A stretch of 21,129 bases of DNA, taken from Deltaproteobacteria bacterium (GTDB lineage Bacteria > Myxococcota_A > Polyangia > Polyangiales > B10-G4). This document shows, piece by piece, positions 1-21,129 of the stretch (positions are counted from its first letter, which is position 1; each line of letters begins with the position of its first letter). Under the pieces are notes generated by a model. It was not told where the DNA came from, made no database searches, and worked only from the letters and a program-made list of their open reading frames with translations. The stretch is from NCBI GenBank assembly GCA_003647065.1, contig QMMC01000064.1, positions 1-21,129 on the forward strand, read 5' to 3'. The position numbers and the translations under genes were made by a program.

Positions 1-228
1 GGCCTCCCTGCCCCCGGCGAAGCCCCCGTCCTCGTCCCTCTCTCCAGAGTCCCGGGTGCTCCCGGCGCGTGCGGGCTCTCCCGAAAAGAGACGGCACTCG
101 CCGACGACCGAAACGCTCTCCGGCGCCCCCGGTCCCCGAACGAGATGGCCTCTCTGGCTCGGTGTCTTCGCTCTCGCCACCGCTCTCGCTATCGCGGTGG
201 TGTTCGCCTCGATGTAACGCTCACTCCG

Positions 229-1500
229 TCAAGCCGCCCCGATGCCGCGCGGCTCTTCGCCGTACGCTTCGACGCCGCACTCGGCGACGTCGAGGCCCTC
301 GAACTCGTGCTCTGCCGAGACGCGAATGCCGCCCGGGAGCCGGGCGAGGAGCCACCAGAACGCGGCGCCACTGGTGAAGGCGAAGGCGGCGGCGGCGAGG
401 GCGCCGAGGGCCTGGGTGCCGAGGAGGGCGAGGCCGCCGCCGTGGAAGAGACCGGCCTCGGCACTGAAGAGGCCGACGGCGAGGGTGCCGAAGATGCCGC
501 CCATGCCGTGCACCGGGATGGCGCCGACGGGGTCGTCGATGCGCAGGCGCTCCAAGAGGAAGACGCCTTCGACGGCGATGACGCCACCGATGGCGCCGAC
601 GAGGATCGACTCGACGGGGCCGATGACGTGGCACCCGGCGGTAATGGAGACGAGGCCCGCGAGGACGCCGTTGAGGCCCATCGAGAGGTCGAGCATGCCG
701 GTGCGCAGGCGCGTATGGGTGAGGGCGGCGAGGAAGCCGGCTGCCGCTGACAGGTTGGTGACGAGGATGATCGAGGCGATGGCCTCGGGATGGGCGGCGA
801 GCTCGCTGCCGCCGTTGAAGCCAAACCAGCCGAGCCAGAGGATGAGGACGCCGAGGGCGGCGAGGGGGAAGTTGTGGGCCGGCATGGGGCGCGAGCTGCC
901 GTCCTTGCCGTACTTGCCGAGGCGCGGTCCGATGGCCATCGCGCCGGCGAGGGCGAGACCGGCGCCGACGACGTGGACGACCGTCGACCCTGCGAAGTCT
1001 ACGAAGCCGAGGTCCGCGAGGAAGCCGCCGCCCCAGACCCAGTGGCCGACGATGGGATAGACGACGGCCGAGGCGAAGGCAGTGAAGACGAAGAAGGTGC
1101 CGAGGCGCGCCCGCTCGGCGACGGCGCCGCTGACGATCGTCGCTGCGGTGGCCGCGAAGACGAGCTGGAAGAAGAGGAAGACGTAGAGCGGCAGCCCGTC
1201 CGGGGCCCCCGCCACCGATTCGGTCGCCGCCGGGGCGAAGCCCGAGAGGCCGATGAAGGCGTTGCCCTCGCCGAACATCAAGCCGAAGCCGACGAAGAAG
1301 TAGAGCAGTGATGCGATCGAGACGACCGACACGTTCTTCAGGAGCACCATCACGGCGTTCTTGCGTCGACAGAACCCGCTCTCGACGAGGGCGAAGCCCG
1401 CGTGCATGAAGAATACGAGGAAGGCGCTGAGCAGTACCCAGATGCTGTCGATGATCGTCTCGTCCAAGGAAGTCCTCCGCCGTGGGGCCCTCGGCATCAT
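229..1500 (-). CDS. amt: Ammonium transporter, Amt/MEP/Rh family
   Basis: A 423-aa ORF of about 11 TM helices with typical Amt sequence blocks (SIWVLLSAFLVFFMHAGFALVESG, LAGAMAIGPRLG, FGFNGGS, DDPVGAIPVHGMGGIFGTLAVGLF). An alternative TTG start at 1467 is preceded by GGAGG with a 6-nt spacer; it would give MDETIIDSIW and may be the true start. No glnK/PII gene is adjacent on either side. Confidence 0.9.
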   Translation of the reverse strand: MMPRAPRRRTSLDETIIDSIWVLLSAFLVFFMHAGFALVESGFCRRKNAVMVLLKNVSVVSIASLLYFFVGFGLMFGEGNAFIGLSGFAPAATESVAGAPDGLPLYVFLFFQLVFAATAATIVSGAVAERARLGTFFVFTAFASAVVYPIVGHWVWGGGFLADLGFVDFAGSTVVHVVGAGLALAGAMAIGPRLGKYGKDGSSRPMPAHNFPLAALGVLILWLGWFGFNGGSELAAHPEAIASIILVTNLSAAAGFLAALTHTRLRTGMLDLSMGLNGVLAGLVSITAGCHVIGPVESILVGAIGGVIAVEGVFLLERLRIDDPVGAIPVHGMGGIFGTLAVGLFSAEAGLFHGGGLALLGTQALGALAAAAFAFTSGAAFWWLLARLPGGIRVSAEHEFEGLDVAECGVEAYGEEPRGIGAA

Positions 1501-1581
1501 GGGAAGCGGAGGTTTCGTGAGTGTTTCGGTTGGGCTAATTCCGGGGTTGCCCGGGTCTCTTCCGGGGCGTACTTCTAAGCC

Positions 1582-2301
1582 ATGCGAAACGCGATTGGAG
1601 CAGCGCTCCTCTTGATCGTCGGCTGCGGTGGGGTGCAGTCAGAACCCGCGGCACCGGCCCCCGAGGCCGAACCCGTCGCCGAGGCCGACGCGCCGCCGGC
1701 CTCGGACCGGATGCAGCAGCACTTCACGGACGTCGGAATCGCCCGGGACGCGGTGATTCAGGGCGACCTCGAGGCGGTCCGGGCGCCCCTCGCGCGCATC
1801 GCCGCAGCCGAGTACGGCTTCGACCTGCCCGCCGATTGGCTCCAGTGGGTCGAGGAGATGCAGCAATCGGCCGGGGGCTACGCCGACTCGGCGGACCTCC
1901 TCGCGGCGGCGAACGCGGTCGCGTCGTTGACCGAGAGCTGCGCCGATTGCCATCGAACCACCCTCGGTGGGCCGGCCATCGCCGAGGAGACTGAACCACC
2001 GCACAACGAGGACCTCGTGGGGTGGATGACCACCCACGCCTGGGGCACGGAGCAGCTGTGGATCGGCCTGACAGCGCCCTCCCACGAGGCTTGGGCCCGC
2101 GGCGCGGCCGCGATCATCGGTGACGGGGCCATCTCCGAGGCCGAAGGCATGAACGAAGCCCTCGCGCCCCAACTCGAAGCGGTCCAGGCCCTCGGAGTCC
2201 GAGCCCGGGAGGCCGGGCAGCCCGCGGAGATGGCGGCCGTCTACGCCGAGATCCTCACCAGCTGCGCGGATTGCCACACCGCCCTCGACGGCAGGCGTTA
2301 G
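1582..2301 (+). CDS. Exported lipoprotein, probable di-haem c-type cytochrome
   Basis: The N-terminus MRNAIGAALLLIVGCGG is a signal peptide with a lipobox Cys. There are two CXXCH haem-attachment motifs (ESCADCHRT near residue 120, TSCADCHTA near residue 232). It is divergent from amt with an 81-bp intergenic region. No strong SD is present. Confidence 0.6.
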   Translation: MRNAIGAALLLIVGCGGVQSEPAAPAPEAEPVAEADAPPASDRMQQHFTDVGIARDAVIQGDLEAVRAPLARIAAAEYGFDLPADWLQWVEEMQQSAGGYADSADLLAAANAVASLTESCADCHRTTLGGPAIAEETEPPHNEDLVGWMTTHAWGTEQLWIGLTAPSHEAWARGAAAIIGDGAISEAEGMNEALAPQLEAVQALGVRAREAGQPAEMAAVYAEILTSCADCHTALDGRR

Positions 2302-2372
2302 CGGCGGTCTGCTGTTGCCGAGGATCCGCCCGGCCTTGTAGGGTGCCCATCGTCTCGAACCGAGAGGGAACG

Positions 2373-3602
2373 ATGGGTGACATCAAGATCGACGGGAAGC
2401 GTCTTTGGAACAGCCTGATGGAGATGGCGAAGATCGGCGCGACCGACAAGGGAGGCGTCTGCCGCCTAGCCCTGACGGACGTCGACAAGGAGGCCCGGGA
2501 CCTCTTCGTCCGGTGGTGTGAAGAGGCGGGCTGCAAAGTCACCATCGACCAGATGGGCAACATCTTCGGCCGCCGCGAGGGCAAGAACCCCGACTCGCCG
2601 CCGGTGATGACCGGCAGCCACATCGACAGCCAGCCCACCGGCGGCAAGTACGACGGCATCTACGGGGTCTTGAGCGGCCTCGAAGTGATCCGCGCCCTCA
2701 ACGACGCCGGCGTCGAGACCGAGGCCCCCATCGAGGTGAGCGCCTGGACCAACGAAGAGGGCTCCCGCTTCGCGCCGGCGATGGTGGCGTCGGGGGTCTT
2801 CGCTGGGGTCTTCGACCTCGAATACGGGCTCAGCCGGGCCGACCTCGACGGCAAGACCATGGGCGAGGAGCTCGTGCGCATCGGCTATGCGGGCGAGGTG
2901 CCCATGGGTAAGCCGGTGAAGGCTTTCTTCGAAACCCACATCGAACAAGGCCCGATCCTCGAAGACGAGGACAAGACCATCGGCGTCGTGACCGACGCCC
3001 AGGGGCAGCGCTGGTACGAGTGCACCTTCACCGGCCAGGAGGCCCACGCCGGGCCGACGCCGATGACCACCCGTCGCGATGCCCTCGTCGGAGCGGCTCG
3101 GGTGATCGAAGCGGTCAACCGCATCGGCCTCGCCCACGCGCCTCTCGCCTGCGCGACCGTCGGTCTGGTTCAGGTCTACCCGAACTCACGCAATACGATC
3201 CCCGGTAGCGTCTTCTTCGCCGTGGATCTGCGCCACCCCGATGATGCCACGCTCTCCAAGATGGACGGCGAGCTCCGTGCGGCGATCGAGGAGGTCGCGG
3301 CGGCGGTGAAGCTCGAGACTGCCCTCGAAGAGATTTGGTACTCGCCGCCGGTGCCTTTCGATGGTGAATGCGTCGCCGCCGTGCGCCGCGCGGCGGAAGC
3401 CAACGGCTTCGCTCATCGAAACATCGTTTCAGGCGCTGGGCATGATGCCTGCTACGTCTCGCGGGTCGCGCCCACGTCGATGATCTTCATCCCCTGCGAG
3501 GGCGGCATCAGCCACAACGAGTCCGAGGAGGCCACCCCCGAACACGTGGCTGCGGGGTGCCAGGTGCTCCTCGACGCGATGCTCGAGCGCGCTGGCTCCT
3601 GA
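2373..3602 (+). CDS. M20-family Zn-dependent amidohydrolase (allantoate amidohydrolase / N-carbamoyl-L-amino-acid hydrolase / beta-ureidopropionase type)
   Basis: Family blocks are present: MTGSHIDSQPTGGKYDGIYGVLSGLEVIRAL, WTNEEGSRFAPAMVASGVF and ETHIEQGPILE. The C-terminal dimerisation region has a conserved HNE (ISHNESEEATPE). The six-frame ORF begins at 2271 but overlaps the upstream gene. The ATG at 2373 is preceded by gagaggga and gives a typical N-terminus (MGDIKIDGKRLW). Confidence 0.85.
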   Translation: MGDIKIDGKRLWNSLMEMAKIGATDKGGVCRLALTDVDKEARDLFVRWCEEAGCKVTIDQMGNIFGRREGKNPDSPPVMTGSHIDSQPTGGKYDGIYGVLSGLEVIRALNDAGVETEAPIEVSAWTNEEGSRFAPAMVASGVFAGVFDLEYGLSRADLDGKTMGEELVRIGYAGEVPMGKPVKAFFETHIEQGPILEDEDKTIGVVTDAQGQRWYECTFTGQEAHAGPTPMTTRRDALVGAARVIEAVNRIGLAHAPLACATVGLVQVYPNSRNTIPGSVFFAVDLRHPDDATLSKMDGELRAAIEEVAAAVKLETALEEIWYSPPVPFDGECVAAVRRAAEANGFAHRNIVSGAGHDACYVSRVAPTSMIFIPCEGGISHNESEEATPEHVAAGCQVLLDAMLERAGS

Positions 3603-3628
3603 GCCCGCCGCGGCTGGTTAAACACCAA

Positions 3629-3665
3629 AGCCCGATGCGACCACAGTGGTGGCGCATCGGGCTTC
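3629..3665. terminator. Bidirectional rho-independent terminator between convergent genes
   Basis: Near-perfect inverted repeat aagcccgatgcgaccac-agt-ggtggcgcatcgggctt (about 16-bp stem, 3-nt loop). It is flanked by T-rich runs on both strands (aaacaccaaa upstream, catctttgg downstream). It lies between the amidohydrolase stop (3602) and the minus-strand lipoprotein stop (3732). Confidence 0.6.
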
Positions 3666-3731
3666 ATCTTTGGTCAGCCGTTAGGCCGAGTTGCCGGGGC
3701 TCCGGGGAGCAGCCGGCGTTGGCGTTCGGGG

Positions 3732-4232
3732 TCAGTCAGCGCAGGTCACGGTGATGCCGTGCGTGTGGTCGCCGGCGGACGTGGAGGTCGCCGTCACGGT
3801 GGTGCCGGCGGCGAGATCGGTGAAGTTCGCAGCCGTGATGGTCACGCTGTGACTGTGGGAGCTCGAGCCCATGATGTCGTAGGTCTTCTCGGCGCCGGCC
3901 GTGACGTCCGCAGCCGAAACCGTCATGGCGTGCGAGTGGTTCGAGCCAATCTCTGTGTTCCAGCTGCCGCAGCCGGTGCCGGTATCGCCGGCGGTGCCGG
4001 TGTCGCCGGCGGTGCCGCTGTCGGTGGGCGTGCTGCTGTCGGTGGGCGTGCTGCTGTCGGAGCCCGTGCCGCTGTCGGTGGGCGTGCTGCTGTCGGAGCC
4101 CGTGCCGCTGTCGGTGGGCGTGCCGCTATCGGTGACAGGGTCGTCGTCGCCGCAGCCGATGACTGAGACGAGTCCAACGCCGGCGCCGACCGCAACGAGG
4201 GAGCTAAGAAATTCGCGTCGTGAGTTGATCAT
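3732..4232 (-). CDS. Tat-signal lipoprotein with tandem-repeat linker and C-terminal triple-HxH domain (paralog 1)
   Basis: N-terminus MINSRREFLSSLVAVGAGVGLVSVIGCGDDD carries a twin-arginine motif plus a lipobox Cys. The linker (TPTDSGTGSDSS)n is encoded by 18-nt tandem repeats. The C-terminal ~80 aa (GCGSWNTEIGSNHSHAMTV...SHSHSVTI...DHTHGITVTCAD) has three HxH motifs bounded by two Cys. It is a close paralog of 6574-7104. The six-frame ORF extends to 4349, but the Tat-motif Met at 4232 is the better start. Confidence 0.6.
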   Translation of the reverse strand: MINSRREFLSSLVAVGAGVGLVSVIGCGDDDPVTDSGTPTDSGTGSDSSTPTDSGTGSDSSTPTDSSTPTDSGTAGDTGTAGDTGTGCGSWNTEIGSNHSHAMTVSAADVTAGAEKTYDIMGSSSHSHSVTITAANFTDLAAGTTVTATSTSAGDHTHGITVTCAD

Positions 4233-4382
4233 GGAGCCATTCTTAACGGCATCCGTGCGTTTGTGCACACATAATTGAGCATGGCGATCGAAATTAAGTT
4301 CGGCGCCAATCCCGAAGGCCCGAGATAGACCGTACCAATTTGCGGACAAGGAGAGCGCGGGCCTCGCGGCGGAACGCCGCGT

Positions 4383-6530
4383 CTATTGGCAGACGAAGCG
4401 CTCGTCGGACCGGCTGAAGCGCGTGCGGGTTTCGCATCGCTGGTCGGCGAGGCACTCCGGCTCGGCGGCGTCGCACTGGGCGACGCAGCCGGCGGAGCCG
4501 TCGCCGAGGTCGATGCAGAAGGTCTCGGCGTTGCCGGTCCGGTCCGGGCAGAAGGGCCGCTCGGCGGTGCAGGGCAGGCTGCAGAAGGACGGCCCGCCGG
4601 TCCCTGACGTCGCGCAGTATCCGCCTTCGTAGTCGCAGTCGTTGTCCACGGCGCAGGGGCCGCCGATGAACCCCTCGTTGAACGCCGGGTTCACGTCGGG
4701 GAGGGCGCGGATGAAGGCCTCGATGGTCGCCACCGCGGCCTCGCCGTCTGCTGTGGTGGGCCAGGCGCGAAATACCGGCGGCATGGCGGCGGACCCGACC
4801 GGCGTCAGCTTATTGTAGAGGATGCTGGTCTCCGGCGAGCCCGGCTGGATCAAGCCGCCGAGGGCGAGGAGGTAGCGCAGCTCCGGGTACTCGGAGTCGT
4901 CACCGACGATCTGGAAGCCGTCGTGGCAGCCCTGGCACGACGACGAGCGCAGTACTGAGGAGACCATCGCGTCGTAGAGCCCGCGTAGCTCGGCGTCTTC
5001 GTTGAGCAGGCGCCTATAGGCGGGGTAGACGTCGACTCGGGCGGCCGCGGGGAGCGCGCCCTGGGCTCGGCCGAGGACGAGGATCGAGCGGTTCTTGTCG
5101 TCGGCCATCCAAATCGTCCCGTCCGCTGCGACGTAGGGCGCGACCGGCGCACCCTTGGGGCGCACGTTGGGAACGGCGAACCAAGCGTCGATGAGATACG
5201 AGCCCTGGGCCGCGAAGACAGAGCCCGAGGTCGTCGGATACTCGCGCTCGACCGAGGTGCCGGCGCCGGTTGGGTCTTCGAGGTAGGTCGCGCCCTCTTG
5301 GCGGATCGGCAGGCCGTTCGGGTCGACCTCGAAGGCGAGCAGGCGATGGCCCGCGGGGCGGTAGCCGTGCATCGGGACCAGGAGCTGGCCCTCGAGCTCT
5401 TCGAACATGTCGCCGTGGTAGTAGGTGAGGCCCAGCGGCGCGCCGTGGGGCGGCAAGAGTACGTGGGGCGGTCGGTAATCGGGGTTGTCGATGCTGCACA
5501 GGAACGCGTCGTAGTCCGCCCACTCTTCGCTCGTGCTGTCGACGTCGTAGCAGTAGGGCCAGCCGTAGTGCTTGGGCGGTTCGAGTCCTTCCAGTTCAGC
5601 ACGGGGGATGACGTTCAGCTCCTCGAAGGGGCGTCCGCCATCTGGGAAATCGCGGCCGTTCTCTACCTGGAGCAGGTCGCCGTTGGGCGCGAAGGCGAGG
5701 CCCATCGAGTTGCGCAAGCCGAAGGCGACGACGCGGAAGGTGGGGTCCCATCCGTCGACGACTGAGCCGCGATAGTCGTAGCGCCGAATCACGCCGCCAT
5801 GGTCTTCGGGGCGGGCGGCCGGCGGGCCGCCTCCGAGCACGCCGTCGGCTTCGAGGCACTCGCCCCCGAGGAAGCCCGCGCAGTGGTCCGAGAACGCCCC
5901 GACGTTGAGGTAGAGGTTGCCGACGTCGTCGAAGACGAACTGCGTCAGGGGGTGGTAGCTGTTGCGCGACCCGTTTCGGTCCATCGGCGGCAGGCCGTCG
6001 ACCACCGTGACGATCGCGCTCTCGTCGATGGTGCCATCGGCTCCGACCGCGTCGGCCGGGAACGCGAAGATACGGGTATCCTCGCCGACGAAGATGTGGC
6101 CGTCGGGGCCGACGGCGACCAGGTGCGGCACCGAGAGCCCGCTGAGGACCCGGGTCAGGGTCGAGTTCGGCGGCGTGCTCGCGTCGAGGTAGTAGAGGCC
6201 GCCGCGTCCCGGGTCCCAACCGCCGAGGTCGGTTACTAGAAACTGATACGGGCGCCCCGGGAGCTCGACCAAGGTGCGCGGCGAGAACGTCGTGCCGTCG
6301 TCTCCGGCGACCACACCCGCGCAGGCGTAGTCCGCCGTGTCGACGACCACCCGAGGCCAGCCGCCACAGGTGACGCCGGTCCGCGAATAGTCATCGGCCT
6401 TGCCGGTCGGGAGCGGCGGGAGGTCTTCCCGGCGCTCGGCCACTTCACCGGAGGCGCACGCGCCCACGAGGCCGAGGGCCGAGAGGCCCAGGAGCGCCAG
6501 CGAGAGCAGGATCAAACTTTTGGCATGCAT
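4383..6530 (-). CDS. Lipoprotein: soluble glucose/sorbosone dehydrogenase-like beta-propeller fused to a c-type cytochrome domain and a Cys-rich C-terminal tail
   Basis: Signal peptide plus lipobox (MHAKSLILLSLALLGLSALGLVGAC). SGDH-family blocks are present (HLVAVGPDGHIFVGED, HYGWPYCY, LLPPHGAPLGLTYY, GTIWMADDKNRSILVL). There is a CXXCH haem motif (SSCQGCHDGF) followed by about 90 aa with 14 Cys. The GTG at 6554 is an alternative start; the ATG at 6530 gives a clean signal peptide. Confidence 0.75.
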   Translation of the reverse strand: MHAKSLILLSLALLGLSALGLVGACASGEVAERREDLPPLPTGKADDYSRTGVTCGGWPRVVVDTADYACAGVVAGDDGTTFSPRTLVELPGRPYQFLVTDLGGWDPGRGGLYYLDASTPPNSTLTRVLSGLSVPHLVAVGPDGHIFVGEDTRIFAFPADAVGADGTIDESAIVTVVDGLPPMDRNGSRNSYHPLTQFVFDDVGNLYLNVGAFSDHCAGFLGGECLEADGVLGGGPPAARPEDHGGVIRRYDYRGSVVDGWDPTFRVVAFGLRNSMGLAFAPNGDLLQVENGRDFPDGGRPFEELNVIPRAELEGLEPPKHYGWPYCYDVDSTSEEWADYDAFLCSIDNPDYRPPHVLLPPHGAPLGLTYYHGDMFEELEGQLLVPMHGYRPAGHRLLAFEVDPNGLPIRQEGATYLEDPTGAGTSVEREYPTTSGSVFAAQGSYLIDAWFAVPNVRPKGAPVAPYVAADGTIWMADDKNRSILVLGRAQGALPAAARVDVYPAYRRLLNEDAELRGLYDAMVSSVLRSSSCQGCHDGFQIVGDDSEYPELRYLLALGGLIQPGSPETSILYNKLTPVGSAAMPPVFRAWPTTADGEAAVATIEAFIRALPDVNPAFNEGFIGGPCAVDNDCDYEGGYCATSGTGGPSFCSLPCTAERPFCPDRTGNAETFCIDLGDGSAGCVAQCDAAEPECLADQRCETRTRFSRSDERFVCQ

Positions 6531-6573
6531 GGCCACGAAGCCGTGGCCTAGCACGCCCGGAAGGAGGGCGCGA

Positions 6574-7104
6574 TCAGGCGCCGCACGTCACCATGATCTC
6601 GTGGCGGTGACCGCCACCGCTGGTACCCGTCTGGCTCGAATCCTTCGTCACCGTGCCGCCGCCGGCGAGGGTTGTGAAGTCTCCTGCGTTCAGGCTCACC
6701 GTGTGATTGTGGGTGGCAGTGCCCATGAGGTCGTAGCTCTTGGCGACGCCGGCCGTCACATCCGCTTCCGACACCGTCATCGCGTGCGAGTGGTTCGTGC
6801 CGATGTTCACGGTGACCACCGCGCAGCTCGCCGCCATGGCCCCGTCGCTCGCATCGGCGCCGCCGCCGTCGGTCGCGCCGCCGTCGGTGCCGCCGCCGTC
6901 GGTGCCGCCACCATCTGTGCCGCCGCCGTCTGTGCCGCCGCCGTCGGTGTCGCCACCATCGGTGCCACCTCCGTCGGTGCCGCCACCATCGGTGCCGGTG
7001 TCGGCGGGGGCGTCGTCGTCGCCGCAGCCGATAACCGTGACGAGGCCGACGCCGGCGCCGACCGCGAGAAGGGAGCTAAGGAATTCACGTCGAGTACGAT
7101 TCAT
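6574..7104 (-). CDS. Tat-signal lipoprotein with tandem-repeat linker and C-terminal triple-HxH domain (paralog 2)
   Basis: N-terminus MNRTRREFLSSLLAVGAGVGLVTVIGCGDDD. The linker (GGTDG)n is encoded by 15-nt tandem repeats. The C-terminal domain (SCAVVTVNIGTNHSHAMTV...THNHTVSL...GHRHEIMVTCGA) is collinear with the paralog at 3732-4232. The ORF extends to 7140; the Met at 7104 matches the start of the paralog. Confidence 0.6.
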   Translation of the reverse strand: MNRTRREFLSSLLAVGAGVGLVTVIGCGDDDAPADTGTDGGGTDGGGTDGGDTDGGGTDGGGTDGGGTDGGGTDGGATDGGGADASDGAMAASCAVVTVNIGTNHSHAMTVSEADVTAGVAKSYDLMGTATHNHTVSLNAGDFTTLAGGGTVTKDSSQTGTSGGGHRHEIMVTCGA

Positions 7105-7167
7105 GGCGCAAAGAATAGCCGGATACGGCCCTTCGCGCATCTAATCGGGCACTTCGAGGCCTCCGGG

Positions 7168-7680
7168 TCAGCGCTCTCCGGGCTTCGGGAGGGCGTCCCG
7201 GGACTCGAAAACGGGCACCTTCGCCAGGGATCGGAGGTGATCTTTCGGCAGGCGGTGGGCCCGGGCTCCGGCGAGGACCAAGTCGAGGTACTCGCGCCGC
7301 GGAGGGATCACCTCGGCCGACCGGAACTCCGCGCGCACGACGTAGAGCCAGGCTTGGGTCTCCCCGGCGGGGACCCGCACGGTGACCGGAGCGTCTCCCC
7401 GGGAGTATCGACCCGGGTGCCCTTCCTTCTCGTCGAGGGCCAGAAGGCCGCCGTCGTCGACCTCGAGGACGACTCCGGGGAGTTCGACCCCCGCGCGCCG
7501 GTGCACATTGGCCGCGCCGCCCTTTCGCGCAGGCGACCGGTAGTTCCAGACGAGCTCCCATCCCGAGAGCAGCCCCTGGTAGGCGTTCAGCACGTTCCCG
7601 TCGCCGTGACCGCGGTCTTCCATCCACCGGCGCAGATCGGGCAGGTGCATGTTGGAGCCGTAGGCGAAGACGCGATGCAT
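7168..7680 (-). CDS. Gamma-glutamyl cyclotransferase (GGCT/C7orf24-type)
   Basis: The 170-aa product starts MHRVFAYGSNM (GGCT signature YFAYGSNL). KGGAANV matches HGGIATI of human GGCT. LDEKEGHPGRY matches LDEQEGVKSGMY, including the catalytic Glu of the LDxxEG block. Its ATG shares one nucleotide with the TGA of the upstream gene (TGATG at 7678-7682). The six-frame ORF has a 157-aa N-terminal extension, rejected because it overlaps the upstream CDS in another frame. Confidence 0.75.
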   Translation of the reverse strand: MHRVFAYGSNMHLPDLRRWMEDRGHGDGNVLNAYQGLLSGWELVWNYRSPARKGGAANVHRRAGVELPGVVLEVDDGGLLALDEKEGHPGRYSRGDAPVTVRVPAGETQAWLYVVRAEFRSAEVIPPRREYLDLVLAGARAHRLPKDHLRSLAKVPVFESRDALPKPGER

Positions 7681-8620
7681 CACGGCTCGGTGCTCGTCTC
7701 TCCTGGCGGATCCACCTCGAATCGTGCCGCCAGCCTTTGCACCCACCGCCAGTCGAGGATCTTCTCGACGCGAAAGAAGCACGCAAACGCAACGCCGGTG
7801 AGCTGGTAGACGAAGCCAATAGCCATCATCAGCAACACGCCCCAGTGGAAGCCCCAGATGAGCACGGCCCAGACCACGCCGGCTCGCCGGTGAAGGAGCG
7901 CGGCCGGGGCTCCCCACTCGATGATCAGGCTCAGCCAGGCCATGGCGGCGAAGAAGAGCGGGTACGAGAGCAGCCAGGCGCCGAGGGGCGAGTACACGCT
8001 GCCCAGCTCGATTTTGCGCACGTTGTCGTAGGCGATGTAGTTGCGGAGGTTCACCTCGCTGACGAACTCGGCGCCGCTGTTGCCGTACTTGGCGAAGGCC
8101 GCCAGCAGATAGACGGCCGTGCATACGATGGCGATGAGGCGGATGGCCCACCCGTAGCGCCCGCTCTCTTCGCCCTTCTTTACTCGGCCCGCGCGCGAAT
8201 CGAGGGAGATGGCGTCGGCCGCTGGGGCGAGGGCGAGGACGATGATCTGCAAAGTCATCATGTGGTCGACGTGCAGGATCATCCCGAAGGAGTTCGAGTA
8301 GGTGAGCACCCAGAGCTGCAGCGCGGCGAAGATCGGGCCGGTGATTCGATAGCGGTAGCCAAAGGCGAAGCAGGCTGCGAAGACGATGGTGAGTATCACC
8401 AGGGCGATGACGACCGCCGGCAGGAGAGGCCGCGGCGCGAAGGTGGCGAGGCCAACGGGCCGAAAGAAGGCCTGGTCGACGTGGGCGTAGCTCATCAGGA
8501 AGGGCGAGCGAATGATCAGGTAGATCAGCGCGTAGCCTCCGACGAGCACGCGCAGCATACCGAGGCGCTCGGCCGGGGCCGAGGGCATGAAGACCCGGTC
8601 CATGGCGCCGATCACGGCGT

Positions 8621-8624
<4 letters not shown>
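7680..8624 (-). CDS. Polytopic integral membrane protein (about 8 TM), family unassigned; possibly HTTM-like
   Basis: The 314-aa product is very hydrophobic with multiple predicted TM helices (LRVLVGGYALIYLII, LLPAVVIALVILTIVFAACFAF, IRLIAIVCTAVYLLAAF, VLLMMAIGFVYQLTGVAFACFF). Its start ATGA overlaps the upstream gene stop at 8621-8624. Its stop overlaps the GGCT start. Any HTTM-like fold is a guess from size and topology only. Confidence 0.65.
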
Positions 8625-9073
<449 letters not shown>

Positions 9074-9104
9074 CGCTGGCAGATTATGCTTACCATCCGC
9101 CGCC

Positions 9105-10298
9105 ATGGGGAGCCTCTCCATTCTTTCGGCGTTGATGATCCTGGCCGCGGCATCCGTCTCGGCGCAGGCCCCGGACCCTGCCGACGGGGGCCTCGACGCG
9201 TCGGCGGATGCGGGCGATGCGGGCGATGCGGGCGAAGGCGGCGATGCTGCCCCGCGCGCCGACGACGAGCTGCTCCCGGCGATCGTGGAACTTCCGGCCG
9301 AGCCCCTCGACCTGGTCGTCGGCGTCGCGGGCAGTGAGCCCTTCGTCATCGTGGGGGACGGCCGGCTTCGAGGGATCAGCATCGAGACCTGGGAGAAGGT
9401 GGCCTCGGAGCTAAACATTCGTTATGAGTACCGTCCTTATCCGAACGCCCTCAGTTTGGTGAACGCCGTCGCCCGGGGCGACGTGGACGTGGGGGTCGGG
9501 CCCCTCAGCATCACCAGCGAGCGGGCCTCTCGCGTCTCCTTCACCCAGCCCCACTTCTCGGGCTCCCTCTCCATCGCCGCCCGTCCAGCCGAGCGCGGGA
9601 TCTTCGGCCACCTATCGCCGCTCTTCCGACGGGCGTTCCTCACGGGCCTCGCCATCCTCCTCCTCGTGCTGACCTTCGTGGGGGTCCTCTTCTGGCTCGC
9701 GGAGCGACGGGCCAATCCCGAGCACTTCCCGCCCTCACCCCTCAGTGGCATCGGCAACGGTGTCTGGCTCGCGGTCGTGACGATGACCACCGTCGGCTAC
9801 GGTGACCGCTCACCGATGACTCCCCTCGGACGGGTCATCGCCGGGGTGTGGATGCTCATCGCGCTGCTGACCACGTCGTCGCTCACGGCGTTCCTGGCGA
9901 CGGCGCTCACGCTCTCGACCCTCGACCACGCGGCGATCGACACCATCGAAGACCTCGAGGGAAAGCGCGTCGCGGTTCCCCGGGGAACTGCCGCGGTGCC
10001 CTTCGTGCGCCGCCATGGCGGCCGCGTGGTCGAAGCCGACAGCGTCCAGGACGCCATGCGCCTCGCCAACGAGGGCGAGGTCGCCGCCACGGTCTTCGAC
10101 ACTCCGGTCCTCGCCTACGAGCTCACGCAGCATCCCGACCTCGCGTTGGTGCTCTCGCAGCACAGCTACGAAGACGTGGGCTACGGCTTCGCCGTGGCCA
10201 TTGGCAGTGAGTTTGAGGAGCTCATCGACATGAAGCTCCTCAAGCTCAGGGAATCGGCGGGCATGGACGTGATCCGTACCGGGTGGCTGGGGCCCTGA
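9105..10298 (+). CDS. Prokaryotic ionotropic glutamate receptor-like ligand-gated K+ channel (GluR0-type): SBP lobe S1, M1, P-loop, M2, SBP lobe S2
   Basis: Signal peptide MGSLSILSALMILAAASVSAQA, then an acidic low-complexity stretch (DAGDAGDAGEGG). A type-3 solute-binding-protein-like segment follows. M1 is LTGLAILLLVLTFVGVLFWLA. The pore helix plus K+ selectivity filter is VWLAVVTMTTVGYGD. M2 is VIAGVWMLIALLTTSSLTAFLATAL. A second SBP half follows (KRVAVPRGTAAV...TPVLAYEL). A GTG at 9063 is an alternative start. Confidence 0.8.
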   Translation: MGSLSILSALMILAAASVSAQAPDPADGGLDASADAGDAGDAGEGGDAAPRADDELLPAIVELPAEPLDLVVGVAGSEPFVIVGDGRLRGISIETWEKVASELNIRYEYRPYPNALSLVNAVARGDVDVGVGPLSITSERASRVSFTQPHFSGSLSIAARPAERGIFGHLSPLFRRAFLTGLAILLLVLTFVGVLFWLAERRANPEHFPPSPLSGIGNGVWLAVVTMTTVGYGDRSPMTPLGRVIAGVWMLIALLTTSSLTAFLATALTLSTLDHAAIDTIEDLEGKRVAVPRGTAAVPFVRRHGGRVVEADSVQDAMRLANEGEVAATVFDTPVLAYELTQHPDLALVLSQHSYEDVGYGFAVAIGSEFEELIDMKLLKLRESAGMDVIRTGWLGP

Positions 10299-10301
10299 AC
10301 G

Positions 10302-11588
10302 GTGCATCCGCTTCGCCCCTACCTGGCCCGGGCTCCGCGCGCCGTCTTCGTCGTCTACGCCATCACTGCGGCCTTCGCGACGTACTTCGGCATGTACGCC
10401 TTCCGGAAGCCCTTCGCCGCCGCGACCTTCGAAGGGCAGTCCTTCTTCGACACCGGCCTCGACCTCAAGACGGCCTTCGTCATCAGCCAGATCCTCGGCT
10501 ACACGCTGAGCAAGTACGCGGGCATCAAGGTCGTCTCGGAGATCACCCCGGGCCGCCGGGCGCTCACCCTCGTCTCCCTCATCGCCGTCGCCGAGCTCGC
10601 CCTCGTGGGTTTCGGTTTTCTCCCGATGGCGCTCATGTCGGTGTCGCTCTTCGTCAACGGCCTCAGCCTCGGCATGATCTGGGGCTTGGTCGTGCGCTAC
10701 CTCGAAGGCCGCCAGAGCTCGGAGCTCCTCCTCGCCGGCCTCAGCACGTCCTTCATCCTCGCCTCCGGCGCCGTCAAGGACATCGGCCGGTGGTTGATCA
10801 CGGACCACGGAGTGGCCGAGACCTGGATGCCGGCGGCGACCGGCGCGATCTTCTTCCCCGTGTTCATCCTGGCGGTCTGGCTCCTGGATCAGATCCCCGA
10901 CCCCACAGACGAAGATAAGAGGACCCGCGTCGAGCGGCGCCCTATGGACGCGGCCGAACGGCGCGCCTTCTTGAAGCGCTTTGCTGTCGGCCTCGTGCCC
11001 CTCTTCGGGGTCTACATCGCGTCGACCGCCTACCGAGACTTCCGCGACAACTACGGCGTCGAGATCTTCGCGGCCCTCGGCTACGAGGGGGAGCCTGGCA
11101 TCTTCACGCAGTCCGAGATCTGGGTCGCCCTCGGCGTGCTCGCGGTCCTCGCCAGCCTGAACCTCATCAAAGACAACCGCCGGGGCCTCGCCGCAGCGTT
11201 CGGGGTGATGATCGTCGGCGCCGTGCTCATCGGCGGGTCGACCGTCCTCCTCGATGCCCAGGCCATCGACGGAATGACGTGGATGATCCTCGTCGGCCTC
11301 GGCTCGTACTTCGTCTACGTGCCCTTCAATACGGTCCTCTTCGACCGCATGATCGCGGCGACTCGGGTGCAGGCGACGGCGGTCTTTGCGATCTACATCG
11401 CCGATGCCCTCGGCTACACCGGCTCCATCGGAGCCCAGCTCTACAAGGACTTCGGTGACCCGACGTCCACCCGCCTCGGCTTCTTCCGGAGCTTCTCGTA
11501 CGGCTTCGCGGTCGTGGGTGCCGTTTTGCTCGTCTTGTGCCTGCTTTACTTCTGGCGTCGAAGCGGGCCCGCGTCCGAAACGGCGTGA
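10302..11588 (+). CDS. Polytopic membrane protein, transporter-like (about 12 TM, two-halves organisation), family unassigned
   Basis: A 428-aa hydrophobic protein. Its GTG start is 4 nt after the stop of the GluR0-like gene, so co-transcription is likely. There are two blocks of about 6 TM each, separated by a charged loop (DPTDEDKRTRVERRPMDAAERRAF). An alternative start is M31 (10392). Confidence 0.65.
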   Translation: MHPLRPYLARAPRAVFVVYAITAAFATYFGMYAFRKPFAAATFEGQSFFDTGLDLKTAFVISQILGYTLSKYAGIKVVSEITPGRRALTLVSLIAVAELALVGFGFLPMALMSVSLFVNGLSLGMIWGLVVRYLEGRQSSELLLAGLSTSFILASGAVKDIGRWLITDHGVAETWMPAATGAIFFPVFILAVWLLDQIPDPTDEDKRTRVERRPMDAAERRAFLKRFAVGLVPLFGVYIASTAYRDFRDNYGVEIFAALGYEGEPGIFTQSEIWVALGVLAVLASLNLIKDNRRGLAAAFGVMIVGAVLIGGSTVLLDAQAIDGMTWMILVGLGSYFVYVPFNTVLFDRMIAATRVQATAVFAIYIADALGYTGSIGAQLYKDFGDPTSTRLGFFRSFSYGFAVVGAVLLVLCLLYFWRRSGPASETA

Positions 11589-11718
11589 TCGCGAGAGATC
11601 TGGCTCGGGATCGCGGCCCCGTCAGGCGGGCATCGCCAACATTGGCCTGAGAGGTGCTTTCGGGTAAGCTCGCCGCCCCCAAACGGGGATCTGGCTTCCT
11701 ATTAGGAGAGACGAGCGC

Positions 11719-13008
11719 ATGTCGAAGGATTCGTTGACGGTCACTGACAACCGGACCGGGCAGACCTACGAGCTCCCCGTCGATGATGGGACCATCCGGG
11801 CGATAGACCTGCGTCAGATCAAGACGTCCGACGACGATTTTGGCCTCATGGCCTACGACCCCGCGTACAAGAACACCGCGTCGACGAGGTCCAACGTCAC
11901 CTTCATCGACGGTGAAAAGGGCATCCTCGAGTATCGGGGCTACGGCATCGAAGAGCTCGCCGAGAAGTCGAGCCACCTCGAGGTCAGCTATCTGCTGGTG
12001 CACGGCGAGCTGCCGACGAAGACCCAGCTCGATGCCTGGACCCACGAGATCACGAATCACACCTTGGTCCACGAAAACATCCGGGAGCTGGTCGACGCGT
12101 TTCGCTACGACGCCCACCCGATGGGTATCCTGGTGAGCACCGTCGGGGCGCTGAGCACCTTCTACCCGGACGCGAAGGACATCCAGGACCCGGAGGCCCG
12201 GCGCCTCCAGATGCACCGCCTGATCGCCAAGGTCCCGACTATCGCGGCCTACGCTTATCGCCATCGCCGCGGCCTGCCCTACGTCTACCCGGACAACGAC
12301 CTCAGCTACTCCGGCAACTTCTTGTCCATGATGTTCAAGATGACCGAGCCGAAGTACAAGCCGAGCCCCGCCATCGAGAAGGCCCTCGACGTGCTCTTCA
12401 TCCTGCACGCGGACCACGAGCAAAACTGCTCGGCGTCGGCGATGCGCGCGGTCGGGTCGAGCCACGTCGACCCCTACAGCGCGACGGCGGCAGCCTGCGC
12501 GGCGCTCTACGGTCCCCTCCACGGCGGCGCCAACGAAGCCGTCGTGCGCATGCTCGGAGAGATCGGCAGCGTCAAGAACATCCCCTCGACTCTCGAGAAG
12601 GCGAAGAACGGCGAGTTCCGCCTGATGGGATTCGGCCACCGCGTCTACAAGAACTACGACCCCCGGGCGAAGGTCATCAAGAAGCTCGCCTACGAGGTCT
12701 TCGACGAGGTCGGCAAGAACCCCCTCATCGACATCGCCGTCGAGCTCGAGCGGATCGCCCTCGAAGACGAGTACTTCGCCAAGCGCAAGCTCTTCCCCAA
12801 CGTCGACTTCTACAGTGGCCTCATCTACCAGGCGCTGAACCTGCCGATGGACATGTTCCCGGTGCTCTTCGCCATCGGGCGGACGCCGGGGTGGCTGTCC
12901 CAGTGGGAAGAGATGCTGACCGACCCCGAGCAGAAGATAGCGCGGCCGCGGCAGATTTATCTCGGCGAGCGCGGGCGTAGCTACGTGCCGGTCGACAAGC
13001 GCGGGTAG
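11719..13008 (+). CDS. gltA: Citrate synthase (type II, hexameric Gram-negative type)
   Basis: A 429-aa product with canonical citrate synthase blocks (GYGIEELAE, HRLIAKVPTIAAYAYR, HADHEQNCSASAMRAVGSSH, LHGGANEAV, GFGHRVYKNYDPRA, DFYSGLIYQALNLP). A strong SD (taggagagacgagcgc) precedes the ATG. Confidence 0.95.
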   Translation: MSKDSLTVTDNRTGQTYELPVDDGTIRAIDLRQIKTSDDDFGLMAYDPAYKNTASTRSNVTFIDGEKGILEYRGYGIEELAEKSSHLEVSYLLVHGELPTKTQLDAWTHEITNHTLVHENIRELVDAFRYDAHPMGILVSTVGALSTFYPDAKDIQDPEARRLQMHRLIAKVPTIAAYAYRHRRGLPYVYPDNDLSYSGNFLSMMFKMTEPKYKPSPAIEKALDVLFILHADHEQNCSASAMRAVGSSHVDPYSATAAACAALYGPLHGGANEAVVRMLGEIGSVKNIPSTLEKAKNGEFRLMGFGHRVYKNYDPRAKVIKKLAYEVFDEVGKNPLIDIAVELERIALEDEYFAKRKLFPNVDFYSGLIYQALNLPMDMFPVLFAIGRTPGWLSQWEEMLTDPEQKIARPRQIYLGERGRSYVPVDKRG

Positions 13009-13010
13009 GC

Positions 13011-13108
13011 GTCAACAAGAAGGCGCCGCGTAGGCGGCCCGAGGCGGGAGCGCGACGCAGTCGCGCAGAGCCGACAGGCCGACCGTAGCGGCGCTGGGAG
13101 TGCGCAGT
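13011..13108. repeat. REP-like GC-rich intergenic element, copy 1 (inverted relative to copy at 15203-15447)
   Basis: The ~98 bp starting 2 nt after the gltA stop is the reverse complement of units A2+B1 at about 15250-15345 (e.g. tcaacaagaaggcgccgcgtaggcggcccgaggcgg.agcgcgacgcagtcg.gcagagccgacaggccgaccgtagcggcgc.gggagtg). It contains short GC hairpins (GCCGC-GTAG-GCGGC; CGCGAC-GCA-GTCGCG). Confidence 0.7.
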
Positions 13109-13217
13109 CGCCTGAAACGCGATACCCGGCGCGATCTGGCCTCGCTTGGGTCCCGCGTTCCAACCGACGCTGTTGCGTTCGGCTGGGCGGTGGCTCTGCT
13201 GCGGGTGAGTGTTGTAC

Positions 13218-13430
13218 GGCGACGGACACGGCGACGGATGCCGCGACGGCCTCGGACACGGCGACGGCCTCGGACACGGCGATGGACACGGACACGGACC
13301 CGGACACGGCGACGGGAACGCGAACGGGAACGGGAACGGGAACGGGAACGCGAACGGGAACGGGAACGGGAACGGGAACGGGAACGGCCTCGGCGACGGC
13401 CACGGCGACGGCCACGGCCTCGGACACTAC
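13218..13430. repeat. Hexanucleotide microsatellite (GACGGC / GGAACG units), intergenic
   Basis: About 210 bp of imperfect 6-nt tandem repeats (…ggacacggcgacggc… then (gggaacg)n, about 15 near-identical units). All six frames give low-complexity peptides (GDGHGD/NGNGNG, RERERE, TGTGTG, PVPVPV). It lies between convergent genes. Confidence 0.75.
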
Positions 13431-13440
13431 CGTCCTCGTA

Positions 13441-14034
13441 TCATGCGCCAGCTCGTCGAATGGCGATCGGTGTCTTGACCGACCCATCGAAGACGAAGCC
13501 GCCTGCCGAGGGGTGTCCCGGCCCGGCAACTTCGACGAGGGTGCCGTCCGGCGGCAGAGATCCCTCGAGTTCGACGAGCAAGAGATGGTCGTCGTCGACC
13601 TTCGCCGTGCCGGTCGCGTCGTGTACGAAGAAGACCGGCGGCCGCGCGTCGAAGGGGTCGTGGTTTGCGGCCCGATGGAGCTCGCCGCGAACACGTACGA
13701 TGCCGAGGGTCGCGTGTGCGGTCTGGACGAGACCAACCCCGTCCACCGTCGCCGATACGCGTGAGACCTTCCTGCGCGCACGCCAAGCGCTGAACGCGCG
13801 ATGCGCTCCGTGGGTGAGGGCAATCGTGACGATGACCAGGGCGGGAACGCCGAAGAGAAGTATCAGCGACCAGGCACCGAAATGCGCGTGGTGATGAGTC
13901 TCGAGTAGGTAGCCACGGGGCTGCGCTTGGAGACGGCCGACCGCGTGAAGGACGAAGGCCGGCAAGATCGTCAGACCCATCCATCGGGAGTTGACCCGAT
14001 CGCGGAGGGTCGCCGTGGGGACGTGAGAGTCCAT
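13441..14034 (-). CDS. Membrane-anchored protein (2 TM plus about 110-aa soluble C-terminal domain), unknown function
   Basis: MDSHVPTATLRDRVNSRWMGLTILPAFVLHAVGRL and FGAWSLILLFGVPALVIVTIALT are two TM helices. The start ATG at 14034 is preceded by GGAG. The six-frame ORF extends to 14262, giving alternative Mets at 14079 and 14262. The plus-strand ORF 13282-13764 is antisense and is rejected. Confidence 0.45.
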   Translation of the reverse strand: MDSHVPTATLRDRVNSRWMGLTILPAFVLHAVGRLQAQPRGYLLETHHHAHFGAWSLILLFGVPALVIVTIALTHGAHRAFSAWRARRKVSRVSATVDGVGLVQTAHATLGIVRVRGELHRAANHDPFDARPPVFFVHDATGTAKVDDDHLLLVELEGSLPPDGTLVEVAGPGHPSAGGFVFDGSVKTPIAIRRAGA

Positions 14035-14239
14035 CTTGAGAACAGTCTCCTGGTGCCGAGTTGGGTCGAGGTAGCGCATGCGGCAGGACAGTGCAGCTCG
14101 TATGCCAAGCGCGTTGTCGCGTGAGTTTGGGGCTTCCCGTTGTTTGGCGGTGGATTTCGCCCGGAGCGGTCTGTCGCTGCGAGCGTGACGCCCCGGTCGC
14201 TCTTTCTCCCGTGGGGCCGCCTCCCGCCGGCCCGGTCCC

Positions 14240-14316
14240 GATCTTCCGATCTTCATCTTCACGATCTTCAGATTCGGGGAAATCCGGACGGGGGGAGATC
14301 TGGGGGGAGATCTGGA
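14240..14316. promoter_or_regulatory. Direct-repeat motifs (GATCTTC x3; GGGGGGAGATCTGG x2) in promoter region of minus-strand gene 13441-14034
   Basis: The sequence ccGATCTTCcGATCTTCatcttcacGATCTTCagattc is followed by ggggGAGATCTGGggggGAGATCTGG. AGATCT is palindromic. The motifs lie about 200-280 bp upstream of the start codon. Confidence 0.35.
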
Positions 14317-14367
14317 CCCGGTGGACGGTGAACGGCGTCTTCCCGCTGGCCGGTGAATTCCCCCGGG

Positions 14368-15126
14368 CTACTCCCTTTCGGCGGCTGGATCGGCCGCGGC
14401 TTCATCCGGGGCCGCTGCGCCCTCCGCACTCCACTCGCGGTCGATGCGCACTTGGGCGTGTTCGAAGAGCCCCATGAGCGCCACCGATCCGAAGTCGTCT
14501 GCGATCTCGCCGAAGCTCCTCAACTCGATGGCGCCCCAGTTTCTCGAGTTCACCGGCATGGTGCAGACGGCCCGCAGCTCGGTGTCGAGCAAGAAGGCTT
14601 GTCCGTCTAGGTGGCCGGAACGATAGCTACCGCTCGCGGTCCGCACGGGAGCCAGCAGCCTGTCGACACGGATGACGGTGAGCACGACCGGCGGCTCTTC
14701 GACGGCGCCGGCGGCGAGCGCCTCTCGCAGTCGCGGCCCGTCGTCGCGCCCGAGGAAGACCCGCAGCCGGTCCGCGTGGCCAAGGGCGGGGATGGTGTGC
14801 CCGAAGCCGCGTTCCAAGACGCCGACCACGCTCGGGATGACGTCGGTGGTGAACTGCGGCGAGCGCACCATCACGAAGCGCTCCCGTCGCGGGGCGGCGA
14901 GGACTTCCGCAGGGCACCGGTCCCCGACGCTCGGGTCGAGGGCGGCGATCGCGCGGTCCCAAGCGGCGCGCGCCGGGGCGCCCGCCGCCTCGGCCTCGGT
15001 CGCCGCCGCGAGGGCCTGCTCGCGAAGTTCCGGGGATACGCCTTCCGCCTCAGCCGCCGTCTCGTCGCAGCCCGCCCAGAGCAGCATGACCAACGCGCAA
15101 CCAATGATCCGCCTCGGATTTCCCAT
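14368..15126 (-). CDS. Lipoprotein, unknown function
   Basis: MGNPRRIIGCALVMLLWAGCDE carries a signal peptide and a lipobox. The product is 252 aa with no recognisable catalytic motif. The ORF extends to 15144. Confidence 0.5.
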   Translation of the reverse strand: MGNPRRIIGCALVMLLWAGCDETAAEAEGVSPELREQALAAATEAEAAGAPARAAWDRAIAALDPSVGDRCPAEVLAAPRRERFVMVRSPQFTTDVIPSVVGVLERGFGHTIPALGHADRLRVFLGRDDGPRLREALAAGAVEEPPVVLTVIRVDRLLAPVRTASGSYRSGHLDGQAFLLDTELRAVCTMPVNSRNWGAIELRSFGEIADDFGSVALMGLFEHAQVRIDREWSAEGAAAPDEAAADPAAERE

Positions 15127-15202
15127 GGGTCGCGATGGTACCACCGACGGCGCGACTACGCGGTCGTGCGCACCTCGGACGGTTCAGTCGGGAACGGCAC
15201 GG

Positions 15203-15447
15203 CACTCCCGGCGCCGCTGCGGTCGGCCTGTCGGCTCTGCACGCCTGCGCACTCCCGGCGCCGCTACGGTCGGCCTGTCGGCTCTGCACGACTGCGTCGC
15301 GCTGCCGCCTCGGGCCGCCCTACGCGGCGCCTTCTTGTTGAGGCCTCCGTCGCGCTGCCGCCTCGGGCCGCCTACGCGGCGCCTTCTTGTTGAGGCCTCC
15401 GTCGCGCTGCCGCCTCGGGCCGCCTACGCGGCGCCTTCTTGTTGACC
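15203..15447. repeat. REP-like element copy 2 with tandem amplification (unit A about 47 bp x2; unit B about 52 bp x3)
   Basis: Unit A (cactcccggcgccgct.cggtcggcctgtcggctctgcacg) appears twice. Unit B (gtcgcgctgccgcctcgggccgcc(c)tacgcggcgccttcttgttgaggcctcc) appears three times head-to-tail, with the last copy truncated. The array lies immediately 3' of the esterase gene stop (15449). It has the same orientation relative to that gene as copy 1 has to gltA. Confidence 0.75.
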
Positions 15448-15448
15448 C

Positions 15449-21129: not shown

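What the first reader, a model, noticed from the sequence alone, without database searches (positions are those of the whole stretch)
3732..7104. Duplicated Tat-lipoproteins with a novel triple-HxH domain flanking a sugar-dehydrogenase/cytochrome c fusion
Two paralogous genes (3732-4232 and 6574-7104, minus strand) encode proteins with the same architecture:
- a twin-arginine signal plus lipobox (M..SRREFLSSL.AVGAGVGLV.VIGC);
- a low-complexity acidic linker;
- a highly similar ~80-aa C-terminal domain, I/VG.NHSHAMTVS.ADVTAG..K.YD.MG…H.H.V….A..FT.LA.G.TVT……H.H.I.VTC, with three HxH pairs and one Cys at each end.

They bracket a lipoprotein predicted to be a PQQ-type soluble sugar/sorbosone dehydrogenase beta-propeller fused to a CXXCH cytochrome.

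I cannot place the HxH domain in any named family. Tat export suggests the domain is folded or metallated in the cytoplasm. HxH pairs are typical Cu, Ni or Zn ligands.

The arrangement suggests a periplasmic redox module in which the small proteins act as metal or electron-transfer partners of the dehydrogenase-cytochrome. This may be an undescribed system.
Basis: partly seen in the sequence, partly recalled or inferred. Interest (0 to 1): 0.8.

Follow-up and report, generated by a model that had tools for sequence, protein, structure and literature searches.

The report
Unnamed triple-HxH Tat lipoprotein family
The two small genes belong to a real, widespread but unnamed family of exported, lipid-anchored proteins whose 78-residue domain has six near-invariant histidines, matches no known fold and is probably a metal site; their position beside the sugar dehydrogenase-cytochrome gene is found only in this narrow lineage.

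Summary
Observation confirmed. Genes A (3732-4232, minus) and B (6574-7104, minus) are paralogues, each with a twin-arginine motif, a lipobox, a tandem-repeat acidic linker and a ~78-aa C-terminal domain with three HxH pairs. They flank a lipoprotein that fuses a PQQ-type sugar dehydrogenase to a mono-haem cytochrome c.

The domain is a large orphan family: 1664 clusters at 50% identity, in Myxococcota, Bacteroidota, some Betaproteobacteria and Bdellovibrionota. It has no Pfam, NCBIfam, PDB-sequence or literature match. Five His are invariant in 184 domains. The sixth His (position 13) and Asp23 swap in one subtype.

The proposed redox module with the dehydrogenase is not supported. None of 80 genome loci carrying the domain holds a dehydrogenase homologue. 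Five dehydrogenase homologues at 55-77% identity have no HxH neighbour. Only two near relatives (84% and 93%) keep one copy next to it, on different sides.

Best reading: a self-contained, Tat-exported, membrane-tethered metal-binding domain of unknown physiological role. The metal site is inferred, not shown.

The parts
3732..4232 (-). HxH lipoprotein A (166 aa), downstream paralogue
   Evidence: ORF and translation. 94% identical domain in P0001. Member of the HxH family profile.
4152..4232 (-). A: Tat-type signal (SRREFL) plus lipobox VIGC, residues 1-27
   Evidence: Read directly from the sequence. The same motif class recurs across the family.
3972..4151 (-). A: acidic Thr/Ser/Gly/Asp linker, encoded by an 18-bp tandem repeat
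   Evidence: TRF finds 18 bp x 8.1 at 3990-4134. The linker is much shorter in the near-identical P0001 (133 aa in total).
3735..3971 (-). A: triple-HxH domain (residues 88-166). HxH pairs lie at 3930-3938, 3849-3857 and 3759-3767.
   Evidence: Coordinates. Conservation. AF2 model pLDDT 94.1. Internal triplication by hhalign.
4383..6554 (-). Lipoprotein fusing a PQQ-type sugar dehydrogenase beta-propeller (GSDH/TrAA12) to a mono-haem cytochrome c (CQGCH at 4923-4937) and a 12-Cys C-terminal module (4386-4700). The likely start is the ATG at 6530.
   Evidence: Pfam GSDH E 2.4e-10. Homologues carry PF22807 + PF07995 and are named PQQ-dependent sugar dehydrogenase. CXXCH is present in 86/86 full-length homologues. 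Coordinates.
6574..7104 (-). HxH lipoprotein B (176 aa), upstream paralogue. Its stop lies 20-44 bp before the dehydrogenase start.
   Evidence: ORF. 45% identity to A, E 1e-37. P0020 is identical but for one linker residue.
7024..7104 (-). B: Tat-type signal (TRREFL) plus lipobox VIGC, residues 1-27
   Evidence: Read directly from the sequence.
6826..7023 (-). B: (TDGGG)n linker, encoded by a 15-bp tandem repeat
   Evidence: TRF finds 15 bp x 9.6 at 6854-6997.
6577..6825 (-). B: triple-HxH domain (residues 94-176). HxH pairs lie at 6784-6792, 6703-6711 and 6601-6609.
   Evidence: Coordinates. Conservation.

Best explanation
A and B are two old paralogues (about 56% identical in the domain) of a large, unnamed family of small exported lipoproteins.

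**Shown**
- The family domain (~78 aa) is an internal triplication of a ~26-aa unit: strand, loop, HxH, strand, and a short helix in the first two copies.
- Five His are invariant.
- The sixth His (position 13) and Asp23 are about 89% conserved. They exchange identities (H13D with D23H) in one subtype.
- The domain has no detectable relative in Pfam, NCBIfam or the PDB, by sequence or by predicted structure.

**Inferred**
- Each HxH pair is in phase with the inward-facing hydrophobic residues of its strand (H-x-H-x-h-T-h).
- The three pairs would therefore point into the same end of a small pseudo-threefold beta structure.
- Together they would form a His6 site (plus Asp23, as ligand or second shell) holding one or two divalent metal ions.
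- The protein would fold in the cytoplasm and probably take up its metal there.
- It would then leave through Tat, be lipidated on Cys27, and hang from the membrane on a 60-66-residue flexible acidic tether.
- In the periplasm it would act as a self-contained metal-binding module: a metal buffer or chaperone, or a small redox or ROS-handling centre.

**Relation to the dehydrogenase**
Its position on both sides of the PQQ sugar dehydrogenase-cytochrome c gene is an arrangement of this narrow myxobacterial lineage. Co-transcription with that gene in this organism is possible. An obligatory partnership is not supported.
For: - Family size and spread: 1664 cluster representatives at E<=1e-3 and 742 at E<=1e-10. 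Loci come from Kofleriaceae, Polyangiaceae, Haliangiales, Sandaracinaceae, Flavobacteriaceae, Cyclobacteriaceae, Reichenbachiella, Ideonella and Pseudobdellovibrionaceae.
- Conservation in 184 domains: H15, H40, H42, H70 and H72 at 100%; H13 89% (Asp 10%); D23 89% (His 9%); Y32 95%; F51 95%; C78 89%.
- H13D co-occurs with D23H in the 'GKDDHEL' second-domain subtype: 12 of 18 Asp13 domains have His23.
- Triplication by hhalign: repeat 1 vs 2 probability 93% (E 3e-7); 2 vs 3 94% (E 1.6e-7); 1 vs 3 79% (E 1.6e-5).
- Model: pLDDT 94.1, pTM 0.81 with a 65-sequence alignment.
- No named family: Pfam and NCBIfam give only noise for A, B and 65 members. The PDB profile search gives nothing below E 0.24. 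All source names are 'hypothetical protein', and the precomputed Pfam field is empty. Literature searches found nothing.
- Signal: among 247 members with complete N-termini, 203 have an RR or RK/KR-type x-F-L motif and 185 have a lipobox.
- Self-contained unit: fusions of 2-3 domains (34 of 266 proteins) and adjacent paralogue pairs occur (L003, L049, L084, window).
- No universal neighbour: the largest neighbour cluster covers 15 of 84 loci, and neighbour clusters follow taxonomy.
- No GSDH link outside the clade.
Against: - No metal, structure or phenotype has been measured for any member.
- His convergence could not be checked, because model coordinates are not returned.
- Tat dependence is inferred from a motif. 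Most family members carry R-K rather than R-R. The NCBIfam scan of the full-length A and B proteins returned no family at E<=0.1, so no Tat-signal model hit was obtained either.
- In three related genomes at least one HxH gene sits tightly next to the dehydrogenase orthologue (window, L001, L089).
- Several Polyangiaceae loci place the HxH gene next to beta-propeller + dihaem (CCP/MauG-like) proteins.
- A functional tie to periplasmic haem enzymes in some lineages is therefore not excluded.
Confidence: 0.6

Rival explanations
1. A and B are dedicated metal or electron-transfer partners of the PQQ dehydrogenase-cytochrome c. The three genes form a periplasmic redox module.
For: - The genes run in the same direction with tight spacing: B's stop is 20-44 bp before the dehydrogenase start, and A starts 150 bp after its stop.
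- At least one HxH gene adjoins the dehydrogenase orthologue in L001 (93% identity) and L089 (84%).
- Other Polyangiaceae loci have beta-propeller + dihaem proteins next to an HxH gene (L055/L065/L066, L044, L062).
- CXXCH genes are nominally enriched within 2.5 kb: 15/339 against 10/582, p 0.02.
Against: - 0 of 80 genome loci have a GSDH homologue within 10 kb.
- Dehydrogenase homologues at 77, 69, 58, 57 and 55% identity have no HxH gene within 5 kb.
- The copy kept differs between close relatives.
- The CXXCH enrichment disappears once near-duplicate loci are removed (p 0.34).
- The family thrives in Flavobacteriaceae, where the neighbours are housekeeping genes.
- A weak terminator-like hairpin at 4316-4299 lies between the dehydrogenase and A.
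Confidence: 0.15
2. The domain is a small periplasmic metalloenzyme acting on reactive oxygen or nitrogen species, such as a superoxide- or peroxide-handling centre. It would be analogous to lipid-anchored Cu,Zn superoxide dismutase, which uses six His, one Asp and a disulfide.
For: - The ligand inventory is the same: 6 His + 1 Asp, with a Cys near each end of the domain.
- The gene usually stands alone.
- Recurrent neighbours have haem, oxygen or peroxide chemistry:
  - a globin-like 134-aa gene (identified by eye, not scanned against a family library) and ccsBA in Flavobacteriaceae;
  - CCP/MauG-like and DHOR dihaem proteins;
  - CcoNO;
  - two pirin genes in Tenacibaculum.
Against: - No structural similarity to SOD or any enzyme fold.
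- The domain is only 78 aa.
- The neighbour themes are lineage-specific and not statistically established.
- The Cu,Zn-SOD comparison rests on my own knowledge of that enzyme, not on a test here.
Confidence: 0.15
3. The conserved histidines are not a metal site. The domain would be a structural or ligand-binding beta module, for example one that senses pH or binds haem or a carbohydrate, tethered to the envelope.
For: - Long flexible tethers are typical of envelope-spanning binders.
- Myxococcota neighbours include a LysM/SLT transglycosylase.
Against: - Five invariant His arranged as three HxH pairs in phase with core-facing residues, together with the His/Asp swap at positions 13 and 23, is the signature of a coordinated centre rather than a binding surface.
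- The fold matches are all below significance.
Confidence: 0.1

Closest known systems
Tat-exported periplasmic metalloproteins that acquire their metal in the cytoplasm (for example the Mn-cupin MncA of Synechocystis; own knowledge)
   Same: - A twin-arginine type signal on a small soluble domain.
- A His-rich putative site.
- The logic that folding in the cytoplasm protects a site from periplasmic Cu or Zn.
   Different: - There is no cupin fold or cupin motif, and no Pfam cupin hit.
- The domain is a triplicated 26-aa unit.
- The protein is lipid-anchored through a long linker.
- The metal is unknown.
Periplasmic or lipoprotein Cu,Zn superoxide dismutase (SodC; own knowledge)
   Same: - Six His plus one Asp as the conserved polar inventory, including an HxH on a strand.
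- A Cys pair that could form a disulfide.
- Periplasmic location, lipid-anchored in some bacteria.
   Different: - About half the size.
- A Tat-type rather than a Sec signal.
Hexahistidine (His6) site of calprotectin for Mn(II)/Fe(II)/Ni(II) (own knowledge)
   Same: An all-His, six-ligand inventory that would suit octahedral divalent metals.
   Different: - Calprotectin is a eukaryotic EF-hand heterodimer with the site at a subunit interface.
- Here the six His lie in one small beta domain, and their geometry is untested.
Small periplasmic copper or zinc handling proteins (CopC, PCuAC, CusF, ZinT; own knowledge)
   Same: Small, beta-rich, exported, stand-alone metal binders that are sometimes lipoproteins.
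   Different: - None of their Pfam models match.
- Those sites use Met, Cys or fewer His.
- Most are Sec substrates and sit in metal-resistance or oxidase-assembly operons, which is not the case here. No plasmid copies were found.
PQQ-dependent sugar dehydrogenase with C-terminal cytochrome c (PF07995 GSDH / PF22807 TrAA12 proteins), for the middle gene only
   Same: - The Pfam matches.
- A single conserved CXXCH.
- A length of about 700 aa, as in Bradyrhizobium and Myxococcota homologues named 'PQQ-dependent sugar dehydrogenase'.
   Different: - It carries a lipobox.
- It carries a 12-Cys C-terminal module found only in the ~21 closest homologues.

Membership tests
Any Pfam-A or NCBIfam family (HxH domain) | Score above the curated cut-off against a family model | tested here: not met
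   There were 0 families for A and B at E<=0.1. For 65 diverse members, Pfam gave only scattered sub-threshold noise (best E 0.0006) and NCBIfam gave nothing meaningful. The precomputed Pfam field was empty for all 120 listed homologues.
Any solved structure or fold | Significant sequence or structure similarity to a PDB chain | tested here: not met
Tat (twin-arginine) substrates | An S/T-R-R-x-F-L-K type motif ahead of a moderately hydrophobic h-region | tested here: met
   A has SRREFLSSLVAVGAGVGLV and B has TRREFLSSLLAVGAGVGLV. 203 of 247 complete family members have an RR or RK/KR-type motif. Caveat: R-K outnumbers R-R (136 against 67).
Tat (twin-arginine) substrates | Export that depends on TatABC and a folded state | not testable with these tools
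   This needs a tat mutant, or RR-to-KK reporter fusions.
Bacterial lipoproteins | A lipobox [LVI][ASTVI][GAS]C at the end of the signal peptide | tested here: met
   VIGC with Cys27 in both A and B. A lipobox-like motif is present in 185 of 247 complete members.
Metalloprotein with a His6(+Asp) centre | Conservation of the putative ligands across the family | tested here: met
   Five His are 100% conserved. H13 and D23 are 89% conserved, with reciprocal H/D exchange.
Metalloprotein with a His6(+Asp) centre | Ligands converge in three dimensions and bind metal | not testable with these tools
   Structure prediction returns no coordinates. There is only indirect support: the HxH pairs are in phase with core-facing residues in all three repeats, and the domain is triplicated. 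ICP-MS or a structure is needed.
Conserved three-gene system HxH / SGDH-cytochrome c / HxH | Synteny kept in other genomes, tested from the HxH side | tested here: not met
   0 of 80 genome loci (10 kb flanks) have a GSDH homologue. Only L001, a 93% relative, does.
Conserved three-gene system HxH / SGDH-cytochrome c / HxH | Synteny kept in other genomes, tested from the dehydrogenase side | tested here: not met
   No HxH gene was found within 5 kb in L085 (77%), L090 (69%), L086 (58%), L088 (57%) or L087 (55%). L085-L088 were scanned with the HxH profile. L090 was judged from its called genes and two translated neighbours. L089 (84%) has only an upstream copy, and L001 only a downstream copy.
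PQQ-dependent soluble sugar dehydrogenase + cytochrome c (middle gene) | GSDH/TrAA12 beta-propeller match and a conserved CXXCH | tested here: met
   PF07995 E 2.4e-10. PF22807 + PF07995 are present in homologues. CXXCH is present in 86/86 full-length homologues. No Pfam cytochrome model scored, so the haem domain is assigned from the motif and its conservation. PQQ and haem binding themselves are untested.
Cu,Zn superoxide dismutase | Greek-key SOD fold or Sod_Cu Pfam match | tested here: not met
   No Pfam hit, and no SOD among the listed structural matches.

The most novel reading that the evidence does not exclude
The triple-HxH domain is a previously undescribed fold: a pseudo-threefold mini-barrel made of three HxH hairpin repeats. 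It would hold a buried hexahistidine metal centre, be loaded in the cytoplasm and be exported by Tat.

That would define a new class of lipid-tethered periplasmic metalloproteins in Myxococcota and Bacteroidota. In some lineages, this one included, the class would work with haem-containing beta-propeller oxidoreductases, as an electron or metal partner or as a ROS-handling centre.
Probability: 0.3. Interest if true: 0.75.

Novelty: new variant of a known kind. Interest (0 to 1): 0.5.

Why it matters
Small exported metal-binding proteins set which metal reaches which periplasmic enzyme, and few families of them are known.

This family has more than 1600 sequence clusters in two major phyla of aerobic heterotrophs and predators. 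It has no name, no structure and no literature. It combines three unusual features:
- an invariant histidine constellation;
- a clear internal triplication;
- a confident predicted structure without a known neighbour.

It is also only 78 residues long, with a probable disulfide, which makes it a cheap target for structure determination and metal analysis.

If the centre is a His6 site loaded before Tat export, it would be a new example of how folding location controls metal selectivity, and possibly a new bacterial metal-handling or redox protein.

The negative result also matters. The attractive "three-gene redox module" should not be propagated as a system.

Tried and rejected
- **Word-indexed homologue search with domain A alone.** It found only 3 proteins and wrongly suggested rarity. 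The exhaustive profile search corrected this.
- **The search for related loci with the 47-sequence alignment.** It worked with 8 closer sequences. The 80 loci are therefore biased towards members with AGxEKTYDI or IGSNHGH motifs.
- **AlphaFold-database fold searches.** The libraries were unavailable.
- **Look-ups of the exact window protein A and of P0160.** Neither was on record.
- **Searching for a universal operon partner.** All-against-all clustering of neighbours, plus Pfam summaries of the immediate upstream and downstream genes, gave only lineage-specific sets:
  - ccsBA/ResB, DUF2520, KdsC and Maf in Flavobacteriaceae;
  - LysM/SLT in Myxococcota;
  - S8 subtilases in Betaproteobacteria.
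- **Cytochrome c enrichment near HxH genes.** It was nominally significant (p 0.02) but not after removing near-duplicate loci (p 0.34), so I rejected it as evidence.
- **Plasmid search for metal-resistance context.** No match.
- **Literature searches on NHGH-type motifs, HxH with twin-arginine, and 'three HxH'.** Nothing relevant.
- **Homology to cupredoxin/multicopper oxidase HxH motifs, cupins, carbonic anhydrase, SOR, PCuAC or CopC.** I considered these from memory and rejected them. No family model or structure matched.

Full report
**1. What is in the sequence**

The window is 64-72% G+C. On the minus strand, between 7104 and 3732, three genes run in the same direction:
- B (6574-7104, 176 aa);
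- a 716/723-aa protein (4383-6530/6554);
- A (3732-4232, 166 aa).

A and B align over their full length (45% identity, E 1e-37). Both begin with an S/T-R-R-E-F-L motif, a Gly/Ala-rich hydrophobic stretch and the lipobox V-I-G-C (Cys27).

A 60-66-residue D/G/T/S linker follows. At the DNA level it is a tandem repeat: 18 bp x 8 in A and 15 bp x 9.6 in B.

Each protein ends in a ~78-aa domain with three HxH pairs and a Cys near each end.

The middle protein has these features:
- a Sec-type lipoprotein signal (LVGAC);
- a GSDH beta-propeller match (PF07995, E 2.4e-10);
- one CQGCH motif;
- a 12-Cys tail.

Its homologues carry PF22807 (TrAA12) + PF07995 and are named PQQ-dependent sugar dehydrogenase. 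All 86 full-length homologues keep one CXXCH at the same place.

**2. The HxH domain is a large orphan family**

A word-indexed search with domain A found only three proteins. An exhaustive profile search of 1.84 billion cluster representatives found 1664 at E<=1e-3 and 742 at E<=1e-10. These include proteins with two or three tandem domains.

A second profile search returned 328 proteins. All were named 'hypothetical protein' where named at all, and none had a precomputed Pfam domain.

Other searches for a named relative also failed:
- Pfam and NCBIfam scans of A, B and 65 diverse members gave only noise.
- A profile search of PDB sequences gave nothing below E 0.24.
- Four full-text literature searches found nothing.

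Genome loci come from Kofleriaceae, Polyangiaceae, Haliangiales, Sandaracinaceae, Flavobacteriaceae, Cyclobacteriaceae, Reichenbachiella/Fulvivirga, a few Betaproteobacteria (Ideonella) and Pseudobdellovibrionaceae.

**3. Anatomy of the domain**

Conservation in 184 domains aligned to the profile:
- H15, H40, H42, H70 and H72 are invariant.
- H13 is His in 89% and Asp in 10%.
- D23 is Asp in 89% and His in 9%.
- Y32 and F51 are 95% conserved; C78 is 89% conserved.

The Asp13 variants form a subtype ('GKDDHEL') that occurs as the second domain of two-domain proteins and lacks the C-terminal Cys. In it, 12 of 18 sequences have His at position 23. Positions 13 and 23 are therefore coupled, as expected if both belong to one centre.

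Splitting the alignment into thirds and comparing them with hhalign shows an internal triplication:

| Comparison | Probability | E-value |
|---|---|---|
| repeat 1 vs 2 | 93% | 3e-7 |
| repeat 2 vs 3 | 94% | 1.6e-7 |
| repeat 1 vs 3 | 79% | 1.6e-5 |

The unit is strand, loop, H-x-H-x-h-T-h strand, with a short helix after the first two copies.

In each copy the two His are in phase with the conserved hydrophobic residues that follow them: positions 13/15/17/19, 40/42/44/46 and 70/72/74/76. They should therefore face the core.

AlphaFold2 gave pLDDT 87 with 5 sequences and 94.1 (pTM 0.81) with 65 sequences. The predicted order is beta, alpha, beta, beta, alpha, beta, beta.

The tool returns no coordinates. 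Convergence of the six His is therefore an inference from the triplication and the residue phase, not a measurement.

**4. Signal**

Among 247 family members with complete N-termini:
- 67 have R-R-x-[FLIVMA]-[LIVMFAT];
- 136 have an R-K/K-R-type equivalent, for example SRKEFL or NRKTFI;
- 185 have a lipobox.

A Tat-like lipoprotein signal is thus a family trait. The predominance of R-K is a caveat for true Tat dependence.

**5. Is there a system with the dehydrogenase-cytochrome?**

*From the HxH side.* 80 loci from one-genome-per-species contigs with 10-kb flanks were searched with the window dehydrogenase. None has a homologue. Only L001 does, a 93% relative found earlier.

Clustering of all neighbouring ORFs found no partner present in more than 15 of 84 loci, and the clusters follow taxonomy:
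- Flavobacteriaceae have a divergent ResB-CcsA fusion, DUF2520, KdsC and Maf. They also have a 134-aa gene that looks globin-like by eye (not scanned against a family library).
- A Myxococcota group has a LysM/SLT transglycosylase upstream.
- Betaproteobacteria have S8 subtilases.
- A Tenacibaculum locus has two tandem HxH genes between two pirin genes.

*From the dehydrogenase side.* Homologues at 77, 69, 58, 57 and 55% identity have no HxH gene within 5 kb. For L085-L088 this rests on an HxH-profile scan of six-frame ORFs. For L090 it rests on its called genes and two translated neighbouring ORFs.

The 84% orthologue (L089) has the C-terminus of an HxH protein 20 bp upstream, in the B position, and the M20 peptidase directly downstream, so it has no A copy. 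L001 has GGACT, the dehydrogenase and an A-type copy, but no B.

The association is therefore real only in a narrow clade, and the two copies are individually dispensable there.

*A residual signal.* Several Polyangiaceae loci place the HxH gene next to 760-950-aa proteins with a YncE/lactonase-like beta-propeller and a CCP/MauG-like dihaem region. Three of these loci are near-identical; L044 and L062 are independent. Two further loci are next to CcoNO and one is near a DHOR dihaem protein.

CXXCH genes are nominally enriched within 2.5 kb (p 0.02), but not after removing near-duplicate loci (p 0.34). I treat this as a lead, not a finding.

**6. Most likely mechanism**

Established here:
- an orphan domain family;
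- a triplicated domain;
- an invariant His constellation;
- a Tat-like lipoprotein signal;
- a flexible tether whose length varies between relatives (A 166 aa against P0001 133 aa at 94% domain identity);
- no obligate partner.

Inferred:
- The three HxH pairs, with Asp23, form a buried centre for one or two divalent metal ions.
- The domain folds, and probably metallates, in the cytoplasm, which is the usual reason for Tat routing of small metalloproteins (own knowledge, for example MncA).
- It is then lipidated and works as a tethered periplasmic metal-binding or redox module.
- Which metal, and whether the role is buffering, delivery or catalysis, cannot be decided from sequence.

An all-His octahedral site would suit Mn(II), Fe(II) or Ni(II), as in the calprotectin His6 site (own knowledge). 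Six His plus Asp also recalls Cu,Zn-SOD (own knowledge), but no fold similarity supports that comparison.

Frequent fusion into 2-3-domain proteins and adjacent paralogue pairs suggest that the domains act together or as oligomers.

**7. Comparison with known systems, and novelty**

The middle gene is an ordinary member of the PQQ sugar dehydrogenase-cytochrome c family, with an extra lipobox and a Cys-rich tail.

The HxH domain fails every membership test I could run: Pfam, NCBIfam, PDB sequence and PDB structure. It works like a small exported metal-binding lipoprotein, which is a known kind, but it is a new family with an apparently new fold. I therefore file it as a new variant of a known kind.

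The system-level claim does not.

**8. Verdict**

This is a real and moderately interesting orphan metalloprotein-like family that deserves a structure and a metal analysis. The three-gene 'redox module' is a lineage-specific neighbourhood.

- Interest: 0.5.
- Confidence in the self-contained metal-binding Tat lipoprotein reading: 0.6.
- Confidence in the partner model: 0.15.

Noticed in passing
window 7168-9418 (minus strand): Directly upstream of B, and running in the same direction, lies a cluster of three genes: a 265-aa protein without any family match (8621-9418), an HTTM-domain membrane protein (7680-8624) and a GGACT/AIG2 gamma-glutamyl-cyclotransferase-like gene (7168 to about 7700). 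The GGACT-dehydrogenase adjacency is also seen in L001.
   Followed up: no
window 1582-2301 (plus strand): A 239-aa lipoprotein-like protein with two CXXCH motifs and a sub-threshold cytochrome c' match lies 1.4 kb from gene A. It is a second c-type haem protein in the neighbourhood.
   Followed up: no
window 3990-4134 and 6854-6997: The linkers of A and B are DNA tandem repeats (18 bp x 8 and 15 bp x 9.6). Linker length differs between near-identical relatives: A is 166 aa and P0001 is 133 aa, and B differs from P0020 by one repeat residue. The tether length therefore seems to evolve by repeat slippage.
   Followed up: partly
family-wide (P0008, P0013, P0014, P0023-P0031, P0035, P0038, P0041, P0051, P0111): A second-domain subtype ('GKDDHEL') replaces His13 by Asp and often Asp23 by His, and lacks the C-terminal Cys. 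It occurs after a canonical first domain in two-domain proteins, which suggests heterotypic domain pairs.
   Followed up: partly
family-wide N-termini: Most members carry R-K (for example SRKEFL or NRKTFI) rather than R-R in the Tat-like motif: 136 against 67 of 247. In many Bacteroidota members the lipobox Cys is followed by a run of Asp/Ser. From my own knowledge, this resembles the Bacteroidota surface-export signal.
   Followed up: no
L008, L016, L020, L028, L035, L041, L050-L052, L072 (about 5.7-10.2 kb in each locus): In Flavobacteriaceae the HxH gene is transcribed divergently from a 134-aa gene that looks globin-like by eye (not scanned against a family library) and a 1065-aa ResB-CcsA cytochrome c biogenesis fusion. 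DUF2520, KdsC and Maf follow it.
   Followed up: partly
L055 6624-9263, L065 6709-9306, L066 6350-9196, L044 4448-7252, L062 11585-13867: Polyangiaceae HxH genes sit next to large proteins that combine a YncE/lactonase-like beta-propeller with a CCP/MauG-like dihaem region. This architecture is analogous to the window's propeller-cytochrome fusion, but the proteins are not homologous to it by BLAST.
   Followed up: partly
L084 6962-9764: In Tenacibaculum two tandem HxH lipoprotein genes lie between two pirin (Fe-cupin) genes.
   Followed up: no
window 4386-4700; homologues P0267-P0291: The 12-Cys C-terminal module of the dehydrogenase-cytochrome is present only in its ~21 closest homologues. 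More distant ones have 2 Cys in the tail.
   Followed up: no
L085 5001-7134: The 77%-identical dehydrogenase orthologue is called as 593 aa plus an overlapping 131-aa ORF. This is probably a frameshift or an assembly error that splits off the Cys-rich tail.
   Followed up: no

Follow-up and report, generated by a model that had tools for sequence, protein, structure and literature searches.

The question raised by this locus is whether the gene at positions 9105..10298 encodes a ligand-gated ion channel of the GluR0 type and, if so, what it may sense and whether the membrane protein gene directly behind it takes part. It is accepted that, among prokaryotes, GluR0-type channels form the link that joins K+ channels and periplasmic binding proteins to synaptic glutamate receptors. 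To our knowledge they have been studied only from cyanobacteria, and a physiological role for a channel of this type was reportedly first described in 2026. The window, which is the whole stretch of DNA analysed (21,129 nucleotides), holds the gene complete, encoding 397 amino acids on the + strand and ending in a stop codon at 10296-10298; the features located within it and the gene downstream lie on the same strand. An identical protein (P0001) is present in an ENA assembly.

The open reading frame list gives two possible starts for the frame ending at 10298, a GTG at 9063 and an ATG at 9105. The ATG is the better start because it yields a signal peptide of 20 to 22 residues ending in VSA followed by QA, like those of the closest homologues P0002 and P0003, and because overlap with a divergent gene starting at 9073 is then avoided. 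The GTG was rejected, as it overlaps that gene and adds a 14-residue extension absent from homologues. With the ATG, the channel gene and the divergent gene are spaced by approximately 31 bp, and a scan of positions 8500-11900 for sigma-70 promoters found none. The predicted signal peptide (aa 1-20, MGSLSILSALMILAAASVSA; 9105..9164) includes a helix at aa 3-16 in the structural model, and the hydrophobic N-termini of P0003 and P0002 are equivalent, ending in ALA and ARA respectively, each followed by Q. Cleavage is predicted by eye after VSA or AQA.

The S1-M1-P-M2-S2 arrangement given by the original prediction is borne out by profile matches, homology to solved structures and fold comparison, which concur. 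The protein consists of the signal peptide, an acidic linker, S1, M1, a P-loop (TMTTVGYGD), M2 and S2. The three Pfam profiles suggested as a check were all matched above their cut-offs, namely SBP_bac_3 at 61.4 bits (cut-off 26.4), Lig_chan (PF00060) at 53.0 bits (gathering threshold 30.8) over aa 185-287, and Ion_trans_2 at 49.0 bits (cut-off 22.5) over aa 184-269; Lig_chan-Glu_bd, at 27.5 bits, fell slightly under its cut-off of 30. The SBP_bac_3 match is a single one over aa 70-396, which indicates an SBP fold split by the pore insert, and the Lig_chan match sets the protein apart from a generic two-TM K+ channel. In a phmmer search of the PDB the top match was the ligand-binding core of Synechocystis GluR0 (1ii5/1iit, E=1e-26), over the stretches aa 68-158 and 280-397, followed in the ranking by GluD2, NpGluR0, GluD1 and AMPA receptors, aligned over LBD plus TMD. 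An AlphaFold2 (AF2) monomer model (pLDDT 88, pTM 0.74) runs from a beta/alpha S1 through helices M1, P and M2 to a beta/alpha S2, with the two SBP halves forming a clamshell (pLDDT >95) round the pore insert, and over about 370 columns Foldseek matched it to the LBD-TMD chains of AMPA receptors (E~1e-22).

The first clamshell half, S1 (aa 66-165; 9300..9599), contains P133, S135 and the invariant Arg140 (nt 9522-9524), and the second, S2 (aa 276-397; 9930..10295), contains G294-T295-A296 and the invariant Asp332 (nt 10098-10100), as supported by the GluR0 alignment over aa 280-397 and by the model. Between them, the transmembrane helix M1 (aa 176-200; 9630..9704) is modelled with a pLDDT of about 95 and is supported by the Ion_trans_2 and Lig_chan matches, and the inner helix M2 (aa 240-271; 9822..9917) is a helix over the same residues in the model. 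The 'SYTANLAAF' gate region of iGluR M3 aligns with TSSLTAFLATALT of M2; in the HMMER alignment to GluD2, SSLTAFLATALT is paired with SSYTANLAAFLT, and residues S258, S259, L260 and A262 of this helix are invariant or at least 90 % conserved. By Pfam and the model there is no amino-terminal domain (ATD) and no M4: just a disordered linker of approximately 45 residues precedes S1, and the chain ends in WLGP straight after S2, without a TM helix beyond it. The protein is thus a 'Group 1' prokaryotic iGluR, a type-3 SBP fold split around M1-P-M2, and very probably forms GluR0-type homotetramers that act as amino-acid-gated K+ channels, tetramer formation being expected by analogy with GluR0 and the iGluRs. 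It belongs clearly to a family that has been described before, and is an ordinary representative of it, with nothing new in kind.

The pore helix (aa 212-228) and the K+ filter TMTTVGYGD (aa 226-234) lie at 9738..9806, as read from the sequence. The canonical TTVGYGD motif that had been noticed between M1 and M2 was located at aa 228-234 (nt 9786-9806) and is near-invariant in the family, with T226, G231, Y232, G233 and D234 unchanged in all of 53 homologues; across 265 related proteins tallied, xTTVGYGDx is found in 189 and the broader T-x-G-[YF]-G-D in 251. By analogy with GluR0, the pore would be K+-selective. These data also bear on a different reading, in which the protein is a membrane-anchored binding protein that feeds amino acids to an ABC importer and the insert is an anchor only. 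Databases indeed name such a protein a 'transporter substrate-binding domain-containing protein' and label homologues 'polar amino acid transport system substrate-binding protein', and there are weak, partial NCBIfam matches to GlnH and ArtJ, but these are far under their cut-offs (the best, GlnH, reaches 56.9 bits against 303) and such annotations have been called errors by Ger et al. (PMC2950845). The insert, moreover, amounts to a complete K+ pore module in which T-x-x-T-V-G-Y-G-D is invariant, and the TMD is the most conserved region of the homologue alignment, at 60 % mean identity as compared with 41-44 % for S1 and S2. No ABC permease or ATPase gene is present in the window, and an importer component is scarcely credible beside a GluR0-type channel.

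The ligand pocket of the channel keeps the residues expected of an amino-acid receptor. R140, D332, F80 and P79 are invariant in 53 of 53 homologues, S135 and T295 are kept too, and R140 and D332 align with ligand-contact residues of GluR0 and GluD2. Four positions set the pocket apart from GluR0 and the consensus alike, A296 (Thr), T333 (Arg), H150 (Tyr) and D357 (Pro), and the residue at the position of Ala296 is Thr in GluR0 and in 38 of the 53 relatives. This position corresponds to Thr655 of GluA2, a contact of the ligand side chain, which leaves room for a preferred agonist other than glutamate. The pocket comparison with GluR0 that had been proposed thus finds the Arg and Asp contacts kept, with GTA here for DTT and DTP here for DRP, and the caution that sequence does not reveal the ligand was fair, since the recognisable contacts are those to the amino-acid backbone alone.

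The four departures would also suit a K+ channel that has lost its ligand gating and now provides a constitutive, or tension- or voltage-modulated, leak or uptake path, with the LBD as a structural or regulatory cap. The channel has diverged further than its neighbours between the window and the syntenic locus L002 (59-64 % identity as compared with 71-87 %). For GluR0 itself, the passages describing K+ uptake in E. coli mention no added agonist, and membrane tension is raised by the authors as a possible stimulus (PMC13099474). Retention of all six ligand residues argues, however, against ligand binding being dispensable, as does the confidently modelled clamshell, and loss of gating is considered very unlikely.

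A mechanism for the ligand-gated channel can be proposed from GluR0 and iGluR knowledge. The signal peptide would export the N-terminus, placing the linker, S1 and S2 in the periplasm; PhoA fusions in GluR0, a K+ channel also of 397 residues, are described as putting both the N- and the C-terminus in the periplasm (PMC13099474). As the M1-P-M2 module sits between S1 and S2 in the chain, the pore would be inverted in comparison with that of KcsA, its TTVGYGD filter facing the cytoplasm. An L-alpha-amino acid would enter the cleft, where Arg140 may grip its carboxylate and Asp332 its amino group, with Ser135 and Thr295 giving backbone and hydroxyl contacts and Phe80 acting as a lid; prokaryotic iGluRs have been described as defined by this conserved Arg and Asp in the binding site (PMC2950845). 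Closing of the cleft would tug the S1-M1 and M2-S2 linkers and open the M2 bundle crossing (the SSLTAFLA region), and K+ would then move down its electrochemical gradient. Such a channel could give the cell a coupling between the external availability of amino acids and both membrane potential and K+/turgor homeostasis. GluR0 complements K+ uptake in E. coli, and its gating by glutamate in vivo is still unproven according to the discussion of that work (PMC13099474).

Between the signal peptide and S1 lies the acidic, Asp/Ala/Gly-rich linker (aa 21-65; 9165..9299), which is modelled without secondary structure at a pLDDT of 45-62 and has a mean identity of 16 % across homologues, as compared with 41-60 % for the domains. 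Tandem Repeats Finder placed a 9-nt tandem repeat in it (unit GATGCGGGC, 4.6 copies, 9207..9247), which encodes DAGDAGDAG, and in a pattern search the two-unit 18-mer gave 2 matches where 0.01 would be expected by chance. The array had been described from sequence as a triplicate at 9208-9234; the three perfect copies are there, one base earlier, at 9207-9233. It is less unusual than was supposed, since 30 out of 244 K+-filter homologues have DAG motifs in the linker before S1, as do all three closest relatives, and the repeat belongs to a disordered, low-complexity spacer (pLDDT below 50).

The gene downstream (10302..11588) encodes a DUF5690 membrane protein of the MFS clan (Pfam DUF5690, 470 bits, with a weak match to MFS_1). 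It starts three bases past the channel stop codon, no terminator-like site was found at the junction, and the two genes are probably co-transcribed, judging from their spacing. It was suggested in the original prediction that the channel and this transporter could form an amino-acid- or osmolyte-sensing electrical signalling unit. In a fuller form of that idea, the channel would be functionally coupled to the transporter, its clamshell sensing the transported substrate, an amino-acid-like osmolyte or aminophosphonate and not a proteinogenic amino acid, while K+ flux balances charge or turgor. Besides the 3-nt gap, three observations lean this way: the same pair of genes overlaps by 4 nt in L002, a syntenic close relative; the gene for P0002, the next closest channel (61 % identical), overlaps the end of a TRAP DctQMP operon by 4 nt; and the P0002 cluster also has an M24/creatinase-like enzyme, an AstE/AspA-like enzyme and a BCCT transporter. 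In addition, some DUF5690 proteins occur as fusions with a PhnZ-like HD domain, with HAD and DAO enzymes encoded after them, which hints at an organophosphonate or amine as substrate. The phosphonate idea is drawn solely from these fusions and neighbours, as the PDB, the literature and AepP gave it no support: a sequence search of the PDB with DUF5690 returned no significant match, the single paper found to mention DUF5690 places it in the MFS clan and goes no further, and AepP, a known MFS 2-aminoethylphosphonate permease, is GlpT-like and is not called DUF5690 in its description.

The wider neighbourhood stands against such a unit. In 88 loci fetched, 81 of them with a channel relative, DUF5690 adjoins a channel relative in L002 only. 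The orthologous locus L084, which is equally related, has the order HTTM-hyp / DUF5690-kinase-citrate synthase without the channel, with 83 % identity to the window in DUF5690, 84 % in citrate synthase and 74 % in HTTM, and a 60-bp gap at the place where the channel would be expected; L086 and L087 likewise have DUF5690 and no channel. All-against-all clustering of the open reading frames within ±4 kb of the channel in the 81 loci (52 groups at 90 % identity) found no partner conserved across lineages. It gave lineage-restricted synteny blocks (PCC/glutaredoxin, metallophosphoesterase, ECH, Cys/Met PLP enzyme, RIO kinase), and the channel is found near transposases, near a TPR protein with a kinase, and near housekeeping genes. 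The binding residues, too, are those that the family as a whole has for alpha-amino acids in general. DUF5690 is therefore not a conserved partner of the channel, and functional coupling of the two is unlikely. We consider equally doubtful a wider speculation, that this small Myxococcota sublineage recruited the channel into operons with secondary solute transporters (DUF5690 here and in L002, TRAP in the P0002 cluster, which resembles compatible-solute catabolism), that the atypical Ala296/Thr333/His150 pocket senses the transported compound, an amino-acid-like osmolyte or aminophosphonate, and that uptake is coupled electrically and osmotically to K+ flux; the same applies to its broader version, in which the many myxobacterial GluR0 homologues would change the membrane potential in response to amino-acid signals from outside the cell in the course of social behaviour.

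The channel family itself proved to be far from rare in bacteria, contrary to what had been stated of it. Clustering of homologues at 50 % identity leaves 779 representatives at E<=1e-30, most of which belong to Myxococcota, and 2891 at the looser E<=1e-10, and at least 226 clusters at 90 % identity, again mostly from Myxococcota, share the four-domain Pfam pattern. The class of prokaryotic iGluRs was catalogued in 2010 with 12 sequences, given by accession and annotation alone, and the description of the Group 1 members makes no mention of Myxococcota (PMC2950845); the GluR0-type clade found here is much larger than that set. A literature search for myxobacterial iGluR or K+ channels found nothing relevant. 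The window thus shows the family to be large and well conserved in Myxococcota, and public annotation still to mislabel its members as ABC-transporter binding proteins. Myxococcota feed on and signal with amino acids, and a cultured homologue, such as the Corallococcus protein P0024, would be a practical system for studying the role of an amino-acid-gated K+ channel in a social bacterium.

Among known systems, the closest comparators are GluR0 of Synechocystis PCC 6803 (Slr1257; 1ii5, 1iit, 1iiw) and of Nostoc punctiforme (2pyy). The protein resembles GluR0 in its length of 397 residues, its domain order, the GYGD filter, the WLGP end, the Arg (S1) and Asp (S2) contacts, and the absence of an ATD and of a third TM helix after S2. 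Unlike GluR0, it has the acidic DAG-rich linker ahead of S1 and the altered pocket motifs described above, its LBD identity is just 33 %, and its genome is high-GC and Myxococcota-like, not cyanobacterial. It agrees with the Group 1 iGluRs as these are defined in PMC2950845, with a two-section glutamate-binding domain flanking two TM helices and a P-loop K+ filter (IPR013099), and also in the predicted signal peptide and the conserved Arg/Asp. The ABC-importer binding proteins GlnH, ArtJ and HisJ/LAO share SBP_bac_3 with it, but are soluble or lipid-anchored, continuous, free of a pore insert and partnered by ABC permeases. With the eukaryotic iGluRs (AMPA GluA1-4, delta GluD1/2, kainate, NMDA and plant GLR) it shares the fold and connectivity of LBD and TMD, the alignment of M2 with the SYTANLAAF gate helix and, presumably, the inverted pore. 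Identity to them is only about 21 %, and the ATD, M4 and C-terminal tail are lacking, while a K+-selective GYG filter stands in place of their non-selective Q/R/N-site pore loop. Membership in the AMPA, kainate, NMDA or delta subfamilies was rejected on the absence of a LIVBP-like ATD and of M4 and on the GYG filter, and the protein is best described as a homologue of the LBD-TMD core of these receptors.

The channel gene lies on the forward strand at positions 9105-10298, in an open reading frame that begins at GTG 9063 or ATG 9105 and ends with the TGA at 10296-10298. ATG 9105, the start also chosen in the original prediction, is taken as the start here, giving 397 aa, because it yields a hydrophobic, signal-peptide-like N-terminus (MGSLSILSALMILAAASVSA/QA, the slash marking the putative cleavage site) whose length and cleavage-site pattern agree with those of the two closest homologues, P0003 (...VALA/QAPDAG) and P0002 (...PARA/QDEQ), and because GTG 9063 would overlap the divergent gene, whose Met is at 9073. 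The K+ filter TTVGYGD was found as predicted, at nt 9786-9806, inside TMTTVGYGD (aa 226-234); xTTVGYGDx occurs in 189 of 265 related proteins and the broader T-x-G-[YF]-G-D in 251 of them. Pfam returned a single SBP_bac_3 match (61.4 bits, aa 70-396) interrupted by an insert, with Lig_chan (53.0 bits, gathering threshold 30.8, aa 185-287) and Ion_trans_2 (49.0 bits, gathering threshold 22.5, aa 184-269) both above gathering, and Lig_chan-Glu_bd (27.5 bits) slightly below its threshold of 30. NCBIfam gave solely far-sub-threshold partial matches (GlnH and ArtJ binding proteins, K+ channels), and the NCBI naming models therefore leave this channel family uncovered. Among all PDB sequences, Synechocystis GluR0 (Slr1257; 1ii5, 1iit) gave the top match through its ligand-binding core, with E=1e-26 over two segments (aa 68-158 and aa 280-397), followed by GluD2, Nostoc GluR0, GluD1, plant GLR3.4 and AMPA receptors, with alignments that span S1, the membrane domain and S2.

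Alongside an alignment of 53 homologues, an AlphaFold2 model was obtained (mean pLDDT 88, pTM 0.74), which predicts a disordered segment at aa 18-60 (pLDDT about 45-60), an alternating beta/alpha S1 at aa 68-159, three helices corresponding to M1, the pore helix and M2 (aa 176-200, 212-228 and 240-271) and a beta/alpha S2 at aa 281-395, with no helix beyond S2. When the whole model was searched with Foldseek, AMPA-receptor LBD-TMD chains came top (E~1e-22, about 370 aligned columns); the TM-scores of about 0.48 are an effect of the absent M4 and the differing LBD/TMD tilt. The model thus places a predicted clamshell around the pore insert. Given the predicted fold and the Foldseek and family matches, neither a missing clamshell nor missing Lig_chan homology can be held against the original prediction, and its core interpretation, a GluR0-like channel, is correct.

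Mean identity of related proteins to the window protein is highest in the membrane domain (60%), lower in S1 (44%) and S2 (41%), and 16% in the linker. The 9-nt repeat GATGCGGGC that encodes part of this linker is a real array, with 4.6 copies at 9207-9247 (TRF) and two overlapping 18-mers against 0.01 expected in a pattern search; the coordinates first given for the same array were one base off. The DAG repeat is not the unusual addition it was thought to be, as linkers of the same kind occur in the closest relatives (P0002, ...DADAGRAEDTDAGDAGDVDAGDAGEAG...; P0003, ...APDAGVDAGDASTDAS...SDAGAE...) and at least one DAG stands upstream of S1 in 30 of 244 filter-containing homologues, in mutually unalignable forms. 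The acidic DAG linker is a disordered, fast-evolving spacer, the length of which varies through slippage of the GC-rich 9-mer. Some role for it, e.g. in cation binding or periplasm-spanning spacing, is conceivable, although nothing points there.

For comparison of the ligand pocket, the S1 and S2 sequences of GluR0 were added to the family alignment of 53 homologues. The residues contacting the amino-acid backbone are taken by us to be P478, T480, R485, S654, T655 and E705 in GluA2, and R75, T118, G119 and D157 in GlnBP. Presumed backbone-contact residues are kept in the channel at P133 (49/53) and S135 (52/53), R140 and D332 are each invariant (53/53), the position of T295 is Thr or Ser in 53/53, and the lid aromatic F80 is found in 53/53. 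The same Arg and Asp pair served Ger et al. as the hallmark of prokaryotic iGluRs (PMC2950845). Judging from the retained backbone contacts and this hallmark, the ligand is very probably an alpha-amino acid. By alignment, likeness to the GluR0 pocket appears to hold at the backbone contacts but not at the side-chain end, where four positions depart from GluR0 and the family consensus (A296, T333, H150 and D357). A296, which we equate with GluA2 T655, a residue in contact with the gamma-carboxylate, is Thr in GluR0 and 38/53; T333 is Arg in 45/53 and Thr in the window protein alone among the 53; H150 and D357 stand where the consensus has Tyr and Pro, respectively. These departures suggest that glutamate should not be assumed as the ligand, and nothing beyond that.

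Downstream of the channel, after 3 nt, lies a gene for a DUF5690 membrane protein (10302-11588, +; 470 bits; MFS clan), followed by citrate synthase (11719-13008, +). Since the gap is 3 nt and no terminator-like site was found at the junction, the channel and DUF5690 are likely co-transcribed. Upstream, on the reverse strand, are genes for a GGACT/AIG2-like cyclotransferase (7168-7680), an HTTM protein (7680-8624) and a 150-aa hypothetical protein with no Pfam match (8621-9073); this triad (7168-9073), with overlapping stop and start codons, is kept in the syntenic relative L002 (a JGI contig), and the HTTM and 150-aa pair also in L084. L002 has the same channel-DUF5690 arrangement, with DUF5690 83% identical and the channel (1935-3098) 59% identical, or 64% without the linker, against 71-87% for its neighbours, so the channel evolves at a markedly higher rate than the genes around it. 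L084, as near to the window as L002 (HTTM 74%, hypothetical protein 73%, DUF5690 83%, citrate synthase 84%), has the order HTTM-hypothetical protein, 60 bp, DUF5690-Ser/Thr kinase-citrate synthase, with the channel absent (5470-6001, against 8621-10302 in the window). The kinase gene also stands behind DUF5690 in L002, and in the window its place is a 130-bp gap before citrate synthase; the channel and kinase genes have thus each been gained or lost here among close relatives.

The original prediction of a signalling unit with a coupled transporter was not borne out. Two more DUF5690 loci, L086 and L087, lack the channel as L084 does, and in 80 metagenomic loci with channel relatives DUF5690, HTTM and the other window neighbours were found in none. 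Neighbour clustering around channel relatives showed lineage-restricted synteny and nothing else, and other members have other contexts: P0002 stands behind a TRAP transporter, P0009 adjoins transposases, and P0059 adjoins a TPR protein and a kinase. The adjacency therefore comes from the channel having been gained or lost locally at this site, and the two genes do not form a conserved device. In the window, L002 and L001, which have the three closest channels, the channel is translationally coupled to a secondary-transporter gene, a weak residual hint of a tie to such transporters in this sublineage, which we consider improbable.

P0002, the closest non-syntenic channel (61% identical; L001 1-9990, ENA ERZ25039549 contig_15220), has a 4-nt overlap with a TRAP DctQ-DctM-DctP operon, at the operon's end. 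Close by, L001 also encodes a creatinase/peptidase M24 enzyme, a Gln-synt_C/AstE-AspA protein, a beta-eliminating lyase, a BCCT transporter and a histone-deacetylase-like enzyme, a set reminiscent of clusters for the catabolism of compatible solutes or amino-acid derivatives. DUF5690 itself is highly conserved (5613 matches, typically 56-62% identical) and carries an HD domain, fused at the C-terminus, in the metagenomic proteins P0358, P0365, P0367, P0370 and P0384. The fused domain is named 'phosphonate degradation associated HDIG domain protein' by JGI, i.e. PhnZ-like, and behind the P0370 fusion lie genes for a HAD hydrolase and a DAO-family oxidoreductase. These fusions and neighbours suggest that DUF5690 may transport an organophosphonate or related amine; it would be a different transporter from AepP, the known MFS 2-AEP permease, which is GlpT-like.

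Elsewhere in the window, a 709-aa ORF (16511-18640, -) matches MVP_shoulder (98.9 bits), Vault_3 and Vault_4, domains of the eukaryotic Major Vault Protein; a bacterial homologue of this kind is uncommon. Across 13100-16500 (3.4 kb, both strands), none of seven long overlapping candidate ORFs had a Pfam match at E<=0.001. Other genes include an Amt ammonium transporter, an M20 peptidase and a BrkB/YihY-type membrane protein, among those at 229-1500 (-), 2271-3602 (+) and 19606-20478 (-).

Contrary to what had been supposed, such channels are not rare in bacteria. A word-indexed search gave at least 226 clusters at the 90% identity level, and HMMER, run exhaustively over 1.84 billion 50%-identity representatives, gave 779 at E<=1e-30 and 2891 at E<=1e-10. 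The 120 matches listed of the at least 226 have the same domain combination at 42-61% identity, with one identical; the named sources among them are Myxococcota (Polyangiales, Sandaracinaceae, Myxococcaceae, Corallococcus), and all are labelled solely 'transporter substrate-binding domain-containing protein' or 'polar amino acid transport system substrate-binding protein'. The HMMER scan also returned P0155 (2362 aa), which has five distinct regions of similarity to the channel (246 bits, 25% identity); it may be an iGluR-like protein that is concatenated or has several domains, or else an artefact of assembly or gene calling.

The channel belongs to a known family, of which it is a new but unremarkable member. 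[quoted passage not shown] By analogy with GluR0 and by iGluR homology, four subunits would form a K+-selective pore with the filter towards the cytoplasm, and the periplasmic clamshells would shut on an amino acid, whereupon the linkers would separate the M2 helices. External amino acids could then rapidly alter membrane potential or K+ content in a Myxococcota-like host living on peptides and amino acids. For GluR0, the founding member, an experimental topology and a physiological phenotype are now available; this 2026 study supports a part in fast K+ and volume responses, with ligand gating in vivo not demonstrated there (PMC13099474). When the channel is aligned to GluD2, its M2 segment SSLTAFLATALT falls opposite SSYTANLAAFLT, which is the gate motif in eukaryotic iGluRs.

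Follow-up and report, generated by a model that had tools for sequence, protein, structure and literature searches.

Does the GC-rich sequence that follows the citrate synthase gene of an uncultured Deltaproteobacteria bacterium belong to that gene, as a terminator or a regulatory RNA, or is it one copy of something that spreads through the genome? The window considered here is the whole stretch of DNA analysed, 21,129 nucleotides of contig QMMC01000064.1 with a G+C content of 66-72%, in which an initial annotation had described a repeat just past the stop codon of gltA, with a second copy in reverse complement further along. The repeat proves to be dispersed, its hairpin is conserved, its copies are biased in orientation and in position relative to stop codons, they nest in one another, and their presence or absence differs between paralogues and between relatives. 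We think it quite probable that the sequence behind gltA is a copy of a lineage-specific family of non-autonomous palindromic mobile elements, with a unit of about 92 nt, which falls in the general REP/REPIN-MITE class.

The two sites in the window

The gltA gene (11719-13008, plus strand; Pfam Citrate_synt, E 9e-138) encodes a protein that is 100% identical to RLB54822.1, from a metagenome-assembled genome (MAG) named Deltaproteobacteria bacterium, and about 80% identical to the proteins of Sandaracinus, Polyangiales and other Myxococcota MAGs. Its relatives in species-representative genomes reach at most 73% identity, are spread over many phyla and were of no use for synteny. The gene ends in a TAG codon at 13006-13008, and the first base of the repeat unit comes 3 nt later. 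The repeat had been drawn at first as 98 bp starting 2 nt after the TAG; the repeat itself is real, but the conserved unit as delimited by our covariance model is the 92-nt segment 13012-13103 on the plus strand, 3 nt after the TAG, which matches the model with 110.5 bits (E 1e-25).

This left copy is complete. It consists of a 10-nt A-rich head, TCAACAAGAA (13012-13021, plus strand), which is unpaired in the consensus fold and near-invariant between copies; a long, imperfect hairpin of 74 nt (13022-13095, plus strand), with 22 consensus pairs in 4 helices according to RNAalifold and the central hairpin GCGCGAC-GCA-GTCGCGC; and an 8-nt tail, GGGAGTGC (13096-13103, plus strand), which is unpaired and conserved. 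Folded alone, the copy forms one long imperfect hairpin of -60.4 kcal/mol (z -2.8). The small GC hairpins that had been remarked on are indeed present, but all of them are parts of this single imperfect hairpin spanning the unit. The tail is followed on the same strand by GCAGTCGCC (13104-13112), which resembles the first 8-9 nt of a 3' half-unit (compare the half-unit starts GCAGTCGCGCAGAGCC) and is possibly the relic of an outer copy. CTGAAAC is found exactly 8 nt past the tail in two copies, this one (window 13104-13119) and one on contig L018 (2210-2224); both belong to the GCGCTGGGAGTGC sub-subfamily, and the shared word may mark a longer 3' end within that sublineage. From the end of the unit to the next confident gene lie 1.26 kb of window sequence (13104-14367) with weak coding signal, including an ORF on the minus strand (13441-14262) that looks like a membrane protein and is without a Pfam or NCBIfam match.

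A repeat search of the window joins the left site to the right one by two pairs of inverted arms, 13005-13060 with 15397-15452 (56 nt) and 13033-13110 with 15242-15319 (78 nt); both pairs are 95% identical, in agreement with the high identity first reported for the two sites. Cores of 47 nt and 35 nt each occur three times in the window, where 100 shuffles lead one to expect none.

The second copy had been placed at 15250-15345. The repeat is there, in reverse complement, but the site is larger, covering 15202-15445 on the minus strand, and is a compound of half-units and a complete unit rather than a simple copy. Read along the minus strand, it begins 3 nt past the TAG of the esterase gene with a 52-nt 5' half-unit (15394-15445) made up of the head, the left arm and the left central stem, then GGAGGCC; a second 5' half-unit of 52 nt (15342-15393), identical to the first (52-nt period, 98-100% identity), comes next, followed by a complete inner unit of 93 nt (15249-15341; covariance model 110.3 bits, E 1.2e-25) and by an extra 3' half-unit of 47 nt (15202-15248) that holds the central loop, right central stem, right arm and tail. 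Tandem Repeats Finder resolves the same site into 2 copies at a period of 47 nt and 2.9 copies at one of 52 nt. When the compound copy is folded, its outer half-units pair with each other.

The gene that abuts this cluster (15449-16483, minus strand; TAG at 15449-15451; GC3 0.90) encodes a PHB-depolymerase-like esterase/lipoprotein. Its label as an esterase is supported by homologues in JGI, which carry the name poly(3-hydroxybutyrate) depolymerase, and by a weak NCBIfam match that falls below the family cut-off (e_dPHAscl_type1, E 2.5e-8). Immediately upstream of it sits a bacterial homologue of the vault protein, a 709-aa ORF (16511-18640, minus strand) with Major Vault Protein domains (MVP_shoulder, E 2.5e-28, plus Vault_3 and Vault_4). 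On the other side a co-directional gene for a putative lipoprotein (14368-15144, minus strand; GC3 0.84), for which searches of Pfam and NCBIfam returned no family, begins 57 nt from the cluster's tail end, and the cluster may be intra-operonic, lying between the esterase and putative lipoprotein genes. Both sites thus have the same orientation relative to the gene upstream, as had been noticed at the outset, and each starts 3 nt after a TAG.

Anatomy of the unit and conservation of its fold

An alignment of 28 complete copies (A1, on which the conservation of head and tail given above is also based) yields a consensus unit with the head YYAACAAGAA, an imperfect hairpin of about 75 nt and the tail GG(G/T/C)AGTGC; the apical hairpin reads GCGCGMC-GSA-GKCGYGC, and head columns A4, C5, G8, A9 and A10 are invariant. 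RNAalifold arranges the consensus into 22 pairs in four helices, and by explicit count 99.0% of the cells at these positions are paired, compared with 94.2% after column shuffles and 22-50% in controls with slid partners. Compensatory changes are found at four pairs, 45/51 (CG 15, AU 13), 17/79, 18/78 and 28/68, and it is through such changes that the hairpin has been conserved. On the sense strand of the upstream gene 26 cells are G-U and 2 are A-C, an excess that is only suggestive, the G-U cells being mostly at one inherited position (42/54).

Subfamily 1 carries the motif GTAG twice, once in each internal loop and on one and the same strand; subfamily 2 (L004, L007) has other bases in its place. 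Several 5' flanks also read GTAG, because of TAG stop codons. A search of window positions 12500-16000 against Rfam (15) found no family over either site at E <= 5.

Dispersal and host range

An exact 23-mer of the unit, AAGAAGGCGCCGCGTAGGCGGCC, is found on 23 contigs of a single JGI metagenome, Ga0164313. When the covariance model R1 was searched against these contigs and the window, 197 kb in all, it recovered 33 complete units (E <= 2e-17; 78-114 bits) on 24 contigs, along with truncated and internally deleted copies. This supports the dispersed family that had been proposed from two copies, and it refutes a purely local duplication in this contig, a reading for which the 21-kb window, with just two sites, would have been the argument: 23 more contigs carry the exact 23-mer, and they hold 31 further full units. 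Judging by their G+C content, the hexamer microsatellites that they have in common and the repeat itself, the 23 metagenome contigs presumably come from the same organism as the window. Many of the Ga0164313 contigs terminate inside a repeat, as is expected of a family that breaks assemblies.

Beyond this material the searches were negative. R1 gave nothing significant (best E 0.05) in 465 kb drawn from other Myxococcota, from the nearest relatives by gltA and from unrelated genomes of high G+C; the exact 23-mer has 0 matches in 185,579 species-representative genomes, and a degenerate pattern of the unit has 0 matches in viral contigs.

Position and orientation relative to genes

The placement of the copies was compared with genes called by length and third-position G+C (GC3). 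In 13 of the 33 clusters a co-oriented, high-GC3 gene has its stop codon between -4 and +6 nt of the head's first base; on the tail side a stop within 10 nt is seen in 0 of 33, and the orientation bias first noted in the window is accordingly family-wide. About 6 more heads adjoin the stops of long ORFs with somewhat lower GC3. Clear Pfam domains are present in 7 of 10 upstream genes, among these GroEL, porphobilinogen deaminase (hemC), a Ser/Thr kinase and a radical-SAM enzyme. The stop before the head is mostly a native TGA or TAG, 2-6 nt away; in 4 cases it is a TAA created inside a head variant (YTAAC). The first paired base follows about 14 nt after the stop codon. None of the 33 clusters lies inside a validated gene. 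In about 6 cases (the right cluster of the window, L002, L011, L014, L015 and L018) a co-directional downstream gene starts 57-307 nt past the tail, a spacing that fits apparently intra-operonic copies in sense orientation. The bias toward this orientation and toward stop codons is strong but not absolute, about 6 clusters being exceptions, with the head near the start of a gene or the element antisense to the neighbouring genes. REPs are likewise found within 20 bp of the 3' ends of ORFs, and GTAG REPs sometimes provide TAG stop codons (PMC3733652).

A series of imperfect palindromes of roughly 60-140 nt, immediately 3' of ORFs and in the orientation of those ORFs, would also describe integron-type attC sites trailing their gene cassettes, the more so as the head contains YYYAAC, which resembles the R'' box of attC (RYYYAAC). 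We find this scarcely credible here. The 3' end is without the complementary GTTRRRY (R') box and the head is unpaired; the upstream genes are scattered core chromosomal genes such as gltA, groEL and hemC, in both orientations, and not unidirectional cassette arrays; and the copies nest within one another.

Nesting and evidence for mobility

At least 8 clusters show two 5' halves in succession, then two 3' halves. The outer arms of L001 and L002, GGCGCCAC on the left and GTGGCGCC on the right, pair with each other (AC..GT), and the inner unit has GC..GC; at L004 and L007 a unit of subfamily 2 lies inside one of subfamily 1; and in 5 clusters the two outer halves agree in their central-stem variant and differ from the inner unit. 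Since the outer halves match each other and not the unit between them, a unit must have inserted into the apical loop of a resident unit, and the nested insertions carry a 6-7-nt duplication of the apical-loop sequence GSAGKC. Independent tandem duplication was considered as the source of these arrays of half-units and rejected, the outer halves agreeing in both subfamily and central-stem variant, unlike the inner unit. The right cluster of the window (15202-15445) is by all appearances of this nested, compound kind; unequal numbers of half-units, as found there, require further deletion or duplication in addition. Other rearranged copies include a tandem array of four units with a 106-nt period (L014) and two that have collapsed internally (L011, L018b).

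Differences in occupancy are seen both within the genome and between relatives. Four paralogous regions of about 640 bp (L012, L013:6068-6701, L019 and L020), 86-88% identical and encoding a small four-helix-bundle protein like the 23S rRNA intervening-sequence protein, differ in the presence or absence of a unit at two sites. The unit comes immediately after the TAG in L019, L020 and L012; in L013 the TAG is followed by a native terminator-like hairpin without a unit. Elsewhere in the window, two paralogous genes on the minus strand (3732-4349 and 6574-7140) are 74-76% identical over blocks of about 150 nt and contain internal 15-18-nt tandem repeats that encode low-complexity Gly/Asp/Thr-rich linkers.

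The orthologous gltA and esterase sites are occupied in close relatives, with an architecture other than that in the window. In assembly GCA_030591785.1, whose contig JAUVAI010000004.1 has 93% nucleotide identity to the window over 11.3 kb, the gltA TAG is followed by a pair of 5' half-units, then by one complete unit, part of another 5' half-unit and a microsatellite, where the contig ends. In a relative at 88% nucleotide identity a 5' half-unit of a different subfamily stands after the esterase TAG, again at the end of the contig. Further away, in relatives at 84-86% protein identity for gltA and 72% for the esterase, just 4-38 nt follow the stop. Upstream of gltA, the order HTTM-domain protein, small ORF, a variable insert, DUF5690/MFS transporter and gltA (window 7680-11588) is kept in relatives L104, L105, L107 and L108; the region downstream is not conserved among relatives, and synteny stops exactly at the gltA stop codon.

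At one locus (L018:2095-2230) an 8-nt direct repeat, CCGCGTCC, flanks 'GTAGCCC + unit', and each copy of the repeat precedes an in-frame stop, CCG CGT CCG TAG upstream and CCG CGT CCC TGA downstream. It looks as if the insertion there duplicated the end of the gene and supplied it with a new TAG; an 8-nt duplication of this type, with a new stop, occurs at no other site. Hexamer microsatellites, (CCGTTC)n, accompany several copies (window 13216-13427, L001:69-146, L014:19-90 and 1115-1138, L022:7-102, L108:11550-11634). At L001, L014, L022 and the gltA orthologue L108 the tract lies 4-16 nt past the element tail and has the orientation of the element; the tract in the window lies about 110 nt from the left unit and is inverted.

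That last detail can be read another way. With two inverted copies, heads outward and 2.1 kb between them, with synteny lost right after gltA and with the microsatellite at 13216-13427 inverted relative to its usual orientation beside element tails, one might suppose that the copies form the inverted termini of a composite element of 2.4 kb, or that they mark an invertible segment (13012-15445) with the genes in between on it. However, the family-wide rule that the head stands 3 nt after a stop already accounts for each copy, each site is independently occupied in relatives, on separate contigs, no transposase was found between the copies by Pfam and NCBIfam searches of the ORFs at 13441-14262 and 14368-15144, and there is no flanking duplication. 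That the inverted pair bounds a composite transposon, or a segment able to invert, is unlikely, and we would attach only a very small probability to either.

A more substantial alternative, if still an improbable one, is that the unit is a cis-acting regulatory or termination RNA element of the 3' UTR, maintained by selection and spread mainly by recombination or gene conversion rather than as a selfish mobile element. The near-invariance of head, central hairpin and tail would suit such an element, as would the fixed spacing that puts the first paired base about 14 nt after the stop, the preference of the G-U pairs for the sense strand and the continued occupancy of the orthologous gltA and esterase sites in relatives. 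It does not sit well with copies nested in the apical loops of other copies, with the tandem array (L014), the internally deleted copies (L011, L018b) and the copies at gene starts or in antisense, or with the family's absence from relatives whose flanking genes are 72-86% identical at the protein level; nor is there a match in Rfam. These are the marks of a proliferating repeat, though function and mobility can coexist.

Transcription signals and proposed function

The initial annotation had offered the element as a terminator or a stabiliser of mRNA 3' ends. On the sense strand the hairpin runs into GGGAGUGC, with no U-tract, so that for gltA the unit does not have the form of a canonical intrinsic terminator. 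It is the opposite strand that looks like a terminator, with TTCTTGTTG after the hairpin and 5 T in the 8 bases after the stem; a terminator-like hairpin with a T-rich tail is called at each of the window's four heads, and on the antisense strand only. Stabilisation of mRNA is plausible.

We suggest that the unit would be transcribed as part of the 3' UTR of the upstream gene, and since no U-tract follows the hairpin, sense transcription would not be terminated by it. In the gltA and esterase mRNAs it would then form a stable 3'-UTR hairpin, which might hold up 3' exonucleases or be a site of processing, and this is the most likely role of the copies in the window. On the other strand the hairpin is followed in the RNA by UUCUUGUUG and could terminate convergent or antisense transcription, so that a second role, insulating the gltA and esterase genes from convergent transcription, is possible. 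We propose that copies between co-directional genes are kept mostly in sense orientation because an antisense copy would terminate the operon transcript and a sense copy need have no polar effect. About 14 nt past the stop, the first paired base in the sense transcript would fall at the edge of the terminating ribosome; REPs of E. coli within about 15 nt of a stop codon reportedly stall ribosomes and lower expression.

Proposed mechanism of spread

Two kinds of insertion site would explain the distribution of the presumed mobile family: straight after a stop codon, with the head first and in the sense orientation of the gene, or in the apical loop of a resident copy, where the product would be a nested compound with the 6-7-nt GSAGKC duplication. 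The element would be moved by an enzyme encoded elsewhere. Target-site duplication was sought at the borders of whole clusters, where the longest shared flank words average 4.75 nt, no better than the 4.22 nt of mismatched controls, the one exception being a single 8-mer at L018:2118. The head TCAACAAGAA and tail GGGAGTGC are not complementary, and pairing begins at position 11. A DDE-type MITE is disfavoured, given that target-site duplication does not go beyond chance and that the ends are not inverted repeats.

The 5' flank is weakly enriched for ..AG-S-C-C, and the element itself ends in ..AG-T-G-C; a fixed upstream target motif was rejected, this weak bias being all that there is. This resembles single-strand transposons of the IS200/IS605 type, whose cleavage motifs at the left flank and the right end are related (TTAC and TCAA in IS608), although the duplication at nested sites does not fit their chemistry. 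A 5' flank like the element's own 3' end, together with the lack of a general target duplication, suggests a single-strand enzyme of the HUH/RAYT type rather than a DDE transposase. Searching the approximately 197 kb by tblastn with sequences of IS200 TnpA and the E. coli RAYT as queries, which is a weak test, returned nothing below E 0.9. We know of no single transposition chemistry that covers both the duplication-free ordinary sites and the 6-7-nt duplication of the nested ones.

A fuller scheme can be put together from these elements, though we regard it as speculative and unlikely as a whole. The family would be a self-targeting mobile hairpin with an insertion rule not described before, moved as a single strand by an HUH-like or other enzyme acting at ..AG-S-C-C. 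New copies would be placed either exactly where the stop codon gives way to the 3' UTR or within the apical loop of a unit already present, and the family would be kept genome-wide as the base of the hairpin, about 14 nt past the stop, tunes translation termination and mRNA decay, with the other strand insulating against convergent transcription. On this scheme the frequent (CCGTTC)n tracts right behind the tail, and the variable extensions on the 3' side, might even be taken as signs of a copying process whose 3' end is imprecise.

Significance

The analysis adds a well-delimited REP/MITE-like family for an uncultured Myxococcota-like lineage, in which such repeats have hardly been described. 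The family explains why assemblies in this lineage break at the ends of genes, as the contigs of the two closest relatives do, ending inside the repeat. Its traits are clean, with a start 2-6 nt after the native stops of core genes (gltA, groEL and hemC) and nesting in apical loops with matching outer arms, and these make the family a good system for studying how palindromic repeats choose their insertion sites; it could also be used to probe whether stop-proximal hairpins regulate translation termination outside E. coli. It is useful for annotation and assembly, and not surprising in kind.

Comparison with known systems

The antisense strand shares with intrinsic (Rho-independent) terminators a very stable GC hairpin with TTCTTGTTG directly after it, whereas on the sense strand, that of the abutting gene, the hairpin is without a U-tract; and unlike terminators that have evolved locally, the unit is a dispersed repeat whose copies are about 93% identical.

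The palindrome-associated, non-autonomous derivatives of IS200/IS605 are similar in design, being centred on hairpins and having neither inverted termini nor target duplication, and the resemblance of the flank motif ..AGSCC to the element's own 3' end, ..AGTGC, has a parallel in the TTAC and TCAA of IS608. The present unit differs from them in having one central hairpin rather than two subterminal ones, in the 6-7-nt duplication of nested copies and in the weakness of the flank motif, and no TnpA was found with it in the weak test described above.

With MITEs such as the Correia elements of Neisseria, ERIC/IRU and the pneumococcal RUP and BOX elements, the family shares a length of about 100 nt, a long hairpin if transcribed, restriction to a lineage and polymorphism of presence and absence; those elements are also co-transcribed with neighbouring genes, as ours presumably are. 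Unlike MITEs, it has no target-site duplication at ordinary sites, lacks inverted repeats at its ends and has no insertion sequence known to be related to it, and it follows a strong rule of orientation and of position relative to stop codons.

The family also bears a close likeness to the REP, BIME and REPIN sequences of Proteobacteria, although the initial description of the element as REP-like needs some adjustment. Like these, the family is dispersed, extragenic and present in many copies, forms GC-rich imperfect palindromes that are often arranged in compound clusters, is without target duplication and has GTAG motifs in its main subfamily. As described for REPs, it is found mostly downstream of ORFs, within about 20 nt of their 3' ends, and sometimes supplies the stop codon (PMC3733652). 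What sets it apart from REPs proper is its size and the structure of its ends, and perhaps the position of GTAG. A REP is a palindrome of 20-40 nt or an inverted doublet of such palindromes, whereas this unit measures 92-93 nt, folds into one 74-nt hairpin with 4 helices and has an asymmetric, conserved head and tail. GTAG is on the same strand in both arms, which therefore cannot be an asymmetric REP and its inverted copy; and where REPs carry a conserved, unpaired GTAG (or CGTC) at one end, GTAG is here in the internal loops and is missing from subfamily 2. REPs proper go with a cognate RAYT, a Y1 HUH transposase whose gene is typically flanked by REPs, and none was found for this family in the approximately 197 kb by the weak tblastn search. 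The clusters, too, are nested (5', 5', 3' and 3' halves) rather than built of alternating inverted REPs as in BIMEs. We therefore regard the sequence behind gltA as representing a new family in an established class, the interspersed palindromic repeats of bacteria, and not a new kind of genetic element, the notable traits of the family being its stop-abutting sense orientation and its nesting in its own apical loop.

Follow-up and report, generated by a model that had tools for sequence, protein, structure and literature searches.

A tandem array behind an esterase gene of an uncultured myxococcote is probably a local pile-up of a nested, hairpin-forming interspersed repeat

Introduction

Directly behind the stop codon of an esterase gene, two short repeats follow one another head to tail and occupy the space before the next gene. 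This locus raises the question of what the repeated unit is, and how the array was built. The window analyzed here is the whole 21,129-nt contig of a metagenome-assembled genome (MAG), which includes the protein RLB54822.1; homologs of its esterase and citrate synthase are found in Polyangiaceae, Sandaracinus and other Myxococcota. An initial annotation had read the array as a REP-like element whose second copy was expanded in place, with two independent sub-units, A and B, amplified separately.

Results and discussion

Layout of the array

Tandem Repeats Finder detected two adjoining repeats, one at 15202-15296 with a period of 47 nt (2.0 copies, 95% matches, score 176) and one at 15295-15445 with a period of 52 nt (2.9 copies, 98% matches, score 293). 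A second repeat search of the window gave the same two repeat families at the array (D6 and D14). The two 47-bp and three 52-bp copies that had been described are therefore real. Read on the minus strand, the order is esterase TAG, GGGT, B1, GAGGCC, B2, GAGGCC, B3, A1, A2 (Table 1), and B1 and B2, each taken with its connector, are identical over 52 nt. The array begins 4 nt past the esterase stop codon, and 57-75 nt of unique DNA separate it from the next gene (start 15144 or 15126), and it fills the spacer behind the esterase stop, as the initial annotation had noted. That annotation had also pointed to another copy of the element, which was found to be one B and one A behind the citrate synthase gene, 92-95% identical to the array units. 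The array is not CRISPR-like, as had been stated: the units abut via 6-8 nt connectors, spacers are absent, and there are no cas genes in the window.

Table 1. Positions of the repeat units and neighboring genes in the window
Feature	Position	Strand	Remarks
Citrate synthase gene	11719-13008	+	single unit at its 3' end
Single B+A unit	13009-13103	+	directly after citrate synthase stop 13006-13008 (TAG)
Downstream lipoprotein gene	14368-15144	-	probable start ATG 15126; same strand as esterase
CGTGCCGTTCCCGAC, 15 nt	15187-15201	-	short remnant of a (CCGTTC)n hexamer tail
A2	15202-15247	-	3' arm of the outer unit; CGCAG variant, as in the L031 single unit
A1	15248-15294	-	
B3	15295-15341	-	one extra G
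Inner complete unit (tag GCCT, B3, apical loop, A1)	15249-15344	-	covariance model 108 bits
B2 + connector GAGGCC	15342-15393 (B2 15348-15393)	-	5' arm of the outer unit; pairs with A2
B1 + connector GAGGCC	15394-15445 (B1 15400-15445)	-	5' arm half-unit; A partner absent in the window assembly
Esterase stop TAG	15449-15451	-	reads GTAG with the preceding G
Esterase gene, PHB-depolymerase-like lipoprotein	15449-16483	-	array at its 3' end

B and A pair as arms of a single hairpin

B and A are not independent sub-units; they are the 5' and 3' arms of one imperfect hairpin of ~95 nt. The single copy behind citrate synthase folds with -66.3 kcal/mol (z = -3.55), and 0 of 200 shuffled sequences were as good. 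In the RNAfold prediction for the array, B3 is paired with A1 and an outer B is paired with A2.

Compensatory changes maintain the hairpin pairing. For a structure alignment, 34 complete units, 32 of them distinct, were taken from the window and related loci. Their consensus structure contains 26 pairs, and 98.8% of the cells of the 32 distinct units are paired; in slid registers the pairing falls to 23-48%. Both sides are altered in five pairs (27 cells), and the observed values were not reached by any of 500 column shuffles. One pair of the apical stem, for example, is C-G in 16 units and A-U in 15, and near the hairpin base G-C is exchanged for A-U or U-A. The consensus pairs contain 39 G-U cells and only 2 C-A cells, so the pairing is kept on the top strand, which has the same sense as the upstream gene.

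Each unit of ~95 nt consists of a 4-nt variable tag, CAACAAGAA, a ~75-nt imperfect GC-rich hairpin (B, then A), and GGGAGTGC. The outermost 8-9 nt of the two sides, CAACAAGAA and GGGAGTGC, are neither complementary nor inverted repeats of each other. GTAG occurs once per arm on the same strand, inside internal loops and not at the termini. The half-units are all preceded by an 8-nt connector, G[C/G/A]AG[T/G]C[G/C][C/T], and GNAG is located 8 nt before most of them, where it often coincides with the upstream TAG stop.

A dispersed family with several arrangements

An exact 22-mer of B matched in 18 contigs of the metagenome Ga0164313 and gave no match in the one-genome-per-species contigs. A degenerate B pattern had three matches in the latter, which belong to unrelated phyla and were judged to be chance matches, not the element. 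A covariance model (R1) was built from the units, and with this model, for which the reverse strand and unrelated loci scored below 21 bits, and blastn, at least 29 full units scoring above 80 bits were found in the 18 Ga0164313 contigs and the window. The units thus occur well beyond the window, and further copies were present in three related MAGs or assemblies. Rfam gave no match at the gathering score in the whole window and nothing on the units at E<=1. The REP/BIME-like character and the unfamiliar sequence that had been suggested for the element are both supported, and the units form a previously undescribed sequence family within the known REP/REPIN/BIME-like class.

The arrangement BA was observed at many loci, BBAA in L001, L002, L004, L006, L010, L011, L012 and L013, and BABA in L003 and L008, while L009 carries BA plus 15 nt four times and is clearly tandem. 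At least three subfamilies were distinguished, in which the differences in one arm compensate those in the other. Many contigs of the family end inside units (L007, L011, L012, L015 and L017). Mini-units of ~40-50 nt were also seen (L014 6919-6959 and L002 3600-3648), in which the 5' part of B is joined to the 3' part of A; they keep the basal stem only and probably originated by internal deletion.

Placement relative to genes

Nearly all units are extragenic, and they are strand-specific relative to the upstream gene. With a crude gene caller based on GC3, the B end of 13 clusters was located -2 to +8 nt from the stop of a co-oriented upstream gene; once ORFs that the caller had missed were inspected, the figure rose to about 17 of 22, at distances of up to 9 nt. 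The modal distance from the stop to CAAC is 4 nt, and in L002, L009 and L010 the stop codon itself is provided by a C-to-T change in the first bases (TAACAAG or TAACGAG). The distance from the A end to the next gene is variable, ranging from 13 to more than 300 nt. The flanking genes are ordinary chromosomal ones, such as citrate synthase, porphobilinogen deaminase, an RlmN-like enzyme, thiolase and an M19 peptidase.

Small genes of PF05635 (23S rRNA intervening-sequence protein) were repeatedly struck by units. In L015 (380-760) the PF05635 gene is intact, and in L016 and L007 (945-1249) a unit lies within the coding sequence after ...DRDLG. A further unit adjoins the start of a second, inverted PF05635 paralog; the PF05635 and unit segments of L016 are at 12-106, 107-343, 344-438, 495-773 and 677-771. 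The BA units at these genes are regularly spaced, ~332 nt apart.

A hexamer microsatellite, which reads (CCCGTT)n in the sense of the upstream gene, is found repeatedly at the 3' ends of genes and is often joined directly to the A end of hairpin units. It was observed in the window (13216-13427), in L001 (31-158), L008 (5964-6155), L009 (1-124 and 1098-1151), L015 (11-119), L016 (1181-1261) and L017 (1-103), and in the relatives L031 (9870-9935 and 12830-12990) and L032 (11545-11634). At the esterase site the tail is 15 nt long in the window and ~60 nt in L031. Being C-rich and G-poor, it could be a Rho-loading site or a part of the mobile unit.

Both sites are hypervariable among close relatives

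Among close relatives, both unit-bearing sites of the window are hypervariable. L031 is a syntenic contig of a related MAG with 85-95% nucleotide identity, in which the gene order of MVP-like protein, esterase and lipoprotein is kept. Its esterase site carries one BA (100 bits) followed by a ~60-nt (CCGTTC)n tract, and its citrate synthase site is empty, reading GGC TAA ACAGCATCGCT TGAAACG. The corresponding site of the window reads GGG TAG, the 95-nt unit, GCAGTCGCC TGAAACG, and comparison of this filled site with the empty one showed no duplication of flanking bases. In L032 (GCA_030591785.1), which is 92.8% identical to the window over 11.3 kb at the nucleotide level, the citrate synthase site is occupied by B-B-B-A, a partial B and a hexamer tract. 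In L023, whose esterase has 90% amino acid identity, a subfamily-2 B ends the contig behind the esterase stop. Distant citrate synthase relatives (86% identical) have a spacer of 25-38 nt and no unit, and the esterase homologs of L024-L027 (72-78% identity) are not syntenic and carry no units.

Sites that are empty, single or multi-unit among genomes 85-93% identical indicate that the family is young and active. The units are ~97% identical between genomes whose coding DNA is only ~85% identical. Downstream of citrate synthase, L031 also has 67 nt (13065-13131, minus strand) between two CCTCGCTT direct repeats that are missing in the window at ~13140-13150; this difference is either a microhomology indel or another small insertion.

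The copy number at the esterase site also varies, as had been anticipated: L031 has one BA at the orthologous site, and a second assembly of the same organism gives a different count at the same locus. This assembly, L033 (ENA ERZ27227323), is an independent MEGAHIT contig with 1 difference in 2856 nt outside the array. It begins within a B, and its order is B, B3, A1, A1 (the second an exact repeat), A2, which gives a minimum of 2 B and 3 A compared with 3 B and 2 A in the window. Since the two disagree, the exact numbers of half-units are not robust, and the exact duplicates are either population variants or assembly-ambiguous repeat counts. The array of the window may be a balanced B3A3, which would be a triple nesting.

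The disagreement also bears on whether the array is an artefact, that is, whether short-read repeats were mis-resolved in a genome with only one unit at this place. A third contig of the locus (Logan, L034) breaks off within A2, the copies in dispute duplicate others exactly, and contig ends within units are common in the family. However, the non-identical core B2-B3-A1-A2 is common to both assemblies, and since an extra G marks B3 and two differences mark A2, this core cannot be a collapsed or expanded loop. Six or more independent contigs also have BBAA arrays, and L032, which is another MAG, has multi-unit arrays. We consider a pure artefact highly improbable. The check for an assembly artefact that the initial annotation had proposed thus confirmed the core and left the exact counts in doubt, and users of these MAGs should regard local copy numbers as unreliable, because the repeats break short-read assemblies.

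Growth of the array

The array is probably a local pile-up of a non-autonomous, hairpin-forming interspersed repeat, similar to REPINs or BIMEs, in a small uncultured clade of Myxococcota. In L001, L002, L004, L006, L010 and the window, excising the inner unit together with the preceding 4 nt (99 nt) leaves a canonical outer unit of 95-96 nt; in the window, B2 and A2 rejoin as a 95-nt unit. L002 combines two subfamilies, one in the outer pair (GCCACGAGAGG with GTGGCGCC) and the other in the inner pair (GCCGCGTAGG with GCGGCGCC). Outer and inner subfamilies apparently differ in L012 as well, as judged from the flanks by eye; its outer unit was missed by the excision script. The outer pairs of L001 and L010 have diverged further than their inner pairs. 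The restored outer units and the subfamily differences between inner and outer pairs indicate that BBAA arrays grow by insertion into the apical loop and not by duplication of neighbors. At the esterase site, a resident unit B2...A2 would have received a second unit, B3-A1, in its loop, and slipped-strand or unequal recombination would then have added or removed exact half-unit copies (B1 in the window and the extra A in L033).

An alternative is that the array arose purely by tandem amplification in situ, in which slippage or unequal crossing-over multiplied the B half three times and the A half twice with no new insertion. The exact identity of B1 and B2 with their connectors over 52 nt and the exact 47-nt duplicate of the A1 module in L033 are what this process would produce; tandem reiteration of REPs and REPINs is documented in the literature, and L009 is tandem in our own set. 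However, the connector GGAGGCCT, which is typical of other family members, is missing from the single-unit state of L031, GTAGGGGT-B-GCAGTCGC-A, and cannot be derived from it, so the extra modules of the window did not come from slippage of that state alone. The restoration of a canonical outer unit by the 99-nt removal in the reconstructed BBAA loci also argues against it, and neighbor duplication cannot give inner and outer pairs of different subfamilies. We therefore regard amplification alone as unlikely, and slippage probably accounts only for the exact duplicates (B1 and B2 in the window, the two A in L033). The in-situ expansion of the initial annotation stands for these duplicates and fails for the BBAA core, which is probably a hairpin within a hairpin.

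Three observations complicate the favored history of loop insertion followed by slippage. The single unit of L031 has the extra G of the inner B3 and the CGCAG variant of the outer A2, and since it mixes features of both, the history of the array is not cleanly polarized. The unbalanced half-units (BBBA in L032 and BBBAA in the window) need extra deletion or duplication steps, or one-at-a-time addition of half-units. At nested insertions a GNAG-containing connector of 4-8 nt is repeated on both sides, whereas there is no duplication at the citrate synthase site, so a single insertion chemistry is not obviously enough.

Several simple target rules were tried and rejected. Were the 8-nt connector GCAGTCGC a general insertion target, the citrate synthase site and the loops would be accounted for, but most single copies would not. 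An IS200/IS605-style model, with insertion 3' of GNAG and GGAG as the right end, predicted junctions that were not observed. A uniform target-site duplication was rejected from the flanks of single copies and from the filled and empty pair.

Mobilization and possible function

No transposase was found by Pfam among 46 ORFs taken from the window and from the surroundings of the elements in the loci, and E. coli RayT, used as a phmmer query on 1513 six-frame ORFs from ~190 kb, gave no match. As the searched sequence holds no transposase, we infer that mobilization occurs in trans. The spread would be driven by an enzyme recognizing the folded top strand, for which our best guess, by analogy with known REP systems, is a RAYT-like transposase of the Y1/HUH type. 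The strand-specific structure, the absence of target duplication at the clean pair, the insertion into loops and the GTAG and GNAG motifs are compatible with a single-strand, hairpin-directed mechanism. The repeated GNAG connector at the nests and the unbalanced numbers of B and A fit such a mechanism less neatly.

An inserted unit would be transcribed within the 3' UTR of the upstream gene. Past the stop, the predicted sense transcript would have a leader rich in A and, from ~13 nt onward, one to three nested hairpins rich in GC, with no U-tract. Such hairpins could protect the message of the esterase or dampen readthrough to the lipoprotein gene. Read on the other strand, the hairpin with UUCUUGUUG after it resembles an intrinsic terminator; the consensus scan scored the antisense strand, where the hairpin is directly followed by TTCTTGTTG, as terminator-like, and four of the six terminator-like sites in 12900-15600 are in B units (1.4 expected). 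A stem with TTCTTGTT was present only antisense to the esterase and citrate synthase genes, and no such terminator signal was found on the sense strand. A scan of the same region for sigma-70 promoters found none. By analogy with the REPs of E. coli, message stabilization, attenuation of readthrough, a block of antisense transcription and interference with translation termination are all plausible effects. E. coli REPs located up to ~15 nt from a stop reportedly lower translation via ribosome stalling and tmRNA.

The units might instead be regulatory modules of gene 3' ends that the host selects and that recombination or gene conversion homogenizes, the array tuning the ratio of esterase to lipoprotein expression. 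Such modules could be bidirectional terminators, mRNA-stabilizing hairpins or structures that stall ribosomes near stops. The precise, orientation-specific placement directly behind stop codons, the conserved structure with its G-U bias on the sense strand, the higher identity of units than of coding DNA between genomes, and the excess of antisense terminator-like sites in B units are in line with this explanation. However, close relatives have empty sites with the gene intact, the sense strand is without a U-tract, and units break small PF05635 coding sequences and insert into one another, which is selfish behavior. Host selection as the origin of the family therefore appears improbable to us. 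It is also rather doubtful that the units represent a distinct, non-RAYT hairpin mobile element of marine Polyangiales-like Myxococcota, in which GNAG-tagged half or whole units, often with a (CCCGTT)n tail, would be added at stops and apical loops and either be moved by an unrecognized enzyme or have been adopted by the host as a genome-wide 3'-end module for termination or translation termination.

Comparison with known systems

Of the known repeats, the family is nearest to the REPs, REPINs and BIMEs associated with RAYT, such as those of Pseudomonas fluorescens SBW25 and E. coli and the GTAG-REPs of Stenotrophomonas. Like these, the family consists of dispersed, many-copy, mostly extragenic GC-rich imperfect palindromes (18 metagenome loci and three MAGs or assemblies) that form conserved two-arm doublet hairpins of ~70-110 nt with a species- or clade-specific sequence. 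Both are located mostly at gene 3' ends and sometimes supply the TAG stop; G-T pairs favor one strand, and filled and empty sites, here at the citrate synthase 3' end, differ without target-site duplication. Both also form clusters, either through tandem reiteration of units with their flanks or through insertion within or beside resident copies, and the higher-order clusters with short connectors found here (BBAA, BABA, (BA)x4, BBBA and BBBAA) are nested and not strictly alternating. REPs of the GTAG type often provide TAG stops, and their clusters are tandem reiterations with flanks (PMC3733652).

The differences are that the sequence searched here holds no RAYT gene, that GTAG is internal to the arms and not terminal, that the arms are not inverted copies of one REP and have their own unpaired tails (CAACAAGAA and GGGAGTGC), and that the arrays are nested B..B A..A instead of alternating in REP orientation. 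The host also differs: in the literature searched, we found no REP or REPIN reported for Myxococcota, so the family would add a REPIN/BIME-like repeat to this phylum.

Hairpin MITEs (Correia/NEMIS, ERIC and Nezha) are likewise non-coding elements of ~100 nt with inverted symmetry that are interspersed, co-transcribed with their neighbors and capable of nesting. Unlike them, the present units show no target-site duplication at the citrate synthase pair, have ends that are not inverted and have no known parent IS. Neither this pair nor the single-copy flanks show the target-site duplication expected of a MITE, although the nests do repeat the 4-8 nt GNAG connector. No insertion sequence was seen in the loci examined. 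Insertion sequences that target REPs (IS1397/ISKpn1 and ISPpu9/10 of the IS110 family) also aim at a resident palindromic repeat, its loop included, whereas the inserted DNA here is another copy of the repeat, 95-99 nt long and gene-free. Intrinsic or bidirectional terminators share the intergenic GC-rich stem followed by TTCTTGTTG on one strand; here, however, the U-rich tract is antisense to the gene whose stop the unit abuts, and the element is mobile and repeated at 92-100% identity. An integron attC or cassette array was rejected because the ends CAACAAGAA and GGGAGTGC have no complementary core sites, no integrase was found, and copies follow housekeeping genes in both orientations.

The array and its family do not overturn current understanding. 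With their clean nesting, the arrays provide a simple system in which to study how hairpin repeats target one another. Being 0-9 nt behind stops and between co-transcribed genes, the units would, if transcribed, be candidate elements for controlling message stability, readthrough or translation termination on a wide scale.

Other features of the window

Directly upstream of the esterase gene, 16511-18640 on the minus strand encodes a protein of 709 amino acids with MVP_shoulder (2.5e-28), Vault_3 and Vault_4 domains, and a gene with major vault protein domains is at the same position in L031 and L023. Elsewhere in the window, the segments 3792-4267 and 6646-7139, in neighboring minus-strand ORFs, are paralogous (74-76% identical), and each contains a coding tandem repeat (3990-4134, period 18/36, and 6854-6997, period 15) that encodes a low-complexity linker. 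The ORF at 13441-14262 on the minus strand has a lower third-position GC (0.74), no Pfam match and a predicted membrane helix. No other gene separates it from the microsatellite and the convergent citrate synthase gene, and L031 has RCC1 repeat and glyoxalase genes at this place.
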